64,000 nucleotides of DNA, from positions 25,155-89,154 of the forward strand of contig JANPCO010000131.1 of the NCBI GenBank assembly GCA_031430995.1, in the 5' to 3' direction. The translations under genes and the position numbers were made by a program. The DNA comes from Sphingomonadales bacterium. GTDB taxonomy: Bacteria; Pseudomonadota; Alphaproteobacteria; Sphingomonadales; Sphingomonadaceae. How positions within the stretch are numbered: position 1 is the first letter of the stretch; every line of letters begins with the position of its first letter. The notes under the pieces were generated by a model. The model worked only from the letters and a program-made list of their open reading frames with translations, made no database searches and had not been told where the DNA came from. Below, one piece after another: positions 1 through 64,000 of this stretch.

Positions 1-902
1 GCAACAATCAAGTGAAGGCCCGCGACGCCCGTAAAGAAAAACAGCGCGGCATGGCCAATTCGCCGCATGCCGTAACGCTTGACGATATTAGCATTGAGCA
101 GCGACGCCGCCGCCATGCCGCCTGCCATGATCCCGAAACCGTAGGGAAGAAAATCTGCACGCCCGAACGTCTTGTCAAAAACCTGCTGAACCGACATCAG
201 AAACCCGAACAGCGCGCAGGAAATGATGGCAATGGCAATGCTATAGCCCAGCGACATCCGGTTGGTCAGCACGATCCGCGCGCTTTCCATCACATTGGCC
301 CGCGTGATTGTGCGGCGATTTTCAGGCGCTAGCGAGTCCGGAAGTCGCGCCAAGACCCACAGCCAGATGAGCGCGCCGATCAAAGCCAGTGCCCCAAAAA
401 TCCAGCGCCACGGACCAAATTCTAATATCATTTGCCCCATGAACGGCGCGAGGATGGGTGCGGCCATGAAAATCATGCTGGCCAGACTCATCACTTGTGC
501 CATGTCGCGGCCCTCATACCGGTCCCGCACCATGGATGTGACGAGCACTCGTGCGCCTGCACAGGCAAAGCCCTGCGCCACACGGGCCAGCAACAAAATC
601 TCAAATGTGGGGGCAAGCGAAGCGGCAAAGCTGGTCAGCGCGAATCCGAACAGCGACCATAGCATCAGCCCGCGCCTGCCGTAACGATCTGAAATAGTGC
701 CGACAAACAATTGCGCGACGCCAAACCCGAGCAGGAAAGCCGCAATGATGAGCGGATAGCGGCTTTCATCCCCCACCCCCAATGACGCTGCAATGGCCGG
801 CACAGCTGGAAGCATCGAATCAATCGCGAAAGCCACAATCATCATGACTGTGGAAATCAGGATCACAAATTCAGTCCGGCCAGGGCCAGTTGGCGTCGTC
901 AT
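1..902 (-). CDS. MFS drug efflux transporter, Bcr/CflA (DHA1)-like; C-terminal part runs off the window
   Basis: My own minus-strand translation from the ATG at complement 900-902 reads MTTPTGPGRTEFVILISTVMMIVAFAIDSMLPAVPAIA...GTISDRYGRRG...LLARVAQGF. The frame is open to position 1. It is absent from the ORF track because no stop lies in the window. The DRYGRR loop motif and hydrophobic periodicity are typical of a 12-TMS MFS exporter. Confidence 0.8.
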   Translation of the reverse strand, partial: MTTPTGPGRTEFVILISTVMMIVAFAIDSMLPAVPAIAASLGVGDESRYPLIIAAFLLGFGVAQLFVGTISDRYGRRGLMLWSLFGFALTSFAASLAPTFEILLLARVAQGFACAGARVLVTSMVRDRYEGRDMAQVMSLASMIFMAAPILAPFMGQMILEFGPWRWIFGALALIGALIWLWVLARLPDSLAPENRRTITRANVMESARIVLTNRMSLGYSIAIAIISCALFGFLMSVQQVFDKTFGRADFLPYGFGIMAGGMAAASLLNANIVKRYGMRRIGHAALFFFTGVAGLHLIV

Positions 903-973
903 GGTGTTGGGGGAGGTCATACCGTTGGCCTTATGCTGCACTGCGGCAGATGGCAAATGATGAGCGTCCCGGC

Positions 974-2290
974 TTAGTCCGCAAACAGCAGGACTGGCGT
1001 CTCCAGCAGCTTCTTCACGGCCTGAACAAAACTGGCGGCATCCCAACCATCGACCACCCGGTGGTCGCAACTGATCGACAAGTTCATCAACTTCGCCGCG
1101 ACAATTTCCCCGTCCCGGATGACCGGGCGCTCGACGATCTTGTTGGGTCCGATGATCGCAACTTCGGGTCGGTTGATGACAGGCGTCGTTGCAATGCCAC
1201 CCAGGGCCCCCAGCGACGTGAGAGTGAGCGTTGAACCGGATAGCTCCTCAGATTTCGCTTTACCAGCCCGCGCCGCATCCGCCAGTCGCGCAATTTCGGA
1301 TGCCAGTTGCCAGATATTGCGGCCTTGCGCGTCGCGGATCACTGGCACCATCAGACCGCTGTCCGTCTGCGTCGCCAGCCCCAGATGCACGCTGCCGTGC
1401 CGCGTTACAACGCCAGCCTCATCATCATAGCGGGCGTTAATCATCGGAAAATCAGGAATCGCCTTGCAAATGGCCACGATCAAGAGCGGCAAGAGGGAGA
1501 GTTTGGGCCGCTGACCTCTGTGGGTGTTCAGATCGCTGCGCATATCCTCCAGCTGCGTCACATCAATTTCTTCGACATAGGTAAAATGCGGGATGTGGCG
1601 TTTGGACGCAGCCATATTTTCGGCAATGCGACGGCGCATGCCAATGACCTTAATCGCTTCATCGGCACGGCGGGGACCAGCAGCGGCAAAGCCCTGGCCA
1701 GCATGGTAGGTGAGGAAAGCATCCAGATCGCTGTGCCGGACACGGCCGCCGTCGCGTGCCTTCACTTGAGTGAGATCAACGCCCAATTCCACCGCGCGCG
1801 CGCGAACGGCGGGGCTGGCCAGTGCTTGCGCAGACGGCATTGGCACAGTGATAGGGATGGCTTCTGGATGAGGCTCAGGGATGAAATGCTGCGGCGCGAT
1901 TTCGTCTTCGCCGTTCGTGTCGAGCGAAGTCGAGACACTCTCTGCCGCTTCCGCACCGCTCAGGCTGAGCTTGTCGAAGCCCTTCTCTCTTGAGCCCACC
2001 AACCCTTCGACAGGCTCAGGGTGAGCGGATGGGGGAGTTTCCTCCCCCTCAACCTCAATAACCAGCAACGTCGAACCAATGGGGATCATATCCCCCTCAA
2101 CCCCGGCAACTTCGATGACGATACCCGAAACCGGCGATTCCATTTCGACAGTCGCTTTGTCCGTCATCATATCGGCCACGCCCTGATCTTCAGATACGCG
2201 GTCGCCGACCTTCACATGCCAAGCGACGATTTCTGCCTCGGCAATGCCTTCGCCAATGTCGGGCAAGCGGAATTCAAAGCGCGCCATCAT
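974..2290 (-). CDS. bkdB: Dihydrolipoamide acyltransferase (E2) of the branched-chain 2-oxoacid dehydrogenase complex
   Basis: It has a lipoyl domain (TDKATVEMESP), a subunit-binding domain (ASPAVRARAVELGVDL) and a catalytic DHRVVDG motif. The start was moved from the track GTG (2308) to the ATG at 2290 or 2287, because GAGGAGG lies just upstream on the coding strand. Confidence 0.9.
   Translation of the reverse strand: MMARFEFRLPDIGEGIAEAEIVAWHVKVGDRVSEDQGVADMMTDKATVEMESPVSGIVIEVAGVEGDMIPIGSTLLVIEVEGEETPPSAHPEPVEGLVGSREKGFDKLSLSGAEAAESVSTSLDTNGEDEIAPQHFIPEPHPEAIPITVPMPSAQALASPAVRARAVELGVDLTQVKARDGGRVRHSDLDAFLTYHAGQGFAAAGPRRADEAIKVIGMRRRIAENMAASKRHIPHFTYVEEIDVTQLEDMRSDLNTHRGQRPKLSLLPLLIVAICKAIPDFPMINARYDDEAGVVTRHGSVHLGLATQTDSGLMVPVIRDAQGRNIWQLASEIARLADAARAGKAKSEELSGSTLTLTSLGALGGIATTPVINRPEVAIIGPNKIVERPVIRDGEIVAAKLMNLSISCDHRVVDGWDAASFVQAVKKLLETPVLLFAD
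1910..2029. repeat. Palindromic repeat (family C core CTGAGCYTGTCGAAG) lying in frame inside the bkdB inter-domain linker
   Basis: The arms 1958-1979 (gctcaggctgagcttgtcgaag) and 2005-2026 (cttcgacaggctcagggtgagc) are inverted repeats with 19/22 matching. The same core recurs at 41610-41624, 41693-41707 and 60065-60080. Confidence 0.7.
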
Positions 2291-2303
2291 TGCCTCCTCG
2301 ATT

Positions 2304-2413
2304 GTCACCCTGAACTTGGTTCAGGGTCCATGCCGCAATGCCTCTCCAACTCTGGATGGTTCGACGCTGGCTCAAAGTTTGAGGCATGGATGCTGAAACG
2401 AGTTCAGCATGAC
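2304..2413. repeat. Intergenic palindromic repeat, family A, copy 1 (between bkdA2 and bkdB)
   Basis: The ends gtcaccctgaacttggttcagggtccatgcc ... ggcatggatgctgaaacgagttcagcatgac are inverted repeats of each other. They are nearly identical to the ends of the element at 16945-17023. Confidence 0.85.
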
Positions 2414-2428
2414 TATGGTGTTCCATCA

Positions 2429-3442
2429 TCAGTCCTTCATCACTTTTTCAATCGCCATGCCAATGCGAATAGGCCCCGGAAAATAGGCCCATTCCAGACT
2501 GTGCGGATAAGGCGTGTCGAACCCGGTCACGCGCTCTACCGGAGCCTCCAGATGATAGAAGCAGCGTTCCTGAATGAGGGCGGAAAGTTCGGCTCCGAAC
2601 CCGCCGGTCCGCGTCGCTTCGTGGATAATGAGGCAGCGGCCCGTTTTTTTCACGGATGCTTCGATCGTCTCGATATCGAGCGGAATAAGCGTGCGCAGGT
2701 CAATGACATCTGCATCAACACCCAGTTCCTCAACCGCCGCCAGACCGACATGGACCATCGAGCCATAAGCAATCACAGTCAGATCAGTGCCTTCGCGCAC
2801 CATCTGCGCTTTGCCCAGCGAAATGGTGTAATGCCCTTCGGGCACTTCGCTTGCCGGATGCTTGGCCCAGGGCTGGACCGGGCGATCATAATGGCCATCA
2901 AACGGGCCGTTATAAATCCGCTTGGGCTCAAAAAAAATCACAGGATCATTATCCTCAATCGCGGCGAGCAGCAGCCCCTTGGCATCATAGGGGGTAGAGG
3001 GAATGACCGTTTTCAGGCCGCACACATGAGTGAAAATCCCCTCAGGCGACTGGCTGTGGGTTTGCCCGCCGAAAATGCCGCCGCCAAAGGGAGACCGCAC
3101 CGTAATCGGCATTTGCCACTGCCCAGCAGAGCGATAGCGGATGCGCGCGGCTTCGCTCACCAACTGGTCAAGTGCGGGGTAGATATAGTCGGCAAACTGA
3201 ATTTCCGGCACGGGACGCAGGCCGTAAGCGGCCATGCCCACTGCTACGCCAATGATGCCGCATTCCGTGATCGGCGTATCAAAACTGCGGGTCTTGCCGT
3301 ATTTTTGCTGGAGGCCAGCGGTCGCGCGAAACACGCCGCCAAAATAGCCGACATCCTCGCCGAACACGACGACGTCCGGGTCTGCACCCATCGCCACGTC
3401 CATTGCGCTGTTGATGGCTTCGATCATGTTCATGACGGCCAT
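2429..3442 (-). CDS. bkdA2: 2-oxoisovalerate dehydrogenase E1 beta subunit
   Basis: The 337-aa protein looks like a transketolase-type E1 beta subunit. It sits in operon context between E1 alpha and E2. Confidence 0.9.
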   Translation of the reverse strand: MAVMNMIEAINSAMDVAMGADPDVVVFGEDVGYFGGVFRATAGLQQKYGKTRSFDTPITECGIIGVAVGMAAYGLRPVPEIQFADYIYPALDQLVSEAARIRYRSAGQWQMPITVRSPFGGGIFGGQTHSQSPEGIFTHVCGLKTVIPSTPYDAKGLLLAAIEDNDPVIFFEPKRIYNGPFDGHYDRPVQPWAKHPASEVPEGHYTISLGKAQMVREGTDLTVIAYGSMVHVGLAAVEELGVDADVIDLRTLIPLDIETIEASVKKTGRCLIIHEATRTGGFGAELSALIQERCFYHLEAPVERVTGFDTPYPHSLEWAYFPGPIRIGMAIEKVMKD

Positions 3443-4692
3443 TTGCGCATCCTTTCGGCCATCATCTGCGCGGATTGCTCCTTCAAATGCCAGGGCTGTT
3501 CCTCAAAAATATCCTCAAACATGGTCTCGAACGGTTGATGCAGACCGTGGCCAAGGATGCCGTTTTTCTCGGCTTCCTTTTGCGCGGCCTTCACTTGTGT
3601 CGCCAGCTCCAGATCCATCGCGGCGTGGCGGCCGTCATCCCATTCGTCAGTGGCAATCAGATGCGCCTTTAACCGCGCAATCGGATCACCCAGCGGCCAT
3701 TTGACGCCTTCTTCAGTGGATCGATAGGCGCTGGGATCATCCGACGTCGAATGCCCTTCGGCTCGGTAAGTAAAATGTTCGATCAGCGTCGGCCCGTGGT
3801 TGGTCCGTGCCCGTTCCGCTGCCCAAGCTGTCGCGGCATAAACGGCAAGCGGATCATTGCCGTCAATCCGCAGGCCGGCAATCCCGTATCCAATCGCGCG
3901 CGCCGCAAAGGTGGTCGCTTCGCCGCCGGCAAAGCCGGAAAAGCTGCTGATTGCCCATTGGTTGTTCACCACATTGAAAATACAAGGCGCGCGGTAGACG
4001 GTGGCAAATGTCATCGCGGCGTGGAAATCCCCTTCCGCTGTTGATCCTTCCCCGCACCAGGCCGCCGCAATGCGGGTATCGCCGCGTGAGGCACTGGCCA
4101 TGGCCCAGCCGACAGCTTGGGGCAATTGCGTCGTCAGATTGCCAGAGATCGTGAAGAAGCCGTACTGCGGAAAGCCGTACATGATCGGCAATTGCCGACC
4201 TTTGAGGGCATCCCCGCGGTTGGAGTAAATCTGGTTCATCATATCAACCATCGGGCACCCGCGCGCGATGAGCAGCCCCTGCTGGCGGTAGGAGGGGAAG
4301 CACATATCATCATCCGCCATCGCGTGCGACGCTGCCACTGCAACAGCCTCTTCGCCCAGGCATTTCATGTAAAAGCTGGTTTTCCCCTGCCGCTGGGCGC
4401 GGAACATCCGATCATCAAAGGCGCGGGTTAACGCCATATCGCGCAGGATTTTGCGTTTCGCATCGGGCGACAGGATGGGGTTCCACGGACCGACTGCTTG
4501 TCCGGCATCGTCCAACACCCGCACCAAACCAAAGGCCATATCCCGCATATCATGCACCGGTGTAACGCTGTCGGGACGCGGCGTCACGCCAGCAGGCAAG
4601 ACATCAATGTGGGAAAAGTCGGCTTCTTCACCGGGCCGTGCAGGCGGCTCTGGAATATGGAGCTGCATAGGCGGCAGATTCGACTGTGTCAT
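3430..4692 (-). CDS. bkdA1: 2-oxoisovalerate dehydrogenase E1 alpha subunit
   Basis: The 420-aa protein is a TPP-dependent E1 alpha type (FYMKCLGEEA..., GEGSTAEGDFH). Its stop overlaps the bkdA2 start. Confidence 0.9.
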   Translation of the reverse strand: MTQSNLPPMQLHIPEPPARPGEEADFSHIDVLPAGVTPRPDSVTPVHDMRDMAFGLVRVLDDAGQAVGPWNPILSPDAKRKILRDMALTRAFDDRMFRAQRQGKTSFYMKCLGEEAVAVAASHAMADDDMCFPSYRQQGLLIARGCPMVDMMNQIYSNRGDALKGRQLPIMYGFPQYGFFTISGNLTTQLPQAVGWAMASASRGDTRIAAAWCGEGSTAEGDFHAAMTFATVYRAPCIFNVVNNQWAISSFSGFAGGEATTFAARAIGYGIAGLRIDGNDPLAVYAATAWAAERARTNHGPTLIEHFTYRAEGHSTSDDPSAYRSTEEGVKWPLGDPIARLKAHLIATDEWDDGRHAAMDLELATQVKAAQKEAEKNGILGHGLHQPFETMFEDIFEEQPWHLKEQSAQMMAERMRKWPS

Positions 4693-4749
4693 ACCGCTTG
4701 TAATAAAATTACGCGGGGCGATTAGCCAGCGGTTTCTGATGAGGGAACG

Positions 4750-6282
4750 TCAGTAGGTCTGCACCGGCAAATGATCATCGTCGATTGCGTCGCTAAACCG
4801 CGTGATCCGCGCATCGAACCGCATTTTCACTTTGCCCGTCGCGCCGTGGCGCTGCTTGGCGATGATCAGTTCTGAAATGCCCGCCACATCTTCCAGTTCA
4901 CGCGTGTATTTGGCGTAATCGTCGATAATCTTGGCATCGTCATTGGCATCAAAGTTGGGCCGTTTGGGTTCGCGGCCCATCACATAATATTCCTCACGGT
5001 AAACAAACATCACGATATCCGCGTCTTGTTCGATTGAGCCGGATTCGCGTAAATCCGACAGTTGCGGGCGCTTGTCTTCGCGCTGTTCAACCGCGCGGCT
5101 CAACTGGGAGAGCGCCAGCACAGGCAATTGCAATTCCTTGGCCAGCGTTTTGAGGCCGCGGCTGATTTCAGAGATTTCCTGCACGCGGTTGTCACTGCCA
5201 TTGCGGCCTGACCCCTGCAAAAGCTGGAGGTAATCAACGATGATCAGGCCAATGCCGTGCCGCCGTTTAAGCCTGCGGGCGCGCGTGCGGAGCGCCGCAA
5301 TGGTCAGGCCCGGCGTGTCATCAATGAACAGCGGCAACGCTTCAAGATCGGCGGCTGCCTTGGCCAAGTTGCGAAACTCGGTCTGGCCAAATTTGCCCAT
5401 GCGCAGATTTTCGCCACTGATGCCGGATTGTTCAGACAGGATACGCGTCGCCAACTGATCAGCGGACATTTCAAGGCTGAAAAACGCGACTTTGGCGCCG
5501 ACGGACTTTTCGGGCGGAATGCCGTCTTCAGCGTCACGCATCCAGCGCATGGCCGCATTATAGGCAAAGTTGGTCGCAAGTGCTGTCTTCCCCATGCCCG
5601 GGCGACCAGCAAGAATCAGCAGATCCGAATTGTGCAGCCCGCCCATTTTAGCGTTCACACTATCAAGCCCAGTCGTGATGCCGGACAAATGCCCGCCAGA
5701 GTTTAACGCGCGTTCGGCCTGTTCAACGGCCATGCGGGTGGCCTGGCCAAAGCTTTTGACGCTTCCAGATTCGCCGCCTTGTTCAGCAACTTTATACAGC
5801 GCCATTTCGGCGGTTTCGATTTGATCCTTGGGCAGCACGGCTTCGCTGGTATCCAGAGCGCGCGTGGCCATTTCGCGGCCAACACTCACCAGTTCGCGTA
5901 GCAGGGCCAGGTCATAAATTTGTCGCGCAAAGTCACGCGCGCCAATCAGGGCCGCGCCGCTGCCGGTCAGTTGTGCGAGATAAGCCGGGCCGCCTAACGC
6001 CTTTATCGCGTCATCCGCCTCAAACATTGGTTTCAGAGTCACTGGGTTAGCAACCATGTTGCGATCAGCCAGCATCAGCACGGCGTCATAAATCCGGCCG
6101 TGCAGCGCTTCAAAAAAATGGTCCGCGCGCAGTTGCAACTGCACATCTTCGACCAGCCGATTGTCAATCATGAGCGCGCCTAACAGAGCAGCCTCAGCTT
6201 CAACATTGGAAGGCAGTTCAGGGCCACTATCGTTGGCACCACTGGTAAGAGGATTGTTTATGAGTCGGATCGGTTCGGCCAT
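4750..6282 (-). CDS. dnaB: Replicative DNA helicase DnaB
   Basis: It has the N-terminal EAEAALLGALM motif, a Walker A site (GRPGMGKT) and DnaB C-terminal motifs. Confidence 0.95.
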   Translation of the reverse strand: MAEPIRLINNPLTSGANDSGPELPSNVEAEAALLGALMIDNRLVEDVQLQLRADHFFEALHGRIYDAVLMLADRNMVANPVTLKPMFEADDAIKALGGPAYLAQLTGSGAALIGARDFARQIYDLALLRELVSVGREMATRALDTSEAVLPKDQIETAEMALYKVAEQGGESGSVKSFGQATRMAVEQAERALNSGGHLSGITTGLDSVNAKMGGLHNSDLLILAGRPGMGKTALATNFAYNAAMRWMRDAEDGIPPEKSVGAKVAFFSLEMSADQLATRILSEQSGISGENLRMGKFGQTEFRNLAKAAADLEALPLFIDDTPGLTIAALRTRARRLKRRHGIGLIIVDYLQLLQGSGRNGSDNRVQEISEISRGLKTLAKELQLPVLALSQLSRAVEQREDKRPQLSDLRESGSIEQDADIVMFVYREEYYVMGREPKRPNFDANDDAKIIDDYAKYTRELEDVAGISELIIAKQRHGATGKVKMRFDARITRFSDAIDDDHLPVQTY

Positions 6283-6307
6283 GTGCGAGACCCTAGGCCC
6301 GGTAGGA

Positions 6308-8068
6308 TCACAACCGCAAGGCCGCCGCTGCGGGAATAGTGGGGATAAGATCAGAAATCGAGACGGACCCTTTTACACGGGCTTTACCTTCTTTTTTGGC
6401 AGCATAAAGCGCTGCATCGGCGGCTTGCATCAGGTCTGCGACGCTTTCTCCGTGCTTGGGGCAGAGCGCATAGCCAAGGCTGGCCGAAACGGACACGCGG
6501 TCGCCGCCAATATCAGCCGGTGTGCAAAGGCTTGCCAATAGCGCAGTCGAGCGTGCAGAAATATCATTCTCATCTGCTGTATCCCGGAACAGCACGGCAA
6601 ATTCGTCACCACCCAGACGCGCAACAAGATCACGGGCTTTGCTATGATGCATCAGGCGCGCGCTAACGGTTTGGAGCAGCGCATCGCCCGCCAAATGGCC
6701 AAGCTGATCATTCACAGCTTTGAACCCGTCCAAATCAATCAGCGCAATGCCGAAACTTGAATCTTGCCTTGATTGATTCAGGGCATCATCAAAAGCCTGT
6801 TTGAAAGCCCGGTGGTTGGCAAGGCCCGTCAGCGAGTCAGCTGACGCCAATTCAAAGAGTGTCTGCGCGCGATCTTCAGCTTCATCCCGTTCTGATTGCA
6901 GCTGCCTCAACCGCCAGGCAAGGCCAACGGAACTGAGTGCACCTTCAAGAGAAATGGCCAGAAAGACGCTGGCATCAAGCGCCGCACTTTCAAACTGCAG
7001 CATCCCTAGCCCCCAGGCGATGCGGATAAGGATCACGGCAAGAGGCGCGGTCCATGCCAACGCGAAAAAACGCACGGCGATGCTGCCACGCCGCCACGCG
7101 ATCGCGCAGTTGGCGAGCAGCAACACCAGCGAAGTTAAGTAAAGGGAGTAATCAAACCGGTCAGCAATCTGCCACGGAATGGGCGGGTCCGACAGGCGCA
7201 GAAAACTGGTCACGACAAGCACAGTCACAACGATTTTCATCAGCTTCATCAGGCGCGGGCTTGTCATTCCTTCTTCAAGAAACGCACTGACATAGAGCAT
7301 CGTCCCAAAAAAGCAGAGCGCGATGGAAAATACGCTCAGATCAAACTGAAACGCCGTTGAAAGATCTGGAAACGGCCACAACAGAAGGTTTGACCAGACA
7401 GCGCCGTAAAATAGATTGGCTGCAATCAGCGCACAATAAGCGGCCAGAACCCGGTACCGCAGGGCAAAAAACAGAGTGATGTTGTAAAAGAAAATCCCAA
7501 GCAACACACCAGCAAGCAGCCCAAAAGCAAGCTGGATGCCTGCCTTGTTTTCCATCGTGCGGTCACGGCTGGTGAGGCTGGCACGCGGCACCGGGCCGCG
7601 TCTGTTTTCCATCCCGTCGACACGCGCCAGCAAGGTGGTAATCTGGCCTGGCTCAGCTACAAAAGCAAAACGTTGCGTCTGGCCCCCCACTGAACGGCGC
7701 GCTTTTTCCTTAGACGTGAAGCTTTTGCGGATACGACCATCGCCGTAAGCAACCCAAACCTGTTCGTCACGCGTCTGGATAAGAGTATGATCATAAACCC
7801 ACCCCTGCGCGCCGTCGATGCCGGATTGTGTCAGATCATAGCGCACCCAAACCGTGTCTGCATCTGCAGACCGAGGATCGCGCGCGCAATCGAAACGCGA
7901 GTCTCCCTTGATTAGCTCTGCTGGGTCAGCGTCTGCGGCACCCAGGAGCACACACGGGTTTTGAAGGCGTAAATCACCATTCTTAGGCGCAGCAAAGGCA
8001 GGCGGCACTGCTACCCAAGCCAAACATAAAAGCAAGAAATGCAAAAGCCGCAAAGACCGTGTTCCCAA
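6308..8068 (-). CDS. Membrane diguanylate cyclase (7TMR-DISM-like sensor plus GGDEF domain)
   Basis: It has a signal peptide, a periplasmic domain, about 7 TM helices and a C-terminal GGDEF domain (RLGGDEFAVLF). Confidence 0.8.
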   Translation of the reverse strand: MGTRSLRLLHFLLLCLAWVAVPPAFAAPKNGDLRLQNPCVLLGAADADPAELIKGDSRFDCARDPRSADADTVWVRYDLTQSGIDGAQGWVYDHTLIQTRDEQVWVAYGDGRIRKSFTSKEKARRSVGGQTQRFAFVAEPGQITTLLARVDGMENRRGPVPRASLTSRDRTMENKAGIQLAFGLLAGVLLGIFFYNITLFFALRYRVLAAYCALIAANLFYGAVWSNLLLWPFPDLSTAFQFDLSVFSIALCFFGTMLYVSAFLEEGMTSPRLMKLMKIVVTVLVVTSFLRLSDPPIPWQIADRFDYSLYLTSLVLLLANCAIAWRRGSIAVRFFALAWTAPLAVILIRIAWGLGMLQFESAALDASVFLAISLEGALSSVGLAWRLRQLQSERDEAEDRAQTLFELASADSLTGLANHRAFKQAFDDALNQSRQDSSFGIALIDLDGFKAVNDQLGHLAGDALLQTVSARLMHHSKARDLVARLGGDEFAVLFRDTADENDISARSTALLASLCTPADIGGDRVSVSASLGYALCPKHGESVADLMQAADAALYAAKKEGKARVKGSVSISDLIPTIPAAAALRL

Positions 8069-8134
8069 GTCCGCATAGCATTGCGGAAGGGTCGTATAAG
8101 TCCAAACTGCTTGACAGGCCGTTAAGGCTTGCGA

Positions 8135-9778
8135 CTATTCAGCTGCGATACTCAGCGGTTCGGCTGGCAGTCCGTTGACGACGGCAGGCAGCAAACCGAA
8201 ATCCTGCGCAATCACCCGCGCCGTCATTTTGGCGGACATCATGACAGAGGGCGTGCCGCCGCCGGGTTGCGTGCCTTGGCCGACCAGATAAAGATTAGTG
8301 ACGTCTTCACTGCGGTTATGCGGGCGGAAGAAAGCGGTTTGAGTAAGGACCGGCTCAACCCCGAACCCGTTACCGGCATAACTGCCCAGCACCTCTTCGA
8401 AATAATTCGGCGTCACAAAACTCATATGGGCAAGGCGATCTTTAAGACCCGGTATATAACCCCGTTCGTCAAGGAAAGTCAGCACTTTGTCAGCAAAGGC
8501 ATCGCCAATCACATTCCAATCAAGGCCGCTCAAATTGTTGGGCACAGGGATCAGCGTATAGGCGGCATGATGGCCCTCTGGCGCAAGGCTGGGGTCAGTC
8601 AGCGTCGGGATGTGCAGATATTGCGAAAAATCATCGGATAGCTTCAGCCGGTCAAAAATATCCGTTAACAATCCCTCATAACGAGGGCCAAGGATGATAT
8701 TATGGTGCTGCAAATCAGGATCGCCGTCATGCTTTTTATAGCCGAAATAGATGACCATCAGCGACATCGATTGCTTGCGGAATTTAACCAGCGCATCGCG
8801 GTTAATCTTGCGGTGTTCCTTATCCACCAGTCGCAGATAAGTGTTGGCATAGTCCGCGTTGGAAACCACCACATCAGCATCGAGCACATCACCGTTTTTC
8901 AGCGTGATGCCTGTAGCCGTGCGCTTGCGGCCTTGCTTGACCACATTGATCCGATCAACTTCGGCATTCAAGCGGACAGTGCCGCCCATATCTTCAAATT
9001 TCTTGAGCAGGCCAGACACGAGGGCACCAGTGCCGCCCTTCGCAAAATGAATGCCCCAGGTTTTTTCCACAAAATGGATCATTGCATAAATTGCGGGGAC
9101 TTTTAGCGGGTTACCGCCGACCAGCAGCGGTTCAAAACTGAAAACCTGCCGCATCTTGTCGCTTTTGAAATATTTCTTGATCAGCGAAAACAGCGGGCGA
9201 ATAGCGCCAAGCTTTACAAGGTCAGGCACGACCCCCAGCATGGACCCGATATTGCCAAAATAAGTGTAGCCCAGTTGCAAAAAGCCGCGTTCAAAAATGG
9301 CGCGCGCAGCTTCGTGGAAGCGTTCATAGCCTTCCAGATCTTCAGGCGCGAGGCGGGCAATCTGTTCGCGCACTTTGACCGGATCAGAATCGTAATCGAA
9401 ATAAGTGCCGTCATCAAAATAGATACGATAAAAAGGCAGGATCGGGACGATTTCAACATATTTGGATGTATTTGGTCCGCCGCTAATGCCGGAGAAGATG
9501 CGCTGATTATCTCCCAGGATATGAGCTGGGAAATCAGGTTCACCTAGCATAGCGCAATCTTGTTCGAGCGAGAATAGCTCTTCGATAAAATGCGGCACGG
9601 TAAGCACCGTCGGCCCCATATCAAAGACAAAGCCATCTGCCCGGCGCACATAGGCGCGGCCACCGGGACTATCGAGTTTTTCGACGATTTGCGTGTCAAA
9701 GCCCAGGCTTTGCAGCCGCATCGCGCAAGCAATGCCGCCAAAGCCGGAGCCGATTACAATTGCCTTTTGCCGCTGCAT
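8135..9778 (-). CDS. Phytoene desaturase family (CrtI/CrtD-like) FAD-dependent oxidoreductase
   Basis: It has an N-terminal dinucleotide-binding fold ([16 protein letters not shown]...[10 protein letters not shown]) and CrtI-like length and C-terminal motifs. No other crt genes are nearby. Confidence 0.7.
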
Positions 9779-9843
9779 TTCTTTTGCCTTTACCGCTTCC
9801 TGATTCGGCTAATCGCTTCGCCGTCCGCATTCAATGGCAGAAT

Positions 9844-10512
9844 CTACCGGATTTCGGCACCATCTGGTTTCGCTTCGCCACTGTCGTCACCTAAGCCGTG
9901 CTTTAGCAACATCGGCACTTGCGCGGCTGCAAACAGAAAAGACAACGCCGAAACACCCCAGACCTTAATGGAAAGCCACTGATCAAAACTGAACCAATCA
10001 GGATTGCGGAAAACCTCATTCAGCACCGCTAAAACCCCAAAAAACACCGCCCAGTTGCGCGAAAGCTTCATCCAGCCCATATCGCTCAGGCCGTCATAGC
10101 CTGCCTCAAACACATATTTCATCAGCGGCTTTTTTAGGTAAAGCCCGCCAAACAGCAGCCCGGACAGCAGCACGTAAATGATCGTCGGTTTGATCTGAAT
10201 GAAGCGCGCATCGTGAAAATAAATCGTCAGCCCGCCAAAGCCAAGCACAAGAACCGCCGTCAGCCACATCATCGGGGACACGCGGCCTAGCTTCCATTTG
10301 GCAATTAGTGCCGCAACGATGATGGCGACCATAAACGCGCCAGTGCTCTGGATGACCGCCGCAAGTGTTCCGATCATATCCTTTGAACCAGCAGGCGCGT
10401 TCAGCTTGTACACGACAAAGAAAATCACCAGCGGGATATAGTCCAACGCGAGCCTGAGCAGCCCGTGATCAGGTTTTTTGGCCGGTGCCGCCTGAGGGCC
10501 TGCCTCGATCAC
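9844..10512 (-). CDS. yciB: Inner-membrane septation-associated protein YciB/IspZ
   Basis: It has five TM segments and the N-terminal motif LDYIPLVIFFVVYK, which resembles E. coli YciB. Confidence 0.75.
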   Translation of the reverse strand: MIEAGPQAAPAKKPDHGLLRLALDYIPLVIFFVVYKLNAPAGSKDMIGTLAAVIQSTGAFMVAIIVAALIAKWKLGRVSPMMWLTAVLVLGFGGLTIYFHDARFIQIKPTIIYVLLSGLLFGGLYLKKPLMKYVFEAGYDGLSDMGWMKLSRNWAVFFGVLAVLNEVFRNPDWFSFDQWLSIKVWGVSALSFLFAAAQVPMLLKHGLGDDSGEAKPDGAEIR

Positions 10513-11435
10513 GCAGCACCGGCAATAATGCGGGCCAGTTCATGACCGTCAAACGGGCGCAAATCCTCAATGGTTTCGCCCACACCAATCGCATGAACAG
10601 GAAGGCCGAACTTTTCCGCCGCCGCCACGAGCACGCCGCCGCGCGCAGTGCCATCCAGCTTTGTCATTACAAGACCCGTCACGCCAGCCACCTCCTTAAA
10701 CACTTCAATCTGTGACAGTGCGTTTTGCCCTGTCGTCGCATCCAGCACCAGCACGACATCATGGGGAGAGGCAGGGTTGAGCCTTCCTAAAACGCGGCGC
10801 ACCTTAGCAAGTTCATCCATCAATTCGCGCTTGTTCTGCAATCGACCTGCGGTATCCACAATCAGCACGTCAATGCCTTTGGCCGTCGCCTCTTTAACCG
10901 CATCAAACACAATTCCTGCTGCATCGCCGCCTTCGGCCCCGGCCATGATTGGCACGCCGAGACGGTCTGCCCAGACCTTCAACTGGCCAATGGCAGCGGC
11001 GCGGAATGTGTCACCCGCTGCCAGCATGACGCCGTAATCCTGTTCCAGAAACAAATGCGCGAGTTTGGCAATGGTGGTGGTTTTACCCGATCCGTTGACC
11101 CCAATCACCAGAATGACTTGCGGTCGCGGGAACGCCTCAATCTCAATGGGCCTGGCCACTGGCACCAGCACCGCTGCAATTTCATCCGCCACCACTTCGC
11201 GCACGCCCGCTTCATCTATTCCGCGATCATAGCGGCTGTCAGCCAGCCGAGCGCGGATGCGCGCCGCCATGGCCGGGCCAAGATCAGACGCGATCAGTGC
11301 GTCTTCGATGTTGTCAAGCGTCTGCGCGTCGAGCTTAGTTTTTGTGACAAGGCCAGTGAGATTGTCAGTCAGTCGTTCTGACGTGCGCTTGAAGCCGCCG
11401 ATCAGTTTTTTGTGCCAGGGTGTGTCGGTCATCAT
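10509..11435 (-). CDS. ftsY: Signal recognition particle receptor FtsY (NG domain, short N-terminus)
   Basis: It has the SRP GTPase motifs GVNGSGKTTT, DTAGR and TKLDG. Confidence 0.95.
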   Translation of the reverse strand: MMTDTPWHKKLIGGFKRTSERLTDNLTGLVTKTKLDAQTLDNIEDALIASDLGPAMAARIRARLADSRYDRGIDEAGVREVVADEIAAVLVPVARPIEIEAFPRPQVILVIGVNGSGKTTTIAKLAHLFLEQDYGVMLAAGDTFRAAAIGQLKVWADRLGVPIMAGAEGGDAAGIVFDAVKEATAKGIDVLIVDTAGRLQNKRELMDELAKVRRVLGRLNPASPHDVVLVLDATTGQNALSQIEVFKEVAGVTGLVMTKLDGTARGGVLVAAAEKFGLPVHAIGVGETIEDLRPFDGHELARIIAGAA

Positions 11436-11452
11436 AGTAGCGATCCATCGTC

Positions 11453-11534
11453 GTCATTGCGAGGAGCGCAGCGACGCGGCAATCCAGACTGTGCGGCGTT
11501 GGCCTCTGGATTGCCGCGCTTCGCTCGCAATGAC
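11453..11534. repeat. Intergenic palindromic repeat, family B (ftsY-mtaB spacer)
   Basis: The arms 11453-11487 (gtcattgcgaggagcgcagcgacgcggcaatccag) and 11506-11534 (ctggattgccgcgcttcgctcgcaatgac) are imperfect inverted repeats. Confidence 0.75.
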
Positions 11535-11562
11535 GGGCCATTTGGCACTGTTTCACGAGAGA

Positions 11563-12801
11563 TTAGCACGTTTTGGCCTTTGCCCTCAGCGCGTTGTCTG
11601 TCGAGCCTGTGACATCTACTTCAACAATCGTTCCTGGCACGGCATCCGCCGCCAGACGCACAACAGCATAGTTTTCGGCGTGAGCGGTGCGACCATCTTT
11701 TTCCACAAGCACCCGTTGCCGGGAACCGATGAGCGATGCAAGCCAGTTTGCTTTTGCTGCCTCTGCAACAGCGCGCAGGCAAGCGGCGCGGTCCTTCACA
11801 AGAGCGCGCTCCAGTTGCGGCATCCGCGCAGCAGGCGTGCCCGAGCGCGGCGAATAAGGAAAGATATGCCCGTGGACGATGTGGCCGTCTGCAATTAGAG
11901 CGACGCTGCCCGCAAACATTGCCTCAGTCTCGGTGGGAAAGCCTGCAATGATATCAGCGCCTATCGCCACTTCGGGGCGTCTCTCATTGATCCGCGAGAT
12001 CAGATCAACCGCTTGGCCTCGACTATGACGGCGCTTCATGCGCTTGAGGATCATATCATCGCCGCTTTGCAGTGACAGATGCAGATGCGGCATGACGCGC
12101 GGCTCCCCCGTCACCAGATCAAACAAGCGCTCATCAATTTCGATGCAATCGAGGGATGACAGGCGCAGACGGGGCAAGTCCGGCACATGCTTCAGGATGC
12201 GTTCCACCAACTGGCCTAGCGTCGGCTTTCCAGGCAAATCCGGGCCGTAAGACGTCAGGTCAATGCCGGTTAGCACTACTTCCTGATGCCCCGCGTCAAC
12301 GGCGCGCGCCACGGCCTCTATCACCAGGCCGGCAGGCACAGACCGGCTGTCGCCGCGCCCGAACGGAATGATGCAAAATGTGCAGCGGTGATCACAGCCG
12401 TTCTGCACTTCGATGTGCGCGCGGGTGTGGCCATCGCCGCTGACGACAGGCCGCAACAGCGCCGTTTCCCCGAAAATGTCAGACACTTGCCGCGTGATCG
12501 CAGGCGCATAAGCCGCAGCCGAGCGCTTATCCGCATTGCCGATGACAGCGGATACTTCGGGCATGGCCGCATACTGATCCGGGTTAATCTGCGCGCCGCA
12601 TCCTGTGACGATGATGCGGCTGTCAGGGTTGACGCGCGCGGCTTTGCGGATCGCTTGGCGGGCCTGGCGCTCAGCCTCAGCCGTCACCGCGCATGTGTTA
12701 AACACGATCAGGTTATTCGCGCCTGCCGCTGCCTGCCTAATCCCTTCACCTTCGGCAATGTTCAGGCGGCAGCCGAAATTCACCACTTCAACTCCGCTCA
12801 C
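11563..12801 (-). CDS. mtaB: tRNA (t6A37) methylthiotransferase MtaB (radical SAM)
   Basis: It has an N-terminal MTTase domain (FGCRLN), a radical-SAM CDHRCTFC motif and a TRAM-like C-terminus. Confidence 0.85.
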   Translation of the reverse strand: MSGVEVVNFGCRLNIAEGEGIRQAAAGANNLIVFNTCAVTAEAERQARQAIRKAARVNPDSRIIVTGCGAQINPDQYAAMPEVSAVIGNADKRSAAAYAPAITRQVSDIFGETALLRPVVSGDGHTRAHIEVQNGCDHRCTFCIIPFGRGDSRSVPAGLVIEAVARAVDAGHQEVVLTGIDLTSYGPDLPGKPTLGQLVERILKHVPDLPRLRLSSLDCIEIDERLFDLVTGEPRVMPHLHLSLQSGDDMILKRMKRRHSRGQAVDLISRINERRPEVAIGADIIAGFPTETEAMFAGSVALIADGHIVHGHIFPYSPRSGTPAARMPQLERALVKDRAACLRAVAEAAKANWLASLIGSRQRVLVEKDGRTAHAENYAVVRLAADAVPGTIVEVDVTGSTDNALRAKAKTC

Positions 12802-13604
12802 CCGAATAAGCTCCAGTCCGCTTCGCCAGTGAACACATGAGTGGCCGGGCCTGTCATACGGATAGCCTCACCCGGTGCCCAGGCTATTTCAAGGTCACCG
12901 CCAGGCAAAGTGACTGCCACTGGCGACGTGACCCGGCCGCTGCGGATTGCGGCGACAGCCGTTGCACAGGCCCCGGTTCCGCACGCACGGGTGAGCCCGA
13001 CGCCGCGTTCCCAAACGCGGAGCTTCACATGCGACGCGCCCAAAACCGTCGCGACATTGACGTTCACTCGTTCGGGGAACAGCGGGTCCTGTTCAATCTC
13101 CGGGCCCAGTTCCGCGAGCGCCACTTCATCCGCATCCTCCACAAAGAAAATGACATGAGGATTGCCGACATTGACAGCGGCAGGGCTGCTGAGCGGCCCC
13201 CACGCCACTGGCATGGCCGCGCTGTCCATCGCAAAGGCGAGGGGAATCGCATCCCATTCAAAACGCGGCGTTCCCATATCAACGCAGGCGCCGCCTGATA
13301 GCGCCGTGGCACTGATCATCCCGCCCTTTGTTTCAATGGTCGTCGCGCCGCCGATCAGCAGGCCGACGGCACGAGCCGCATTGCCGCAGGCCTCCACCTC
13401 AGAGCCGTCAGCGTTGAAAATCCGCATCTGCAAGTCAGCGCTGTCTGAGGATTCCAGCAGAATGAGCTGATCGCAGCCAATGCCAGCCTTGCGGTCAGCA
13501 ATGGCCGCTGCGCGCGCACTGGTCATATCCACGGCATCAATACGCGCGTCGATGACGACAAAATCATTGCCGAGCCCATGCATTTTATGAAACCGCATCA
13601 ACAT
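12798..13604 (-). CDS. dapF: Diaminopimelate epimerase
   Basis: The protein starts MLMRFHKMHGLGNDFVVID, and both catalytic Cys regions (ACGNA, CGTGA) are present. The start was trimmed from the track value (13832) to the ATG at 13604. The longer ORF would overlap the upstream gene, and 268 aa fits the DapF length. Confidence 0.9.
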   Translation of the reverse strand: MLMRFHKMHGLGNDFVVIDARIDAVDMTSARAAAIADRKAGIGCDQLILLESSDSADLQMRIFNADGSEVEACGNAARAVGLLIGGATTIETKGGMISATALSGGACVDMGTPRFEWDAIPLAFAMDSAAMPVAWGPLSSPAAVNVGNPHVIFFVEDADEVALAELGPEIEQDPLFPERVNVNVATVLGASHVKLRVWERGVGLTRACGTGACATAVAAIRSGRVTSPVAVTLPGGDLEIAWAPGEAIRMTGPATHVFTGEADWSLFG

Positions 13605-13617
13605 TACGGTGCGGCGC

Positions 13618-15300
13618 TTATCCCATTGAAGCCGCTTTCGGTAGTGCATCGTGCACATCCGCGCTGAAACCGGGCTGCGGGGCCATTTGCTGCAACCGAT
13701 AAGCAGGCAGCAAATTGCGTTCAGCCAGCAAAACCCGCGTGGCGGCAATGGATGTTGGCTTGCCGTAAAACCAGCCCTGGCCCTTATGACAGCCCAGTTG
13801 GCGTAGCCGTTCTTGAATGCCTGCGTCTTCAATTCCCTCCGCCGTCACTGGCATGTTGAGATTTTCGCCCAGCCGCGCGATGGCGTTCACAATCGCGTTG
13901 CTTTCAATATTATCATTGAGGGACAATATGAAGCTCTTGTCGATTTTGATCCGATCAAAGGGCAAAGCACGCAAGTGGGCAAGTGAGCTATAGCCTGTGC
14001 CAAAATCGTCAAGCGCAAGGCGAATGCCTTGGTTTTTGAGGCTGCCGACAATGGATTGCGCCAGCGCCAGATTATCGAACAAAGCCGATTCGGTAATCTC
14101 AATTTCCAGCCGTGCCGCAGGAAACGCCGTTTCCGTGAGCAGTTTCACAATCTTTTGCGGCAACCACGGGTCGCGCAACTGGGTGGGAGAAATGTTGACC
14201 GAAATCGAAAGCGACGGATCCCAGTCGCGGGCTTCGAGCAGTGCTTGTTCGATGATCGACATGGAAAGGTCGCCAATCATGCCTGTCTCTTCGGCGATAG
14301 GTATGAAAATGTCCGGCAATATGAGGCCTTTTTTGGGGTGATTCCACCGCGCCAACACTTCAAAACCCTGCAATTTGCCCGTGTTGAGATCAATCTGCTG
14401 TTCAAAATAGGGAACAAATTCACCCTTTGGAATGCCAAAGCGCATTTGGCCTTCCAATTCGTTGCGGGCGTGAAGTTCCAGCTCCATTGCTGTATCGAAC
14501 CAGACGAAGCGGTTACGCCCTTGGCCCTTAGCCACATACATGGCGATATCGGCGCGGCGCATGACAGCATCGACAGAACTGCAATCATGGTCTGACGTCG
14601 CGATCCCCGCCGATGCGCTAATGTGGGCATAGATGCCGTCCGCATCAAAGGGCTGCGCCAAGCGGCTGACCAGCAATTCGGTGACGCGCGACACCGTTTC
14701 AGGATTGGCGGAATCGTAAGGAAAGGCGCAGGCAAATTCATCACCGCCCAGCCGCGCGGTCAAGGCACGCGGCGGCACTAGTTTTGCAATTTCAGCAGCG
14801 ACACTGCGCAGAAGCGCATCACCGATGGCATGGCCGTGCAAATCATTCACTGTTTTGAAATGATCCAGATCAATCATGATCACGGCCAGTTCTTTGCCGC
14901 GGGCCTGAGTTTGGGTGAGCAAATCTGCGCCAGTATCGGCAATCGAGCGGCGGTTGTGAAATCCCGTCAGCGGGTCTCGCAGGGCCAGGCCGTGAGCGCG
15001 TTCTTCAGCAACAGTGCGCTCCTCAACCTCTCCTGCCAGTTCGGTGTAACGCCGCCACCCGAACAGGATGATGGCCACATTGAGAATAAGGGCCACGTAA
15101 AGCGCTTGGTCGGTATCGCTCCCCAAGCCTGAAAGAGTTGCAATCACGGACCGGGCAACAGTCGTGGCATTGCCGACGAATAGAATGATGGCCGCAACCA
15201 ATATCCCTGCCGTCAAAATATCCTTGGTCTTTTCAGTGACGTTGGACTTTGACTGCGCGACTAAACGTTCAATTGTGAACCCCACTGCGGGCACCCCCAT
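13618..15300 (-). CDS. Membrane-anchored GGDEF-EAL c-di-GMP turnover protein
   Basis: It has N-terminal TM segments, a GGDEF domain (RLGGDEFACAF) and an EAL domain (EVLARW ... DDFGTGYSSL). Confidence 0.85.
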   Translation of the reverse strand: MGVPAVGFTIERLVAQSKSNVTEKTKDILTAGILVAAIILFVGNATTVARSVIATLSGLGSDTDQALYVALILNVAIILFGWRRYTELAGEVEERTVAEERAHGLALRDPLTGFHNRRSIADTGADLLTQTQARGKELAVIMIDLDHFKTVNDLHGHAIGDALLRSVAAEIAKLVPPRALTARLGGDEFACAFPYDSANPETVSRVTELLVSRLAQPFDADGIYAHISASAGIATSDHDCSSVDAVMRRADIAMYVAKGQGRNRFVWFDTAMELELHARNELEGQMRFGIPKGEFVPYFEQQIDLNTGKLQGFEVLARWNHPKKGLILPDIFIPIAEETGMIGDLSMSIIEQALLEARDWDPSLSISVNISPTQLRDPWLPQKIVKLLTETAFPAARLEIEITESALFDNLALAQSIVGSLKNQGIRLALDDFGTGYSSLAHLRALPFDRIKIDKSFILSLNDNIESNAIVNAIARLGENLNMPVTAEGIEDAGIQERLRQLGCHKGQGWFYGKPTSIAATRVLLAERNLLPAYRLQQMAPQPGFSADVHDALPKAASMG

Positions 15301-15498
15301 TTCAGATCTACGTAAACAGCCGTGAATATATGCCGGAAATGTATGAAAAGGACGTTAAGTATCGTCCGCGCGTCATGATTGACGATCACGTGATGTTGGC
15401 CTAATGCATTCGCCACAGAATCAATGCGCCGGCTGACGAGTATCGTCCGCTGGCGATTTTTGTTATTTGGAGCCGTTCTTTGGGTTTGGAGCCAGCGC

Positions 15499-16941
15499 AT
15501 GTTTGAAAGTTTGAGCGAAAGGCTGGGCGGCGTTTTTGACCGTTTGCGCGGTCGTGGTGCGCTCAATGAAGCAGACGTGCGCGAGGCCATGCGCGAAGTA
15601 CGGATTGCGCTGCTCGAGGCTGATGTCGCCTTGCCAGTTGTGCGGTCCTTTGTTGACAGTGTTACGACCAAGGCTGTCGGACAGTCGGTTCTGAAATCAA
15701 TCACGCCGGGTCAGCAAGTCGTCAAAATCGTCAACGATGCGCTTGCCGAAATGCTCGGCTCCGAAGCCGCAGAGCTTAATCTGGCCGTCACGCCGCCTGC
15801 GATCATCATGATGGTGGGCTTGCAAGGGTCAGGCAAAACCACCAGCACAGCCAAGATTGCTAAGCGGCTGACGGACAAGGATCGCAAGAAAGTTCTGATG
15901 GCGTCGCTCGACGTTAACCGCCCGGCTGCTCAAGAGCAGCTGGCGATATTGGGCGAACAAACTGGCGTCGCGACGTTGCCGATTGTTACCGGCCAGCAGC
16001 CCGTTGAAATTGCCAAGCGTGCGATCCAGGCTGCAAAATTGCAGGGCTTCGATGTCCTCCTGCTGGATACCGCAGGCCGCCTGCACGTTGACCAGGCCCT
16101 GATGGATGAAATGCGCGCTGTTTCTGATGTGGCTCAGCCTGCAGAAACATTGCTCGTCGTCGATGCGTTGACAGGCCAGGACGCCGTTAACGTTGCCAAG
16201 AATTTCTCTGACCAAGTGCCGCTCACTGGGATCATATTGACGCGGATGGACGGCGACGCGCGCGGCGGGGCAGCGCTTTCGATGCGCGCCGTCACGGGCA
16301 AGCCAATCAAATTTGTCGGCACGGGTGAAAAGCTCGACGGCCTTGATGTGTTTCACCCAGACCGTGTCGCCAGCCGCATCCTTGGGATGGGCGACGTCGT
16401 CAGCCTGGTTGAGCGCGCAGCGGAAACCATCGAAGCCGGTGAAGCAGAAGCAATGGCGGCCAAAATGGCCAAGGGTCAGTTCGACATGAACGACCTCAAA
16501 AGCCAGCTTGGCCAGATGAAGCGCATGGGCGGCATGGGCGCGTTGATGGGGATGCTGCCGGGCATGAAGAAAGCCCAAACGGCCATGGCGCAATCCGGTA
16601 TGAACGACAAAGTTCTGGTCCGTATGGAAGCTGTGATCGATTCGATGACGCCCAAAGAACGCGCCAAGCCTGAACTACTGGCGGCCAAACGTAAAATTCG
16701 CATCGCCAATGGGTCTGGCACCACGGTGCAAGAGGTCAACAAGCTGATCAAGATGCATCAGGAAATGGCAGGCGCTATGAAAAAGATCAAAAAGATGGGC
16801 GGCGTGAAAGGCCTTGGCGCGATGATGGGTCGTGCTGGAGGTTTGGGTGGCGGACTGGGTGGTTTGCTTGGCGGCGGCGCAGGAGCGGGTCCGATGGGCC
16901 AGGCACTCCCGCCGGGGTTTGATCAGTTGATGAAGAAGTAG
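15499..16941 (+). CDS. ffh: Signal recognition particle protein Ffh
   Basis: The protein starts MFESLSERLGGVFDRL, carries GLQGSGKTT and DTAGR, and has a Met-rich M domain. The start was moved to the ATG at 15499. Confidence 0.95.
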   Translation: MFESLSERLGGVFDRLRGRGALNEADVREAMREVRIALLEADVALPVVRSFVDSVTTKAVGQSVLKSITPGQQVVKIVNDALAEMLGSEAAELNLAVTPPAIIMMVGLQGSGKTTSTAKIAKRLTDKDRKKVLMASLDVNRPAAQEQLAILGEQTGVATLPIVTGQQPVEIAKRAIQAAKLQGFDVLLLDTAGRLHVDQALMDEMRAVSDVAQPAETLLVVDALTGQDAVNVAKNFSDQVPLTGIILTRMDGDARGGAALSMRAVTGKPIKFVGTGEKLDGLDVFHPDRVASRILGMGDVVSLVERAAETIEAGEAEAMAAKMAKGQFDMNDLKSQLGQMKRMGGMGALMGMLPGMKKAQTAMAQSGMNDKVLVRMEAVIDSMTPKERAKPELLAAKRKIRIANGSGTTVQEVNKLIKMHQEMAGAMKKIKKMGGVKGLGAMMGRAGGLGGGLGGLLGGGAGAGPMGQALPPGFDQLMKK

Positions 16942-16944
16942 TCC

Positions 16945-17023
16945 GTCGCCCTGAACTTGTTTCAGGGTCCATGCCTCACGTTCAAACAGCGTGGCATGGA
17001 TGCTGAAACAAGTTCAGCATGAC
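16945..17023. repeat. Intergenic palindromic repeat, family A, copy 2 (ffh-rpsP spacer)
   Basis: The sequence is gtcgccctgaacttgtttcagggtccatgcc ... ggcatggatgctgaaacaagttcagcatgac. It has the same termini as 2304-2413 but a shorter centre. Confidence 0.85.
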
Positions 17024-17059
17024 GGTTTTGGTTTTTGGATTAAAAAGAAGGAAGAAAAA

Positions 17060-17638
17060 ATGGCAGTTTCAATTCGTTTGTCGCGCGGCGGTTCTAAAAA
17101 GCGGCCTTATTACCGGATCGTGGTGGCGGATGCCCGATCTCCCCGTGATGGCCAGTTCATCGAAAAGGTGGGCACCTATAACCCCATGCTCGCCAAGGAT
17201 GATGCCAACCGCGTGACCCTGAACAGCGAACGCCTGACCCATTGGTTGAGCGTTGGCGCACAGCCAACCGACCGCGTCGCGCGCTTCCTTGATGTGGCTG
17301 GCCTGCGCGAACGCCCCGCCCGCAACAACCCAACCAAGGGCAAGCCCGGCGAAAAGGCCATCGAGCGCATTGAAGAGTTGGAAAAGAAAGCGGCTGCCAA
17401 GGTTGAAGCCGAAGCCGCCGCCAAAATTGCTGCTGCGGAAGCCGCTGAAGCTGCCAAGGCCGCTGCGGAAGAAGCCGCCGCTGCACCTGCGCCAGAGCCA
17501 GAGCCAGAGCCAGAAGTGGTTGCCGAGGAAGTTGCCGCTGAAGAAACAACTCCTCCAGAAGGTGAAGCACCTGCAGAAGCTGCAGAAGAAGAAGCTCCCG
17601 CTGCTGAAGCTGCGACTGAGGAAAAGGCGGAGGGTTGA
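17060..17638 (+). CDS. rpsP: 30S ribosomal protein S16 with a long Ala/Glu/Pro-rich C-terminal extension
   Basis: The protein starts [31 protein letters not shown] from the ATG at 17060, preceded by gaaggaag. The longer track ORF starts inside the family A repeat. Confidence 0.9.
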
Positions 17639-18153
17639 GTCCTTCGGCCCAGCCCCCTCTCCCAACCCTCTCTCCTAAAGGGGAGAGGGTTATCACCCTG
17701 GCCGCCATCATCGGTGCGCACGGGCTGACGGGCGAAGTGCGCTTGAAACTGTTTACAGGCGATGTCAGCGGCTTGAAAGCGCATAAGGCCTTCAACGGTG
17801 GCACGCTGACCCTCAAAAGCCTGCGCCCCGGCAACGCCATCATCGCGCGCTTTGCCGAAATCACAGATCGCAACGGGGCAGACGCCGCGCGGGGCACTGC
17901 CCTGACCGTGCCCCGCACCGCCCTGCCCGCACTGGCGGACGGCGAATATTATCACGCTGACCTAATCGGCCTCCCTTGCGTTTCCACCGATGGCAATGAC
18001 ATTGGTCTATGCGTCGCGGTTGAAAATTTTGGCGCAGGCGATGTGCTGGAGATCGAACGGCCCGACAAGGCCCGTTTCATGGTGCCAATGACAGTGGACG
18101 CTGTGCCCGAGTGGGGCGCGCGCATCATCATTGACGCTCAGTTTGTGGGTTAG
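17635..18153 (+). CDS. rimM: 16S rRNA processing protein RimM
   Basis: It has the [14 protein letters not shown] motif and a PRC barrel region. The only in-frame start upstream is the TTG at 17635, which overlaps the rpsP stop. The exact start is uncertain. Confidence 0.8.
17664..17691 (+). repeat. Hairpin-forming element aaccctctctcc-taaa-ggggagagggtt inside the 5' end of rimM
   Basis: The two 12-nt arms match at 11/12 positions around a 4-nt loop. A second ccctctccc copy lies at 17655-17663. Confidence 0.7.
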
Positions 18154-18183
18154 TATATACGTCCGGTAGACACGGAGGGCGCT

Positions 18184-18438
18184 ATGGGCCGAGAGTTTGA
18201 TGCAAAAATTTTTCAATCGGGTAACTCAGTTGCTTTGCGTTTACCCAAGGCGTTAGGCCTTAAAGCTGGTGATATGATGCGGGTCCGTCAAGAACACGGC
18301 AATCTGATCGCAGCGCCAATGGCCTCTCGGAATGAGTATATCGATCTTGAAGGCATCTATGGGTCTGTTCCGGGCATAAGCCGTCCGCCATGTGACGAGA
18401 ACCCACGCGACTGGTATGTCGGCCGTCAAAATGGCTGA
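18184..18438 (+). CDS. vapB: AbrB/SpoVT-type VapB antitoxin
   Basis: It has the SGNSVALRLPKALGL swapped-hairpin motif. It is 84 aa and overlaps the downstream PIN gene by 8 nt. Confidence 0.8.
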   Translation: MGREFDAKIFQSGNSVALRLPKALGLKAGDMMRVRQEHGNLIAAPMASRNEYIDLEGIYGSVPGISRPPCDENPRDWYVGRQNG

Positions 18439-18808
18439 GCCTCTTTTTCTAATTGATACCAACATTTGTATTTATCTGCTGGATGGTCGGGGCGAAAAGG
18501 TTCGGCACCGGATGGAATCGTGCAAGCGGGAACAGATTGTAACGTCAGCAATTGTCCGCGCAGAGGTTATGCTGGGCGCCAAGGCGCAAGATCAAGTTGA
18601 CCGGGCGAAGGCCCTGTTTGCCCAGATCGAAGTGTTGCCGTTCGATTCAAGCGCAGCCGATGCCTACGCCGCGATCCCGTTTTATCGTGGCAACCTTGAT
18701 CGCTTTATCGGTGCCCACGCAATTTCACTTGGTTTGACGCTTGTTACGAATGACGAGAGCGATTTTGAGGACATGCCCGGGTTAAAGGTTGAGAACTGGA
18801 CGGTTTGA
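18431..18808 (+). CDS. vapC: PIN-domain VapC toxin
   Basis: The protein starts MAEPLFLIDTNICIYLL, and acidic PIN residues are present (D in IDTN, E in AEV, D in DRF, TND). The start was moved to the ATG at 18431. Confidence 0.85.
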   Translation: MAEPLFLIDTNICIYLLDGRGEKVRHRMESCKREQIVTSAIVRAEVMLGAKAQDQVDRAKALFAQIEVLPFDSSAADAYAAIPFYRGNLDRFIGAHAISLGLTLVTNDESDFEDMPGLKVENWTV

Positions 18809-19161
18809 TGAAAAATGTTCAGATCATCGACGGTGCTGAAAATTGCACATTTTCCGTGTTTGAATTTACAGACCAGCAGTTCTCGATAATATTTTCAACT
18901 AAAGGTCAAGATTTAGCTTTTGCCGAAGAGCTGGAAACAAGACTTTCTGCTGCTCAACTGGTGATAGCATTTGAAGGTGTTTGGAACCGCCCGGCGGACA
19001 AACAACAAATTCAAGGACTTCATGGAACCATATTCTATGGCTTTTCCGAGAAAAGACATGTCTTTCCCGCGACAAGGCGAGAGTGTGACTGGGACGACCA
19101 AGCGGTTAATGAAGCGCAACGGCAACTAAATTTCATTCGACGTCAGCAGTCTTCGGAATGA
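18808..19161 (+). CDS. Hypothetical protein (117 aa), no family recognised
   Basis: This clean ORF has an ATG sharing one base with the vapC stop (TGATG) and a stop overlapping the trmD ATG (ATGA). G+C is visibly low (hand count 43/120 in the first 120 nt). Confidence 0.6.
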
Positions 19162-20015
19162 CCTTCCAAGCCCAAATCATCACCCTCTACCCCGAGATGT
19201 TCCCCGGCCCGCTCGGAGTCTCGCTGGCAGGCAGAGCGTTGGCAGAGGGGATATGGTCTTGCACGCCCATCCAACTGCGCGACTTTGCGAGCGACAAGCA
19301 CCGGACGGTGGATGATACGCCTGCGGGGGGCGGGGCGGGGATGGTGTTGAAGGCGGATGTGCTGGCGCGGGCTGTGGAGTTTGCGGGTGAAGAGATGGCC
19401 ATGCTGTGCTCCGGCGAAGGCCGGAGCCGACGGGGGCTTGATAACAAGGCATCGCCGGATCCTGCGTTTGGGGCTGGGCTCCGGCCTTCGCCGGAGCACG
19501 GCGAGCGCGCGACCCCGGCTGTCCCCATACTCGCCCTCACTCCCCGAGGCACGCCGATCACGCAGGCCCGCATACGGCAAATCGCCCAAGGCCCCGGTGT
19601 CACTCTGATCTGCGGGCGCTTTGAAGGCTTCGACGAACGACTGTTTGATGCTTACCCGCAAATCGAACAAGTCAGCGTTGGCGACATCGTCCTCTCTGGC
19701 GGGGAGCCTGCTGCGCTGATGCTGCTCGATGCTTGCATTCGGCTGCTTCCCGGCGTAATGGGCGCGTCTTGCAGTGGTGTTGAAGAGTCGTTCGAAAACG
19801 GCCTGCTTGAATATCCGCACTACACCCGGCCCGCTGATTGGGAAGGGCGGCTGATCCCGCAAGTGTTGCGATCGGGGGATCATGCGAAGATCGAAGCGTG
19901 GCGCAAGTCGCAGTCCGAGATCGATACACGGTTACGCAGACCGGACCTTTGGGAGCGCCATATTGGAACTCGGGTTCAGCCTGCCTATGGCGCGCGACGA
20001 AAGAATAAGGACTAA
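19158..20015 (+). CDS. trmD: tRNA (m1G37) methyltransferase TrmD carrying an internal insertion of about 40 aa
   Basis: It has [33 protein letters not shown] and SGGEPAA motifs. Residues around 80-121 have no counterpart in E. coli TrmD as I recall it. Confidence 0.9.
19407..19498. repeat. Perfect 22-bp inverted repeat pair (nested palindrome) inside the trmD coding sequence
   Basis: The arm 19407-19428 (tgctccggcgaaggccggagcc) and the arm 19477-19498 (ggctccggccttcgccggagca) are exact reverse complements. Each arm is itself a small hairpin (ctccggc-gaag-gccggag). Confidence 0.9.
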
Positions 20016-20022
20016 CTGGGGC

Positions 20023-20439
20023 ATGAACCTCATCCAAACAATCGAGGCGGAACAAATCGCCAAAATGACAGCCAGACTGACCGATGCAGGCCGGACCATT
20101 CCAGATTTTCGCCCCGGTGATACGCTGAAAGTCGGCGTGAAGGTGATCGAAGGTGAGCGCACCCGCGTTCAGAATTACGAAGGCGTGTGCATTGCACGGT
20201 CTAACAAGGGCATAGGCTCCAACTTCACTGTGCGGAAAATTTCGTTCGGCGAAGGTGTTGAGCGCGTTTTTCCGCTTTATTCGCCCAACATCGACAGCAT
20301 TGAAGTGATCCGCAAGGGCGCTGTGCGTCGTGCCAAACTTTACTATCTACGCGGTCGTCGCGGCAAATCGGCGCGGATCGCCGAACGCCGGGACACGCGA
20401 ATTACAGACGCCGCGAAGAAAACAGGTTCTGACGCCTGA
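20023..20439 (+). CDS. rplS: 50S ribosomal protein L19
   Basis: The protein reads [12 protein letters not shown]...[31 protein letters not shown]. The start was moved to the ATG at 20023. Confidence 0.95.
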
Positions 20440-20466
20440 TCCCGTTCGTTTGTTAAGCGAGTTGCC

Positions 20467-20506
20467 AAAAGGGCCGGGATCCAAGAGAGGGTTCCGGCCC
20501 TTTTTC
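20467..20506 (+). terminator. Rho-independent terminator after rplS
   Basis: The stem agggccgg / ccggccct (20470-20477 / 20494-20501) is followed by ttttt. Confidence 0.7.
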
Positions 20507-20523
20507 GTTGGTGGAGTGAGGAT

Positions 20524-22740
20524 GTGGTGAGATGGATAGTATTGGCCGCTGCCCTGATTGCGGGGGGACAACCAGCGATGGCTGAGAACAACCCTCTGAC
20601 GCTGGAACGTGTTTTCGCTTCGCCTTCGATCAATGGACCTGCGCCGCGCGCAGTGAAGCTGTCACCCGATGGCCGCTTGCTCACGTCGCTGCGACCGCGC
20701 GCTAATGACCGGGAGCGTTTTGACCTGTGGGCGCTCGACACCGTGACGGGCGAGTGGCGTATGCTCGTCGATAGCCTGAAAATCGGCACGGGTGCCGAAC
20801 TGTCGGAAGCGGAAAAGATGCAGCGCGAACGCGCCCGGATTGGCGGCAGCAAAGGCATTGTTGCCTATGACTGGTCGCCTGACAGCCAGTCAATTCTGGT
20901 GCCGCTGGATGGCGACATTTTCCTTGCTGACTTGTCGGGCAAAGTCACACGGCTCACCGCCACACAAGCAGGCGAACTCGACGCGACAATGAGCCCCAAA
21001 GGCGGATTCGTCTCCTTCATTCGCGATCAGAACCTGTTTGTGCGCAGCGTTGCTAAGGGCAGTGCGACGGGCAAAGAACGCGCGCTGACAACAGAGGGCA
21101 AAGACCTGGTCAGCTGGGGCGTCGCGGAATTTGTGGCGCAAGAGGAAATGGACCGAACGCGTGGGGCTTGGTGGTCCCCTGATGATAGCCGGATCGCCGC
21201 CGCTCGCGTCGATGAAGAACCAGTGGCCGTCGTGAGCCGCGCAGCGATTGGTGCGGACGGCACCAAGGTTTTCGATCAACGTTACCCGCTGGCAGGCACA
21301 GCCAATGCGATCGTTTCGCTCCACATCATTCAGTCCGACGGGTCAGGCGAAGTGCGCGTCGATCTTGGTGAAAATCCCGATATCTATCTGGCCCGCGTCG
21401 ATTGGGTTCCGGACGGCAAGAGCCTGATCGCACAGCGCCAATCGCGCGATCAAAAGACACTGGATGTCTTGACTGTTAATGCTTTCACCGGCGCGTCGAA
21501 AATTCTATTCACAGAAACCTCGAAAACCTGGATCAATTTGCATGACAATTTGCGCTTCCTAAAAGATGGCAGCTTGCTGTGGACGTCAGAGAAAGACGGT
21601 TACAACCATATCTACCGGATCAAGGGCGGCAAGTGGCAGCAACTCACCAAAGGCGCGTGGATGGTGCGCGCCGTCACGGGTGTCGATGAAGCAGCGGGCA
21701 AGCTTTATTTCACCGCCAACCGCGAAACGCCGATCGAACAGCATTTTTACAGCATGCCACTCAGTGGCGGCGAGCCCACTCTGCAAACTCCGCGCGGCGG
21801 CTGGCACAGCGTCACGATGAACAAGGCCGCGAACCGCGCCATCATCACCCACTCAACCCCCAATCAGCCAGACCAAGTCTATCTGGCAGGGGCCGATGGT
21901 CAGCGGACGGCGTGGATTGAAGAAAATGCCCTTGGTGCCGCGCATCCCTATGCGCCTTATCTGGCCAGCCATACGGCACCGCAGTTCGGGACGATCAAAG
22001 CGGCCGATGGCACAGTGCTGCACACCAAGCTGCTGCTGCCCAAGATGGAAGCAGGCAAACGCTATCCGGTCTTTGTGCAAGTCTACGGCGGGCCGGGGGC
22101 CGGGCGTCAAGTGACCGCGACATGGGGGGGCGCTTTGCATCAGTTGTTGGTTGATCAGGGGTGGATCGTCTTTTCGGTCGATGGGCGCGGCACACCAGAC
22201 CGCGGCAAGGCATTTGAAGACCCGATCTATCAAGCAATGGGCAGCGTCGAAGTGGCTGACCAACTGGCGGGTGTGGCTTGGCTAAAAGGACAATCCTATG
22301 TCGACCCTGCCAAGCTCGCCGTCTATGGCTGGTCCTACGGCGGCTATATGACGCTCAAGCTTCTTCAGGCCGCGCCCGGCACTTTTGCCGCTGGGGTGTC
22401 CGGCGCGCCAGTCACTAAGTGGGGGCTGTATGATACCCATTATACGGAGCGTTACATGGGCGATCCGCGCATGGTGCCGGATGCCTATGCCAAAGCGGAT
22501 GTCATTCCGAATGCCGCCAAAATCGCCGATCCGCTGCTGCTCATTCACGGGATGGCGGATGATAATGTGGTATTTGATCATTCGACAGCGCTGATGGGCG
22601 CGCTTCAAGGGGCAGCAGTGCCGTTTGAAACGATGGTTTACCCCGGGCAAACCCACCGAGTTGGCGGGCCCAAGGTGAGTGTCCATCTCTGGACGTCGAT
22701 CCTCAATTTTTTGAACCGCGAAGTTAAGAATAAGGACTAG
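20524..22740 (+). CDS. Secreted dipeptidyl peptidase IV (S9B family)
   Basis: It has a signal peptide, a DPP-IV-type beta-propeller N-terminus and a catalytic GWSYGGY motif with downstream Asp/His regions. Confidence 0.85.
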   Translation: MVRWIVLAAALIAGGQPAMAENNPLTLERVFASPSINGPAPRAVKLSPDGRLLTSLRPRANDRERFDLWALDTVTGEWRMLVDSLKIGTGAELSEAEKMQRERARIGGSKGIVAYDWSPDSQSILVPLDGDIFLADLSGKVTRLTATQAGELDATMSPKGGFVSFIRDQNLFVRSVAKGSATGKERALTTEGKDLVSWGVAEFVAQEEMDRTRGAWWSPDDSRIAAARVDEEPVAVVSRAAIGADGTKVFDQRYPLAGTANAIVSLHIIQSDGSGEVRVDLGENPDIYLARVDWVPDGKSLIAQRQSRDQKTLDVLTVNAFTGASKILFTETSKTWINLHDNLRFLKDGSLLWTSEKDGYNHIYRIKGGKWQQLTKGAWMVRAVTGVDEAAGKLYFTANRETPIEQHFYSMPLSGGEPTLQTPRGGWHSVTMNKAANRAIITHSTPNQPDQVYLAGADGQRTAWIEENALGAAHPYAPYLASHTAPQFGTIKAADGTVLHTKLLLPKMEAGKRYPVFVQVYGGPGAGRQVTATWGGALHQLLVDQGWIVFSVDGRGTPDRGKAFEDPIYQAMGSVEVADQLAGVAWLKGQSYVDPAKLAVYGWSYGGYMTLKLLQAAPGTFAAGVSGAPVTKWGLYDTHYTERYMGDPRMVPDAYAKADVIPNAAKIADPLLLIHGMADDNVVFDHSTALMGALQGAAVPFETMVYPGQTHRVGGPKVSVHLWTSILNFLNREVKNKD

Positions 22741-22743
22741 ATC

Positions 22744-23769
22744 ATGGGTTACCGTATCGTTGTTGCAGGGGCCACGGGAAATGTCGGCCAAGAAATGTTG
22801 AACATCATGGCAGAGCGGGAGTTTCCGCTGGATGATTTGGCGGTGCTGGCATCATCGCGTAGCACCGGCACGCATGTGGACTACGGGGACACGGACAAAA
22901 AATATAAGATCCAGAATATCGAACATTTCGACTTCACGGGCTGGGATATTGCGCTGTTTGCAGTCGGATCAGAGGCAACGGCCATTTACGCGCCCAAGGC
23001 AGCGGCCGCTGGCTGCGTCGTGATTGATAACAGTTCGCTTTACCGGATGGACCCCGATGTGCCGCTGATCGTGCCGGAAGTGAACGCGGACGCCATTGAC
23101 GGGTATAAGCGCAAGAATATCATCGCAAACCCCAACTGCTCAACCGCGCAGCTTGTTGTCGCGCTGAAGCCGCTACACGATTATGCCAAAATCAAACGCG
23201 TGGTGGTTTCAACCTACCAGTCAGTTTCTGGCGCGGGCAAGGCCGGGATGGATGAACTGTTTGAACAGTCACGCAACATTTTCGTCGGTGACAGCGCTGA
23301 GCCTAAAAAGTTCACAAAGCAGATCGCGTTTAACGTCATCCCCCATATCGACAGCTTTCTGGACGATGGTTCGACCAAGGAAGAATGGAAAATGGTGGTT
23401 GAGACCAAGAAGATCCTTGACCCTAAAATCAAGCTCACTGCCACTTGTGTGCGCGTGCCGGTGTTTGTGGGGCATAGCGAAGCCGTGACGATTGAATTTG
23501 AGAATGAAATCTCTGCCAAAAAAGCGCAGAGCCTGCTGCGTGAAGCGCCCGGCGTGATGCTGATCGATAAGCGCGAAGACGGTGGCTATATCACGCCTGT
23601 TGAATGTGTTGGTGACTTTGCCACCTTCGTCAGCCGCGTGCGCGAAGACCCCACCGTTGAGAACGGGCTGGTCCTTTGGTGCGTGTCCGACAATCTGCGC
23701 AAAGGGGCCGCGCTGAATGCCGTGCAAATTGCAGAACTGCTCGGGCGGCGGCATTTGAAGAAAGGGTGA
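22744..23769 (+). CDS. asd: Aspartate-semialdehyde dehydrogenase
   Basis: It has the VAGATGNVGQ NAD-binding fold and an NPNCST active-site Cys motif. Confidence 0.95.
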   Translation: MGYRIVVAGATGNVGQEMLNIMAEREFPLDDLAVLASSRSTGTHVDYGDTDKKYKIQNIEHFDFTGWDIALFAVGSEATAIYAPKAAAAGCVVIDNSSLYRMDPDVPLIVPEVNADAIDGYKRKNIIANPNCSTAQLVVALKPLHDYAKIKRVVVSTYQSVSGAGKAGMDELFEQSRNIFVGDSAEPKKFTKQIAFNVIPHIDSFLDDGSTKEEWKMVVETKKILDPKIKLTATCVRVPVFVGHSEAVTIEFENEISAKKAQSLLREAPGVMLIDKREDGGYITPVECVGDFATFVSRVREDPTVENGLVLWCVSDNLRKGAALNAVQIAELLGRRHLKKG

Positions 23770-23796
23770 GGGCAGAATGGCCGCCCACCAAGGCCT

Positions 23797-25326
23797 CTAA
23801 GCCCGCTTTGGCGGCCGCAGGAGCAAAATGAGCGGCATGAAGGCCAGCACCACGAGCATCATCAATTTGAAATCATTGAGGTAAGCGATCATCGCGGCTT
23901 GGCGAGTCACTTCCAGATCAAGAATGCGCATTGCCGCGTCGCCGTATTGGCTCCAACGGTCCGCCATTGCCGGGTCAATCACGGCCATGCTGGAGGATGT
24001 GACACTGCCTGCAATCGCTTCGTGATTGGTCTGGATTGACCGGGTCAGCACAGTCGTTGTCATTGAAATGCCAATGCTGCCGCCCATGCTGCGCATCAGA
24101 TACATCACGCTTGACCCGTCGGTTCGGTATTGCGGGGAAAGAGTGGCAAAGGCCATAAGATTAGTCGGCATGAACGTCAGCCCCATGCCAATGCCTTGGA
24201 TAAATCCCGCGAGCATGATCGGTTCGCGCTGCATTTCGAGTGACCAGCCCGTCATCATTGCCATCGACCCAACCGTCGTCGAAAAGCCGACCAGCAACAA
24301 TATGCGCGGATCAACGACACCGTTCAGCCGCGAACTGATTGCCATCGCGATTAAAATGCCCAGCCCGCGCGGAGCCAGCAGCAAACCCGTGTCAAAAACT
24401 GTGTAGCCGTAGATGTTTTGCAACATCGGGGGGAGCAGCGCAAAAATGCCGTACATCATCACGCCGATCAGCATGCTGAACACAGTGGCAGACGCAAAAT
24501 TCCGGTTCATGAGCATCGCGCGGTCAAACAAAGTGGCCCCCTTGCTTGTCACCATATGGACGCCGAACAACCACAACGCAGACAAAGCCACCATGCCCTG
24601 AATGCGGATTTCCCAACTTTCCAGCCAATCCGCGCCCTGGCCCCGGTCTAGCATCAGTTGGAGCGCAGCTAACCCGAGTGCCAGCATCGCAAAGCCGAAA
24701 TAATCCAGCCGCCGTTTTGTAATGGCACGCGTCGGCAGCTGCCAGATCAGCAAGGCAATGGTGGGAATGCCGATGGGTAAATTGATATAGAATACCCAGC
24801 GCCAATTATAACTTTCGGTCAGGTATCCGCCAATAACAGGCCCGAAAATCGGTGCGACCATGATCCCCATGCCCCACAGCGCCATGGCTTTGGGGCCCCG
24901 CTCCGGCGGGTTAATGTCAAGCAGAATGGTTTGTGACAAAGGGCCAATGAAAGCTGCGCAAATGCCCTGAAGGATCCGGAAAATAACCATTTCCGTGAGG
25001 TTTACCGCGATGCCGCACAGCATGGATGTGATCGTGAAACCAATGACTGAGGCGATGAACAAATTGCGCGACCCGACCCTGTCTGCCAGCCAACCGGTGA
25101 GTGGCATGGCGACTGCCCCTGCCAATATGTAGCTGGTCAGCACCCAAGTCACCGTTTCACGCGTCGCGCCAAGGCTTGCTTGCATATGTGGCACGGCGAC
25201 GTTGGCAATGGTGGAATCGAGGATTTGGATGATCGTCGCGCCCATCACAGCGACGGTTAGAAGCGTCTTATGCTTGACCGGCATGGCTGCCGTGCCGACG
25301 CTACTCACCGGTGTCGATGCGGACAT
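23797..25326 (-). CDS. emrB: MFS EmrB/QacA-type (DHA2, 14-TMS) multidrug exporter
   Basis: Its length, TM pattern and the motif LTGWLADRVGSR fit this family. The start could instead be the ATG at 25284, which would remove the 26-nt overlap with emrA. Confidence 0.85.
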   Translation of the reverse strand: MSASTPVSSVGTAAMPVKHKTLLTVAVMGATIIQILDSTIANVAVPHMQASLGATRETVTWVLTSYILAGAVAMPLTGWLADRVGSRNLFIASVIGFTITSMLCGIAVNLTEMVIFRILQGICAAFIGPLSQTILLDINPPERGPKAMALWGMGIMVAPIFGPVIGGYLTESYNWRWVFYINLPIGIPTIALLIWQLPTRAITKRRLDYFGFAMLALGLAALQLMLDRGQGADWLESWEIRIQGMVALSALWLFGVHMVTSKGATLFDRAMLMNRNFASATVFSMLIGVMMYGIFALLPPMLQNIYGYTVFDTGLLLAPRGLGILIAMAISSRLNGVVDPRILLLVGFSTTVGSMAMMTGWSLEMQREPIMLAGFIQGIGMGLTFMPTNLMAFATLSPQYRTDGSSVMYLMRSMGGSIGISMTTTVLTRSIQTNHEAIAGSVTSSSMAVIDPAMADRWSQYGDAAMRILDLEVTRQAAMIAYLNDFKLMMLVVLAFMPLILLLRPPKRA

Positions 25327-26359
25327 GGCTGCTCAGCCCGGCAATCAGCGCCCGACCAGGCTTGCTGTCAATGGCAATGCGCACTGGAACCCGCTGTGTC
25401 ACTTTGACCCAGTTGCCATTGGCATTTTGCGCCGGAAGAACTGAGAATTCTGATCCGGTGCCAGCCCCGATGCTTGCGACATGGCCCGAGAGTTTGAGAT
25501 CAGGGTAAGCATCAAAGGTGATCGTGGCGAGTTGACCCGTGCGCATTTTCGCAAGGTCAGTCTCTTTGAAATTGGCTTCGACCCAACTTTTTCCGCGGCC
25601 AACGATCGTCAGTGCGGGAAGGCCCTGGACCATCATTTGGCCAATTTGCAACCGGTCCGCCTGCGTCACGACGCCAGACGCAGGGGCGCGCACTTCCGAA
25701 CGTGCCAAATCAAGCAGCGCACGGTCCCGCTGAACCTGCCCTGCCAGCACGCCAGGGTTAATCCCCGCAGCTGAGCCTGTGGTAAGCGCAGCCCGTGCCT
25801 TTAAGGCTTCTGCCTGGGCGCTTGCCGTCCGGCTGCGCGCTTCCGATAAGGCATGCTCTGCCGCTTGCAACCGCGCGCGCGTGGTAAAGCCGCGCTGCAT
25901 CAGTTCGGATTGACGGCGATATTCCTTTTCGAAAAACGCCACATCTTCCCGCGCGCTGGCAATATCAATGCTTGTCGTCGCATATTCGGTTTGCAGACCG
26001 ACAACTTTGACTTGAGCCGCAGCAATGGTCGCGTTCGCCTGATCGACTGCAAGCTGAAACGGCGTCGGGTCAACGCGAAACAGCAGATCCCCCGCCTTGA
26101 CCGCCTGATCTTCACGCACTGCGACATCAACTATTTTTCCGCCGACTTCAGCTGAAATGGACACCTTATCTTGTTGTACATAGGCATTGTCAGTCGACAC
26201 ATAATGATCATTCAAAACATAATAGGTGCCAGCTGCCGCCACTAAGATGACGGGCACTGAGGCCATTAAAGCTAAGCGCCTGAATTTGCGTTTTGGGCGT
26301 GGCAGAGGGACAAGTGCAGTGGCACCGTCTGTTTGAATTGCGGGGTCCGCCTCAGCCAT
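25301..26359 (-). CDS. emrA: HlyD-family membrane fusion protein EmrA
   Basis: It has a single N-terminal TM helix, a coiled-coil region and a barrel-sandwich layout. It lies in an operon with emrB. Confidence 0.85.
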   Translation of the reverse strand: MAEADPAIQTDGATALVPLPRPKRKFRRLALMASVPVILVAAAGTYYVLNDHYVSTDNAYVQQDKVSISAEVGGKIVDVAVREDQAVKAGDLLFRVDPTPFQLAVDQANATIAAAQVKVVGLQTEYATTSIDIASAREDVAFFEKEYRRQSELMQRGFTTRARLQAAEHALSEARSRTASAQAEALKARAALTTGSAAGINPGVLAGQVQRDRALLDLARSEVRAPASGVVTQADRLQIGQMMVQGLPALTIVGRGKSWVEANFKETDLAKMRTGQLATITFDAYPDLKLSGHVASIGAGTGSEFSVLPAQNANGNWVKVTQRVPVRIAIDSKPGRALIAGLSSHVRIDTGE

Positions 26360-26807
26360 GGGATAATTGCTCCACCCTTCGGTTTTCTTGGCGACGGTTC
26401 AAATTGGCCCGCACCTGTTCAAGTGCCGCAAAGAGGCCGTGTCGGTCACTTTCATCAAGTCCGTTCAGCGCATCGTCAAACAGGCTTAGCGCCAATGGAT
26501 GCAATTCATCCATCAATGCGTGGCCTTTGTCAGTCACATAAAGTTGCCACGCCCGCCGGTCTGCCGGGTTCGCGCGCCGTTCCACCAGGCCCGTTTCTTC
26601 AAGCCGGTCCACCATACGGCACAGCGTGATGGGTTCGACTTCCATCAGGTCAGCCAGTGCTCCTTGGTTAGACCCCTCATGCCGTTTCAAAGTGGAAAGC
26701 ATGCGCCACTGCGGACGCGTGACGCCAATTCCGCGTGCACGATCATCAAAGGACCGGCGCAGCAGGCGCGAAACATCACCGATCAGGAACCCCAACGCAT
26801 CACTCAT
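26352..26807 (-). CDS. MarR-family transcriptional regulator
   Basis: The winged-helix region reads TRPQWRMLSTL...LADLMEVEPITLCRMVDRLEETGLVERR. The start was moved to the ATG at 26807, because the 12 codons upstream are an AT-rich palindrome. Confidence 0.85.
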   Translation of the reverse strand: MSDALGFLIGDVSRLLRRSFDDRARGIGVTRPQWRMLSTLKRHEGSNQGALADLMEVEPITLCRMVDRLEETGLVERRANPADRRAWQLYVTDKGHALMDELHPLALSLFDDALNGLDESDRHGLFAALEQVRANLNRRQENRRVEQLSHG

Positions 26808-26817
26808 GTTTGATGAT

Positions 26818-26837
26818 ATAATAACAATGCTTATTAT
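26818..26837. promoter_or_regulatory. AT-rich palindrome ATAATAA-CAATGC-TTATTAT, candidate MarR operator or promoter element
   Basis: The 7-bp perfect inverted arms lie 10 nt upstream of the marR start, in the divergent marR / hydrolase spacer. Confidence 0.4.
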
Positions 26838-26921
26838 TGTCAACCGCGACTATCGACGCTTGTCTTATTGGAAGGACAAAGATAGCAGTCACTCAATCAA
26901 CACTGACCGAAAGACCCTAGC

Positions 26922-27680
26922 TTGACGACAGTTTCGACGACTACTTTCACGACGCCCGACGGCGTTGATATTGCCGTGCATGAAATCGGGGAGGGCCGTC
27001 CCTTGGTTCTGCTGCACGGCTATTTTTCTGATGCTGAGACCAACTGGATCAAATATGGCCATGCAGCGCTCATCGCGGCTGCGGGCTTTCGTGTCATCAT
27101 GCCCGACCTTCGTGCGCATGGCCAAAGTGACAAGCCTCACGAGCCCACGTCTTATCCGCCTGACATATTGGCCGATGATCAATTGGCGCTGATTGCGCAT
27201 CTTGGCTTGGTCGACTTTGATCTGGGCGGATACTCCCTTGGCGGACGCACTGTTGCGCGGTTGCTGGCGCGCGGCGTACGGCCAGGAAAAGCCATCATAT
27301 CCGGCATGGGGCTTACCGGGCTGACCCAAACACAGGGGCGCGGCGCTTTCTTTGCCCATGTGCTTGATAATCTGGGCACTCACGAACGGTATAGCCGCGA
27401 ATGGATGGCGGAGGCGTTCCTGAAAAGCAGCGGCGGCGATCCAGTCGCTCTGCGTCAGATATTAGAAACATTCGTTGATACGAGTGAGGCGGAGTTGGCG
27501 TCTTTCACTGTGCCTATTGGGGTTGTGTGCGGCGTTGACGATCAAGACAATGGCAGCGCAGCGGATTTGGCTGCTTCATTGTCAAACGGAGCCCTGATCC
27601 CTGTTCCCGGCAACCATATGACTGCCGTCACCAAAGCCGAACTTGGCGCAGCCATCCGCGATTTTCTCATTGCAAATTAA
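26922..27680 (+). CDS. Alpha/beta hydrolase
   Basis: It has an HG oxyanion motif (LLHGY) and a nucleophile elbow (GYSLGG). The TTG start is uncertain. Confidence 0.75.
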   Translation: MTTVSTTTFTTPDGVDIAVHEIGEGRPLVLLHGYFSDAETNWIKYGHAALIAAAGFRVIMPDLRAHGQSDKPHEPTSYPPDILADDQLALIAHLGLVDFDLGGYSLGGRTVARLLARGVRPGKAIISGMGLTGLTQTQGRGAFFAHVLDNLGTHERYSREWMAEAFLKSSGGDPVALRQILETFVDTSEAELASFTVPIGVVCGVDDQDNGSAADLAASLSNGALIPVPGNHMTAVTKAELGAAIRDFLIAN

Positions 27681-27704
27681 GCGAGGCTGGGCCACTTAAC
27701 TGAC

Positions 27705-28457
27705 ATGAATGTTATTAAGAACCTGATTCGCAATCGTTACAGGCCCCTGATTGCCCTTGACGCCATCCGCAAACTGATCCGCGATAAAGAAGACACGACG
27801 CAAGTATTCCGCCTGCTCTACGCGCTGCGCGGCAGTTCATTTGACCGCAATTTCGCGCGCTTTCAAAAGCATCCCGTGGGCATGCGCGTGTTGAGCGAAA
27901 AGATTGACTTGGTCGATACGCTTTCAAACCGCACTTATCTTGAAAGCTTGCCGCACGGCAGCTTGGGGGCAGAATTCCTTGCATTCATGACAGGCTGCGG
28001 AATCACGCCTGAGGGGCTGAACGTGGCAGCGCGGGAAGCGGGCCTTGATGAACAAGTGCTGCCCGAAGATACCAAGCGGTTTGCTCTGCGCGTTCGGGTG
28101 CAGCATGATTTATGGCACGTGGTGGCAGGATATGGCTGCGACGGTTTTGGTGAGACCTGCAATGTTGCCTATTCTTACCCGCACACCAAAAATATTGGGT
28201 TCATGGTGATTGGCATTGCAGGTGCATGGAATTATTCGAAAGCCTTTCCCAACGAACCGATCATGGCAGCGATGTGGCAGGGCCTTAAGCGCGGGCGTGC
28301 CACGACTTGGCTGCCGGGCACGGACTGGGAAGCCGTGCTGCCACTGCCGCTGGCGGAGGTGCGGTTGCAACTGGGCATCAAAGACCTGCCGACCCGCTAT
28401 ACTGAAGCGCCTGCTGCACGCGCGCACAGCCGCACAGGGTCACCCGTTCCGGCTTAA
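27705..28457 (+). CDS. Coq4-family protein
   Basis: The HDLWHVVAGYGCDGFGE stretch fits the Coq4 HDxxH-x(11)-E metal-binding signature. Confidence 0.7.
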   Translation: MNVIKNLIRNRYRPLIALDAIRKLIRDKEDTTQVFRLLYALRGSSFDRNFARFQKHPVGMRVLSEKIDLVDTLSNRTYLESLPHGSLGAEFLAFMTGCGITPEGLNVAAREAGLDEQVLPEDTKRFALRVRVQHDLWHVVAGYGCDGFGETCNVAYSYPHTKNIGFMVIGIAGAWNYSKAFPNEPIMAAMWQGLKRGRATTWLPGTDWEAVLPLPLAEVRLQLGIKDLPTRYTEAPAARAHSRTGSPVPA

Positions 28458-28530
28458 AAGCCGCGCTTGACCATCGTCCCTCTGATCGCCAAACCTCACC
28501 GCAAGAAAATGGCGTAACGAGGATGGTATC

Positions 28531-30357
28531 ATGAAGAGTTTGATTTCGGCGCTGGCGCTTTCGGTATCGCTAAGCTTGACTGCGCCTGCCTTTGCCCAAA
28601 ACACGCCCACCGCGATCAGCCCAACTGCGGCTGAAGCGGATAAATTCGTCGCCGACGCTGAAAAGGCACTGGGTGATTTCAGCGTTTACAATGCGCAGGT
28701 GCAGTGGATCAACAACACCTATATCACTGACGACACTGATGCCGTTGCGGCCCGCGTTGGCGCGCAAGGGACCGAGCTCTCGGTCAATTATGCCGTGGCA
28801 GCGGCCAAATATGCCGCCATCCCCGGCTTGTCTTATGATACCAAGCGCAAGCTGGATATATTACGCGGCGGGCTCACGTTGCCAGCCCCAACAACAGACG
28901 GCGCGGCCAAAGCGCTCAACGATATCTCGACACGGCTCAACTCAGCCTACGGCAAAGGCAAAGGCACGCTGAAAGGTGTGGCTATCGTTGGCAATGATAT
29001 CGAAGCTGAAATGGGCACCAACCGCAACCCGGCTGAACTGGCCGAAATGTGGAAAAGCTGGCACACCAATGTCGGCGCACCGATGCGCGACGATTACGCC
29101 GAACTGGTTGGCATCGCGAACAAAGGCGCAGTGGAACTGGGTTATAAGGATGTCGGCGCGATGTGGCGGTCTGGCTATGATATGCCTGCCGATGATTTTG
29201 CCAAACTCACCGACAAGTTGTGGGGCCAGGTCAAGCCGCTCTATGATCAGCTCCACTGCTACACGCGCGGCAAGCTGAATGAGAAATACGGCGACGCTAT
29301 TCAGGCCAAAACCGGCCCCATTCGCGCTGATTTACTTGGTAATATGTGGGCGCAGGAATGGGGCGATATTTATGATATTGTTGCCCCCAAAGGCGCTGGC
29401 GATATTGGCTATGACATTGGTGAGCTTCTCAAGGCCAAGGGCAAAACCGAACTGGATATGGTGCACGCGGGCGAAGGCTTTTTTTCCTCACTCGGATTTG
29501 ATCCGCTGCCCAAAAGCTTTTACGCGCGGTCGCAATTCTTGAAGCCCCGCGACCGCGAAGTCGTCTGCCACGCTTCGGCGTGGGATCTGGATAATGTTGA
29601 CGACCTTCGCATCAAAATGTGCATCAAGGTCGATACGGGAAATTTCGTGACCATTCACCATGAACTGGGCCATAACTATTATCAGCGCGCCTATAACAAG
29701 CAGTCGAACCTTTATCTGAACGGCGCGAATGATGGCTTTCATGAAGCCATTGGTGATGCCATCGCGCTGGCGATCACGCCGGATTATCTTGTGAAGATCG
29801 GGCTGCTCGACGCCAGTAAAGTACCCGGCGCGGACAAGGACACAGGCCTGTTACTGCGCCAGGCGATGGACAAAGTCGCATTCCTGCCGTTCGGCTTGCT
29901 CGTTGATAAATGGCGCTGGGGTGTGTTCGACGGCTCGATCCCGAAAACCAGCTATAACAAAGGCTGGACGGACCTGCGCCTGCAATATCAAGGCATCACG
30001 CCGCCCGTGCCGCGCAGTGAAGCGGATTTTGACGCAGGGGCGAAATATCATATTCCCGGCAACACACCCTACACCCGCTATTTTCTGGCGCGCATCCTTC
30101 AGTTCCAGTTCTACAAGGCTGCGTGCGACATTGCCGGCTGGAAAGGCCCGCTTCACCGCTGCACCTTCTATGGCAATAAAGCAGTCGGCAAGCGGTTAGA
30201 CGCCATGCTCGCCATGGGCGCATCAAAGCCCTGGCCCGATGCTTTGCAAGCCTTCACAGGCAAGCGCGAAATGGACGGAACAGCGATGATTGCTTATTTC
30301 AAGCCGCTGATGACCTTCCTTGCCAAGCAGAATCAAGGCAAAACCTGCGGATGGTGA
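28531..30357 (+). CDS. Secreted M2-family peptidyl-dipeptidase (angiotensin-converting-enzyme homologue)
   Basis: It has a signal peptide, an HHELGH zinc motif with a downstream HEAIGD glutamate ligand, and the length of a single ACE domain. Confidence 0.85.
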   Translation: MKSLISALALSVSLSLTAPAFAQNTPTAISPTAAEADKFVADAEKALGDFSVYNAQVQWINNTYITDDTDAVAARVGAQGTELSVNYAVAAAKYAAIPGLSYDTKRKLDILRGGLTLPAPTTDGAAKALNDISTRLNSAYGKGKGTLKGVAIVGNDIEAEMGTNRNPAELAEMWKSWHTNVGAPMRDDYAELVGIANKGAVELGYKDVGAMWRSGYDMPADDFAKLTDKLWGQVKPLYDQLHCYTRGKLNEKYGDAIQAKTGPIRADLLGNMWAQEWGDIYDIVAPKGAGDIGYDIGELLKAKGKTELDMVHAGEGFFSSLGFDPLPKSFYARSQFLKPRDREVVCHASAWDLDNVDDLRIKMCIKVDTGNFVTIHHELGHNYYQRAYNKQSNLYLNGANDGFHEAIGDAIALAITPDYLVKIGLLDASKVPGADKDTGLLLRQAMDKVAFLPFGLLVDKWRWGVFDGSIPKTSYNKGWTDLRLQYQGITPPVPRSEADFDAGAKYHIPGNTPYTRYFLARILQFQFYKAACDIAGWKGPLHRCTFYGNKAVGKRLDAMLAMGASKPWPDALQAFTGKREMDGTAMIAYFKPLMTFLAKQNQGKTCGW

Positions 30358-30367
30358 CGCGGGGCTG

Positions 30368-30907
30368 ATGTTTGATTTTCAGCCGACACTGTCTGACGAT
30401 CAGTTCACGCTGCGCCCGCTACGTGCCGATGACTATGATGCGGTTTTTGCCGCCGCGTCAGACCCGCTGATCTGGGCGTTACACCCTGTATATGACCGGC
30501 ATACCGAAGCATCGTTCCGGCCCTATTTTGCTGAGCGGTTCGCCGCTGCTGGAACACTGGTGATCGCCGAAAACGCGTCTGGAAACAGTGTCGGCTGGTC
30601 AAGCTACGGCAATCTGGACAAGGCCGCAGGCGAAGTGGAAATTGGCTGGACGTTCCTGATCCGGGATCATTGGGGTGGGCCAACAAACCGGCGCGTCAAG
30701 CAGTTGATGCTCAGCCACGCTTTTCAGTTCGTCGACACCGTAGTGTTCCGCATCGGCGAAACCAATGCGCGGTCTCGTCGCGCGATGGAGAAAATTGGCG
30801 GCGTCTGGAAGGGCCGAATGACAGCAATCACCATCAAAGGTACAGCAGTACCGCACTGCGTCTATGAAATCGCACAGGCTGACTATCAGCTGAGCCAACC
30901 AATTTAG
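30368..30907 (+). CDS. GNAT N-acetyltransferase (RimJ/RimL-like subgroup)
   Basis: The core reads EIGWTFLIRDHWGGPTNRRVKQLMLSHAF...NARSRRAMEKIG. The start was moved to the ATG at 30368. Confidence 0.75.
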   Translation: MFDFQPTLSDDQFTLRPLRADDYDAVFAAASDPLIWALHPVYDRHTEASFRPYFAERFAAAGTLVIAENASGNSVGWSSYGNLDKAAGEVEIGWTFLIRDHWGGPTNRRVKQLMLSHAFQFVDTVVFRIGETNARSRRAMEKIGGVWKGRMTAITIKGTAVPHCVYEIAQADYQLSQPI

Positions 30908-30931
30908 GGCGCTGTCTCGTTCGTGACGCAA

Positions 30932-30964
30932 AAAAGGGCGGCACTTTGCGGCACCGCCCTTTTG
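30932..30964. terminator. Bidirectional rho-independent terminator between the GNAT gene and rplL
   Basis: The sequence aaaaagggcgg...ccgccctttt forms a stem flanked by an A-run on one side and a T-run on the other. Confidence 0.65.
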
Positions 30965-30986
30965 GTCAGCAAATCTGGTGAGAGAT

Positions 30987-31358
30987 TTACTTGAGTTCGA
31001 CAGTCGCGCCTGCAGCCACCAGCTGAGCCATGACTTTGTTGGCTTCGTCTTTCGACACGCCTTCTTTGATGGCTTTTGGCGCGGCTTCGACAGCGGCCTT
31101 GGCTTCGGTAAGGCCCAGACCAGTGATGGCGCGGACCTCCTTGATGACGGCGATTTTGTTGCCGCCGTCGCCGGTCAGGATCACGTCAAATTCGGTCTGT
31201 TCTTCAACTGCGGGGCCAGCAGCAGCGGCTGGGCCAGCAACAGCGACAGCAGCAGCGGCAGAAACGCCCCACTTTTCTTCAAGCATTTTTGACAGCTCAG
31301 CCGCTTCAATCACGGTCAGCGCTGACAAATCGTCAACAATTTTGTTCAAATCAGCCAT
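30987..31358 (-). CDS. rplL: 50S ribosomal protein L7/L12
   Basis: The protein reads [32 protein letters not shown]...[16 protein letters not shown]. Confidence 0.95.
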
Positions 31359-31418
31359 TGGTATTCTCCACTTGGGCCGCACATAGGCCCCTTAAAAGGT
31401 TCAAAAAAGGTCGCGAAT

Positions 31419-31934
31419 TTAAGCCGCTTCTTTGTCGGCATAAGCCGCAAAGACGCGCGCCAGCTGGCCAGCCGGGGCTTGGATGATCTGAACGACCTTC
31501 GTTGCGGGTGCCTGTACAAGACCCACAATCCTGGCGCGCAGTTCGTCAAGCGACGGAAGCGAAGCAAGCGATTTCACGCCGTCTACATCCAGGAGCATGC
31601 TCCCCATTGATCCACCGACGATTTCGAGTTTGTCGTTCGTTTTGGCGAAATCGACGACCACCTTAGCGGCGGCCACCGGATCAACAGAAGAAGCCAGTGC
31701 AATCGGACCCGTGAGCAATTCGCTCAGGCCTTCATACGCTGTGCCCTTGGCTGCGATTTTGGCGAGGCTGTTTTTCGTGACCTTGTAAGTCGCGTTTGCT
31801 TCACGCATTTTGGTCCGCAGCGCCGTTGACTGTGCAACGGTCAGCCCCAAGTTGCGAGTGACAACCACCACACCAACTTCACCAAAAGCAGCGTTCAGCT
31901 CGGCAACCACGACAGGTTTTTGAGCACGATCCAT
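31419..31934 (-). CDS. rplJ: 50S ribosomal protein L10
   Basis: The protein reads [40 protein letters not shown]. The start was moved to the ATG at 31934. Confidence 0.95.
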
Positions 31935-32130
31935 GCCATTCTCCAATATAAGCGCCCACGGCCCATCCGCAGGCGCAAGGTACATCCGAGGGGAATGGTC
32001 AAAAGGGCCGCGCTGTCCGTAGACCAGTCGCCGCCAGAAATCTTTTCCCCGTCTAGGCTGGACATTAAGAGGGCCAAATCACCCCCACCAACTGTCTCGG
32101 ACGGATCACCAAGCAGCAACGCCACTCAGC
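31935..32130 (-). promoter_or_regulatory. Long 5' leader of rplJL, possibly an L10(L12)4 autoregulatory leader
   Basis: About 200 nt of non-coding, GC-rich sequence lies upstream of rplJ. I have not derived a structure. Confidence 0.3.
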
Positions 32131-32218
32131 GACGGGAATGCGATTAGCAGAAAGGACGTCGCGGTCAAGCATCTGCCACGTTAGGCCTTCGTTAACCACA
32201 ACTTGCCATGCTGCCGCC

Positions 32219-32866
32219 ATGCGTTTGATTATTGCCATCGTCCTTTCCACCTTGCTGCTATCGGCTTGCGTCGGCCCACCGGGGGACAAGCGTCCGTCAC
32301 GGCCAGCCTCCATAAATGTTCAGCCAGCAGATAAGGAAACCCGGCAGTGTGTCGCCGATCTCAGCCGATTGAAGGCACGCTACACACTGCTTCCCGAACA
32401 GGAAATGGGCGGGGGCTGTTCAATCAAAGGCTCAGTTCAGCTGTTTGCTGCTGACGTTCCCATCACAGCCATCAAGGCCATACGGTGCCCGATGGCGCGC
32501 ACTTTGGCGCTGTGGGTGCGAGATGATGTGCAGATGGCCGCGCGTGAACATCTGGGCAGCCGCATTGTCCGGGTCGAATCGATGGGGGCTTATTCTTGCC
32601 GGAACATCATCGGCAATAATTCAGGCAAACTTTCCCAACATGCCACAGGCAATGCCGTTGATATTGGCGCGTTCATGCTCGCTGATGGGCGGCGCGTGTC
32701 AGTAAAGGACGGATGGAACAGCAGCGACGGCGATGAACGGCGCTTCCTGCGCACTGTCCGCCAGGCGGGATGCAAGCGGTTCACCACAGTGCTCAGCCCC
32801 GATTACAACGCGGCCCATCACGATCATTTGCATTTCGATATGGGCGGAAAGGCATTTTGCCGCTAA
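32219..32866 (+). CDS. Extensin-like C-terminal domain lipoprotein (M15-like fold)
   Basis: It has the lipobox-like signal MRLIIAIVLSTLLLSAC plus SQHATGNAVDI and HHDHLHFD motifs. Confidence 0.7.
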   Translation: MRLIIAIVLSTLLLSACVGPPGDKRPSRPASINVQPADKETRQCVADLSRLKARYTLLPEQEMGGGCSIKGSVQLFAADVPITAIKAIRCPMARTLALWVRDDVQMAAREHLGSRIVRVESMGAYSCRNIIGNNSGKLSQHATGNAVDIGAFMLADGRRVSVKDGWNSSDGDERRFLRTVRQAGCKRFTTVLSPDYNAAHHDHLHFDMGGKAFCR

Positions 32867-32876
32867 ACCCATCGGT

Positions 32877-33716
32877 ATGACCAGAGAGAAAATCCCCGAC
32901 CGCGTTTTTGCCGACGCCCGCCATGCCGCCACTTTTGCCAAGCTCGATAAGGAAACTCCGCAAACGCGGAGCAGTTCTTACAAGCTGGCGTTTCAGGATA
33001 CTGATTTCCTGCTGCGTGAAGACCTGCGGCCGGTCCGGTTTCAGCTAGAGCTTTTGAAGCCAGAACTCCTGATGGACGAAGCCAATATCGGCTCCACCTT
33101 CGTCATGTACGGTTCGGCTCGCATCCCGGAACCAGGCAAGAAAGCGCACACGGACGATCCCAAAGTCGCCGCGCGGCTGGAGGCAAACTCACATTATTAT
33201 GATGAAGCCCGCAAACTGGCCCAGATCGCCAGCCAAAGCGGATTTGATCCGGACGGTCGGCGGCATTTTGTCGTCTGTTCTGGCGGCGGACCATCGATCA
33301 TGGAAGCGGCTAACCGAGGGGCGCAGGATGTCGGCCAAGAGTCGATTGGCCTCAACATCGTGCTGCCGCATGAACAAGCGCCTAACCTCTATGTCACGCC
33401 GTCGCTCAGTTTTCAGTTCCATTATTTCGCGTTGCGCAAAATGCACTTCCTGCTCCGCGCCCGCGCCGTTGCGGTTTTCCCTGGCGGGTTTGGGACGTTC
33501 GATGAAATGTTCGAACTGCTTACGCTCATCCAGACCGGCAAGATCAAGCCCATTCCCATTGTGCTGTTCGGCAAAGCCTTTTGGGACCGCGTGGTCAGTT
33601 TCGATGCGCTGGTCGAAGAAGGGGTGATTTCAGCCAAGGATTTGGGGCTGTTCCGCTATGTCGAAACAGCTGAAGAGGCCTGGGCTGTAGTGCACGAATG
33701 GTATGCCGGGGTTTAG
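32877..33716 (+). CDS. LOG-family (TIGR00730) nucleotide phosphoribohydrolase
   Basis: It has the PGGFGTFDE motif and GGGPSIMEAANRGA. Confidence 0.8.
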   Translation: MTREKIPDRVFADARHAATFAKLDKETPQTRSSSYKLAFQDTDFLLREDLRPVRFQLELLKPELLMDEANIGSTFVMYGSARIPEPGKKAHTDDPKVAARLEANSHYYDEARKLAQIASQSGFDPDGRRHFVVCSGGGPSIMEAANRGAQDVGQESIGLNIVLPHEQAPNLYVTPSLSFQFHYFALRKMHFLLRARAVAVFPGGFGTFDEMFELLTLIQTGKIKPIPIVLFGKAFWDRVVSFDALVEEGVISAKDLGLFRYVETAEEAWAVVHEWYAGV

Positions 33717-33779
33717 GGTCGCCGTGGCAGCGCTCCGGGCCCCTCGGCTTAGTTCAGGAGAGCCCGGAGCACTTTTGCG

Positions 33780-34235
33780 TTATTCCCGGCGCTTCCCCAC
33801 AAAGAACGCGCGCAGCATCTCGGCCGATTCAGTCTCCCCCAACCCCCCATATACCTCGGGCCTGTGATGACAGGTTGGCTGCGTGAAGAAGCGAGGCCCG
33901 TGGTCCACTGCGCCGCCCTTGGGGTCTGGCGCGCCGTAATAAAGCCGCGCAATCCGCGCATGGGCAATGGCACCCGCACACATCGCACAAGGCTCAAGCG
34001 TCACCCAGAGATCGCAGCCCTCCAGCCGTTCCGTGCCGAGAGCCGCGCAAGCCGCGCGTATCGCCTCCATCTCCGCATGCGCAGTCGGGTCATGCCGCCC
34101 CCGCATCGCGTTGACAGCCTCTGCCACCACCACATCCCCGCGCATGATCAGGGCAGCGACTGGCACTTCTCCAGCACGAGCCGCCTGTTGCGCCAGATCA
34201 AGCGCACGCCGCATAGGGGGAGGGAGAAGGTTCAT
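33780..34235 (-). CDS. tadA: tRNA adenosine(34) deaminase
   Basis: It has the HAEMEAI and PCAMCAGAI zinc motifs. Confidence 0.9.
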   Translation of the reverse strand: MNLLPPPMRRALDLAQQAARAGEVPVAALIMRGDVVVAEAVNAMRGRHDPTAHAEMEAIRAACAALGTERLEGCDLWVTLEPCAMCAGAIAHARIARLYYGAPDPKGGAVDHGPRFFTQPTCHHRPEVYGGLGETESAEMLRAFFVGKRRE

Positions 34236-34378
34236 CGGTGTTTACTTGTCGCCGTGCGAGTTGTGGTCAAGCCTCTCCTCATCGATTTCGTCCAATTCAC
34301 TTGACGGCGGCGCGCTATAGGCGTGTATCAGAATGAAACGGGTCGCGCTGTTTTGACTGGCCAGGGGGCATAATAATA

Positions 34379-35698
34379 ATGATCGAATATCGTGACGCGC
34401 GCCGAGGCGCAGCAGGCGTCGGTGCGGCTGTTTTGGGCGCTGTGGCGGGGGTCTCTGCGCCTTTTGCGGTGCAGGCCCAAGAAAGCGAAGCGGCGGCGCT
34501 TGACGCGCTGATTGACGGGGCAGCGACGCCGGATCAGGCGTTGGCACTGGCGCGGCAACAAGCGCAAAGCGGCGATTTGACAGGGGCGGCTTCAACGTTG
34601 GAGCGCGCTTTGCTCACCAATCCGAATGCCCATGATGTGCGGCTCTTTTATGCCGGTCTGCTTTGCCAGTTGGATGACGGCCAAGGCGCGCGGGTGGAAG
34701 TGACCAAGCTGGACAAGCAAGCCATTGATGACGCGGCGTGGAACGCGGCCAATACGGCCTGCGGTGGCGCGCTGGTTCGTCCCGCTGCGCCAAAAGCCGG
34801 GGCCGCCACAGGCTTTGCCGGTGAAGCTTATGCAGGCGTGGCGTTTGACGGTGATGCATTGGGGCCCCTGATCATCCAGATTGATTTGCCAGGTGTGGCA
34901 ACGCCCAGCAAATCGGGCCTTGGCATCATCGCGGGTGTGCGCGGGGCCTACAGGTCGCCATCCTATACCGACGGCGGCGGGCTTTATGCAGGCGGGGGTA
35001 TCCGCCTGAAACATAGCGTTGATGGGCCGGATCAGAAATATCTGCTCACTGATCTGCGGGTTGGTTTTGGGCGACAATCCGAACGCACGGACTATGCATT
35101 CGGGGCCGTCGTTCGCCACACCCACTTGCTCGGCAATGCTTACGGCACGGACTATGGCGGTCAAGCTGAACTGGGCGTCAAAGCAGGCAATGGCGGCCGG
35201 ATCGTGCTGCGCGGCGAAGCCGTTTATCAGGATTATGCGACCATCGGGCTGGGACCGCGTGCCAACGGATGGCGATTTGACCTGTCGGCGACTTATGTGA
35301 AGCAAATTTCCGTAAACAGCCTGTTTATCGCTGGCGCGGCGCTGGAAGTGAAAGACGCAAGATCACGCGCGCTTGGCTATACCGGTGCACGGATGTTTGC
35401 GGCCTATCAGGCGAATATTGGCGACAGCGGCCATTATTTCAATCTCTCCTCCACGTTGAGGTTCATCAATTTCAAGAACAAGCCGCCTGTGCAGGACAGG
35501 AAAGACACCCGCGTCACTGCGCGCGGGGCTTACGGCCTGCCGCTTGGGGCCAGCGGCTTTAAGCTAGAGGGCGCAGTCAGCTACACATCGCGTGCCATTA
35601 GCGGCAAAGCCACGGTTTCGCCGCCGCCGCTGTTTGCGACCAAACTTGCCAATTATAACAGCGTCGGCGCGGAACTCCGCCTGATCTTCAAATTTTAA
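34379..35698 (+). CDS. Outer-membrane protein: signal peptide, short TPR-like region, and a beta-barrel of about 290 aa (possibly DUF560/Slam-like)
   Basis: It has an AVQA-QE cleavage-like site and a TPR-like helix pair (GDLTGAASTLERALLTNPNAHDVRLFYAGLL). The remainder shows alternating amphipathic strands and ends in LIFKF (terminal Phe). Confidence 0.55.
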   Translation: MIEYRDARRGAAGVGAAVLGAVAGVSAPFAVQAQESEAAALDALIDGAATPDQALALARQQAQSGDLTGAASTLERALLTNPNAHDVRLFYAGLLCQLDDGQGARVEVTKLDKQAIDDAAWNAANTACGGALVRPAAPKAGAATGFAGEAYAGVAFDGDALGPLIIQIDLPGVATPSKSGLGIIAGVRGAYRSPSYTDGGGLYAGGGIRLKHSVDGPDQKYLLTDLRVGFGRQSERTDYAFGAVVRHTHLLGNAYGTDYGGQAELGVKAGNGGRIVLRGEAVYQDYATIGLGPRANGWRFDLSATYVKQISVNSLFIAGAALEVKDARSRALGYTGARMFAAYQANIGDSGHYFNLSSTLRFINFKNKPPVQDRKDTRVTARGAYGLPLGASGFKLEGAVSYTSRAISGKATVSPPPLFATKLANYNSVGAELRLIFKF

Positions 35699-35712
35699 GC
35701 GGAGTCGGGGAA

Positions 35713-36579
35713 ATGACCATGACACGAACAGCCAAATTCGCCCTCGCTTTCCTGCTGGCGGGAGGTGCAACCACCGCATTTGCCCAGTCTAAAGTGGTGG
35801 GTGTCAATGCTGCCATCCGCAACAGCGTGCAGATCAAGACTGGTGCGGCTGCGTTCCGCCGCGCTGTCCTTAAAGAACGCGTTTCCATCGGCGATGATAT
35901 CCAGACCGCAGGGGCAAGCGTTCTTCAAGTGCTGCTGCTTGACCGTACGACCTTCACTGTCGGGGCCAATGCACGGGTGCGGATTGACCGCTTCGTTTAC
36001 GATTCAGCGCGCAGTGCCAGCAGTGTGGGTGCATCAGTCGCCAAAGGCGCATTCCGGTTCATGTCCGGAAAGCCCACGCGCGGGATGCCGGGGCAAAGTG
36101 CAGTGAACACACCAGTGGGCTCCATCGGTATTCGCGGGACCATTTTCGAAGGGGCTGTTGGCGCGGATGCAGTGCGGATCGCGCGCGGAGAACAAGCTGT
36201 CGGCTCTGTCAGTGGCGACGCAGAAAAAGCCACGCTCATCGTGCTGCGCGGCCCTGGGGCAGCCACACAGGGCGATGAGAAGGCCGGAGCCATTGATGTG
36301 AGCGTCGATGGCCGTGTGGTCGCTGTAGCGTCGCCTGGCATGGCGCTATACGTGCCGGGTCCGGGTATGGCCCCTATCGGGCCGTTCATGATTTCAGACG
36401 CTGGCTTGTCTGCACTGCACGAACTGCTCCGGTCCACACCCCGTCGCCGGGCGCAGTCTGCCACTCTGTCGCTGGAAGGCAATCCTGTCGTGGATCAGAT
36501 ATTGGAATGCAGCGGCGGGGCCGATCCTGTTCAGGGGCCGACCACACCGGTCATTTCTTCGGGCTGCGGCGCGCGGTGA
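35713..36579 (+). CDS. Secreted FecR-domain protein
   Basis: It has a signal peptide (AFA-QS). The FecR-like core reads [23 protein letters not shown]...KGAFRFMSG...[16 protein letters not shown]. Confidence 0.65.
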
Positions 36580-36665
36580 CGCGCTGGCATGACTTGACGG
36601 AAAGGGTTGGTGTGGCTAACGCGCCAGTCTTTCCGAAGCTATATTTACGAATCAGGATGAACAGC

Positions 36666-36950
36666 ATGTCGCGTATTTGCGAACTGACCGGCAAGGGTCG
36701 CCAAGTGGGCCACAATGTGTCCCACGCCAATAACAAGACCAAGCGCACATTTCTGCCCAACCTGCAGAATGTTACATTGCTGTCAGATTCGCTGAACAAA
36801 GGCGTTCGGCTGCGCGTGTCGGCCAATGGCTTGCGGTCTGTTGAACATGTGGGCGGGCTGGATAACTGGCTGGCCAAAACATCCGAAGATAAGCTTTCGC
36901 TTAAGGCCGCTCGTTTGAAGCGCGAAATTGCCAAGAAGATTGCGGCTTAA
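36666..36950 (+). CDS. rpmB: 50S ribosomal protein L28
   Basis: The protein reads [34 protein letters not shown]. Confidence 0.9.
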
Positions 36951-36969
36951 GCGTCGCAACTTGCAGTGA

Positions 36970-38376
36970 TTACTCAGCCGGAGTTGCTTCAAGCGCTCCG
37001 GCTTTGTTACGTTTGGTGTTCGGCCAATTCTTCGGCGTCAGAATGCGTGTGATTGGGCCGTAATCCGCCATCCACGCGGCATAATCACGATATTCGACAT
37101 TGGCAGACAGATGCCGTTCTTCGGTTTTGGCGCGCCAGAAATAAACGCCGGATACCATCGCCAATATCGCGGTGTTGCGCACCATATCCGTCAAGCTGCC
37201 CGTAGTGGCCAGGAACGGCATGGCAGACAGCCACCAGAACGCATTTTTCGACAGATACGCTGGATGTTTTGTAAACGCATAGGGTCCGTGGGTCAGGATG
37301 CCGCGGTCCGTCAGGTTAGAAAAGCGCAGGCCAAAGACAATCGTCGCCCAGGCGTAGATGCCCGTCAGGATGACCAGAACTGCACCAACGCCGTAAATCA
37401 GCACTGGGTGATCGGCCAGCCAGTAACTCCATTCAGCGGTGCCAGGATGATAGTTGAGCGGGCCATTATCGCCCATCATGATGAACGGCGGGTAGCAGAT
37501 CAGCGCAGCGGCCCAGCCTGCGGCATAAGGCGTGGCAGACCGGATATGAGCGTCAAGCGGCTTCATAGTCAGCAAATAGCCGACCGTGGCAAAGGCCACA
37601 TCCAGCACGAACATCAGATTGACCAGCCAGATGATCCAGGCCGCAGGGTTCCCGGCCATGGCCGCAAAGTCCGCGCCGACAACGCTTTCGAAATTGGGCG
37701 GCACAATGGAAAGCATGAAAGCCAGAAAAAAGCCCTTCACGGCCCAGCTGCGAAAATGGGCGAAAATCACCTGGCTTTCCCAGCCGTCCGTTCCCATTAA
37801 CAGCGCACCAAGATGCCAGGCGCCGTCGCGGGGTTCCTTCAACCGCGAATCAATCCACAAGATATAGACAATAGACAACACAAACGCTGGGGCCGCCATC
37901 ACCTTGTAAAAATCCATCGCGATCACGTAATTGCCGCGCCAGTAAAAGCGAAAGATGCAGTAAAGCGCCGCAATTAGTGCCCATGTTGCCCACAGGCCAG
38001 CCAGCTTTGTCACGGATGTGTCGATTGTTTCGCGCCACGGCTTGGCCGCGCGGTCAAAGTCCAGCCCTGTTGTCGGGTTGCGGTGAACCTTGTCGACAAG
38101 CAACGACCACAGCACCATCGGCACGCCACAGAAAATGACATTGACCGCGGATGACATCGGGCCATCCAGCTTGCCCGCACTGGCAATTTCAGGGTTATTC
38201 AGAAGGTCAGCCAGCCAGAAGCGCACTGGATTGATGTCGAACGTCAACGCAAAGGTCATCCAAACCGCGACGCCTGCCAACCCAGCCATGCCCACCCCAG
38301 TTGACACTGCCGAAGGCGGACGGGGCGGGCGTGTTTCTGGCGAGGCACTCGGGGCAGATTTACTCATGCCTTTCAC
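36970..38376 (-). CDS. Polytopic membrane protein with a C-terminal ICMT/PEMT-like methyltransferase domain
   Basis: The stretch THGPYAFTKHPAYLSKNAFWW plus EERHL resembles the isoprenylcysteine carboxyl / phospholipid methyltransferase fold. The N-terminal ~280 aa are uncharacterised TM helices. Confidence 0.55.
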   Translation of the reverse strand: MKGMSKSAPSASPETRPPRPPSAVSTGVGMAGLAGVAVWMTFALTFDINPVRFWLADLLNNPEIASAGKLDGPMSSAVNVIFCGVPMVLWSLLVDKVHRNPTTGLDFDRAAKPWRETIDTSVTKLAGLWATWALIAALYCIFRFYWRGNYVIAMDFYKVMAAPAFVLSIVYILWIDSRLKEPRDGAWHLGALLMGTDGWESQVIFAHFRSWAVKGFFLAFMLSIVPPNFESVVGADFAAMAGNPAAWIIWLVNLMFVLDVAFATVGYLLTMKPLDAHIRSATPYAAGWAAALICYPPFIMMGDNGPLNYHPGTAEWSYWLADHPVLIYGVGAVLVILTGIYAWATIVFGLRFSNLTDRGILTHGPYAFTKHPAYLSKNAFWWLSAMPFLATTGSLTDMVRNTAILAMVSGVYFWRAKTEERHLSANVEYRDYAAWMADYGPITRILTPKNWPNTKRNKAGALEATPAE

Positions 38377-38413
38377 TTAAGCGAATTTGGTAAGCATATC
38401 GTGAACAGCGCGG

Positions 38414-38704
38414 TCAACCGCCTGGTTTGAATGTCTGATGGTGGCGAATGACTTCATCAATGATGAACCGCAGGAATTTCTCACTAAATTCAGGGTCAAG
38501 CCCGGCGTCTGCCGCCAACTGCCGCAGCCGCCCGATCTGTGCTTCCTCGCGTCCGGGATCAGACGCGGGCAGGCCAGTGCTCGCTTTGTAGCGCCCGACG
38601 GCTTGCGTCACTTTGAACCGCTCAGCCAGCATATGGATCAGCGCTGCATCAATGTTATCAATGCTCGAACGAAACTGGGCAAGGGTCTGATCAGCCATGG
38701 CCAT
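38414..38704 (-). CDS. AroQ-class chorismate mutase
   Basis: The protein contains LAQFRSSIDNIDAALIHMLAERFKVTQAVGRYK and is 96 aa. Confidence 0.8.
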   Translation of the reverse strand: MAMADQTLAQFRSSIDNIDAALIHMLAERFKVTQAVGRYKASTGLPASDPGREEAQIGRLRQLAADAGLDPEFSEKFLRFIIDEVIRHHQTFKPGG

Positions 38705-38786
38705 GTCTTGCGGAACGAAAGGGACAATTGCAAGCCTGCCCGCATCCTCATATCACAGCGGCAGATATGACAGGAGATTTAACCCC

Positions 38787-40913
38787 GTGCGCACTGTGCC
38801 TCTTTTCGCTGCTGCTTTGGTGATGGCGACATCTGCATTGGCCGCCCCGCTGGCTGATCGCCCCAAACCCACGCGCGCGGTTGATCTGGTCGAAGTGCAA
38901 TTTGGGGAGAAAGTCGCTGACCCCTATCGCTGGCTAGAAAATGATGTGCGGAATGACCCCGAAGTCAAAGGCTGGGTCGATGATCAGAACAGCGCAACCA
39001 ATGCCTATCTGAAGACGCTGCCGGGGCGTGATATTTTCGCCAGCCGCATGAAAAAACTGCTTGATTTTGAACGCTACGGCGTGCCGCGCAAGGCGGGTTT
39101 GCGATATTTCTACACCAAGAATGACGGTTTGCAGAACCAGTCAGTCCTCTGGGTGCGTGACGGGATGGGCGGCACACCGAAAACTCTGATCAATCCGAAC
39201 AATTGGGCCAAGGACGGGGCCACGGCGCTTGCCGAATGGGCACCATCCGATGATGGGCGCTTCCTGCTTTATGCCGTTCAGGATGGCGGCACAGACTGGC
39301 GCACACTGAAAGTCATTGATGTGGCGACGGGCGCTGTGCTGAGCGATGATGTGAAATGGGTCAAATTTTCCGGGCTCGCCTGGACAGCGGATGGCAGTGG
39401 TTTTTTCTACTCACGCTTCCCAGAACCGAGCAAGGAAGGTGAATTCCAGTCCCTCAACGTCAATCAAGCGATATGGTTTCACAAAGTAGGGACCACACAG
39501 TCCGAAGATGTGATGATTTACGCCACGCCTGACCGGCCCAAGCTGGGCCACGCCGCGCAAGTGACCGATGACGGGCGTTATTTGCTTGTGACATCGTCTG
39601 CAGGCACAGATGACCGCTACGAGCTTCATGTCGGGCGTCTGGATAGCGGTACACCGGTCAAGCTGAAGCCGTTGGTGGAAGGCCTGGACTATGACTGGCA
39701 ACTGGCAGGCTCTGTCGGGTCAAAATTCTTCTTTATGACCAACAAAGACGCGCCGCGCAGTCGGCTGGTAACGATCGATGTGGCAAAGCGAAGTGCAAAG
39801 CCCCAGCAGATTGTGGCGGAGAGCAAAGACACGATGGTCGGCGCGTCGCTGGTTGGCGAACGGCTGATTGTCGCCTATCTCGGTGACGCCAAATCAGAGG
39901 CCGAACTCCGCGATTTGAACGGGAAACTGATTGCGCCCATCGCGTTACCTGCGATTGGAACCGCTGCAGGCTTTGGCGGTAAAGGCGGAGACGCGGAGAC
40001 ATTCTATGTCTTTTCCAGTTTTGCCACTGCCCCCACGGTTTACCGGTTCAACACCGCAACAGGCAAAGCTGATATTTTCGCAACGCCCAAAGTCGCCTTC
40101 AACCCCGATGATTTCGTAACGGATCAGCAATTCTTCACATCAAAAGACGGCACGCGGGTGCCCATGTTCATTGTCCGCCGCAAAGACTTGAGCGGCCCTG
40201 CGCCAACACTGCTTTACGGATACGGCGGTTTCAACATTTCAATGACCCCCAGTTTCAGCGCGACACGCCTGGCCTGGGTGGAACAAGGCGGCGTGCTGGC
40301 GATTGCGAACCTGCGCGGCGGCGGGGAATACGGGAAAGCCTGGCATGATGCCGGGCGGCTTGGCCAAAAGCAGAATGTCTTTGATGATTTTATAGCGGGC
40401 GGCGAATATCTGATTGCGCAGGGGATCACGGCAAAGGGCAAACTCGCTGTGCAAGGCGGATCCAACGGCGGCTTGCTGGTCGGTGCCGTCGTCAATCAGC
40501 GGCCTGATCTGTTTGCAGCAGCACTTCCGGCAGTGGGAGTGATGGATATGCTCCGCTTCAACCGCTTTACCGCCGGGCGTTACTGGGTCGATGATTACGG
40601 CGATCCGGGCAAGGAAGCTGACTTCAAAATCTTGCGCGGCTATTCGCCCTATCACAACATCGTCAGCGGCAAAGACTATCCAGCGATCCTTGTGACGACG
40701 GCCGACACTGACGACCGCGTGGTGCCCGGCCACAGCTTCAAATATACCGCTGCGCTCCAAGCCGCACAAATCGGCGACAAGCCCCATTTGATTCGCATTG
40801 AAACCCGTGCAGGCCACGGCAGCGGGAAACCAACCGACAAAGTGATTGCCGAAGGGGCAGACACATTCGCCTTCATTGCGAAATGGACGGGGCTAGAGGT
40901 TAAGGCGCGTTAA
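38787..40913 (+). CDS. Secreted prolyl oligopeptidase (S9A)
   Basis: It has a signal peptide, DPYRWLEN near the N-terminus and a catalytic GGSNGGLLVG motif. The GTG start at 38787 lies behind aggag. Confidence 0.85.
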   Translation: MRTVPLFAAALVMATSALAAPLADRPKPTRAVDLVEVQFGEKVADPYRWLENDVRNDPEVKGWVDDQNSATNAYLKTLPGRDIFASRMKKLLDFERYGVPRKAGLRYFYTKNDGLQNQSVLWVRDGMGGTPKTLINPNNWAKDGATALAEWAPSDDGRFLLYAVQDGGTDWRTLKVIDVATGAVLSDDVKWVKFSGLAWTADGSGFFYSRFPEPSKEGEFQSLNVNQAIWFHKVGTTQSEDVMIYATPDRPKLGHAAQVTDDGRYLLVTSSAGTDDRYELHVGRLDSGTPVKLKPLVEGLDYDWQLAGSVGSKFFFMTNKDAPRSRLVTIDVAKRSAKPQQIVAESKDTMVGASLVGERLIVAYLGDAKSEAELRDLNGKLIAPIALPAIGTAAGFGGKGGDAETFYVFSSFATAPTVYRFNTATGKADIFATPKVAFNPDDFVTDQQFFTSKDGTRVPMFIVRRKDLSGPAPTLLYGYGGFNISMTPSFSATRLAWVEQGGVLAIANLRGGGEYGKAWHDAGRLGQKQNVFDDFIAGGEYLIAQGITAKGKLAVQGGSNGGLLVGAVVNQRPDLFAAALPAVGVMDMLRFNRFTAGRYWVDDYGDPGKEADFKILRGYSPYHNIVSGKDYPAILVTTADTDDRVVPGHSFKYTAALQAAQIGDKPHLIRIETRAGHGSGKPTDKVIAEGADTFAFIAKWTGLEVKAR

Positions 40914-41005
40914 ATTCATTCACCCTCAAGACAGGTGGAGGCGCATAGACGGTGAAATGAGCCGCCCGATCAGGGGCAGCTACACTGACGATTGGGGTCT
41001 GTGAC

Positions 41006-41563
41006 ATGAGTATTTCGCGTAAAGTCGGTCTTGGCGCTGCTACCGTTGCGTTGCTGGCGACATCGATCAGCCCTGCGTTGGCACGTGGCGGGTATAATGA
41101 TGGCTGGAACAATTGGGGCGGCAACCGTGGATATGGCCGTCATCACAGGCGGCACGGCGATGATGACGCGGGCAATATCATCGGCGGCGTCTTGATCGGG
41201 GCCATCCTCGTCGGCGTTCTTGCTTCGGCCTCTAAAAAGAAACAACAACAACGCCGCGCCGATGGCTCTGATTATCCGCCGCAGAACGGGCGTGACCGCA
41301 ATCGCGGCGACATCGCCAGCGAAGATGCCGCCGTCGATGCCTGTGCCTCTGCTGCTGAAAGCCGCGCTGGCCGCACGGCAAGCGTGCGCGATGTTGATCA
41401 GGTGCGCAGCAATAGTGATGGCTGGGACGTCGAAGGCATATTGGAAACCCGCGATACGTGGCGCGATCGCTCTCCGGATCGCCGCCGCTTTAGCTGCTCA
41501 GTTCGCTACGGCGCGGTAGATTCGGTCTATGTTGAAGACCCCAAGGTCGCGTTTGCGGATTGA
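41006..41563 (+). CDS. Hypothetical exported/membrane protein with a Gly/Asn/His/Arg-rich segment
   Basis: It has a signal peptide, the stretch GGYNDGWNNWGGNRGYGRHHRRHGDDD, one TM helix and a C-terminal domain of about 90 aa. No family is recognised. Confidence 0.5.
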   Translation: MSISRKVGLGAATVALLATSISPALARGGYNDGWNNWGGNRGYGRHHRRHGDDDAGNIIGGVLIGAILVGVLASASKKKQQQRRADGSDYPPQNGRDRNRGDIASEDAAVDACASAAESRAGRTASVRDVDQVRSNSDGWDVEGILETRDTWRDRSPDRRRFSCSVRYGAVDSVYVEDPKVAFAD

Positions 41564-41580
41564 GATTAAGTTCACTTAAC

Positions 41581-41727
41581 CCGTTCATGGTGAGGAGGGA
41601 TTGAGGCCCCTGAGCTTGTTGAAGGGCGAAAGCCCGTCGCGAACCACCCGCCATCCTTCGAGACGAGCCCCTTTGGCGTAGCTCTGGACAGGCTTCGGCA
41701 AGCTCAGTCTCTCCTCAGGACGAACGG
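41581..41727. repeat. Nested palindromic (MITE/REP-like) element, family C
   Basis: The outer arms are ccgttcatggtgaggag (41581-41597) and ctcctcaggacgaacgg (41711-41727). The inner arms are ctgagcttgttgaag (41610-41624) and cttcggcaagctcag (41693-41707). Confidence 0.8.
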
Positions 41728-41751
41728 TTACGCCTGAAGTCATCACGCCCG

Positions 41752-42663
41752 CTAAATGCGCTCGCCCGACAAGCGTTGGCAGATGAGGTCCAGCTGCTCC
41801 AGTGACGAATAGGCGAGCGTCACGCTGCCTTCCTTTCCGTTATGACGAATGGCAATTTTCAGGCCAAGAAGGTCTGAGAGCTGCCGTTCCAAGGCCGCGA
41901 TGTCAGCATTGCTCGCAGTATCGCCGGTTAGCCGGGGGCGCACTGTTTTGGGCTTCGACCCTTTGCGCACCAGGGCCTCGGTCTGGCGGACGGACAATCC
42001 CTTGGCCATCACCTGCCGGGCGATGCTTTCGGGGTCTTCAGTGGTCAGAAGTGCGCGGGCATGGCCCATTGTCAAATCGCCTGCCGCAAGCCAGCCGTGC
42101 ACGGACAGCGGCAAATTATGAAGCCGCATCAGATTTGCGATATGGCTGCGCGACTTGCCGACGATCTTGGCGAGTGCTTCCTGCGTGTAATCATAATCAT
42201 CAACCAAGCGGCGATAGCCTTCGCCCTCTTCCCAGGCGTTGAGTTGTTCTCGCTGGATATTTTCGATAATAGCCAGTTCGTAAGCTGTCTTATCATCAAA
42301 ATCTTTAATGATTACGGGCACTTGATGCAATTGGGCACGCTGCGCCGCGCGCCAGCGGCGTTCGCCAGCAACGATCTGATAATGGCCCTCGCCTGACGTT
42401 TCCCGGACGATAATCGGTTGCAATAGGCCGCGCGATTTGATCGATTCGGCAAGTTCATCAAGAGCTGCTTCATCAAAATTCCGCCGCGGCTGATTGGGCA
42501 TAGGCCGCAGCCCCGCAACATCAACCATCCGCAATCCCTGCGGCAACGGCGCGCCAGTGCCATCTGTGGCAACTGAGGCCTCGGTTTGAATTTCACCAAG
42601 CAAAGCCGACAGTCCGCGGCCAAGACCGGACGGACGGCGTTTAAGGGGCAGATCTTCGCTCAT
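41752..42663 (-). CDS. parB: Chromosome partitioning protein ParB
   Basis: It has the GLLQPIIVR and IAGERRWRAA motifs and an HTH region. Confidence 0.95.
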   Translation of the reverse strand: MSEDLPLKRRPSGLGRGLSALLGEIQTEASVATDGTGAPLPQGLRMVDVAGLRPMPNQPRRNFDEAALDELAESIKSRGLLQPIIVRETSGEGHYQIVAGERRWRAAQRAQLHQVPVIIKDFDDKTAYELAIIENIQREQLNAWEEGEGYRRLVDDYDYTQEALAKIVGKSRSHIANLMRLHNLPLSVHGWLAAGDLTMGHARALLTTEDPESIARQVMAKGLSVRQTEALVRKGSKPKTVRPRLTGDTASNADIAALERQLSDLLGLKIAIRHNGKEGSVTLAYSSLEQLDLICQRLSGERI

Positions 42664-43439
42664 GCGGCCAGTTTCAGTTGGGGAAGCCGCCCAATCACTT
42701 CTCGCGCCAGCGCCATATACGCTTCTGACCCGGCACAGCGATAATCATAAATCAGCGCCGGCAGGCCGTGGCTCGGCGCTTCGGATAACCGCACATTGCG
42801 GGGAATGACAGTATCAAAAACGGCTGTGCCAAGGCACGCGCGCACATCATCAGACACTTGCTCGGTCAGCCGATTGCGCTTGTCATACATGGTGAGCGCC
42901 ACGCCTAGAATTGACAGCGCGGGGTTAAGCTTCGCATGAATTCTTTCATAAGTCTGGAGCAACTGGCTGAGGCCTTCCAACGCAAAAAATTCACACTGCA
43001 GGGGGATCAGCAAGGAATTGGCGGCCACCAGCGCGTTGATCGTCAGCAGGCCAAGCGATGGCGGGCAATCAATCAGGCAGACATCCCACCGGCCTGTGCA
43101 CACGTCCAGTGCCTTAGTGAGACGGTGGCTCCGCTCACTCACGTCCACCAATTCAATTTCCGCGCCGGAAAGATCAGGGGTCGCCGCGATAAGATCAAGG
43201 CGGGGAATACGGGTGATCGTCACGGCGTCAATCACGGTCGATTCGCCCATCAGCACATCATAGGATGACTTGATTCGCTGCCCCTGAGACACGCCCAACC
43301 CAGTCGACGCATTGCCTTGTGGATCCAAATCAATCAGCAGCACACGCCATCCCATGGCGGCAAGTGCCGTCGCTAGGTTAATGGCCGTCGTAGTTTTACC
43401 AACGCCACCCTTTTGATTGGCAATGGTGATTCGGATCAT
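42660..43439 (-). CDS. parA: Chromosome partitioning ATPase ParA
   Basis: It has the deviant Walker A motif NQKGGVGKTTT. Confidence 0.95.
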   Translation of the reverse strand: MIRITIANQKGGVGKTTTAINLATALAAMGWRVLLIDLDPQGNASTGLGVSQGQRIKSSYDVLMGESTVIDAVTITRIPRLDLIAATPDLSGAEIELVDVSERSHRLTKALDVCTGRWDVCLIDCPPSLGLLTINALVAANSLLIPLQCEFFALEGLSQLLQTYERIHAKLNPALSILGVALTMYDKRNRLTEQVSDDVRACLGTAVFDTVIPRNVRLSEAPSHGLPALIYDYRCAGSEAYMALAREVIGRLPQLKLAA

Positions 43440-44083
43440 GCGTTGCCTTTCTGCTTCACTTTTCGCGCGACGATAATGGCTGAGTCCGGATCTGTCAGGC
43501 TCTGTTCCACGTGAAACACGCCTGCCCAGTTCAGTTCAGCTGCTTCAACTTCTTCGCGCGCCTTTAACCCCTTTGGCAAGACCCAACGCGTTTCCGCTGT
43601 GGAAAACCTGTGGGCAACATGAAATATTTTGGGCAGCGCTGCAAAGGCTCGCGCTGATATGACCGAAAAAAATTCCTGCTCAAGCAGTTCAAGCCGTCCT
43701 CCGAATAAGCTTACATGAGGTAAATCCAAGGCCTCCATTGTTTCGACGAGAAAATCAATCCGCTTACGCCGCGACTCCACAAGCGTTATTGGCGCATTGC
43801 GCATGATGGCAATGACCAGCCCTGGAAATCCAGCGCCAGTGCCCAAATCAAGCCAATTGCGGCTCTGATCGTCATCAACACCAGGCGGAGTCGCATGGAT
43901 AAGAAGTTGCGCGGAATCCACAATATGGCGTGTCCAGATCAGGGGAATGCTACTGTCGCTGATCAAGTTTTGCTTGCCAGCCTCAATGATCACCATTGCG
44001 ACGAACGCATCAAGCTTTTCAAATGTTTCACGTGAAACGCCCCAAACATCAGTGAGCCACGCCTTGGCTTCGCTTTCAATCAT
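43436..44083 (-). CDS. rsmG: 16S rRNA m7G527 methyltransferase RsmG (GidB)
   Basis: It has the SAM motif [10 protein letters not shown] and lies in gid operon context. Confidence 0.9.
43504..43519. other. parS-like site TGTTCCACGTGAAACA
   Basis: It matches the palindromic parS consensus TGTTTCACGTGAAACA at 15/16 positions. It lies inside rsmG. Confidence 0.7.
44024..44039. other. parS-like site TGTTTCACGTGAAACG
   Basis: It matches the parS consensus at 15/16 positions. It lies inside the 5' end of rsmG. Confidence 0.7.
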
Positions 44084-45873
44084 GCAGCAAGACGTTTCGC
44101 AGCAACAAGGATCGTCGCAAGTGCAGCAGGGGTCAGGCCACGCATCCGCTCTGCCGCGCCAAGTGTGGTTGGGCGGGCCGCAGTCAACCGCTCGACCATT
44201 TCAGTCGACAAGCCAGCAAGTGCTGTATAGTCGAGAGAGCGTGGAATCTTGATGCCGTCGTTCGCGCGCATCGCGCGAACCTCCGCAGCTTGGCGTGCAA
44301 TATAGGGTGCATAGCGTGCGTCTTCGATCACTTCGGAAAGGATCGCAGGATGAACACCGTTACCGTCCGGAATGAAGTTAGCCGTTCGGATCAAATCATA
44401 GTGGCATTGCCGCCCGCCAATGCTCGTGCGGCCAAAGTTGTTTTCCAACCGGTGAATTAGCGCCAGCCGATCCCGTTCACGCGCCTCAAACCATGCCTTC
44501 CGCGCTGGCCCCACACATCCAATTTTTATCGCGAGCGGCGTTAACCGTGTTGCAGCATTGTCGGAACGCAGTCGCAACCGATATTCAGCACGCGCCGTCA
44601 ACATCCTGTAAGGCTCGGTAACGCCTTGCAAGACGAGATCGTCAATCATCACGCCGATATAGGATGATGCCCGATCCAGAATGACTGGGCTTTTGCCTAA
44701 TGCCTTGGCCGCAGCATTCAGCCCGGCCATCAGCCCCTGCGCAGACGCTTCCTCATAACCAGTTGTTCCGTTGATCTGGCCAGCGCAGTAGACGCCTCGG
44801 AGAGCCTGTACCTCAAGCGTCGGCTCCAGCGCGCGCGGATCAATATGGTCATATTCAACAGCATAGCCCGCCTGTGTGACTTCAACTGTTTCCAATCCGG
44901 GGATCGTCCGCAGGAAAGCCAGTTGAACATCCTCTGGCAGTGATGTTGAAATACCGTTTGGGTAAATCATCGGGTCATCCAGACCCTCTGGCTCCAAAAA
45001 GATCTGATGTCCGTCACGATCACCGAAGCGGTGGATTTTATCTTCTATTGAGGGACAATAACGCGGACCAACGCCTTCTATATCTCCCGAAAAGAGCGGC
45101 GACCGGTGGAGGTTGGCGCGGATGACATCATGAGTAGCCTCAGTCGTCCGCGTGATCCCGCACCAGAGTTGCGGTGCGTGCCGCTGCGCCGTCATATCGG
45201 AAAACGTCCATGTTTCCGTGTCGGACTGCTGAACGTTCAGACCAGACCAGTCAATCGTCCGTCCATCAAGCCGAGGTGGCGTACCCGTTTTCAATCGCCC
45301 AAGCGGAAGGTCAAGCGCACGGAGTTGATCCCCCAGAGACGTCGCAGCATCCTCACCCACACGTCCACCACGTGTCTGGGCTTCCCCGCAAAACATCTTA
45401 CCATTCAGAAAAGTGCCTGTGGCGAGCACCACGGCCTTGGCGCGCAACTCCGTGCCGTCGCCCAGCCGCAGACCGGCGAGTGACCCATCAGCCAGGATCA
45501 GCGACTGTGCCTCACCTTCGATAATCGTCAAACCGTCCTGCTCATCCAGCATCGCATGAACTGCTGCCTTGAACAGCTTACGATCCGCCTGGATGCGCGG
45601 GCCCTGCACGGCGGCTCCTTTAGACGCGTTGAGCATCCGGTAATGAATGGCGGCAGCGTCAGCGGCACGGGCCAAAATACCGTCAAAGGCATCCACTTCA
45701 CGCACCAGATGCCCCTTGCCGAGCCCACCAATCGCCGGATTACACGACATTGCACCAATCATATCGCGCCGAAACGACACAAGCGCCGTCGCCGCACCCA
45801 TCCGCGCGGACGCCGCCGCAGCTTCCGCCCCGGCATGGCCGCCGCCGATCACAATGACATCAAAACTGCGCAT
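44080..45873 (-). CDS. mnmG: tRNA uridine 5-carboxymethylaminomethyl modification enzyme MnmG (GidA)
   Basis: The N-terminus reads [19 protein letters not shown]. The start was taken at the ATG at 45873; the track start 45909 is also possible. Confidence 0.9.
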
Positions 45874-45924
45874 GTCGGACGCGCTACTCTTTGCAGCGCG
45901 GGGGGTCAAATGGGTTTAACGTGA

Positions 45925-45940
45925 TGTTTCACGTGGAACC
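45925..45940. other. parS-like site TGTTTCACGTGGAACC
   Basis: It matches the parS consensus at 14/16 positions. It lies in the mnmE-mnmG spacer. Confidence 0.55.
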
Positions 45941-45943
45941 CGG

Positions 45944-47215
45944 CTACTTCCCAATGCAAAAGGCCCCAAAGAGCGCATCGAGCATATCTTCCACGCCTGC
46001 TTTTCCGGTCAGCGCATCAAGCGCGCGGCGGGCCGTGCGGAGATGTTCAGCGGTGATGAGGGGGTCGTTCGACTGTCTGGCGTCCTCCAGTTCAGCAGCC
46101 ACTTGGCTTAATATGCTGCGGTGTCGCGCGTTAAGGGCTAAGGCGCCAGCTTTGGGGAGCAAATCTCTGGCTTGATCCACGAGTGCCACGCGCAGCTCAC
46201 CCAGGCCCGTCTCCGTCGTTGTCGAAACAGGCAGTCCAGGACCAGAGGGAGCGAAATCGCTTTTGGCGGCAATAAGCATAGCGCCGGGCGGCATGTCGCC
46301 CTTATCTCCTAACCACAGGATGATGTCTGCGTGCGCCAACGCCTCACCAGTGCGCTCAATCCCGATCACTTCAACGGCGTCACTCGCATCGTCGCGCAGG
46401 CCCGCTGTGTCGATCAGCAGCAGTGGCAAGCCGTCCAGTACGATAGGGGCTTCGATCTTGTCTCTGGTGGTCCCCGCTATCGCAGTAACGATGGCAGCAT
46501 CGCGACCAATTATAGCATTGAAAAGACTGGATTTTCCTGAATTCGGCGGCCCGGCCAAGACAATCCTTACGCCGTCGCGCAGCCGTTCTGCTGGCGGAGA
46601 GGCCAATAGCATCGACATCTCGGTGACCAACGGCGCCAAACCATCCTGAATGCGTGATGAAACGCCGTGAGGAACATCATCCTCATCCGAAAAATCGAGA
46701 TCAGCCTCCAGTTGCGCTGATAGACGCAGGATATCGCGCTGCCACGCCGCCACTTTGTTGCCAAGTGCGCCTTCGGCCAGCACCAGTGCCGATTGCCGCT
46801 GACCCTCAGTCTCGGCAGACAATAAACCGGCCAGACCCTCAGCTTGGGCCAAGTCTATTCGCCCGTTTTCAAACGCACGGCGGGTAAACTCTCCCGCCGT
46901 CGCAGGTCGCAGCCCCGGTCTTCGCCCCAGACAAGCCAGCACAGCTGCAACAACTGCGCGGCCACCGTGCAAATGAAGTTCCGCCAGATCCTCTCCGGTT
47001 GCTGTCGCCGGTCCGGGAAACCAAAGCACTAGGCCTTCATCCAGAAGCAGGCCGTCCGCTGGATCACAAAGGCGTCTGAAACTTGCGGTTCTAGGTTTGG
47101 GCAGTGGCCCGCCAAGCGCGCTCAATGTGCCACCTGCCGCTGGCCCAGACACGCGGACAACAGCAATGCCTGCAGGGGGTTGCCCGCTGGAAAGCGCAAA
47201 GATCGTGTCAGTCAC
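45944..47215 (-). CDS. mnmE: tRNA modification GTPase MnmE (TrmE)
   Basis: The N-terminus reads VTDTIFALSSGQPPAGIAVVRVSG, the G domain carries GPPNSGKSSLFN, and the C-terminus is CIGK. The GTG start at 47215 was chosen because the longer ORF overlaps the upstream small gene. Confidence 0.85.
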   Translation of the reverse strand: MTDTIFALSSGQPPAGIAVVRVSGPAAGGTLSALGGPLPKPRTASFRRLCDPADGLLLDEGLVLWFPGPATATGEDLAELHLHGGRAVVAAVLACLGRRPGLRPATAGEFTRRAFENGRIDLAQAEGLAGLLSAETEGQRQSALVLAEGALGNKVAAWQRDILRLSAQLEADLDFSDEDDVPHGVSSRIQDGLAPLVTEMSMLLASPPAERLRDGVRIVLAGPPNSGKSSLFNAIIGRDAAIVTAIAGTTRDKIEAPIVLDGLPLLLIDTAGLRDDASDAVEVIGIERTGEALAHADIILWLGDKGDMPPGAMLIAAKSDFAPSGPGLPVSTTTETGLGELRVALVDQARDLLPKAGALALNARHRSILSQVAAELEDARQSNDPLITAEHLRTARRALDALTGKAGVEDMLDALFGAFCIGK

Positions 47216-47238
47216 GGGCGGCGAATGCGAGTTACTGG

Positions 47239-47487
47239 CTACTTCTTTGCCTTCGTCCCCGAAGCAAAAGCACCGATCAGATCCTTGACCATATCCACCC
47301 CGGCCCCGCCCATCGGCACCCAATTGCGGACCATGCCTTCCAGCATATCAGGCGTCACGCCCTTTTTCATGACGTCTTTCACCTGGGCGAGGTAAACTTC
47401 ATGCACGTCGGTCAAATCCGGCAGGCCAATCAAACGGCGAACTTCTTCGGGTGTGGTATCCACTTCAATGTTAAATTTCACGGCCAC
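47239..47487 (-). CDS. Small conserved hypothetical protein (82 aa)
   Basis: This clean ORF has plausible codon usage and reads MAVKFNIEVDTTPEEVRRLIGLPDLT. I think it resembles an alphaproteobacterial DUF, but I cannot name it with confidence. Confidence 0.5.
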   Translation of the reverse strand: MAVKFNIEVDTTPEEVRRLIGLPDLTDVHEVYLAQVKDVMKKGVTPDMLEGMVRNWVPMGGAGVDMVKDLIGAFASGTKAKK

Positions 47488-47532
47488 CGCTCCTGTCTTG
47501 AGATATGATCAACTTCGTCCCAGTATTGCGGC

Positions 47533-48042
47533 ATGCACAGTAGAATCGCAATAGGTTCAATCTCGGTGGCCCAGTATGTCAGCCCAATCGGCATGGTTCT
47601 GCTGAGTGCTGATGAGACGCGGCTAGTATCTGTGCAAATTAGGCCAGCAGGCAGTGCCGCTCATGTTACAGGACACCCCGTGCTTGCAAAGGCCTTATCA
47701 CAAATCCGCGATTGGTTTGCAGGTCATCGGCAGGAATTTGATTTGCCGCTCGTTCCCCTTGAAACAGCGGAAGGACGGGCTCTGCGCGACGGCATTGCGG
47801 CGATTCCTTACGGTGCAACGCGCACCTACGGGGCCGTGGCGCTGGAACGCGGCTCTATCGCTCGCGCTGTCGGCCAGGCCTGCAAAGCCAATGCCTATCC
47901 GCTCATCATCCCCTGCCACCGCGTCACATCCGCTGCAGGACCGGAATTTTACTCAGCCGGGAACGGCGCGCGCACCAAAGGCTGGCTGCTTGATTTCGAA
48001 CAAAATCACCTCCACCCAAATCAAAGGACAAGATTGATATGA
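47533..48042 (+). CDS. ogt: Methylated-DNA-protein-cysteine methyltransferase
   Basis: It has the IPCHRV active-site motif. Confidence 0.85.
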   Translation: MHSRIAIGSISVAQYVSPIGMVLLSADETRLVSVQIRPAGSAAHVTGHPVLAKALSQIRDWFAGHRQEFDLPLVPLETAEGRALRDGIAAIPYGATRTYGAVALERGSIARAVGQACKANAYPLIIPCHRVTSAAGPEFYSAGNGARTKGWLLDFEQNHLHPNQRTRLI

Positions 48043-48728
48043 CAATGACCGCAATTGGCCAAATGAACGCTTATGTCGCTGCGCCCGCAGGCACGCCCAA
48101 GGCAGCGATCATTGTCATTCAGGAAATTTTTGGCGTAAACGCCGGAATCAGGCGGAAATGCGACCGTTGGGCAGCGGCAGGTTACTTGGCCGTCGCGCCT
48201 GACCTGTTCTGGCGGTTTGCACCGGGATGTAATCTTGATCCTGATGTTGAAGCGGACCTGAACGCAGCCTTTGGCCATTTTCAGCGCTATGACGCCAACG
48301 AAGGTGTGGTTGATCTAGAAGCGACAATCAAAGCCGTCCGCGCTGGCACCCTGGGCCACGCGCCTGTCGAAAACGTGGGTGCGGTGGGATATTGCCTTGG
48401 CGGTCGGCTTGCTTACATGATGGCGTGCCGCACTGATATTGATGCCAGCGTCGGTTATTACGGCGTCATGATTGATCAGATGCTGGGCGAGTCCCACGCC
48501 ATCGCCAACCCGCTGATGCTCCACATTCCGACCGCTGATCATTTCGTCGGGCCAGAGGCGCAAGCCGCGATCCACGGTGGGCTAGACGGCAACCACCACG
48601 TGACCCTCCACGATTATCCGGGGCTGGATCACGGCTTTGCAGCTGAAATGGGGTCGCGCCGGGATCAGGAAGGCGCCTGTCTGGCCGATGCCAGAACAGA
48701 CGCATTTTTTGGAGAACATCTGAGCTAG
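48039..48728 (+). CDS. Dienelactone hydrolase family protein
   Basis: It has the IIVIQEIFGVN stretch, a GYCLGG nucleophile motif and a C-terminal His region. Confidence 0.8.
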   Translation: MTMTAIGQMNAYVAAPAGTPKAAIIVIQEIFGVNAGIRRKCDRWAAAGYLAVAPDLFWRFAPGCNLDPDVEADLNAAFGHFQRYDANEGVVDLEATIKAVRAGTLGHAPVENVGAVGYCLGGRLAYMMACRTDIDASVGYYGVMIDQMLGESHAIANPLMLHIPTADHFVGPEAQAAIHGGLDGNHHVTLHDYPGLDHGFAAEMGSRRDQEGACLADARTDAFFGEHLS

Positions 48729-48750
48729 TGCGACGGTAACTGCACTCTAC

Positions 48751-49398
48751 TCAGCCGCTCAAGAATTCCATGAAATGGGGGTGCACATCATGCCACCCTT
48801 CCCAGATCATTTTGCCAGCGACATAGACAATCACCACTAAGCCTACCCAAGCGATCCAGCGATACCGTTCGATATATTTGGCAATGAAGTTAGCCGCGAT
48901 GCCCATCATGGCGACAGAAAGAACAAGCCCGAATATCAACACATAAGGGTGATCACGCGCCGCACCAGCAACCGCCAGAACATTATCAAGGCTCATTGAA
49001 ACATCTGCCAAGGCAACACCCCAAGCCGCACTGGCAAAGGTTTTTTGCGCCGTGATGCCGGACTGTTCATCCCCAGCCACCTCAGGCGATCCGGGATTGG
49101 CCGACGCATGATGCAATTCACGGTACATCCGCCAGGCGACCCAAAGCAGCAGCAAGCCACCTGCAAATACCAGCCCTGTAATGCCCAGCAGCGCACTGAC
49201 GCTCAAGGCAAAAACGATCCGCAGCACAAGAGCTGCGGCAATACCAATGGCGATCACCTTTTTGCGCTGTTCAGCCGGCAGCCCAGCGGCCAAAGCCCCG
49301 ACAACAATGGCATTGTCGCCAGCCAGGATGATATCGATCATCAAAACCTGGCCCAGAGCAGCAAGCGCTGCTGCATCCGTCAAAGACGCCCAATCCAT
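48751..49398 (-). CDS. TerC/YjbE-family integral membrane protein (paralogue 2)
   Basis: It has the LAGDNAIVVG and SLDNVLAVAGAAR motifs. Confidence 0.8.
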   Translation of the reverse strand: MDWASLTDAAALAALGQVLMIDIILAGDNAIVVGALAAGLPAEQRKKVIAIGIAAALVLRIVFALSVSALLGITGLVFAGGLLLLWVAWRMYRELHHASANPGSPEVAGDEQSGITAQKTFASAAWGVALADVSMSLDNVLAVAGAARDHPYVLIFGLVLSVAMMGIAANFIAKYIERYRWIAWVGLVVIVYVAGKMIWEGWHDVHPHFMEFLSG

Positions 49399-49402
49399 GT
49401 GA

Positions 49403-50056
49403 TCAATTTCCCTGAATGAAAGTAAGAACCAGTGGTGCCACTTGATGGCTGCCTTCCCAGATCATGCCAACGGCAACGTAGAGAATGACAATCAACCCGA
49501 TCCAGGCGATCCAGTGATATCTCTGCACCAATTTCGCGACAAAGTTCGCGGCCAACCCCATGAGCGTGACGGACAAGGCAAGACCAAAAAACAGCACTGT
49601 TGGATGTTCGCGCGCCGCAGAGGCAACTGCCAGCACATTATCTAGGCTCATCGACAGATCAGCAATAGTCACTTGGATGGCAGCTTGCAAAAATGTCTTG
49701 GTGGCAGGTGGCCCTTCAACAACGTCTGTGGCGGGATCATCAGCAACGATCACTGTGGCGGGGCGCAGTTCCCGGTACATGCCGTATGACACCCACAACA
49801 ACAACAAACCACCGGCGAGCAAAAGGCCTGTCAGCTGCAACAGCCATGTCGCCATCAGGGCAAAGCCAATGAGAAAAAACAGCGCCATACCAACGCCGAC
49901 CATGATCACGCGCTGCCGGTCCTTGGCTGGCAGACCAGACGCCAAAGTGCCAATGATAACAACGTTATCGCCTGCCATTGTCAGATCGATCAGGATGACC
50001 TGAAACAGTGTCGCCATGCCAGCCGCCGTAAACACATCGGCAAAATCAATGACCAT
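49403..50056 (-). CDS. TerC/YjbE-family integral membrane protein (paralogue 1)
   Basis: It has the MAGDNVVIIG and SLDNVLAVASAAR motifs. It is collinear with the neighbouring paralogue. Confidence 0.8.
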   Translation of the reverse strand: MVIDFADVFTAAGMATLFQVILIDLTMAGDNVVIIGTLASGLPAKDRQRVIMVGVGMALFFLIGFALMATWLLQLTGLLLAGGLLLLWVSYGMYRELRPATVIVADDPATDVVEGPPATKTFLQAAIQVTIADLSMSLDNVLAVASAAREHPTVLFFGLALSVTLMGLAANFVAKLVQRYHWIAWIGLIVILYVAVGMIWEGSHQVAPLVLTFIQGN

Positions 50057-50069
50057 GAACGTTTCTTTC

Positions 50070-51326
50070 TTACTGGTTCATTGAATCGAAGAAATCATCG
50101 TTGGTCTTGCTGTCTTTCATCTTGTCGAGCAGAAACTCCATCGCGTCGACAGTGCCCATCTGCATCAGGATACGGCGCAGCATCCACATTTTGCTAAGCT
50201 TGTCCTTTTCGACCAGCAGTTCTTCCTTGCGCGTGCCAGACTTGCCAACATCAAGTGCGGGGAAAATGCGCTTGTCAGCCACTTTGCGGTCAAGCACGAT
50301 TTCTGAATTGCCTGTGCCTTTGAATTCTTCAAAAATCACTTCATCCATCCGGCTGCCTGTATCGATCAGCGCCGTTGCAATGATGGATAATGATCCGCCT
50401 TCCTCAATGTTCCGCGCCGCGCCGAAAAAGCGTTTCGGACGCTGGAGCGCATTGGCATCAACACCGCCCGTCAGCACTTTGCCGCTTGACGGAACCACTG
50501 TGTTGTAAGCCCGGCCAAGACGGGTGATGCTATCGAGCAAAATGACGACGTCTTTCTTGTGCTCAACCAGTCGCTTGGCCTTTTCGATCACCATTTCAGC
50601 CACTTGAACGTGGCGCTGGGCAGGCTCGTCAAAGGTTGAGCTAATCACTTCGCCTTTCACGCTGCGCTGCATGTCAGTGACTTCCTCTGGCCGTTCATCA
50701 ACCAGCAGCACCAGCAGGAAAACTTCGGGATGGTTGTCCGTAATGGCCTTGGCCATATTCTGGAGCAGCACAGTTTTGCCGGTGCGCGGCGGCGCAACGA
50801 TCAGCGCGCGCTGGCCTTTGCCTTGCGGCGAAATGATATCGATCACGCGCGCAGACTTGTCCTTCACGGTCGGATCAAGACAATCCAGTTTCAACCGGCG
50901 ATCCGGATAAAGCGGCGTCAGATTGTCAAAATTGACGCGGTGGCGCACAACATCGGGATCATCAAAATTGATCAGCTTGATGGCAGTGAGTGCAAAATAA
51001 CGTTCGCCGTCTTTTGGCCCGCGAATTTCACCTTCGACTGTGTCGCCCGTGCGCAGTCCGAACTTGCGGACCATGTTAGGCGACACATAAATATCATCCG
51101 GGCCGGCCAGATAATTGGACTGAGGCGAGCGGAGAAAGCCAAAGCCATCAGACATGACTTCAATGGTGCCTTCGCCAATAATCTCTTCGCCATTTTCAGA
51201 CTCGACTTTCAAAATGGCGAACATGATATCTTGTTTGCGCAGCGTCGATGCGGCCTCTACCCCCAGCTCTTCAGCCATTTCGACCAATTGCGCGGGGGTT
51301 TTTTTCTTCAGTTCTTTTAAGTGCAT
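50070..51326 (-). CDS. rho: Transcription termination factor Rho
   Basis: The N-terminus reads [22 protein letters not shown]. It has a cold-shock-like RNA-binding domain and a Walker A site (PPRTGKT). Confidence 0.97.
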
Positions 51327-51454
51327 GAAAAATCCAGATTGGGATGTAGGGGGTCCAGCAGGTCAATCATGTGAGGTGCTGGATGGCCGACGCAGGACGC
51401 GCGGCAACTGGTAGTTAAATATGAGAGCCCAGTCTTTAAGTCAAGTCAGCGCAT

Positions 51455-51880
51455 TCAGAACGGCTTAACGACCACAAGAATCACGATCAAAATTGTTGCG
51501 ACACTGGGGATTTCGTTCAGCAGTCGCAGTGTTTTTCCGGCCAGTGCGCGCTCTCCACTGGCCAATTTACCAGCATAACCAACCATCCACCCGTGATAGC
51601 CCGACAGGCCGAGAACCAGCAGCAGTTTGATCAGCATCCATCCATGCAAGAAGGCATTGCTCTGCACGGCAAGCGTCATACCAAGCACCCAGACTGCCGT
51701 GATTGACGGGTTCATGATGATCCGCAACAGCCGTGCTTCACGCTCCACCCATGCTTTATCTTCAGGTGAGCCCTGCGTGCTTTCCTGATGATAGACAAAA
51801 AAGCGGGGCATCATGAACAACCCTGCCATCCAGAAAATCACCACAATCACGTGAAAAGCTGTGAGCCAAAGATAGATCAT
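51455..51880 (-). CDS. hemJ: HemJ-type protoporphyrinogen IX oxidase
   Basis: It is a 141-aa, 4-TM protein with FHVIVVIFWMAGLFMMPRFFVY. Its start overlaps the hemE stop. Confidence 0.75.
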   Translation of the reverse strand: MIYLWLTAFHVIVVIFWMAGLFMMPRFFVYHQESTQGSPEDKAWVEREARLLRIIMNPSITAVWVLGMTLAVQSNAFLHGWMLIKLLLVLGLSGYHGWMVGYAGKLASGERALAGKTLRLLNEIPSVATILIVILVVVKPF

Positions 51881-52893
51881 GGCCGCCGCACGCGAGCAAG
51901 CAACGCCTCAACATGCGCAAGTGGCGTTGGCGGTAGGATGCCGTGGCCGAGATTGAAGATATGCGGCCGAGTGGGGAATGCTGCCATGATCCGGTCAACA
52001 GCCTGTTCAAGCGCTGAGCCACCCGCCAGCAGCGCCAGCGGATCCAGATTGCCTTGCACTGGCAAACTCGCAGGCAAAACCGCGTTCGCCCAGGCCGGAT
52101 CAACCGTTTCGTCCAGGCCAAGCGCATCAACGCCAGTCTCACGCGCGTAAGCGACGAGTTTACCGCCAGCCCCTTTGGGAAACCCAATGACAGGCGTGTC
52201 CGGGTGCCGTGTCTTCACCCCTGCAACAATCGCCGCATTGGGTGCAATGACCCAGCGTTCAAACTGGGCCGGCGATAGACTACCCGCCCAACTGTCAAAC
52301 AGCTGCACAGCTTCAACTCCGGCCTCAATCTGACGGCACAGATAGTCGGTGGTCATTGCAACAATAGCGTCAATCACATCACCAAAGGCCGCTTCATCTT
52401 GATAAGCCATTGTCCGCGCTGCTGCCTGATCCTTGCTGCCTTTGCCTGCCACCATGTAAGTGGCAATGGTCCAGGGGCTGCCAGCAAAGCCCAGGAAGGT
52501 CGTGGGGGGCGGCAGAGAGGCCGCGACGCGCTTAATGGTCTCATAGATAGGCAAAAGCCGGTGAGGGGCCTTCACGAGCCTCTCAAAGGCTGCATCAGTG
52601 AGCGTAGGCGCTAGCCTGGGCCCTTCCCCTTCCTCAAACCATAGATTCTGCCCCAGCGCGTGAGGAATGACGAGAATGTCGGAAAACAGGATAGCACCGT
52701 CAAACCCGAACCGCCGGACCGGCTGCAACGTCACTTCAGATGCGGCCTCAGGATCATAACATAGATCAAGAAACCCGCCTTTATCAGCACGCAAAGCGCG
52801 GTATTCTGGCAGATAGCGCCCGGCCTGACGCATCAGCCAAACCGGAGGCACGGATTGACGCTGACCACGCAGCGTTTCGAGAAGAGGCTTCAT
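51877..52893 (-). CDS. hemE: Uroporphyrinogen decarboxylase
   Basis: It has the PVWLMRQAGRYLPEY motif. The ATG at 52893 is preferred over the GTG at 52896. Confidence 0.95.
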   Translation of the reverse strand: MKPLLETLRGQRQSVPPVWLMRQAGRYLPEYRALRADKGGFLDLCYDPEAASEVTLQPVRRFGFDGAILFSDILVIPHALGQNLWFEEGEGPRLAPTLTDAAFERLVKAPHRLLPIYETIKRVAASLPPPTTFLGFAGSPWTIATYMVAGKGSKDQAAARTMAYQDEAAFGDVIDAIVAMTTDYLCRQIEAGVEAVQLFDSWAGSLSPAQFERWVIAPNAAIVAGVKTRHPDTPVIGFPKGAGGKLVAYARETGVDALGLDETVDPAWANAVLPASLPVQGNLDPLALLAGGSALEQAVDRIMAAFPTRPHIFNLGHGILPPTPLAHVEALLARVRRP

Positions 52894-53037
52894 CACGCGC
52901 CTCCCCTAATCCTTATAAGAAGAATCTCAAGGTTGTTGATTGATGTAGGCAGCACAATACCGGGGGTTAACAATTGTCCCCAAATATCAGCCTTTGGCGC
53001 AAGTATATTTGGCGCGAGTCGCTTGGAGTCGTCCCCA

Positions 53038-53046
53038 TTATCCACA
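53038..53046 (+). promoter_or_regulatory. DnaA box TTATCCACA
   Basis: It is an exact match to the consensus DnaA box. Confidence 0.75.
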
Positions 53047-53069
53047 ACCATCATCAAACGCTGGTAGCG

Positions 53070-53078
53070 TGGGGATAA
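53070..53078 (-). promoter_or_regulatory. DnaA box variant TTATCCCCA
   Basis: It has one mismatch to the consensus and lies on the opposite strand to the two perfect boxes. Confidence 0.5.
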
Positions 53079-53161
53079 AGCGTGGGGCCAATTCCATCAC
53101 TACGGGCATCAAACCGGTGCTTGCGATGATGCGCAGATTTCAGCTACGCCAGTCCCGTGGG

Positions 53162-53170
53162 TTATCCACA
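53162..53170 (+). promoter_or_regulatory. DnaA box TTATCCACA
   Basis: It is an exact match to the consensus DnaA box. Confidence 0.75.
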
Positions 53171-53227
53171 GCCAGTGGCCATAACATCAGGCCGTGGCCA
53201 TGACATTGCAGCGCAGGGACTGAACAT

Positions 53228-54049
53228 TTGACGACGACACGCTTGCATCTTCACTTAGTCTCAGACTCAACGGGGGAAACGCTGGAAACCATCGCCAAGT
53301 CTGCGCTGGCTTTGTTTGACGGTGTGGAAACGGTCAAGCATTTCTGGCCCATGGTGCGCACTGAGGGCCATCTGGCACGAACTTTGGATGAAGTGGTGGC
53401 CAATCCCGGGCTGGTGCTGTTCACAATGGTCAGTAATGACATGCGGGTCATGCTGGAACGGCGCTGTGCGGCGCTGGCCCTACCGACCGTTGCTGTGCTT
53501 GATCCAGTTGTTGACGCTTTGTCGGCGGTTCTGGGCCAAACCGCAAAGGCGCGGCGGGGATGGCAGCATAGTTTGGATGCTGCTTATTTTGACCGCGTTG
53601 AAGCGATCCAGTTCACCATTGCTCATGACGACGGGGCAGCCTGTGAAAATTGGGATCAGGCCGATATCATTTTGGCCGGTGTGTCCCGAACATCCAAAAC
53701 ACCGACGGCCATTTACCTTGCCAACCGCGGGTATAAAACCGCGAACGTCCCGCTGGTGATTGAATCGCCGCCGCCCGATATCCTTTACAATCTGACAAAG
53801 CCGCTGATTGTCGGGCTCGTGATCAACCCTGAGCGTCTGATTCAGGTCCGCCGCAACCGGCTATTGTCGCTCAATCAAGCCCCGGAAACAGATTATGTTG
53901 ATGTGGAATCCGTCCAGCGCGAAGTGGCTTTCGCGCGCCGGATATTCGCGGATAACGGCTGGCCAGTCATAGACGTTACACGCCGCTCAATTGAGGAAGT
54001 GGCCGCTGCAATCATCAATTTACGGCAGGAAGCGACGTCCCCAGAATGA
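53228..54049 (+). CDS. DUF299 kinase/pyrophosphorylase (PpsR/PDRP family)
   Basis: It has the HLVSDSTGETL stretch and GVSRTSKTP P-loop-like motifs. It starts with TTG. Confidence 0.85.
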   Translation: MTTTRLHLHLVSDSTGETLETIAKSALALFDGVETVKHFWPMVRTEGHLARTLDEVVANPGLVLFTMVSNDMRVMLERRCAALALPTVAVLDPVVDALSAVLGQTAKARRGWQHSLDAAYFDRVEAIQFTIAHDDGAACENWDQADIILAGVSRTSKTPTAIYLANRGYKTANVPLVIESPPPDILYNLTKPLIVGLVINPERLIQVRRNRLLSLNQAPETDYVDVESVQREVAFARRIFADNGWPVIDVTRRSIEEVAAAIINLRQEATSPE

Positions 54050-54062
54050 CCGTGATCCCAGA

Positions 54063-54653
54063 ATGCAATTGATTCTTGCCTCAGCCAGTGCCTCACGCCG
54101 TGCGATGCTAGACGCTGCCGGTGTGCCGCATCAGGCCTGCCCCGCTGATGTCGACGAACCAACGATCAAGCAGGTATTGCTGGGTCAAGGCGCGCCGCCT
54201 GCCGCCATTGCGCTGGCACTGGCAGAGGCCAAAGCTGTTGCCGTTTCTCAGCTGCATCCGTCATTGCTGGTTTTGGGGGGAGATTCCGTTGTGGCGGTCA
54301 ATGACTGTATGTTTGACAAGCCAGTCAGCCTGGAAAATGCGAGGGATCATCTGCGTTTCTTTTCAGGGCAAACAATAATTTTGATGAGTGCCGCTGTGCT
54401 GGCCCGGGATGGCCGCGTCACTGACACAGTGGTCGATACGGCAAGCTTGGCCGTGCGGGAGTTGTCAGACGCATTTATCGATGATTATCTATTCCATGAA
54501 TGGCCTGCCATTGCGGGATGTGTTGGCTGCTTTAGGATGGAAGCGCGCGGGGTCCAGCTGTTTGAAAGCGTCAGCGGCAATCATTTCACAATTTTAGGCA
54601 TGCCGCTGCTTTGGGTTTTGGCCGCCCTTCGCCGTCAAGGAGACCTTAGGTGA
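54063..54653 (+). CDS. maf: Maf-like nucleotide pyrophosphatase
   Basis: The protein reads MQLILASASASRRAMLDAAGV. Confidence 0.85.
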   Translation: MQLILASASASRRAMLDAAGVPHQACPADVDEPTIKQVLLGQGAPPAAIALALAEAKAVAVSQLHPSLLVLGGDSVVAVNDCMFDKPVSLENARDHLRFFSGQTIILMSAAVLARDGRVTDTVVDTASLAVRELSDAFIDDYLFHEWPAIAGCVGCFRMEARGVQLFESVSGNHFTILGMPLLWVLAALRRQGDLR

Positions 54654-55459
54654 CGGGACTTTATGCCGAAGTGATTGGCGATCCGATCGCGCAAAGTAAA
54701 TCACCCATGATCCACCGGTTCTGGCTTGGTAAATTAGGGATCGAAGCGGATTACTCCGCCTGTCGCGTCCGCCCGGACGAGTTAGAAGATTATATTGGGC
54801 GACGACGTGAGGATCCGCTCTGGCAAGGCTGCAATGTGACAATGCCGCATAAAATAGCCATTCTTGATCATGTGACTGATCCTGGAAATGTGCGGGCATC
54901 CATCGGTGCTGTGAATACTGTCATCCGGCAAAACGGGGTCCTGATGGGCACTAACACTGACGCGGCTGGCTTTATGGCACCGATCCTTGATCTGCCACTG
55001 GAGGGCGCGCCAGTGGTGATTGTGGGCACAGGCGGCGCGGCTCAAGCCGTCTTTTTTGCGTTGCGGCAAATCGGTGCTGGGCCCGTGACGATCCTGGCGC
55101 GCAATGCCCTGAAAGGCGCTGCGTTGCTGGCGCGCTTTGGGTTGAAGGGAGACGTGAAGGGTCTGAACGCAGTGCTTCCGCCTGTTTCATTGGTGGTGAA
55201 TGCAAGTGCACTGGGCATGGCAGGGCAACTGCCGCTGGAGTTGGACCTTTCGACGCTGCCAGAGGGCGCGCTGGTTTATGACCTTGTCTACTCGCCGCTT
55301 GAAACAGGCCTGCTGAAAGCCGCGCGTGAACGCGGCCTGGAAACCGTCGACGGGCTTGATATGCTGATTGGTCAAGCAGCTCTCGCGTTTGAGATGTTTT
55401 TCGGTGCTCCTGTGCCCGCAGACTGTGATGACGAATTGCGGGCGCTTCTCATCTCATGA
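54650..55459 (+). CDS. aroE: Shikimate dehydrogenase
   Basis: It has the GDPIAQSKSPMIH and NVTMPHK motifs and a GTGGAA NADP site. Confidence 0.9.
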   Translation: MTGLYAEVIGDPIAQSKSPMIHRFWLGKLGIEADYSACRVRPDELEDYIGRRREDPLWQGCNVTMPHKIAILDHVTDPGNVRASIGAVNTVIRQNGVLMGTNTDAAGFMAPILDLPLEGAPVVIVGTGGAAQAVFFALRQIGAGPVTILARNALKGAALLARFGLKGDVKGLNAVLPPVSLVVNASALGMAGQLPLELDLSTLPEGALVYDLVYSPLETGLLKAARERGLETVDGLDMLIGQAALAFEMFFGAPVPADCDDELRALLIS

Positions 55460-56124
55460 TCCGTATTGGCCTTACCGGGTCCATTGGCATGGGAAAGTCC
55501 GCAGTGTCTGCCATGTTCGCTCAGCTGGGGGTGCCTATGTTTGACGCTGACGCAGAAGTGCACCGGCTGCAAGGCCCCGGAGGTGCGCTTGTATCCGCGA
55601 TTGAAGCACGCTTTCCAGGCTCAACGAGCGAGCGAGGCGTCGACCGGCAGAAACTGGGGCCCCTGGTGCTTGGGCAACCTGCCGAATTGCGGGCGCTGGA
55701 ACAGATCACCCACCCCGTTGTCGCCGCATCGCGCCAGGCCTTTCTGCAGCGGTTCCGGTCAAGGCCTGTGGTGGTGCTTGATATTCCGCTGCTGTTTGAA
55801 AAATCCCCGAAGCGCGCGGCAAAACGCAAGGCCCAGCGCCAAGTCGATTTAATCGTTACTGTGTCGGCACCGGGTTGGATGCAGGCCAAGCGTGTGATGC
55901 GCAGGCGGGGGATGACAGCAATGAAACTCAAGCAGATTCGCGCGCTGCAAGTGCCAGACCGGGCCAAACGCCGCCGGGCAGATATCATCATTGAAACCGG
56001 CGGTCTTAGAATCGAAACATATCGCGCCGTTGTGCGTCTGGTCACTTGTATTCAGTCAGGGAAAGGCGGATACTCATCGAACGATGAGAGAAATTGTCTT
56101 CGACACCGAAACGACGGGGCTTAG
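55456..56124 (+). CDS. coaE: Dephospho-CoA kinase
   Basis: It has the IGLTGSIGMGKS P-loop. Its 3' end overlaps dnaQ by 41 nt. Confidence 0.85.
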   Translation: MIRIGLTGSIGMGKSAVSAMFAQLGVPMFDADAEVHRLQGPGGALVSAIEARFPGSTSERGVDRQKLGPLVLGQPAELRALEQITHPVVAASRQAFLQRFRSRPVVVLDIPLLFEKSPKRAAKRKAQRQVDLIVTVSAPGWMQAKRVMRRRGMTAMKLKQIRALQVPDRAKRRRADIIIETGGLRIETYRAVVRLVTCIQSGKGGYSSNDERNCLRHRNDGA

Positions 56125-56812
56125 CCCAGCAAATGGCGACCGGATGGTCGAAATTGGCTGCCTCGAAATGGTCAATCGGGTGGAAACGGGTCGCAGTTTC
56201 CACGCCTATTTCAATCCAGAACGCCCAATGGACCCCGCAGCTTTTGCTGTGCACGGTCTGTCAGATTCTTTTCTGGCCGATAAAAAGCTGTTCGGCGATC
56301 ATGTGGAGGATCTGCTTGATTTTATCGAGGATTCTCCGCTCGTTGCTCATAACGCAAGCTTTGATTTCGCATTTCTGAACGCTGAAATGGATGGATGCGG
56401 CCGCCTGCGAGTTCCAATGACGCGGATGGTGGATACACTGGCACTGGCGCGCAGCAAATTTCCCGGCGCTAAACATAGCCTAGACGCACTTTGCACACGC
56501 TACGGCGTTGATCGAAGCCACCGAGTCAACCACGGCGCACTGCTAGACGCACAACTCCTCGCCCAGATTTATGTCGAACTGACGGGCGGGCGGCAAATTG
56601 GCTTGGGTCTTGATGTTGCTAGACGCCCGCAGAGTTTTCCAGTGGGGGCTAGCGGATCTGGCTTTCGTTCAGCTCCTCGTCCGGCGCGTGCGCATAGTGC
56701 CAGCGCCGATGAACTTGAACGCCACAGCCAGTTCATTGCTCAACTCAAAGATCCGCTCTGGCTTTCTGGCGATCTGCCCGAAGTCGATGACATTGCCCAA
56801 AGCGCAGGCTAG
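56084..56812 (+). CDS. dnaQ: DNA polymerase III epsilon subunit (proofreading exonuclease)
   Basis: It has ExoI FDTETTGL, ExoII HNASFDFAFL and an ExoIII H...D region. Confidence 0.9.
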   Translation: MREIVFDTETTGLSPANGDRMVEIGCLEMVNRVETGRSFHAYFNPERPMDPAAFAVHGLSDSFLADKKLFGDHVEDLLDFIEDSPLVAHNASFDFAFLNAEMDGCGRLRVPMTRMVDTLALARSKFPGAKHSLDALCTRYGVDRSHRVNHGALLDAQLLAQIYVELTGGRQIGLGLDVARRPQSFPVGASGSGFRSAPRPARAHSASADELERHSQFIAQLKDPLWLSGDLPEVDDIAQSAG

Positions 56813-56843
56813 TGCGCCTGCGCCTTTTAGAAGGAGTTTGCCC

Positions 56844-57410
56844 ATGGACATTCGTGTTTCCGGCCACCAAGTTGACACGGGCGAGGCACTGAAAACTCAT
56901 GTTGAGACGCGCCTTCAAGGAATAGCGGACAAATATTTTTCGCGCGCCCTTTCCGCTCATGTCACTTTTGGCCGGGGTCCCCATGATCACGGATTTTCCT
57001 GCGATATCATAGCGCACGTGATGCAAGGGGTTGTCTTGAAAGCAAGTGGAAGCGGGCAGGAAGCTCATCCATCGTTCGACGGCGCGGCGGAAAAGGTTGA
57101 AAAACAGTTGCGACGCTATATGCGCCGCCTCAAAGATAAGACGGGCAACGCGGCTGCTGCTGCAAAAGCGGAAGACAATGCCGCTTACACGGTGTTTTCG
57201 GGCAGCGACGACGAAGAAGAGGTGGCGGATAATCCTCCGATCATTGCGGAAACGCGTGTCGACGTGCCCGAAGCGAGCGTGTCAGACGCAGTGATGATGC
57301 TGGATTTAAGGCACACCAACGCACTTTTATTTCGCAACAGCGGAACAGGAGCGCATAATATGGTTTATCGTCGGGGGGACGGCACGATTGGGTGGGTAGA
57401 GCCGCACTAA
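56844..57410 (+). CDS. hpf: Ribosome hibernation promoting factor (long form)
   Basis: The N-terminus reads MDIRVSGHQVDTGEALKTHV. An aaggag RBS lies 7 nt upstream. A C-terminal dimerisation-type domain is present. Confidence 0.85.
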   Translation: MDIRVSGHQVDTGEALKTHVETRLQGIADKYFSRALSAHVTFGRGPHDHGFSCDIIAHVMQGVVLKASGSGQEAHPSFDGAAEKVEKQLRRYMRRLKDKTGNAAAAAKAEDNAAYTVFSGSDDEEEVADNPPIIAETRVDVPEASVSDAVMMLDLRHTNALLFRNSGTGAHNMVYRRGDGTIGWVEPH

Positions 57411-57454
57411 GCGCGGGCTTCCGTTCTGATCGACATAAGAAAGAAACAGGTTTT

Positions 57455-57922
57455 ATGAATAGTCTTGCTGAACTGCTCAGCGAAGGGGCTGTATCTGCGG
57501 GTTTGACCGTGGCAGGCAAAAAGCCGTTGCTGAGCCTGTTGGCGCAGGGGGCCGCGCGCGAATACGGCCTTGATGCGCAGGATGTTGTTGAACGGCTCAC
57601 GGAGCGGGAACGCCTGGGGTCCACCGGTTTTGGGGGTGGCATTGCAATACCGCACGGAAAAATCGCCGGGCTTGATCATATTGTTGCGCTTTGCATTCAT
57701 CTGGCACAGCCAATCGATTTTCAGGCGATTGATGATATGCCTGTTGATCTTGTGTTTTGCCTGCTGTCGCCGCCTGATGCCGGGGCTGATCATTTGAAGG
57801 CGTTGGCGATGGTCAGCCGCTGGCTGCGCGATCCAGCCTTCGTCGCCAAATTGCGCGGTGCCGGGTCGTCCGATGCGGCCATGGCCGTGATTGCTGGCAC
57901 ACGGGTTCGCGATGCTGCCTGA
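57455..57922 (+). CDS. ptsN: Nitrogen-related PTS component EIIA-Ntr
   Basis: It has the GFGGGIAIPHGK active-site His region. Confidence 0.85.
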   Translation: MNSLAELLSEGAVSAGLTVAGKKPLLSLLAQGAAREYGLDAQDVVERLTERERLGSTGFGGGIAIPHGKIAGLDHIVALCIHLAQPIDFQAIDDMPVDLVFCLLSPPDAGADHLKALAMVSRWLRDPAFVAKLRGAGSSDAAMAVIAGTRVRDAA

Positions 57923-58403
57923 CAGGGCTGGGGAAGCTGAACAGCTCTCCAGCCCGATTCCGATTCCTGGCCATTTCCGCAGGCTCGAAGCGCTTTACGC
58001 TACAGCGCGCGTCAACCAGTCTTATTGCTCAACGATGGATATTCCAAAAGGCGGGCACTGCTGCATCCGCTTCATTGTGGATGAAGGGCATTATCACGCG
58101 GCAGGCGCTGTGCACGGCTCTGCCTATTTCAAAATGCTTGATGATGCCGCATTTTACGCGGCCAATAGTCTTGTTCCTGACCGGTTTTTGCTGACCACGG
58201 CCTTTAATCTGTTTTTTACTCGGCCCCTGAAAGCCGGGCCAGTCGTCGCTGAAGGCCGCTGGGTCAGCGGTCGCAAGCGCGTGTTTATTGCTGAGGCTCG
58301 GCTGATTGACGGCGACGGTGAAGAAGCCGCGCGCGGCACTGGCACGTTCATGCGCTCCGGCATTTCTCTGTCAGACCTTGCTGGTTACAACAGCACATCA
58401 TGA
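57912..58403 (+). CDS. Hotdog-fold (PaaI-like) thioesterase
   Basis: The stretch HYHAAGAVHGSAYFKMLDDAAFYA and the protein length fit this fold. The start is uncertain (57891 or 57912). Confidence 0.6.
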   Translation: MLPDRAGEAEQLSSPIPIPGHFRRLEALYATARVNQSYCSTMDIPKGGHCCIRFIVDEGHYHAAGAVHGSAYFKMLDDAAFYAANSLVPDRFLLTTAFNLFFTRPLKAGPVVAEGRWVSGRKRVFIAEARLIDGDGEEAARGTGTFMRSGISLSDLAGYNSTS

Positions 58404-58741
58404 CAACGCGACTCGCCAGCGGACTGATTGTTTCGGCCCTCATTCGCAAAACCGAAGGCGAAGGCGGCCATGCCATGGTGCTGGCCAAAGGAGAGGCCAC
58501 GGCTGGTGCGATTCTCATCCTGCTCAGCGAAAAAGGACGCAATATCGGGCTTTATGAGCGCATCTTGACGGGAGAAGGGGCCTATCGCTGGGGACGAGTC
58601 GGATCACAAGATATTGATAACCCACAAGATTATGACAGTTTTATTCAGCGCCGCCGCAGCTTTGATCCTGATATCTGGGTGATTGAACTGGACGTCCCGT
58701 CAGGGGAACGGCTCATCGCTGAAATCATGGGCGATGATTGA
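58400..58741 (+). CDS. DUF1491-family protein
   Basis: The ~113-aa size and the C-terminal FDPDIWVIELD pattern match my memory of this alphaproteobacterial family. Confidence 0.6.
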   Translation: MTTRLASGLIVSALIRKTEGEGGHAMVLAKGEATAGAILILLSEKGRNIGLYERILTGEGAYRWGRVGSQDIDNPQDYDSFIQRRRSFDPDIWVIELDVPSGERLIAEIMGDD

Positions 58742-58906
58742 CTTTGGTGCGCTGCAACAAGACAGCTACGCCACGCACAGCATAGCTCTGTTGTCGCCTG
58801 CGCGTTTATGCAGGAATTGGACAGGGACGCAGACGGGGGAAGATCGCAAGGGCCGGAGTGAAGGGCTGCTTGAATTGATCGACTTTCCGCACAGATAAGA
58901 TTTTCA

Positions 58907-59551
58907 ATGTCGACTTTTTTGAAAGCTGCTGTTGCAGCTGCCTCGTTCACGACCCTCGCTGCTGTTGCCGCCTTTGTGAGCAGCAGCGCAGTCACTGCCA
59001 GTGATCTTCCCGATCGCGTAGATTCGGCTCTTTTGCCCCAATCCGTGATCGAAGCAGCGATTGCTGAACAATCCACCATTCCAGACCGTGTCGATGTGCC
59101 CGGTGGTGCAGTTCCCGCTGACTTGGGCCGCACACGCGTCGCGACATTAAGCGCGCTTGTTGCCCAGCATAACGGCACGCAGGCTGAGGGCAGCGAAGCG
59201 GAATGCCTTGCCGCTGCGGTCTATTTCGAATCCAAAGGCGAACCGCTGGTTGGGCAACTCGCGGTTGCAGAAGTCATTCTCAATCGCGCCAGATCAGGCC
59301 GGTTCGCATCCAGTATTTGCGGCGTTGTGAAACAACCGGGGCAGTTTTCATTCGTGCGCGCTGGCGGGTTTCCCCCCATTGCACGAGGCAGCCGGGGCTG
59401 GCGCGAAGCTGTGGCGGTTGCCAAAGTTGCGCAGGACAAGTCCTGGGCCAGTGGCGTTGGCAAAGCATTATTCTTTCACGCCAACCATGTCTCACCGGGA
59501 TGGCGGCTGACGCGCGTCGCGGCGTTGGGCAATCATATCTTCTATCGCTGA
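58907..59551 (+). CDS. SleB-type cell wall hydrolase
   Basis: It has a signal peptide and the stretch AAAVYFESKGEPLVGQLAVAEVILNR...VVKQPGQFSF. Confidence 0.8.
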   Translation: MSTFLKAAVAAASFTTLAAVAAFVSSSAVTASDLPDRVDSALLPQSVIEAAIAEQSTIPDRVDVPGGAVPADLGRTRVATLSALVAQHNGTQAEGSEAECLAAAVYFESKGEPLVGQLAVAEVILNRARSGRFASSICGVVKQPGQFSFVRAGGFPPIARGSRGWREAVAVAKVAQDKSWASGVGKALFFHANHVSPGWRLTRVAALGNHIFYR

Positions 59552-59574
59552 CATCAATCGGCTAACCCCCGCCA

Positions 59575-60036
59575 ATGGCCGGGGATGTTGATCCACTGAT
59601 TGCAGCAGATGTTGTGCGGGGAACTGCGCGGCTTTTGCTGCGCCATGACTGGATGGCCATGGTCGAAGTGCCACTGGCCAATGGCAGGCGCGCTGACCTG
59701 ATGGCACTTTGCCCCAAAGGCAGCATCACGATCATCGAGGTGAAGGTTTCCCGGGCGGATTTGCTGGGTGACGGTAAGTGGCCGGATTATCTTGGTTATT
59801 GTGACCGCTATTTCTGGGCCGTGCCGCAGGGGTTTGATCTGACGCTGTTTGATCGACCGGCGTTGATGCCGGAACGGGCGGGGCTGATCGTGGCTGACCG
59901 TTATGATGCCGTTATCGTGCGGGGTGCTGTTGATACGCCACTGGCCGCAGCGCGGCGCAGGGTAGAAACACTGCGGTTCGCACGTCGCGGGGCAGCGCGA
60001 CTGATGTACGGAGTGCAAGGAGAGCAATCGCTTTAG
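59575..60036 (+). CDS. MmcB-family DNA repair protein (PD-(D/E)XK-like)
   Basis: The protein contains EVPLANGRRADLMAL...IIEVKVSRADL...YCDRYFWAVP. Confidence 0.7.
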   Translation: MAGDVDPLIAADVVRGTARLLLRHDWMAMVEVPLANGRRADLMALCPKGSITIIEVKVSRADLLGDGKWPDYLGYCDRYFWAVPQGFDLTLFDRPALMPERAGLIVADRYDAVIVRGAVDTPLAAARRRVETLRFARRGAARLMYGVQGEQSL

Positions 60037-60099
60037 GTCTCTCGTGCTCCGCGTTAAGGCTCTCCTGAGCTTAGCCGAAGGGCCCGGACAACGGCGAAA

Positions 60100-60900
60100 C
60101 TATCGTCCTCCGGCCCCCGTCAATGCCTCAACCAGCGCCTTTACCTTTTTCTGCCGCCACTGCGGCAACGGCGCAATTAACCAATAGGCTTGATGGTGCG
60201 GCTTGGCATTGTCGACAGCGCGCACTCGGCCTGCGGCTAAATCGCTTTCGACCAGCAAATGCGGCACAGTCGCGCGGCCAAACCCGCTGGCGGCAGCATC
60301 AATTGCCAGGCCAGCATCGGAAACACGCAGCGTCGCGCCTTCTTCATCGCCTGGCCCACCCCAGGCAATGCGCGTATCGCCACTGCCCTTGGGTCCCTCA
60401 ACGGTGACCATTGCGCCTTCGGCCAGCCGCACGCCTTCATGAGTGCCTGGCCCGTCGGCAAGGCGGATCGCAAGATCAAGATTAGCTTCGGTAAAATCCA
60501 GTTCGCCTTCGCCGGCCACCAGTATGAAGCGCAATTCAGGGTCGCTTCTTCCAAATTTAGCAAGCTGGGGGGCAAGCCATTTGGCAGTAAAATCCCGCGG
60601 GGCAGCAATGGTCAGTGACTTTGATGATTGACCGGCCTGCATCATTTGCACTGCGTCTTCAAATTGCAGGAAACCTGCCCGTAAAGCGTCCAGCCCTGCA
60701 CCAGCTTCCGGCGTCAATTCCAGCCCTTTGGGGGCGCGGCGGAACAAGACAACGCCCAGCACATCTTCAAGCGCCCGGATCTGCTGTCCAACAGCGGCTG
60801 GCGTCACGGCCAGTTCATCAGCGGCCCGGGTGAAGCTTAAATGCCGAGCCGCAGCGTCAAACACGCGCAGGCCGTTCAAAGGCAGCAGTGTTCGTTTCAC
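60100..60900 (-). CDS. LysR-family transcriptional regulator (GcvA-like, short)
   Basis: The N-terminal HTH region reads LNGLRVFDAAARHLSFTRAADELAVTPAAVGQQIRALE. Confidence 0.85.
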   Translation of the reverse strand: MKRTLLPLNGLRVFDAAARHLSFTRAADELAVTPAAVGQQIRALEDVLGVVLFRRAPKGLELTPEAGAGLDALRAGFLQFEDAVQMMQAGQSSKSLTIAAPRDFTAKWLAPQLAKFGRSDPELRFILVAGEGELDFTEANLDLAIRLADGPGTHEGVRLAEGAMVTVEGPKGSGDTRIAWGGPGDEEGATLRVSDAGLAIDAAASGFGRATVPHLLVESDLAAGRVRAVDNAKPHHQAYWLIAPLPQWRQKKVKALVEALTGAGGR

Positions 60901-61298
60901 CCTTTCACGCCGTCCGCATGGAGCGCGAAACGAGGCACAGCCACATCAAAATGCGCCCCGTCCTCACTGATCATCTGGTAACTGCCAGCCATAGTGCCCG
61001 TTGGCGTCATCAGCGGGCAGCCAGAAACATAGTCATAAGACCCGCCGGGGCGAATCACAGGCTGATCACCGACGACACCTTCGCCGTCGATGATGCTTTT
61101 GGCCCCGCGCGCATCGGTGATTTCCCAGTGGCGTGTCAGCAATTGCGCGGTTTGATCGCTGTGGTTCTCAATCCGGATATGATAAGCCCAAAACCAGCGG
61201 CTATGGCCCGGCTCTGATTGTTCGGGCATGTAATTGACAGCCACGCGCACCGTGAACCCGTCCGTGACGGCGGAGTAAGGAAAAAATGCGCCCATCAT
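60897..61298 (-). CDS. apaG: ApaG (DUF525) protein
   Basis: The protein contains WAYHIRIENHSDQTAQLLTRHWEITDARG...GEGVVGDQP. Confidence 0.85.
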   Translation of the reverse strand: MMGAFFPYSAVTDGFTVRVAVNYMPEQSEPGHSRWFWAYHIRIENHSDQTAQLLTRHWEITDARGAKSIIDGEGVVGDQPVIRPGGSYDYVSGCPLMTPTGTMAGSYQMISEDGAHFDVAVPRFALHADGVKG

Positions 61299-62503
61299 AA
61301 TCCTGCGCCTATCAAAGCCTGATCCAGATCAGCGATCAGATCGATCGGGTCTTCCAGCCCGACGTTGATGCGGATCAATCCTTCAACAACGCCCATCGCT
61401 TCGCGCGCTTCGGGGCCGACGCTGTGGTGAGTGGAGGACGCAGGGTGACACATCAAGCTGCGGGCATCGCCGATATTATTCGAGATATCAATAAGCTGCA
61501 GCTCGTTGAGCAATTTATGCGCCTGCGCGCGACCACCGTCGACGATCAGCGAAAAAATCGGCCCGCACGCATCCATCTGGCTCATGGCCAAATTGTGCTG
61601 CGGATGGCTTGGCAAGCCAGGATGAAGCATGGTCATCACGCGGTCTTGCAGGAAATTGCCGACCTTCACGGCGTTCTCTGATTGGCGTTTGGCCCGCAGA
61701 TCCAGTGTCTCCAGCCCCTTATGCACCACCCAGGCGTTGAACGGGGAAAGGTTGGGGCCAGTATTGCGCTGAAACGGCAGCAGCTTTTCGTTGATAAAAG
61801 CGTGCGATCCGCAGACTGCGCCCGCCAATACGCGCCCCTGCCCCTCCATCAGTTTGGTGGCAGAATAAGCAATCACATCCGCGCCAAATTCCATCGGGCG
61901 TTGAAGGGCCGCCGTTGCAAAGGCATTGTCGACGACTGTCGTAATCCCGTGCGCTTTGGCCAGCGCGCAAACGGCCCGCAGATCAACAATATCCATCGTC
62001 GGGTTGGCAGGCGTTTCAAAGAAAAACACTTTGGTGTTGGGCCGGATCGCGCGTTCCCATTCGCCGGTTTCGCGGCTGTCGATCGTGGTGGTTTCAATCC
62101 CGAATTTGGGCAGCAAACTGTCTGTCAGCCAGCGGCATGACCCAAAGGCCGCGCGCGCCGCAACAACATGATCGCCCATTTGCAACTGGCACAGCAACGC
62201 CGCTGTCATCGCCGCCATGCCTGTGGCTTGGGTGCGGCAGGCATCTGCCCCTTCCATCAGGGCAATACGTTCCTCCAGCATCGCAACTGTCGGGTTTTGC
62301 AAGCGGGAATAGGTCATCCCGTCCTGATCCCCGGCAAAGCGCGCCGCGACCGTTTCGGCATTGTCATAGGTAAATCCTGATGACAGAAACAGCGCTTCGG
62401 ACGTTTCGCCGTGTTCCGTGCGCCACGTGCCGCCGCGCACGGCCTGCGTTGCGGGCTGCCATGTGCTTGTTATGGAGCGGTCAAGACCAGTATTTTTCTT
62501 CAT
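61295..62503 (-). CDS. metZ: O-succinylhomoserine sulfhydrylase (PLP-dependent, Cys/Met metabolism family)
   Basis: It has the YSATKLMEGQGR lysine motif. The start was moved to the ATG at 62503 (MKKNTGLDRS). Confidence 0.8.
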   Translation of the reverse strand: MKKNTGLDRSITSTWQPATQAVRGGTWRTEHGETSEALFLSSGFTYDNAETVAARFAGDQDGMTYSRLQNPTVAMLEERIALMEGADACRTQATGMAAMTAALLCQLQMGDHVVAARAAFGSCRWLTDSLLPKFGIETTTIDSRETGEWERAIRPNTKVFFFETPANPTMDIVDLRAVCALAKAHGITTVVDNAFATAALQRPMEFGADVIAYSATKLMEGQGRVLAGAVCGSHAFINEKLLPFQRNTGPNLSPFNAWVVHKGLETLDLRAKRQSENAVKVGNFLQDRVMTMLHPGLPSHPQHNLAMSQMDACGPIFSLIVDGGRAQAHKLLNELQLIDISNNIGDARSLMCHPASSTHHSVGPEAREAMGVVEGLIRINVGLEDPIDLIADLDQALIGAGL

Positions 62504-62603
62504 GAAAGCGCTTTGCCTTGGGGAAGGGGGCAAGGTCAACCAGCAAGCCCGCAATTGCAGTCATGCACACGTTCTGCTATGCCGTGGCAGAAGGGAATGG
62601 CAG

Positions 62604-62852
62604 ATGCGCAATCTGAACATTAAAAGTGATGAGGCTTATGATATCGCTCATTTCATCGCCAAACAGCGAGGCCAAAGCCTCACACAGGCCGTTACTGAGG
62701 CGTTGCAACGTGAAAAGCGAGCAATGACGGCCGAAGAAAAGATCGCAAAGGGGATGGCTATTGCTGCTGAGGCGAGCCAGCATTGGAAAGAGCCTTGGAA
62801 ATCCAAGGATCACGGCGATTTGCTCTATGATGAAAATGGCCTGCCTAAGTGA
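62604..62852 (+). CDS. vapB: VapB-type antitoxin (Rv0623/PSK-like)
   Basis: It is an 82-aa protein reading MRNLNIKSDEAYDIAHFIAKQRGQSLTQAVTEAL. It overlaps the downstream PIN gene by 4 nt. Confidence 0.7.
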   Translation: MRNLNIKSDEAYDIAHFIAKQRGQSLTQAVTEALQREKRAMTAEEKIAKGMAIAAEASQHWKEPWKSKDHGDLLYDENGLPK

Positions 62853-63241
62853 TCGTTGACACATCGGTGTTGGTGACCATTTTAAAAGCAGAGGAACGAT
62901 TTGAAACCTACGTCCGCCTTCTGGCAACGACTGGCCCTAACTTCATGTCGGCGAGCACTCGCTTGGAGGCATCAGTCGTGGCTTTGCGCAGCGAATGGCC
63001 CGATATGGCTGCTCGATTGAGCGCGCTCATTGAGACCTACGAGATACAGATTTTGCCTTTTACGGAAAGCCAGTCCCTTATCGCGAGCGAGGCTTACCGC
63101 CTGTTCGGCAAAGGCAGCGGCCATCCGGCCAAGCTGAACTTTGGGGATTGTTTTGCTTATGCCCTGGCGAAGGACAAAGGCGAGCCGCTGTTGTTCAAAG
63201 GCGATGATTTCGCACAGACTGATGTCGCGTCAGCGCTCTAG
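62849..63241 (+). CDS. vapC: PIN-domain VapC toxin
   Basis: It has MIVDTSVLV, an ...E... acidic position, GDCFAYALA and FKGDDF. It starts with GTG. Confidence 0.8.
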   Translation: MIVDTSVLVTILKAEERFETYVRLLATTGPNFMSASTRLEASVVALRSEWPDMAARLSALIETYEIQILPFTESQSLIASEAYRLFGKGSGHPAKLNFGDCFAYALAKDKGEPLLFKGDDFAQTDVASAL

Positions 63242-63245
63242 GATC

Positions 63246-64000
63246 TCAGCGCTTTAGGATTTCGGTCGCCACCCGCTCGCCTGCCTCTAGCGCGCCTTCG
63301 ACATAGCCAGTCCAGCGAGTCGCCGTTTCTGTGCCAGCCCAGTGAATGTGGCCCACTGGCGCCCGCAGAGCCGCACCAAAGCGCGTCCAGATGCCAGGGG
63401 GGGCATAGGCCGCGTAACATCCGCGTGACCAGCTTTCGGTGGTCCAATCCTGCTCCACATAGGCCAGCGGTGTGCTCGCTTTGGGGCCTAGCGAGCGGGT
63501 GAGGAGAGAAATGACTTCGTCGCGGCGCTCAGCCTCTGACCTTGGTGACCAGTGCGTGGCTTCAATGGCATCGAAAAAGCCCGCGATCAGCCCAGGTCCG
63601 CCGGGCGGTGACACGTCAAAGGCAGGGCTGAAGCCGCTGACATCGCTCGACAAAAAGCCATTCAGCCCCGCATCGCGCCAGAACGGCCGATCATAAGCAA
63701 TCCAGGCCTTGATCACGGACCCCATGGGCATCCGCTGGTGCAGGGCGTCGCGGGCATGGGGCAGAGCAGGGGTGAAGTGAATGGCACTGGCCAGCGGCGG
63801 GGCAATGGCGATGATGACGCGGCTGGCCAGATGGACGCCTTTGGCCGTCGTGACGCGCACACTGTCAGCATCCTGTTCAACCGCATGCACAGGCTCATCG
63901 TAGTGGATGCAATCGCCGAGTTCATCACCCAGCCGCTGTGCGACTTGGTGTAAGCCGCCTGCCACCATCAAATGCTGCGCGCCGCTGGCTTCAGCAGAAA
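63246..64000 (-). CDS. Flavin-containing amine oxidase family protein (N-terminus outside the window)
   Basis: The frame stays open to position 64000 (SAEASGAQHLMVAGGL...). The C-terminal HWAGTETATRWTGYVEGALEAG stretch is typical of monoamine oxidase-like flavoenzymes. Confidence 0.75.
   Translation of the reverse strand, partial: SAEASGAQHLMVAGGLHQVAQRLGDELGDCIHYDEPVHAVEQDADSVRVTTAKGVHLASRVIIAIAPPLASAIHFTPALPHARDALHQRMPMGSVIKAWIAYDRPFWRDAGLNGFLSSDVSGFSPAFDVSPPGGPGLIAGFFDAIEATHWSPRSEAERRDEVISLLTRSLGPKASTPLAYVEQDWTTESWSRGCYAAYAPPGIWTRFGAALRAPVGHIHWAGTETATRWTGYVEGALEAGERVATEILKR

Follow-up and report, generated by a model that had tools for sequence, protein, structure and literature searches.

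A predicted VapBC operon and a DUF8220 gene as separable modules at the rimM-trmD junction of sphingomonads

In E. coli and most bacteria, the rpsP-rimM-trmD-rplS operon is uninterrupted, with trmD and rplS tightly spaced. In the window analyzed here, a 64,000-nucleotide stretch of DNA from a Sphingomonadales bacterium, the order, the strand and a short trmD-rplS gap (7 nt) are kept, but the rimM-trmD interval measures 1,004 nt and holds three genes, two of them a toxin-antitoxin (TA) pair of the VapBC type. The function of chromosomal TA systems has long been disputed, the competing views being selfish elements, stress regulators and phage defence. The locus raises the question of what the three genes are, whether they arrived together, and how trmD and rplS are expressed behind them. 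A preliminary description of the sequence had read them as a recent foreign cassette of vapB, vapC and a third ORF, inserted whole and locked in place by the dependence of the essential trmD and rplS genes.

Layout and composition of the locus

The genes of the unit are as follows.

17060-17638, + strand: rpsP (ORF listing, Pfam)
17635-18153, + strand: rimM (Pfam RimM and PRC_RimM; 3' end compared with relatives)
18184-18438, + strand: vapB, 84 aa, AbrB/MazE-like (ORF listing, Pfam)
18431-18808, + strand: vapC, 125 aa, PIN (ORF listing, Pfam PF01850)
18808-19161, + strand: DUF8220 (PF26665) ORF, 117 aa (precomputed Pfam match)
19158-20015, + strand: trmD (Pfam tRNA_m1G_MT; alignment)
20023-20439, + strand: rplS (L19), final gene of the unit (Pfam Ribosomal_L19, E 4e-47)

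The ORF listing and the raw sequence confirm the coordinates and the three overlaps first described: vapB and vapC share 8 nt (ATGGCTGA), the vapC stop and the DUF8220 start share TGATG, and the DUF8220 stop and the trmD start share ATGA. Gene order and Pfam likewise bear out that vapB-vapC and the third ORF are inserted relative to the canonical rimM-trmD adjacency. The composition is atypical, as had been noticed. The earlier hand counts of G+C, 43/120 at the start of the DUF8220 ORF and 36/60 at the start of trmD, are exact, and the vapB-vapC-DUF8220 segment has the lowest GC in the whole 64 kb. GC3 is 0.47 in vapB, 0.56 in vapC and 0.38 in DUF8220, against 0.70 in rimM and 0.69 in trmD; over the 87 plausible long ORFs of the window it averages 0.635 +/- 0.042 and is nowhere below 0.543. 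The low GC of the segment, in particular the contrast between 0.38 in DUF8220 and a typical value of ~0.64, favors the recent arrival of a foreign cassette, as do the tight junctions. Against this, the low GC of DUF8220 is a trait of its family, seen in nearly all of the 80 host genomes surveyed.

The vapBC operon and its upstream region

The vapC product carries a PIN domain (PF01850, E 3.3e-17, 63.6 bits, cutoff 23.6). Its residues D9, E45 and D92 and a C-terminal acidic residue align with Shigella VapC, so that the acidic quartet is intact, and a C-terminal signature, DF.D.PGLKVENWT, is kept across 36 loci. In structural and profile searches, the toxin is best matched by Shigella MvpAT, Salmonella VapBC and the Leptospira tRNA(fMet) VapBC (3tnd, 6ifc, 9h6a; NF047863, NF010285), with E 1e-13 against the Shigella/Salmonella tRNA(fMet) VapC structures, compared with E 7e-10 against C. 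crescentus VapC1 (5k8j). The tRNA(fMet) VapCs share with the window protein both the PIN acidic quartet and a C-terminal GL..E(N/D)W motif. They form its closest family, though scores of 90.5 bits for NF047863 (E 1e-25, curated cutoff 140) and 57.2 bits for NF010285 (curated cutoff 143) fall under the equivalog cutoffs and establish neither membership nor the RNA target. VapC is predicted to be a PIN RNase whose closest resemblance is to the VapCs cleaving initiator tRNA, and this similarity suggests initiator tRNA as a possible target. Unlike the window's operon, the enterobacterial and Leptospira systems are plasmid-borne or free-standing and are not joined to essential translation genes.

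VapB has an AbrB/SpoVT-type N-terminus, SGNSVALRLPK, of which the motif SGNSxAxRxPK matches NTHi VapB1 (6nkl_C, E 0.0019). Its scores lie below the curated cutoffs of every antitoxin model, with 21.8 bits for PF04014 (E 1.8e-4, cutoff 24.7) and 20.7 bits for NF040493 (cutoff 60). In comparison with the closest relative, L170, dN/dS is 0.037 for vapB, 0.072 for vapC and 0.078 for ffh, with dS of at least 1 for all three. Judged by these ratios, vapB and vapC are under strong purifying selection, which indirectly supports the predicted toxicity of VapC and its neutralization. The two genes are read as a complete type II VapBC toxin-antitoxin operon.

The preliminary description had recognized no obvious promoter. 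A conserved promoter/operator arrangement, with the same half-site as Caulobacter VapBC1, nevertheless precedes vapB and comprises the following elements.

18131-18136, + strand: -35-like hexamer TTGACG, read from the sequence, 17 nt upstream of TATATA
18153-18160, no strand assigned: putative operator box 1, perfect palindrome GTATATAC, a conserved motif
18154-18159: -10-like TATATA, inside operator box 1
18166-18173, no strand assigned: putative operator box 2, GTAGACAC, with 2 mismatches to GTATATAC, 5 nt after box 1
18174-18179, + strand: strong vapB Shine-Dalgarno GGAGGG; GGAGG is conserved after box 2

The -35-like hexamer is carried by the last codons of rimM (..IIIDAQFVG*), and the rimM TAG stop overlaps box 1. 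The 64 kb window has box 1 once, against an expectation of 0.04 copies, and 28 of 32 loci have an exact copy ahead of vapB. The gap from box 1 to box 2 is exactly 5 nt in 28/28 of these, the box 2 consensus is again GTATATAC, and GGAGG follows box 2 directly, resulting in the 28-locus consensus TTGAC..N~17..GTATATAC-N5-GTATATAC-GGAGG-N6-ATG. At least 4/5 TTGAC bases are found at a distance of 16-18 nt in 16/28 loci, in some of which the position is not rimM coding; L167 has no good -35 at canonical spacing. At the sequence level, the palindromic operator of a type II VapBC system is present in 28/32 loci, and its binding by VapBC is predicted. These sites suggest that vapB is preceded by its own promoter and operator. 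Since box 2 of the window is the most degenerate among the 28 loci, repression may be weak at this locus.

In the vapBC1 operator of C. crescentus, half-site 1 has exactly the box sequence GTATATAC and overlaps the -10 of a sigma-73 promoter that was located by 5' RACE; a crystal structure shows VapB4C4 bound to that operator (PMC5389673). The C. crescentus system (CC_0032/CC_0031; 5k8j, 5l6l, 5l6m; Bendtsen et al. 2017, PMC5389673) resembles the window in combining an AbrB-type VapB with a PIN VapC, and in an operator whose half-site 1 overlaps the -10 and is separated by 5 nt from a second half-site, itself directly followed by GGAG. Its half-site 2 is non-palindromic, whereas the sphingomonad loci mostly carry two perfect boxes, and a sequence search with the window VapB does not pick up its VapB1. 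A position of vapBC1 beside trmD in Caulobacter was considered and rejected from the locus tags, CC_0031/32 against CCNA_00197 (rplS) and CCNA_00198 (trmD) (PMC8144410).

The rimM-trmD junction in related genomes

An unbiased TrmD-based metagenome scan yielded 67 informative loci from relatives. In 23 of them vapBC lies directly upstream of trmD, an arrangement that is also seen at 5/5 additional loci examined through VapC homologues (L167, Sphingomonas sp.; L169, Parasphingorhabdus halotolerans CP051217.1; L170; L171; L172). Within the scan, 11 of the 23 have vapC abutting or overlapping the trmD start, and over all vapBC loci the figure is 14/35. The adjacency of rimM and trmD, which the preliminary description took to be normal, does not hold in this group: the two abut in only 8/67 loci. 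The junction is interrupted in most sampled sphingomonad relatives, its occupants including vapBC, DUF8220, an ORF for a membrane protein of ~105 aa, and Pyr_redox_2 or PPIase genes on the opposite strand. In this group, an operon junction that textbooks treat as conserved is a variable slot. On the comparative evidence, vapBC at trmD is recurrent and long-standing: in roughly a third of the sampled loci from related sphingomonads, this VapBC family keeps to a single position directly ahead of two essential translation genes, with which it often overlaps. Cultured sphingomonads such as P. halotolerans are testable carriers. A literature search returned no paper linking vapBC or VapC with trmD or rimM synteny.

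The two kinds of insert are found apart from each other. In L170, vapC is followed after 4 nt by trmD, with no DUF8220 between them, and most vapBC-trmD loci are likewise devoid of DUF8220. In L007, the order is rimM-DUF8220-trmD with no vapBC, and in the 27-nt stretch that ends at the DUF8220 ATG, 21 positions agree with the 3' end of vapC; from this match, the L007 lineage is judged to have lost vapBC by deletion, a 3' relic remaining. By these comparisons, the slot is a variable one, typical of sphingomonads, and vapBC and DUF8220 occupy it as separable modules. The proposed three-gene unit breaks down on the same loci and on the position of DUF8220 behind four different VapC clades.

The age of the module argues in the same direction. 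Identity to L170 is 88% for VapB and 86% for VapC, against 86% for Ffh, and since synonymous divergence is saturated as it is in ffh, vapBC predates the split from L170. Simple co-speciation of VapC is rejected by a Mantel test against TrmD+RplS (r 0.07, p 0.19), and sister lineages with 0.92-0.93 housekeeping identity have VapC identity of only 0.45-0.55. As VapC similarity does not track housekeeping similarity, horizontal exchange occurs at the locus. The NJ tree and the Mantel test use short proteins, and the topology of the NJ trees, which are without bootstraps, is not relied on. From these patterns, the VapBC module is considered to have been deleted and exchanged repeatedly.

The view of a recent cassette, inserted whole and locked by the dependence of trmD and rplS, draws on the same lack of tracking with housekeeping genes (Mantel r 0.07). 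It is opposed by the housekeeping-level identity and saturated synonymous divergence relative to L170 (dS at least 1, dN/dS 0.04-0.07), by the recurrence of the arrangement across many lineages, including 23/67 relatives, and by modules that are separable and cleanly lost (L007, L170 and the 8 loci in which rimM abuts trmD). The comparative data largely refute it, and it is considered very improbable. Repeated deletion and exchange argue against a 'locked in' module, which in close relatives is deleted, swapped or absent. The preliminary description would have given up its claim for a lineage-wide cassette of native-like composition; the synteny is indeed widespread and old, while the composition is not native-like.

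The third ORF, for which no family had been recognized, belongs to DUF8220. PF26665.1 is a precomputed match, with no mark of weakness, for an identical protein and for all 45 homologues, and the window protein shares the invariant N-terminus and other invariant residues of the family alignment. Within that alignment it falls in a locus-specific 'NC' subgroup, found only in the vapC-trmD slot and distinct from a stand-alone 'NA' subgroup. A profile made from the alignment matched 594 clusters in 1.84 billion representatives, and members are mostly stand-alone, in unrelated contexts, in Alphaproteobacteria and some Acidobacteriota. From 151 species genomes encoding a relative, 80 loci were kept, of which 76 have no VapB or VapC neighbor detectable by tblastn with the window proteins at 1e-4. 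In these 76 loci, DUF8220 follows unrelated housekeeping genes, e.g. ispH-, lpxC- or aroC-like; the neighbor survey is partial, its ORF caller having missed the low-GC3 DUF8220 in ~20 loci. The AF2 model of the protein has a pLDDT of 90.6. Foldseek with this model gave nothing below E 0.001 in PDB or in BFVD, where the best matches (E 0.02-0.03, TM ~0.3) are uncharacterised phage proteins. The DUF8220 profile had no match among PDB sequences, PADLOC and NCBIfam searches returned nothing for it, and a literature search found no paper naming DUF8220. This uncharacterised family gains here its first recurrent genomic context.

That context could suggest a functional third TA component that might, for instance, chaperone or regulate VapBC or serve as a second antitoxin. 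Seven lineages carry DUF8220 at this position (the window, L005, L007, L008, L009, L174 and L176); its start overlaps the vapC stop (TGATG or ATGA) in six, and it lies downstream of four different VapC clades. The 'NC' subgroup is tied to the locus, and conservation between the window and L176 is higher for DUF8220 (70%) than for VapC (48%) or VapB (36%). A tripartite TA system, e.g. toxin-antitoxin-chaperone, has however a consistent partner, and DUF8220 does not. Besides the 76/80 loci with no VapB/VapC neighbor, L007 retains DUF8220 after the vapBC deletion, L170 and most vapBC-trmD loci do without it, and no resemblance was found to SecB-like or other known TA accessory proteins. A role as third component is unlikely.

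Expression of trmD and rplS

The terminator scan returned 4 terminator-like sites, against a chance expectation of 4.9. None between vapB and trmD is convincing, the lone candidate within the cassette being located in the vapB/vapC overlap. This agrees with the preliminary description, which had seen nothing separating the cassette from trmD-rplS, and makes read-through and coupling plausible. The best explanation is probably that the VapBC operon and DUF8220 are two separable modules in a variable slot, feeding trmD-rplS.

In the proposed model, the -35 TTGACG in the last codons of rimM and the TATATA -10 in box 1 would drive vapBC, and a VapB-VapC complex, by homology with C. crescentus VapBC1, would bind both boxes and repress the promoter. 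Because no terminator follows the modules, trmD and rplS are probably transcribed from both the upstream rpsP promoter and the vapBC promoter. Translation would probably proceed through a termination-reinitiation chain from vapB to vapC, DUF8220 and trmD. The ATGA overlap was discarded as proof of coupling between DUF8220 and trmD and counts as weaker evidence, because the conserved Met-Thr start of TrmD gives TGA in the +1 frame whatever lies upstream. Folding in the trmD initiation region is no better than that of shuffled sequence (z 0.66).

In L167, L171 and L172, either rimM is separated from vapB by opposite-strand genes or no rimM is found upstream, so that vapB-vapC-trmD-rplS forms a unit of its own. 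Where opposite-strand genes separate rimM and vapB, the predicted vapBC promoter is the only visible one for trmD-rplS. This, and the degenerate box 2 of the window, would fit a vapBC that has ceased to be a TA system and whose sole remaining role, after domestication, is to supply trmD-rplS with a promoter and a scaffold for translational coupling. A scaffold alone needs no conserved protein sequence, however, whereas dN/dS is 0.04-0.07 on both proteins, the PIN catalytic residues are conserved and the VapC C-terminal signature is kept in 36 loci; moreover, 8 loci manage with no module at all. Such domestication is highly improbable.

A more far-reaching reading is possible but doubtful. In many Sphingomonadales, the autoregulated vapBC promoter would be a physiological promoter of trmD-rplS, and in some lineages the only one. 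The toxin-antitoxin state would then set the supply of the m1G37 tRNA methyltransferase and L19, through degradation of VapB and de-repression under stress while VapC cuts a tRNA. The junction itself would be a site of recombination where lineages exchange VapBC alleles and small genes (DUF8220, the ~105-aa membrane protein), the homology arms being the conserved operator, the 3' end of vapC and the 5' end of trmD. If the TA promoter does drive trmD-rplS, TA autoregulation would be naturally wired into tRNA modification and ribosome synthesis.

In E. coli relA-mazEF, a chromosomal TA system is co-transcribed with a housekeeping gene; mazEF comes after relA, and no essential function relies on it. 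The window is similar in placing a type II TA system in what is probably one transcription unit with a central translation or stress gene. Unlike mazEF, its TA genes precede trmD and rplS, both essential, whose translation is probably coupled to theirs.

Promoter-like sites are also present in the AT-rich start of DUF8220, at 18789-18816 and 18865-18893, and could drive trmD independently. An Rfam E-value scan of 15000-21000 returned only sub-threshold chance matches, on palindromic repeats. The trmD gene itself carries an in-frame palindromic insert, an inverted repeat at ~19403-19502.

Gene layout and identity at the rimM-trmD junction

The space between rimM and trmD of the rpsP operon is filled by vapB, vapC and a third ORF (ORF3), with successive overlaps at vapB/vapC (ATGGCTGA), vapC/ORF3 (TGATG) and ORF3/trmD (ATGA) in the raw sequence.

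Features of the junction (genes from the ORF map and raw sequence and, except for ORF3, Pfam)
17060-17638, rpsP
17635-18153, rimM
18131-18136, TTGACG, -35-like, inside the last rimM codons
18153-18160, box 1 (operator half-site), overlapping the rimM TAG
18166-18173, box 2 (operator half-site), degenerate, GTAGACAC
18174-18179, vapB SD
18184-18438, vapB, 84-aa MazE/AbrB-like ORF
18431-18808, vapC, 125-aa PIN ORF
18808-19161, ORF3 (DUF8220), 117 aa
19158-20015, trmD
20023-20439, rplS

The ORF map, raw sequence and Pfam agree with the preliminary description of these genes and their three overlaps, and its hand counts of G+C are exact (43/120 at the start of ORF3, 36/60 at the start of trmD). 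The cassette is the lowest-GC stretch within the 64 kb. GC3 is 0.47 in vapB, 0.56 in vapC and 0.38 in ORF3 versus 0.70 in rimM and 0.69 in trmD, the mean over the window's plausible long ORFs being 0.635 +/- 0.042.

VapC is a PIN protein that scores highest against tRNA(fMet)-specific VapCs, those of Shigella and Salmonella (E 1e-13); C. crescentus VapC1 also matches (E 7e-10). Because its NCBIfam scores fall under the equivalog cutoffs, the RNA target is a lead, not a result. The C-terminus, DFADVPGLKVENWT, is common to all compared VapCs of this address. VapB carries an AbrB-type N-terminus with the motif SGNSxAxRxPK and scores under all curated cutoffs.

ORF3 had been taken to lack a recognisable family, but PF26665 (DUF8220), a model absent from the local Pfam copy, is assigned to the identical protein and to all 45 homologues. 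The family is small; 1.84 billion representatives include 594 of its clusters (50% identity). Its AlphaFold model is confident (pLDDT 90.6), with no structural relative found in PDB or BFVD, and a literature search found no paper naming DUF8220. In nearly all genomes its GC lies 5-15 points under that of the host locus, and is therefore a family trait rather than a sign of recent arrival. Members of 200-250 aa, including P0172, P0174, P0175 and P0177, contain two matched stretches each and are predicted tandem two-domain versions of the fold.

The vapB promoter and expression of trmD-rplS

Alignment of the vapB-upstream regions gives the consensus TTGAC, about 17 nt, GTATATAC, 5 nt, GTATATAC, GGAGG, about 6 nt and ATG. 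Exact box 1 is present in 28 of 32 vapB loci, the 5-nt gap between the boxes is invariant, and a -35 with at least four of the five TTGAC bases stands 16-18 nt away in 16/28 loci, in some of which that position is non-coding. Within the 64 kb GTATATAC is single copy; the TTGACG stems from the native RimM C-terminus (..IDA..), which loci without vapBC have as well. The same 8-mer forms half-site 1 of the C. crescentus vapBC1 operator, the oligo of which is GGAAC-GTATATAC-GCATA-TTGACGGAG; 5' RACE has mapped a promoter there with its -10 overlapping half-site 1, and a VapB4C4 complex has been crystallised on the operator DNA (Bendtsen et al. 2017, PMC5389673). The TA module belongs to a known kind, VapBC with a Caulobacter VapBC1-like operator. 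A conserved promoter/operator thus precedes vapB, correcting the earlier view that no obvious promoter exists, and the module either brings or makes use of a predicted autoregulated promoter of its own.

In L170, the closest relative of the window, a displaced rimM 3'-end relic (3735-3765; ..VSVDAGIAV* with TTGACG) lies upstream of the operator. The rimM gene proper stops before this point and encodes a C-terminus of unrelated sequence; apparently an insertion detached the rimM tail, and the vapBC promoter with it.

In the proposed mechanism, VapBC would bind the two boxes and repress its own promoter, transcription would run on through DUF8220 into trmD-rplS, and translation would be coupled at every overlapping stop/start. 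A scan for terminators gave no credible site between vapB and trmD, as previously claimed, making the suggested read-through and coupling plausible. No good SD precedes vapC, DUF8220 or trmD in the raw sequence. The trmD ATGA is weaker evidence for coupling than it looks, because the conserved Met-Thr start of TrmD makes TGA anyway. Promoter-like sites within the AT-rich DUF8220 start could act as an alternative trmD promoter. In some lineages the essential trmD-rplS genes probably depend on the TA promoter. A literature search found no description of such dependence, of slot-like turnover or of a conserved VapBC address upstream of trmD-rplS.

Occupants of the trmD-upstream slot and their turnover

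A TrmD-profile scan of metagenome contigs yielded 80 loci with TrmD 57-69% identical to that of the window, 67 of them with enough upstream sequence to judge. Upstream of trmD, 23/67 carry vapBC (vapC abutting or overlapping the trmD start in 11 of those 23), rimM abuts trmD in 8/67, and 36/67 hold other genes, including a recurrent ~105-aa membrane ORF overlapping the trmD start and opposite-strand Pyr_redox_2 genes. The five other contexts that were looked up for VapC homologues, among them the complete Parasphingorhabdus halotolerans genome, all have vapC upstream of trmD. In L167 (Sphingomonas sp.), L171 and L172, opposite-strand genes separate rimM from vapB or rimM is absent upstream, and vapB-vapC-trmD-rplS forms its own unit.

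The ~105-aa hydrophobic ORF, which has no Pfam match, takes the slot of DUF8220 directly upstream of trmD, its stop overlapping the trmD ATG, with or without vapBC. Among these carriers is L100, the nearest locus by housekeeping identity (0.93) to L005, which itself has DUF8220.

Carriers of the ~105-aa ORF
L088, 3684-4004
L100, 3678-4004
L104, 3690-4004
L109, 1098-1430
L112, 2473-2838
Also L149, L154, L156, L158 and L159

A ~320-aa opposite-strand Pyr_redox_2 (thioredoxin-reductase-like) flavoprotein gene frequently occupies the interval between rimM and trmD or vapB (L145, L149, L151, L154, L156-L162, L167, L171), breaking the classical operon. In L009 and L174, vapB is instead preceded by a gene for a ~505-aa beta-lactamase-family protein.

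DUF8220 is encoded in 151 species genomes, mostly Alphaproteobacteria, and only 4 of the 80 genome loci kept place it in the rpsP operon; look-ups of encoding contigs add three more (L005, L174, L176). Seven lineages, window included, hold it in the rimM-trmD slot, and vapB-vapC-DUF8220-trmD-rplS with the same overlapping junctions recurs in L005, L008, L009, L174 and L176. Outside the rpsP operon it is stand-alone, behind unrelated genes. The window cassette itself recurs in L001-L004 (Logan runs SRR36203219, SRR36203185, SRR20217180, SRR20217191) at identities of 100% for VapB, 98-100% for VapC and 100% for DUF8220; these four runs being independent, both organism and arrangement have been sampled repeatedly.

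Between the window and L170, identity is 86% for Ffh, 88% for VapB, 86% for VapC and 86% for the TrmD N-terminus, and dN/dS is 0.037 for vapB (dS 2.0), 0.072 for vapC (dS 1.1) and 0.078 for ffh (dS 1.4). Judged from these sequences, vapBC was in place before the two split and is under purifying selection. L170 is without DUF8220, the vapC stop being followed by 4 nt and the trmD ATG. L007 (a Sphingorhabdus MAG) lacks vapBC and has the order rimM-DUF8220-trmD. Its DUF8220 ATG closes a 27-nt stretch that matches the vapC 3' end at 21/27 positions, and an 8-codon mini-ORF, MFENWTIR* (4977-5003), overlaps that ATG with its stop. This peptide is a relic of the conserved VapC C-terminus, and vapBC has thus been deleted there; the stop/ATG overlap keeps a possible coupling intact.

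VapC identity does not follow TrmD+RplS identity (24 loci; Mantel r 0.07, p 0.19), and sister lineages at 0.92-0.93 housekeeping identity share VapC identity of only 0.45-0.55. Four different VapC clades precede DUF8220, in trees that are not bootstrapped and whose topology is not relied on. Window and L176 are 70% identical in DUF8220, 48% in VapC and 36% in VapB. VapBC alleles and the third-slot gene would have been exchanged or replaced at one address, the likely route being recombination via the conserved operator, the vapC 3' end and the trmD 5' end. The data do not support the initial picture, in which a three-gene cassette was acquired recently and locked in, since vapBC predates the L170 split and modules are gained and lost.

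Repeats and start codons nearby

Within trmD, an in-frame GC-rich palindromic element (19403-19502) has 26-nt arms, 96% complementary and 48 nt apart, and lengthens TrmD to 285 aa versus 233-247 aa in L005, L007 and L008. In L009 (TrmD of 284 aa) the same loop contains a different insert, and the TrmD of L169 (P. halotolerans CP051217.1) is also 285 aa. No second copy of the arm was found within the window. The insert resembles a MITE/REP-type insertion, one that this essential enzyme would tolerate in a surface loop.

The ffh-rpsP spacer contains a palindromic repeat just upstream of rpsP (16943-17025; 33-nt arms, ..TGAAACAAGTTCAGCATGACG..), with a related copy at 2394-2414; L121 and L127 have similar sequence ahead of vapB. 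The element represents a dispersed repeat family, outside the cassette, and gives rise to spurious 'KQVQHDG'-type ORF translations. A hairpin with 13-nt arms (AACCCTCTCTCCT / AGGGGAGAGGGTT) in the N-terminal coding region of rimM (17664-17691) may be another small repeat insertion, extending the RimM N-terminus. In L005 (4749-4790), CTG stands at the trmD start versus the ATG/GTG overlapping the DUF8220 stop in other lineages. The 13 N-terminal TrmD codons (TFTAQILTLYPEM) are still conserved there, and translation would begin either at a rare CTG, perhaps aided by reinitiation, or at Met14.

Follow-up and report, generated by a model that had tools for sequence, protein, structure and literature searches.

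CGTC REPs have been described by Di Nocera, De Gregorio and Rocco (2013, BMC Genomics 14:522; PMC3733652). Those of the CGTC-1 class have, by definition, a stem of 8 bp and a loop of 4 nt, are mostly dimeric, and are mostly found in alphaproteobacteria, including Sphingomonadales, with Sphingomonas wittichii, Sphingopyxis alaskensis, Sphingobium, Novosphingobium, and Erythrobacter among their hosts (PMC3733652). CGTC-1 REPs have no dedicated transposase, and none of the species examined was found to have a tyrosine transposase gene with CGTC repeats on its flanks (PMC3733652). Copies of CGTC REPs are already known inside genes, namely PDH E2, truB, rsmE, glyS, and ileS, and REPs are generally thought to work as transcribed RNA elements; whether new copies of CGTC-class REPs still form has been left open in the literature (PMC3733652). 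Two further systems invite comparison: the Rickettsia palindromic elements (RPEs; Ogata et al., 2000, Science 290:347, as summarised in PMC10969869 and PMC3733652), of which RPE-6 and RPE-4 have been classed as CGTC-1 and CGTC-4 REPs, respectively, and hence in the same super-family (PMC3733652), and the REPIN–RAYT system (Bertels and Rainey, 2011; PMC3116915). Palindromic repeats lying in frame within housekeeping genes are, then, already known, and the novelty of the case described below lies in a hot spot for such repeats in trmD.

The element in question is a double hairpin of ~100 bp lying in frame within trmD, in a 64-kb window (the whole stretch of DNA that was analysed). The features of the locus are the following.

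16943-17025: REP-type element upstream of rpsP
17645-17689: REP-type element at the 5' end of rimM
19158..20015, + strand: trmD, host gene of the element (ORF list; Pfam PF01746; PDB TrmD matches)
19395..19520, + strand: segment for residues 80-121, without counterpart in solved TrmDs (split phmmer match; empty-site orthologues)
19404..19428, no strand assigned: left arm, with the YY-GT head (CT-GT) followed by the hairpin GCTCCGGCGAAGGCCGGAGC (19408-19427); encodes CSGEGRS
19429..19476, no strand assigned: variable spacer of 48 nt, with the inner tail CGACGGGGG first and GGGGCTGG last
19477..19501, no strand assigned: right arm, the reverse complement of the left, with the hairpin GCTCCGGCCTTCGCCGGAGC (19478-19497) followed by AC-GG; encodes GLRPSPEH

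The trmD reading frame is intact in the ORF list (285 aa; 19158..20015, + strand), and its product matches Pfam tRNA_m1G_MT (PF01746) at 7.8e-45 and TrmD proteins in the PDB at up to 1e-86, with the conserved TrmD core being kept in 119/119 aligned homologues. The PDB TrmDs (9ue5, 3ief, and others) were found by phmmer to match residues 1-78 and 121-264 as two separate stretches, indicating that residues ~79-120 have no counterpart in solved TrmDs; furthermore, the extra segment is missing from empty-site TrmD orthologues (e.g., P0041/L005). The original prediction, made from the DNA letters alone, had placed a segment without counterpart at residues ~80-121 and had described its frame as preserved and stop-free; both points are borne out, the former by the split PDB match and the empty-site orthologues and the latter by the open 285-aa ORF, with zero stop codons through the insert. 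In the AlphaFold model, a check that had been proposed for the extra residues, residues 86-123 form a coil between a helix (66-85) and a strand (124-133), with pLDDT values of <50 at residues 90-116. The insert is predicted from this model to be a disordered surface loop of ~40 extra residues. Its location is between helix alpha3 and the strand leading into the AdoMet-binding knot. A segment of similar length occupies the same loop in the TrmD of C. diphtheriae (7kff), in which 249/308 residues were modelled. The insert peptide alone gave only chance-level matches against the PDB, and literature searches on 7KFF and on an insertion in the TrmD loop of Sphingomonads yielded no relevant report.

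At the DNA level, the insert is built around two inverted arms (19403-19428 and 19477-19502) of 26 nt each, 96% complementary and 48 nt apart. The sole mismatch between them is at 19405, leaving a perfect core of 23 nt (19406-19428 and 19477-19499) within which the exact 22-bp arms originally reported, 48 bp apart, both lie. Each arm was also said to be a hairpin itself, and indeed each consists of a perfect 8-bp stem and a 4-nt loop—GCTCCGGC-GAAG-GCCGGAGC on the left (19408-19427) and GCTCCGGC-CTTC-GCCGGAGC on the right (19478-19497). In dinucleotide shuffles of the 64-kb window, the expected number of arm matches was 0. The suggestion that the mRNA could form a strong stem agrees with the folding prediction for RNA 19385-19525, which gave -82.3 kcal/mol (z = -4.2), with 0/200 shuffles folding as well; an influence of this stem on the translation of trmD and rplS, as originally proposed, would be a possible consequence. 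A scan of the whole window at the Rfam gathering thresholds gave zero matches, and the stem is thus not explained by any known RNA family. Within the 64-kb window, the arm is present as a single copy.

Elsewhere, the arm recurs. A scan of genome contigs located the 20-mer arm in at least 119 genome stretches, usually as inverted doublets, and nearly all of the matches listed belong to Sphingomonas, Allosphingosinicella, Sphingopyxis, and other Sphingomonadaceae, with only 1 match among those listed sitting in trmD (L051). Matches are also present in NZ_CP115960.1, a complete Sphingomonadaceae genome. In 1.6 Mb of fetched Sphingomonad DNA, the left-arm 22-mer was found 119 times exactly and 220 times with <=2 mismatches. 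The recovered copies, 83 doublets and 70 single arms, share a common outline: a pyrimidine stands at positions -2 and -1 in 87-88% of the 83 doublets and a purine at positions +1 and +2 in 73-89%, and the spacers are 10-80 nt long (median 31) and unconserved. The inner tails vary: on one side, GTTGCG, GTTGGC, GCTGGC, and CCTGGC are the most frequent, and on the other, GCCAAC and GCCAGC. Clusters of tandem doublets are also present (e.g., L034, L113). Most copies are intergenic; ~8 of the 153 recovered copies (~5%) lie in confirmed genes, as judged by inspection of translations and Pfam, a GC3-based inside-gene test having been fine for high-GC loci and having failed on the 57% GC window and its relatives. 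In-frame copies flanked by Pfam domains were found in E2 (between the lipoyl and E3-binding domains), LigA (within the adenylation domain), Edd/IlvD (between the N and C domains), and MutL and ABC-F (in linkers). A direct repeat of >=2 nt at the doublet ends (TSD) was absent in 81/83 doublets. Searches with eight published RAYT/TIRYT probes gave no tblastn match at E <= 0.01 in 1.53 Mb of loci (>200 arms) plus the window. A plasmid collection yielded only one partial match, on a Sphingobium megaplasmid, so the family is essentially chromosomal as judged in that collection. Thus, on sequence evidence, the arm is a dispersed and mostly intergenic repeat, a status shown in Sphingomonadaceae relatives, with the single copy noted above in this window. 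Copies of the arm thus lie both in and outside genes of relatives, and the 22-mer is not unique to trmD; nor do the orthologues carry a homologous segment of non-palindromic DNA, their loops being either empty or occupied by other, non-homologous palindromic DNA.

The element is best read as an inverted dimer of a CGTC-1-class REP hairpin, REPIN-like in architecture and non-autonomous, with the layout YYGT, an 8-bp stem with a 4-nt loop, a variable spacer, and the reverse complement. In common with CGTC-1 REPs, it has a G+C-rich 8-bp stem and a 4-nt loop, and its family occurs in alphaproteobacterial hosts, almost all of them Sphingomonadaceae, mostly as inverted dimers, mainly intergenic with an in-frame minority and with no transposase near the repeats (in 1.53 Mb of loci plus the window). 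The E. litoralis CGTC-1 peptide RAPAKAGA (rarD) corresponds to the arm of the trmD element in frame 3, and the E2-linker copies described above have a parallel in the S. alaskensis copies in PDH E1/E2. The two nevertheless differ in several details. The CGTC-1 head is an unpaired CGTC, with TGTC and CCTC allowed, whereas here YGT is followed by a paired G (YY-GT-G(stem), with CGTG/TGTG in 87-88% of the 83 doublets and the fourth base G being paired); even so, RAPAKAGA, listed for E. litoralis as CGTC-1, is a translation of this arm. The first two stem pairs, "almost invariably" A-T in CGTC-1, are G-C and C-G here; however, the S. alaskensis CGTC-1 peptides VAPAQAGA and AAPAFAGAT imply G/C there too, so that the A-T rule is not absolute. 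The inner tail is (C/G)YTGG-like here as opposed to the short unpaired tail, mostly CCA, of CGTC-1, with CCA being obtained only when the opposite strand is read. Finally, trmD is missing from the list of interrupted genes in PMC3733652, which also describes no site used by many families; the nearest case is that of different REPs at approximately the same recB site in two Xanthomonas species.

With RPEs, the family shares palindromic repeats lying in frame in housekeeping genes and adding loops compatible with the fold, but RPE-1 is ~150 bp long with a conserved peptide, in another host and with another sequence, about half of the coding RPE copies lie within ORFs versus ~5% here, no RPE in trmD is reported in PMC10969869 or PMC3733652, and the R. 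conorii CGTC-1 (RPE-6) peptides VIPAKAGI and SFPRKRES imply an A/T-started stem. The original label of an RPE-like element holds in its core: an in-frame palindromic repeat that adds a loop and belongs to a dispersed family was found, though one that is best placed among the CGTC-1 REPs and is probably not a member of the Rickettsia RPE families. The resemblance to REPINs consists in two inverted REP hairpins, a short variable spacer, arms conserved as a population, and a mostly extragenic location (PMC3116915), whereas REPINs have a GTAG-type head and a cognate single-copy RAYT flanked by REPs (PMC3116915) in place of the YGTG found here, with no RAYT found near the elements (1.53 Mb, >200 arms) and none known for CGTC REPs. 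Likewise, the family resembles MITEs in being small, non-autonomous, and multi-copy, with inverted termini and occasional in-frame gene fusion, but differs in the absence of a TSD from 81/83 doublets and in arms that are hairpins rather than IS-derived terminal inverted repeats, and no parent IS is known.

More detailed comparison of TrmD sequences showed that the window copy is one allele of a much more varied locus. An insert was present at the same loop in 93/119 of the closest TrmD homologues, with 26/119 being empty, in a sample ranked by likeness to the insert-bearing query and thus mildly favouring insert-bearing proteins. These inserts comprise at least 10 unrelated palindrome families or peptide classes among the 119 homologues, and all of them (93/93) are in frame and stop-free, indicating that they are almost certainly translated. 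At the DNA level, insert types B, C, C', E, and F form nested palindromes, and they are also dispersed at non-trmD sites. Predicted stem energies range from -66 to -127 kcal/mol with an insert versus -15 to -22 kcal/mol in empty alleles. On the TrmD tree, the insert classes are almost randomly interleaved, requiring 67 parsimony changes versus 82 with shuffled labels; TrmD pairs 99.6% identical outside the loop can differ in insert class, and among pairs at 96-98% core identity the fraction sharing a class is 0.40. Some empty alleles are recent clean excisions, as exemplified by a footprint in which one allele (L207) differs from another (L206) by loss of the sequence between two direct repeats of GGGGAGA. 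As read from the alleles compared, the loop turns over by microhomology deletion, leaving in-frame footprints, and by replacement. An inversion of the spacer centre is suggested by one pair of alleles, judged by eye. A metagenome scan for trmD relatives yielded for the most part orthologues that are more distant and have short loops, so the hot spot is limited to the closer clade. Overall, the TrmD loop is a hot spot for hairpin repeats, and this is the new point of the analysis.

The occupancy of one zone of ~20 nt by many families, at ~78%, is poorly explained by random insertion combined with tolerance.

The insert type of the window lineage, type A, is found in the same place in independent assemblies (L001, L002/L003, L004, L051, P0002). 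Among the type A copies in trmD, the arms have identities of 0.89-1.00 versus 0.55-0.67 at flanking synonymous sites, and the spacers, at 0.56-0.68, are unalignable; at a neutral identity of 0.58, the probability of 44/44 identical positions is ~4e-11. The conservation extends to synonymous positions, which points to a nucleic-acid rather than an amino-acid constraint. A variant of the inner tail is common to the trmD-borne copies only and is absent from 77 other doublets, suggesting a single origin of the type A insertion in trmD. Hence, the type A trmD copies appear, from these alignments, to descend from one old insertion, and as such they give no evidence of present mobility of the type A family. 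The alternative of independent type A insertions in the window lineage and Chakrabartia was ruled out by the same trmD-only tail variant. Arm conservation so far beyond neutral is unexpected for a purely passive passenger. The proposed description of the element as "selfish" DNA is incomplete, given the apparent age of the type A trmD copy and an arm conservation well above what neutrality would predict.

The operon rpsP-rimM-trmD-rplS carries further elements. Three of the four REP-type elements of the window fall in this one 3.5-kb operon, a concentration poorly explained by random insertion combined with tolerance. In other genomes, the junction between rpsP and rimM holds C, C', or E elements, and H elements lie immediately upstream of trmD. 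Across 94 loci, hairpin density was 0.39 per kb in the operon versus 0.25 in the flanks, but the set was partly picked by insert type and the 3' operon bound is approximate, and because of this bias the density is excluded as evidence of enrichment. No terminator-like or promoter-like signal was found at the trmD element.

Taking these observations together, the element is very probably a non-autonomous CGTC-1-class REP dimer residing in frame in trmD and translated as a disordered loop at a hot spot. Its arrival may have been through hairpin- or ssDNA-mediated insertion, with a putative enzyme acting in trans. Its persistence would reflect a loop that tolerates any in-frame, stop-free, and flexible peptide; the GC-rich arms are stop-free in all frames, making in-frame survival easy. 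Conservation of the arms could result from homogenisation against the genomic pool of copies or from selection on the DNA or RNA hairpin, and loop alleles may also be shuffled between lineages by short-patch recombination.

Other readings of the same observations differ in how much of them they account for. A putative functional hairpin kept by selection in the rpsP-rimM-trmD-rplS operon is possible, if rather doubtful as a full account, and can coexist with insertion of a REP dimer; it might serve as an RNase III/RNase E site, a barrier to 3'-5' decay, or a translation brake lowering TrmD relative to ribosomal proteins, with different REP families acting as interchangeable suppliers of the stem. 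Arms that are conserved at every codon position despite saturated neutral sites and a drifting spacer, the convergence of at least 10 unrelated families on one zone of ~12 nt, the very stable stems predicted with inserts (-66 to -127 versus -15 to -22 kcal/mol when empty), the elements at other junctions of the operon, the presence of 3/4 of the window's REP-type elements in that operon, and the view that REPs act as transcribed RNA (PMC3733652) are all in keeping with such a function; however, 26/119 close relatives are hairpin-free, some by recent clean excision, the element lacks a terminator- or promoter-like signal, the operon density of 0.39 versus 0.25 per kb comes from 94 loci partly chosen by insert type, and the elements are generic genome-wide repeats. 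Mobilisation as a classical REPIN by a RAYT encoded once elsewhere in the genome is improbable, since the head is not of the GTAG type, eight published probes found no RAYT/TIRYT match in 1.53 Mb around >200 arms, and no tyrosine transposase gene flanked by CGTC repeats is reported in the species examined (PMC3733652), even though the inverted REP-hairpin doublet with conserved arms and a variable spacer, the tandem-doublet clusters, and a missing TSD—as expected for IS200/IS605-type chemistry—would all suit it.

The loop could instead be a protein-level adaptation, such as an interaction or tRNA-contact surface, with the palindromic DNA being incidental. The inserts are in frame and stop-free in all 93 cases and are a few residues ahead of the strand leading to the TPRG motif, which binds AdoMet, but the peptides are unrelated between classes, the type A spacer peptide is unconstrained, the loop is predicted to be disordered, many close relatives do without it, and the conserved parts are conserved at synonymous positions too, making this reading very unlikely. 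As for a chance palindrome or an assembly artefact, its only support is the single copy of the arm in the window; with 0 matches expected in shuffles, the same placement in the independent assemblies listed above, and hundreds of recurrences of the arm elsewhere, this explanation is refuted and its probability is negligible.

Within the favoured reading of a CGTC-1-class REP dimer at a hot spot, a more speculative extension can be considered, namely that many hairpin families land or are exchanged preferentially in the trmD alpha3-beta4 loop, and perhaps across the whole operon, in Sphingomonadaceae, with the arms being under nucleotide-level selection; this is offered tentatively. In one version, resident palindromes would attract new ones by hairpin-targeted insertion or replacement via a putative enzyme, which would mean that the "orphan" CGTC-class REPs are still mobile. 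In the other, the strong stem would have been co-opted to tune trmD expression relative to that of the flanking ribosomal-protein genes.

An isolated in-frame palindrome would add little, and the value of the finding lies in the trmD locus, where one short loop of an essential and universally conserved enzyme holds at least 10 repeat families and clean excision footprints. In the Sphingomonadaceae clade, TrmD length and sequence are a poor phylogenetic marker across the loop, and a disordered segment encoded by a repeat is to be expected there in annotation and structure pipelines. An orthologous and easily amplified site with high allelic turnover makes the question of CGTC-REP mobility testable. 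If either version of the extension were true, the orthologous trmD site would be a natural assay for the movement and persistence of transposase-less REPs.

The palindromic insertion that the original prediction had described inside trmD was recovered by a repeat finder, with zero arm matches expected from shuffles of the window. Indeed, everything described there is present, and the finding was real and essentially read correctly. The elements and genes of the window are as follows.

Features of the window
19158..20015 (+): trmD ORF, intact, 285 aa (Pfam tRNA_m1G_MT, 7.8e-45)
19403-19428 and 19477-19502: inverted arms of the trmD element (type A), 26 nt, 96% complementary, 48 nt apart (repeat finder)
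18184-19161: three small genes of the ribosomal operon, separating rimM from trmD
17645-17689: type C half-element (CCCCCTCTCCCAA-CCCTCTCTCCTAAAGGGGAGAGGG) at the 5′ end of the rimM ORF (17635..18153)
16943-17025: TGTC-headed doublet of palindrome family H, just upstream of the real rpsP start
2303-2415: H doublet (hairpins 2307-2327 and 2390-2410), the sole REP-type element of the window outside the operon

The lone mismatch between the arms lies at 19405, leaving 23 nt of perfect complementarity (19406-19428 and 19477-19499). Within each arm, an 8-bp stem and a 4-nt loop make up a further perfect hairpin, GCTCCGGC-GAAG-GCCGGAGC in one arm and the complementary sequence, looped by CTTC, in the other. 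The computed RNA fold of the element region has an energy of -82 kcal/mol (z = -4.2). No second arm copy was found in the 64-kb window, and Rfam gave no match anywhere in it. Because solved TrmDs align only as two separate stretches, residues 1-78 and 121-264, residues ~79-120 are extra, as had been proposed. In the AlphaFold model (mean pLDDT 66), a helix (66-85) is followed by coil (86-123), with pLDDT < 50 at residues 90-116, and then by a strand (124-133), which in TrmD structures carries the ‘TPRG’ motif and leads into the AdoMet-binding knot. Corynebacterium diphtheriae TrmD (7kff; 249 of 308 construct residues modelled) can be aligned across the loop without a break and has a ~40-residue segment of similar length there; long insertions at this loop are therefore tolerated in another phylum too.

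The arm was also confirmed to be a dispersed repeat. A scan of the genome collection with a 20-mer of the arm matched at least 119 stretches in relatives, and the matches listed come nearly all from Sphingomonas, Allosphingosinicella, Sphingopyxis, Chakrabartia, or Sphingomonadaceae without a genus name. Among them, several stretches per genome are frequent, a + copy is often followed by a - copy ~50 nt on, and only one, L051 from a Chakrabartia MAG, is located in trmD. In the fetched DNA, searching with the 22-mer at up to three mismatches yielded 83 doublets (two inverted arms plus spacer) and 70 single arms, the doublets having the outline YY-GTGCTCCGGCGAAGGCCGGAGC, a spacer of 10-80 nt (median 31), and GCTCCGGCCTTCGCCGGAGCAC-RR. 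Target-site duplication was absent in 81 of the 83. At two loci (L034:6057-6367 and L113:7336-7655), three type A doublets stand in tandem at ~118-nt spacing, forming BIME-like clusters that suggest local duplication, or insertion beside existing copies.

Approximately 8 of the 153 arm copies (5%) fall within genes, in each case in a linker or loop. Several sit in long open reading frames that translate into recognizable enzymes.

Arm copies in frame in other genes, by locus
L008, L024: E2 acyltransferase, between the lipoyl and E3-binding domains (Pfam)
L122: orthologue of the L008/L024 E2 copy (by translation only)
L058: LigA, within the adenylation domain (Pfam)
L061: Edd/IlvD-type dehydratase, between the N and C domains (Pfam)
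L086: MutL, in the linker preceding the C-terminal domain (Pfam)
L049: ABC-F ATPase, in the linker preceding the C-terminal domain (Pfam)

None of the frames read from the sequence is interrupted by a stop codon within the arms, and the frames used in real genes are CSGEGRS...LRPSPEH or APAKAGA...APAFAGA.

REPs have been divided into GTAG- and CGTC-tagged super-families (Di Nocera, De Gregorio, and Rocco, 2013; PMC3733652). CGTC-1 REPs, which combine an 8-bp stem with a 4-nt loop and a short tail, are mostly dimeric and mostly alphaproteobacterial, with hosts including S. wittichii, S. alaskensis, S. chlorophenolicum, N. aromaticivorans, and E. litoralis; in R. conorii, RPE-6 is CGTC-1 and RPE-4 is CGTC-4 (PMC3733652). 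The intragenic REP table of the same study contains S. alaskensis copies in PDH E1 and E2, copies in truB, rsmE, glyS, ileS, and dnaE2, and the E. litoralis CGTC-1 copy ‘RAPAKAGA’ in rarD—that is, the window-type arm read in frame 3—with trmD being absent from it (PMC3733652). The trmD element is a REP dimer of the CGTC-1 class whose head (YGTG) deviates slightly and whose stem base has G-C in place of A-T. Its behavior resembles that of both RPEs and REPINs, in line with the RPE-like character first proposed, but it belongs to neither group; its kind has already been described, as intragenic CGTC-class REPs (including those of Sphingomonadales) and RPEs. Eight RAYT/TIRYT probes from PMC3733652 detected no homologue in 1.53 Mb around the elements at E <= 0.01, and no RAYT was found with an approximate probe sequence either.

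Among the best 120 TrmD homologues (243-331 aa), differences are confined almost exclusively to the loop. An insert is present in 93 of the 119 anchorable homologues and absent in 26, a proportion of three quarters that is approximate, as ranking by similarity to an insert-bearing query mildly favors insert carriers. Most of the more distant orthologues in the metagenome scan have short loops, and the insertion hot spot at the TrmD loop is therefore a property of the close clade. The insert peptides form at least 10 unrelated classes (A, A′, A″, B, B′, C, C′, D, E, F, and G), a few being composite. The DNA of types A, B, C, C′, E, and F, and of an F allele with a nested E arm, consists in every case of nested palindromes sharing one architecture and differing in sequence; in the fetched loci, each family has copies outside trmD as well, which makes all of them dispersed repeats. 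The trmD loop of L132 and L133 shows one palindromic element nested within another, with an E-type arm inside the loop of the type F right-arm hairpin (VSTG-DRMSAVHPEPAEG-LDTNG), and P0015, P0079, P0086, P0009, and P0055 have a similarly composite look at the protein level.

The classes alternate almost at random along a tree of the flanking TrmD sequence, requiring 67 parsimony changes (label-shuffled mean, 82; minimum, 74). The fraction of same-class pairs is 0.62 at >=99% core identity, 0.40 at 96-98%, and 0.14 at 90-92%, and unlike classes occur even at 99.6% identity outside the loop (P0015, C′, and P0016, B; P0057, C, and P0093, empty). In the closest pairs with different classes, a few codons adjoining the insert differ too; loop alleles have probably been shuffled between lineages via short-patch recombination. 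Every family begins no more than ~12 nt past the codons GAG ATG GCN. The empty allele L207 (P0093) differs from the type C allele L206 (P0057) only in having lost the stretch between two GGGGAGA direct repeats, one of which falls in native codons (GGG GAG ATG) and one in the right arm; this microhomology deletion leaves the in-frame footprint ‘GEREKAVAP’. Other short alleles also look like footprints, the right arm alone remaining in P0047, and ‘GER’ follows the element in P0030, P0035, and the window. The window GER (19500-19508, residues 115-117) stands directly after the right arm, as in P0002 and P0003. The type C right arm ends in GER as well (...SPEGER), and the P0093, P0030, and P0035 footprints contain it; a type C element may once have occupied the site and left it behind.

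The inner tail variant C[T/G]A[G/C]GGGG...CCTGG is common to all type A copies in trmD and was found in 0 of 77 other doublets; because of this confinement, the trmD copies are most likely descendants of one insertion. Across five type A trmD alleles, the arms are 89-100% identical, compared with 55-67% for flanking trmD at third codon positions where the amino acid is the same and 56-68% for the unalignable spacers. Given a single insertion, the identity of the window and L001 arms at 44 of 44 positions has a probability of ~4e-11 at a neutral identity of 0.58. The arms are held either by hairpin selection or by homogenization against the genomic pool, whereas the spacer peptide is free to drift, a combination arguing against both a protein-level function and a purely passive passenger. 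An RNA-level role is possible but unsupported, since hairpin enrichment in the operon is modest (94 loci, a biased set) and the trmD element overlaps no terminator-like or promoter-like site. Two Chakrabartia-like trmD alleles (L001:10237-10327 and L051:1628-1724) have 95% identical flanks and identical arms; by eye, the central ~25 nt of the spacer appears inverted, the expected outcome of recombination between inverted arms.

The window is REP-poor, with 7 perfect hairpins against 5.5 expected under a Markov model, yet of its four REP-type elements the rpsP-rimM-trmD operon accounts for three. The type C half-element encodes rimM residues 4-19, the Pfam RimM domain beginning at residue 22; C, C′, or E elements occupy the rpsP-rimM junction in L132, L147, L210, and L006, and this junction may be a second hot spot. 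The H doublet near rpsP is unrelated in sequence to the trmD element, with arms of CCGTCGCCCTGAACTTGTTTCAGGGTCCATGCC and its complement; it has 8-bp stems with 5-nt loops, a head of the TGTC/CGTC type, and CCA as its tail. The 215-aa GTG ORF listed from 16991 starts within it, and family H lies directly upstream of trmD in L156 and L161. The three small genes encode a MazE/AbrB-like antitoxin (weak Pfam match), a PIN-domain VapC-like toxin (4.6e-17), and a 118-aa ORF without a family, an arrangement kept in L001, L002, L006, L207, L209, and L210. A SLFN_AlbA_2 gene replaces the whole block in L211 (417 aa) and only the ORF without a family in L206, where the antitoxin-like and PIN genes remain.

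Overall, what is added to the known intragenic REPs is the hot spot itself, where many families turn over quickly, an excision has left its footprint, and the arms are frozen; it bears on a question about REPs without a known transposase.

Follow-up and report, generated by a model that had tools for sequence, protein, structure and literature searches.

Introduction

Outer-membrane proteins of the DUF560 family (PF04575, SlipAM), such as Neisseria Slam1, Xenorhabdus NilB and HrpB, form the type 11 secretion systems (T11SS). They carry a signal peptide, then ~100–140 aa of TPR domain in the periplasm and a barrel; the published criterion is a periplasmic TPR domain at the N-terminus and, after it, a barrel of 14 strands (PMC8406197). 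According to the T11SS papers, type 11 barrels are numerous, verified cargo is confined to one sequence cluster, and most of the barrels have no known partner.

In the FecA-FecR-FecI and PupB-PupR systems, a FecR-fold periplasmic domain and an outer-membrane beta-barrel pass information inward. The CHASE2 sensor domain is widespread, and in the literature covered here it has been assigned no ligand or input mechanism. FecR and CHASE2 histidine-kinase genes share operons in Burkholderia and Pseudomonas, where the BiofilmReg operon of Burkholderia and the PA4035-type operons of P. aeruginosa combine a LysM-FecR protein with the kinase (PMC5192318). A Campylobacterota cluster of CHASE2 adenylate cyclase, phosphodiesterase, FecR and TPR-protein genes was noted in passing (PMC9239204). 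Both reports are gene-neighborhood remarks without a mechanism, and neither recognized an outer-membrane barrel, or a likeness to T11SS, in the TPR protein. According to two reports on Sinorhizobium meliloti (PMC7529298, PMC13001267), the gene of the outer-membrane barrel NsrA, which acts with CyaK, CyaD1 and CyaD2, adjoins a CHASE2 adenylate cyclase gene, and NsrA is required for signaling via CHASE2 cyclases and for perceiving an external protein signal.

Gene Organization and Conservation of the A-B Pair

The window, which is the whole 64-kb stretch of DNA analyzed here, contained two ORFs, A and B, with the coordinates and the 14-nt gap that an earlier sequence-only reading had given:

34353..34380, plus strand: TTGACT-16 nt-AATAAT, a promoter-like site whose end falls on the ATG of gene A (consensus scan; weak evidence)
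34379..35698, plus strand: gene A, ORF of 439 aa with the C-terminus ...LRLIFKF; predicted outer-membrane protein, a divergent member of DUF560/SlipAM (type 11 secretion family)
35699-35712: A-B spacer, 14 nt
35702..35705, plus strand: putative ribosome-binding site of B, GGAG, in the A-B spacer, 8 nt before the ATG of B (sequence)
35713..36579, plus strand: gene B, ORF of 288 aa with a FecR match; secreted stand-alone FecR-domain protein, short form

From this operon structure, genes A and B were predicted to be a co-transcribed pair. The promoter-like site would mean a leaderless or very short-leader mRNA, since it ended at the ATG of gene A; the consensus scan found 3 sites against 1.2 expected, which is no proof of function.

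Within ~6 kb, the pair was surrounded by housekeeping genes. The neighbors comprised an M2 peptidase, a GNAT protein, L7/L12, L10 and an extensin-like protein, together with a LOG-like protein, a tadA-like deaminase, L28, chorismate mutase and a prolyl oligopeptidase. No glycosyltransferase or polysaccharide-synthesis gene was present in this neighborhood. The Pfam scan of nine ORFs between 28.5 and 40.9 kb detected neither an ECF sigma factor nor a TonB-dependent receptor, as the sequence-only reading had stated; rplJ and rplL, identified from translation only, were not candidates for either. The A-B locus differs in this respect from the FecA and PupB systems. No ORF in the window matched a TbpB-like profile.

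A and B were adjacent in 84 of the 85 evaluable unique loci, which ranged from Alphaproteobacteria to Omnitrophota and Elusimicrobiota, so that the co-occurrence on which the earlier interpretation depended was borne out. In 81 of the 84 adjacent loci B was on the same strand just downstream of A, at a median distance of 12 nt, and the pairs stayed together amid unrelated flanking contexts. Reaching Omnitrophota and Elusimicrobiota, the family of A extends beyond the Proteobacteria, which is one of its differences from T11SS.

Protein A is a Predicted Member of the DUF560/SlipAM Superfamily

The features of protein A were as follows:

34379..34477, plus strand: signal peptide, aa 1-33, predicted cleavage AVQA/QE (read from sequence)
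34481..34759, plus strand: periplasmic TPR-like helical domain, aa 35-127 (TPR_19 match; six helices in the model)
34811..35695, plus strand: 14-stranded beta-barrel, aa 145-439, ending at Phe439 (AF2 model)

The architecture proposed earlier, a signal peptide, a TPR region and a barrel ending in Phe, was confirmed. A33 and Q34, which flank the predicted cleavage site, and the terminal F439 were invariant in 25 homologs, and TPR_19 matched residues 63-124 (Pfam, E 5e-7). The AlphaFold2 model (mean pLDDT 80.8; <50 for residues 1-36) contained helices at residues 35-127 and then exactly 14 strands at residues 145-438, the number expected for Slam. Protein A thus resembles the T11SS barrels in its signal peptide, in the size of its periplasmic TPR domain and in its strand number, and also in being encoded directly beside B, a Sec-exported partner. 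Relatives of protein A gave sub-threshold matches to TPR_Slam.

Direct searches of protein A in Pfam, NCBIfam and PDB sequences yielded TPR matches only, and PF04575 did not match it even at E <= 1; among 25 close homologs only two matched, at E ~0.12. The homology was therefore reached via intermediate family members. The family of A comprised 1097 representatives at 50% clustering. Four proteins passed PF04575 (P0342, 46.6 bits; P0300, 28.8; P0303, 26.6; P0341, 22.2; threshold 22), and hhalign aligned family A with these four SlipAM-positive proteins at a probability of 99.9% (E 5e-34, 380 columns) and with an intermediate branch at E 3e-48. By profile-profile homology, protein A is thus assigned to the DUF560/SlipAM superfamily. 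The DUF560/Slam membership put forward by the sequence-only reading stood at the level of the family, which is a likeness to T11SS; the protein itself lay below PF04575 detection, which is a difference. Tblastn gave no matches of protein A on plasmids.

The best Foldseek matches of protein A in the PDB were the 14-strand barrels CymA and OmpG, and no Slam structure appeared among the matches. The modeled fold agrees with Slam, but the fold alone is no proof of Slam identity. Because BcsC, PelB, PgaA and general porins were also listed, an ordinary porin or a BcsC/PgaA/PelB-type polysaccharide-export barrel was considered, for which the adjacency to B would be meaningless. This reading is extremely improbable and close to refuted. 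Such exporters have 16–18 strands and long TPR arrays, no polysaccharide-synthesis genes were near, the adjacency to B held across phyla, and protein A was homologous in sequence to SlipAM-positive proteins; strand number, gene context and homology were the grounds for its rejection. Membership of the porins or polysaccharide exporters, which would have undermined the earlier claim, is accordingly extremely improbable.

Protein B is a Short Form of a FecR-fold Protein

The features of protein B were as follows:

35713..35784, plus strand: type I signal peptide, aa 1-24, predicted cleavage AFA/QS (...TAFA/QS), no lipobox Cys (read from sequence)
35794..36432, plus strand: conserved two-subdomain core, aa 28-240, with the fold of the FecR/PupR anti-sigma periplasmic signaling domain
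36433..36576, plus strand: C-terminal tail, aa 241-288, predicted disordered (pLDDT <50) and poorly conserved

FecR (PF04773) matched residues 61-154 of B (Pfam, E 2e-7), and more than 1000 homologs were found. The AF2 model of the core had a pLDDT mostly >85, and Foldseek matched it over ~170 residues to 4m0n (E 3.6e-5) and to PupR (6ovk_R, E 1.2e-3), which had been crystallized as a complex. B therefore resembles the C-terminal signaling domain of PupR. It differs from FecR and PupR in being a free secreted protein: it had neither the N-terminal cytoplasmic anti-sigma domain nor a TM helix, the conserved core beginning at residue 28, as had been read from the sequence. Protein A, a 14-strand TPR-barrel, likewise differs from the 22-strand transducers FecA and PupB. 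A FecR-fold partner lies outside the roughly ten described T11SS cargo architectures, and the combination with a T11SS barrel was absent from the T11SS literature searched, in line with the novelty previously suggested.

The lengths of B homologs were bimodal, and many had a linker (Pro/Thr or Gly/Ser rich, about 80–250 aa) and an extra C-terminal domain; L034:4131-5534 and Paracoccus WP_020952935.1 are examples of this long form. The core of the window's B was 34–38% identical to the N-terminal part of the long forms, and its tail, in which there was a small conserved NPxxD motif, sat where these have the linker and C-terminal domain. The long-form B of Paracoccus and Shinella ended in a TbpB/fHbp/NHBA-like barrel, the mark of type 11 cargo, and these modules share this feature with T11SS. 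Another C-terminal domain, the A6-type, was widespread in long B. Its profile first matched hemophilin (E 0.023 and 0.084), and 2 of 52 members matched NCBIfam slam_lipo; in a split-half control, however, the hemophilin/slam_lipo signal appeared in one half only, and spurious matches to a nanobody and to Rab GTPases were equally strong. The A6-type domain had no Pfam match, and hhalign against the Paracoccus/Shinella barrel gave a probability of 0.3%. On these grounds, the A6-type domain was not assigned to the T11SS-cargo barrels.

In the window too, A and B might be genuine partners in type 11 secretion: protein A would carry the short B through the outer membrane, and B would be a surface receptor or adhesin, or be released, with the CHASE2 link described below indirect or absent here. 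We consider this doubtful, though a serious candidate. Characterized members of the DUF560 superfamily are translocons, usually adjoining their cargo (PMC8406197, PMC12282271), and the Paracoccus and Shinella barrels and a weak resemblance of B to a Leptospira protein named surface adhesin Lsa33 by NCBIfam (E 0.004) are also in its favor. T11SS barrels of marine cluster 3 rarely occur with barrel-bearing cargo, which makes non-canonical cargo conceivable. However, the window's B had no C-terminal eight-stranded barrel, its tail being disordered and poorly conserved, and Foldseek matched B significantly to neither fHbp nor TbpB. Across the family, it was the N-terminal FecR core of B that was conserved, whereas in T11SS cargo it is the C-terminus. 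B in the window thus differs from T11SS partners in lacking the barrel by which such cargo is defined, and T11SS cargo status cannot be claimed for it; the proposal that it is Slam cargo was unsupported in the form in which it was worded.

Association of the A-B Pair with CHASE2 Cyclases

Of 40 loci that were fully evaluable, 24 had a gene for a CHASE2-domain nucleotide cyclase adjoining the A-B pair. Every order of the three genes was seen, in Alphaproteobacteria, Omnitrophota and other lineages. In these neighborhoods, the CHASE2 nucleotide cyclase is the regular third partner of the A-B family. This also differs from T11SS, in which iron- or heme-uptake genes take that place, and from FecR signaling, since the output of the module, where present, is a nucleotide cyclase. 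It favors the fallback offered by the sequence-only reading, an envelope sensing unit; taken as a whole, this reading was partly supported.

FecR-CHASE2 pairs without the A barrel were found in Ruegeria and Methylosinus. Together with the Burkholderia and Pseudomonas operons, they make B the common element. Such barrel-less pairs imply a periplasmic role of the FecR core, which also counts against export of the short B as type 11 cargo.

The adjacent cyclase was missing in the other 16 of the 40 loci, which included almost all Sphingomonadales, Caulobacteraceae and Marivibrio loci, and no CHASE2-cyclase profile matched anywhere in the window. Complete genomes with such orphan pairs include that of Sphingomonas sp. 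AR_OL41 and the MAG chromosomes of loci L017-L019. A and B could accordingly be a stand-alone envelope unit without a CHASE2 receptor, the cyclase association having been lost in this lineage; such a unit could, for example, have a role in outer-membrane monitoring or maintenance, or signal via a different inner-membrane partner. The loci without the cyclase and the retention of the pair as a unit amid housekeeping genes are in keeping with this explanation, but we regard it as improbable. Some Sphingomonadales and Brevundimonas loci, whose A and B homologs were 37–62% identical, still had the adjacent cyclase, and receptors are often encoded apart from their accessory proteins.

A Proposed Envelope Signaling Module

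We propose, with roughly even confidence, that a conserved module for envelope signaling has A as its outer-membrane part and B as its periplasmic part, and that the window holds a reduced copy of it. In full, the module would comprise A as a TPR-barrel of the T11SS family, B as a secreted FecR-fold protein, and a third protein, C, a class III nucleotide cyclase that bears a CHASE2 domain and sits in the inner membrane. Protein A would be placed in the outer membrane, its TPR domain facing the periplasm, and B, exported by Sec, would be the hub. Just as FecR-type domains dock on transducers in the outer membrane, the FecR/PupR-like core of B would dock on A, and the same core would touch the receptor's CHASE2 domain in the periplasm, so that an outer-membrane event would be converted into cAMP or cGMP synthesis. 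We infer both contacts, the direction of signaling and a receptor in the source genome from the folds, homology, operon structure and three-way gene association described above.

The window would represent a reduced alphaproteobacterial version, in which B has lost the long-form linker and C-terminal domain. That loss suggested that the window's B most likely stays in the periplasm. The CHASE2 receptor gene presumably sits elsewhere in the source genome and not adjacent to A-B. Speaking against a relay, there was no CHASE2 or cyclase gene in the window, and most Sphingomonadales and Caulobacteraceae loci had none adjacent. The family kinship of A, also against a relay, indicates protein translocation rather than signaling. 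Some B homologs carry the genuine T11SS-cargo barrel, and export of B may there accompany or replace the relay.

Secretion and sensing could also be combined: a T11SS-type barrel would expose or thread the C-terminal domain of B at the surface, and the long, flexible linker would allow the FecR core to remain in the periplasm, where it would gate the CHASE2 cyclase. We offer this as speculation that is probably wrong as a whole. If it were true, the trans-envelope tether would be the long-sought input route for CHASE2 domains, and the window's B, having no such tail, would be derived, with the signal coming from the barrel itself or its TPR domain.

NsrA, as those reports describe it, is the sole experimental precedent for outer-membrane-to-CHASE2 signaling; it differs from A in its size (~1200 aa) and in having the barrel in its C-terminal half. 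The CHASE2-FecR clusters share with the proposed module a secreted FecR-domain protein, a CHASE2 receptor and sometimes a TPR protein. Judged from its description, the Campylobacterota cluster is very likely the same module, and the window has the same adjacency of TPR-protein and FecR genes without the adjacent CHASE2 gene. The Burkholderia type differs in its LysM domain and kinase output.

The A-B-CHASE2 association suggests that a secretion-system family and cyclic-nucleotide signaling are linked in a way not described before. T11SS-like barrels, in a large set with deep branches, are tied to one dedicated partner class, the FecR-fold proteins, and through these to CHASE2 cyclases. T11SS would thereby gain a candidate cargo or partner class and extend beyond the Proteobacteria, and the question of CHASE2 receptor input is recast as a three-protein hypothesis that can be tested. 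Tractable organisms that may have the same cluster are Paracoccus aminophilus, on pAMI5, Shinella and possibly Caulobacter, at CCNA_00635-00637. Candidate cNMP effectors adjoined the module in Paracoccus and in locus L028.

Locus and Surrounding Genes

Two adjacent genes, A (TPR plus beta-barrel outer-membrane protein) and B (secreted FecR-domain protein), lay exactly where the sequence-only reading had placed them:

34379–35698, + strand, gene A, 439 aa, C-terminal end LIFKF
35713–36579, + strand, gene B, 288 aa

The 14-nt spacer between them contained a GGAG ribosome-binding site. The best sigma-70-like promoter match (34353–34380) ended at the ATG of gene A, which would imply a leaderless transcript unless the match is due to chance. 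The genes around the pair are housekeeping genes: Pfam assigned M2 peptidase, GNAT, extensin-like, LOG-like, tadA-like deaminase, L28, chorismate mutase and prolyl oligopeptidase, and L7/L12 and L10 were identified from translation only. They included neither an ECF sigma factor nor a TonB-dependent receptor, as had been noted earlier. The M2 peptidase (28531–30357, + strand) was of the angiotensin-converting-enzyme type, full-length and with a signal peptide (Peptidase_M2, E 6e-211). Pfam gave nothing at E ≤ 1e-5 for a 468-aa multi-pass membrane protein downstream of the pair (36970–38376, − strand), whose C-terminal part, judged by eye, resembled isoprenylcysteine or phospholipid methyltransferases. 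The A-B locus was found in freshwater-sediment metagenomes, and the nearest genome was a Sphingomonadales MAG (90% identity in A).

Fold and Family of Protein A

The AlphaFold2 model of A, built on 25 homologues, was confident (mean pLDDT 80.8) and comprised a disordered signal peptide, six helices at residues 35–127 and exactly 14 beta-strands at 145–438, the number expected for Slam. The C-terminal Phe was invariant. Pfam recognized the TPR stretch (TPR_19, E 5e-7) and gave no direct DUF560/SlipAM (PF04575) match. The top Foldseek matches in the PDB were 14-strand barrels (CymA, E 5e-9; OmpG; FadL), and TPR-barrel exporters were also listed; none of the matches was a Slam structure, and thus the fold is compatible with Slam, not diagnostic of it.

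An exhaustive profile search yielded a family of 1097 cluster representatives, of which the more distant ones matched DUF2860, TPR_Slam and SlipAM. Four distant members (P0342, 46.6 bits; P0300, 28.8; P0303, 26.6; P0341, 22.2) passed the Pfam SlipAM gathering threshold of 22 bits. In profile-profile comparisons, A's own family was linked to an intermediate branch (probability 100%, E 3e-48, 400 columns) and, directly, to these four proteins (probability 99.9%, E 5e-34, 380 columns across TPR and barrel). These links place A in the DUF560/type 11 secretion (T11SS) superfamily as a divergent member, and it shares the defining architecture of that family, a ~140-aa periplasmic TPR domain plus a 14-strand barrel (PMC8406197). 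The earlier Slam-like call for A was right, and a porin or polysaccharide exporter was graded very unlikely.

Pairing of A and B across Bacteria

Genomes, metagenomes and plasmids together supplied 110 loci encoding an A homologue. Of the unique loci, 85 extended far enough downstream to be judged, and 84 of them had a FecR gene beside A, which bore out a dedicated pairing; in 81 of these 84 it was directly downstream on the same strand. The gap had a median of 12 nt and was ≤30 nt in 77% of cases. The association extended over Sphingomonadales, Caulobacterales, Rhodobacterales, Rhodospirillales, Hyphomicrobiales, Omnitrophota and Elusimicrobiota, and since the flanking genes varied between loci, A and B move together as one unit. 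In the sole exception, L090 (2954–7377), no FecR gene was detectable in the ~3 kb downstream of A. In Omnitrophota-type loci (L026, L031–L046, L057, L066, L073; e.g., L026 7446–9738), FecR paralogues stood in tandem, two or three to a locus; typically, a long copy bearing the C-terminal domain came first, then short ones, then the CHASE2 cyclase.

Short and Long Forms of Protein B

B matched the FecR domain (PF04773, E 2e-7) and had a type I signal peptide, with cleavage predicted by eye at AFA/QS. It had no lipobox and, as anticipated, no anti-sigma domain or TM helix. The conserved core (residues 28–240, high-confidence model) resembled, over ~170 residues, periplasmic domains from anti-sigma factors of the FecR type, namely 4m0n (E 3.6e-5, model against structures) and the PupR cell-surface-signalling domain (6ovk_R, E 1.2e-3). 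Residues 241–288 were predicted to be disordered and were poorly conserved, except for a short NPxxD motif. This motif, NP[IV][IV]D..[LF].E (36481–36510, residues 257–266), is kept in the otherwise variable tails of short forms, with P258 invariant and D261 conserved in >90% of sequences, and may serve in docking. A Cys266/Cys284 pair was limited to the closest relatives.

The lengths of B homologues were bimodal (272–358 aa vs 423–721 aa), the long forms having an extra low-complexity linker and C-terminal domain. The window B is a short form; since its core aligned best with the N-terminal part of long forms (34–38% identity), it has the appearance of a long form from which both were lost.

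A T11SS cargo protein has, by definition, a variable effector at the N-terminus and an eight-stranded C-terminal barrel of TbpB or fHbp type, and may be lipidated or soluble (PMC12282271). The extreme C-termini of the long B from Paracoccus (655 aa; TbpB_B_D E 2.3e-4, FHBP_C E 2.3e-3) and Shinella (849 aa; 0.019 and 2.1e-3, respectively) matched such barrels. With a profile of both domains, the first 19 PDB sequences were all Neisseria fHbp or NHBA (E 0.003–0.07), and the first unrelated match had E 4.6. These two proteins thus appear, from sequence, to have the cargo architecture. The commoner C-terminal domain (alignment A6), present in 52 of 60 long tails, was different: hhalign against the TbpB-like domain gave a probability of 0.3%. 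For this conserved domain of ~150 aa (52 loci, e.g., L034 5022–5531), nothing in Pfam, NCBIfam or the PDB rose above noise; initial hemophilin and slam_lipo matches were lost in a split-half control, where spurious matches were equally strong.

The window B, as a short form without linker and C-terminal domain, fails the definition of cargo. Of the Slam/T11SS secretion pair proposed from sequence, the Slam-like A and the dedicated pairing stood, while B is no more than a candidate cargo. A's family membership and the cargo-type long forms speak for secretion of short B by A; however, the missing targeting domain and the existence of FecR-CHASE2 pairs without a barrel weigh against it, and it was rated at about one chance in four. 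The fallback of that reading, an envelope sensing unit, is better supported.

CHASE2 Cyclases beside the Pair

Among the 40 loci whose flanks were complete, 24 had a CHASE2-domain class III nucleotide cyclase (C) next to A-B, as A-B-C on one strand, with C divergent or convergent, or as C-B-A. On the Paracoccus aminophilus plasmid pAMI5, RefSeq annotates "tetratricopeptide repeat protein", "FecR domain-containing protein" and "adenylate/guanylate cyclase" in that order. Barrel-less FecR-CHASE2 pairs occurred in Ruegeria and Methylosinus, and Burkholderia and P. aeruginosa have LysM-FecR plus CHASE2 histidine-kinase operons (PMC5192318). B is therefore the partner that the outer-membrane protein and the inner-membrane receptor have in common. 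In Sphingomonadales and Caulobacteraceae, the majority of pairs, the window's included, had no adjacent cyclase, and no CHASE2 or cyclase match was found within the 64 kb. That the pair acts independently of a receptor was considered improbable, slightly more so than secretion. The best fit is a three-tier envelope module in which B would bridge A and the CHASE2 receptor, the window copy being reduced; we rate this at about even chances because no receptor was seen in the window and the A-B-receptor contacts are only proposed.

Related clusters have been reported. In Campylobacterota, CHASE2 adenylate cyclases are grouped with three further proteins, a phosphodiesterase, one with a FecR domain and one with TPRs (a passing remark in a 2022 survey; PMC9239204). 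Caulobacter CCNA_00635–00637, which encode a CHASE2 receptor, a hypothetical protein and a TPR protein, are co-regulated (PMC11724286), and the S. meliloti outer-membrane barrel NsrA is required for signalling via CHASE2 cyclases (PMC7529298, PMC13001267). A T11SS-like barrel was unrecognized in these reports, and the T11SS literature searched did not mention FecR, CHASE2 or cyclases. A connection of the T11SS family with FecR-fold proteins and CHASE2 receptors appears not to have been reported before.

Candidate cNMP effectors adjoined two modules: a cNMP-binding patatin-like phospholipase on pAMI5 (L111 212–2038), and a cNMP-binding Ser/Thr kinase with a HisKA-REC-cyclase in L028 (662–5681). 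On two Rhizobiaceae plasmids, Shinella sp. H4-D48 p1 (L113 1–14073) and that of Ensifer sp. PDNC004 (L112 1–5447), the TPR/FecR/CHASE2-cyclase module directly adjoined a system for NHLP-family bacteriocin export, made up of a C39-peptidase ABC transporter and a secretion protein, which may reflect a functional link between sensor and peptide export. The Ensifer A homologue (L112 5444–5758, − strand) was shortened to a barrel-less TPR protein of 104 aa; its neighbours were still a FecR protein (220 aa) and a CHASE2 cyclase with an MBL-fold hydrolase. On the Ruegeria sp. AD91A plasmid (L114 1380–8109), the barrel-less FecR and CHASE2-cyclase pair adjoined a TonB-ExbB-ExbD cluster.
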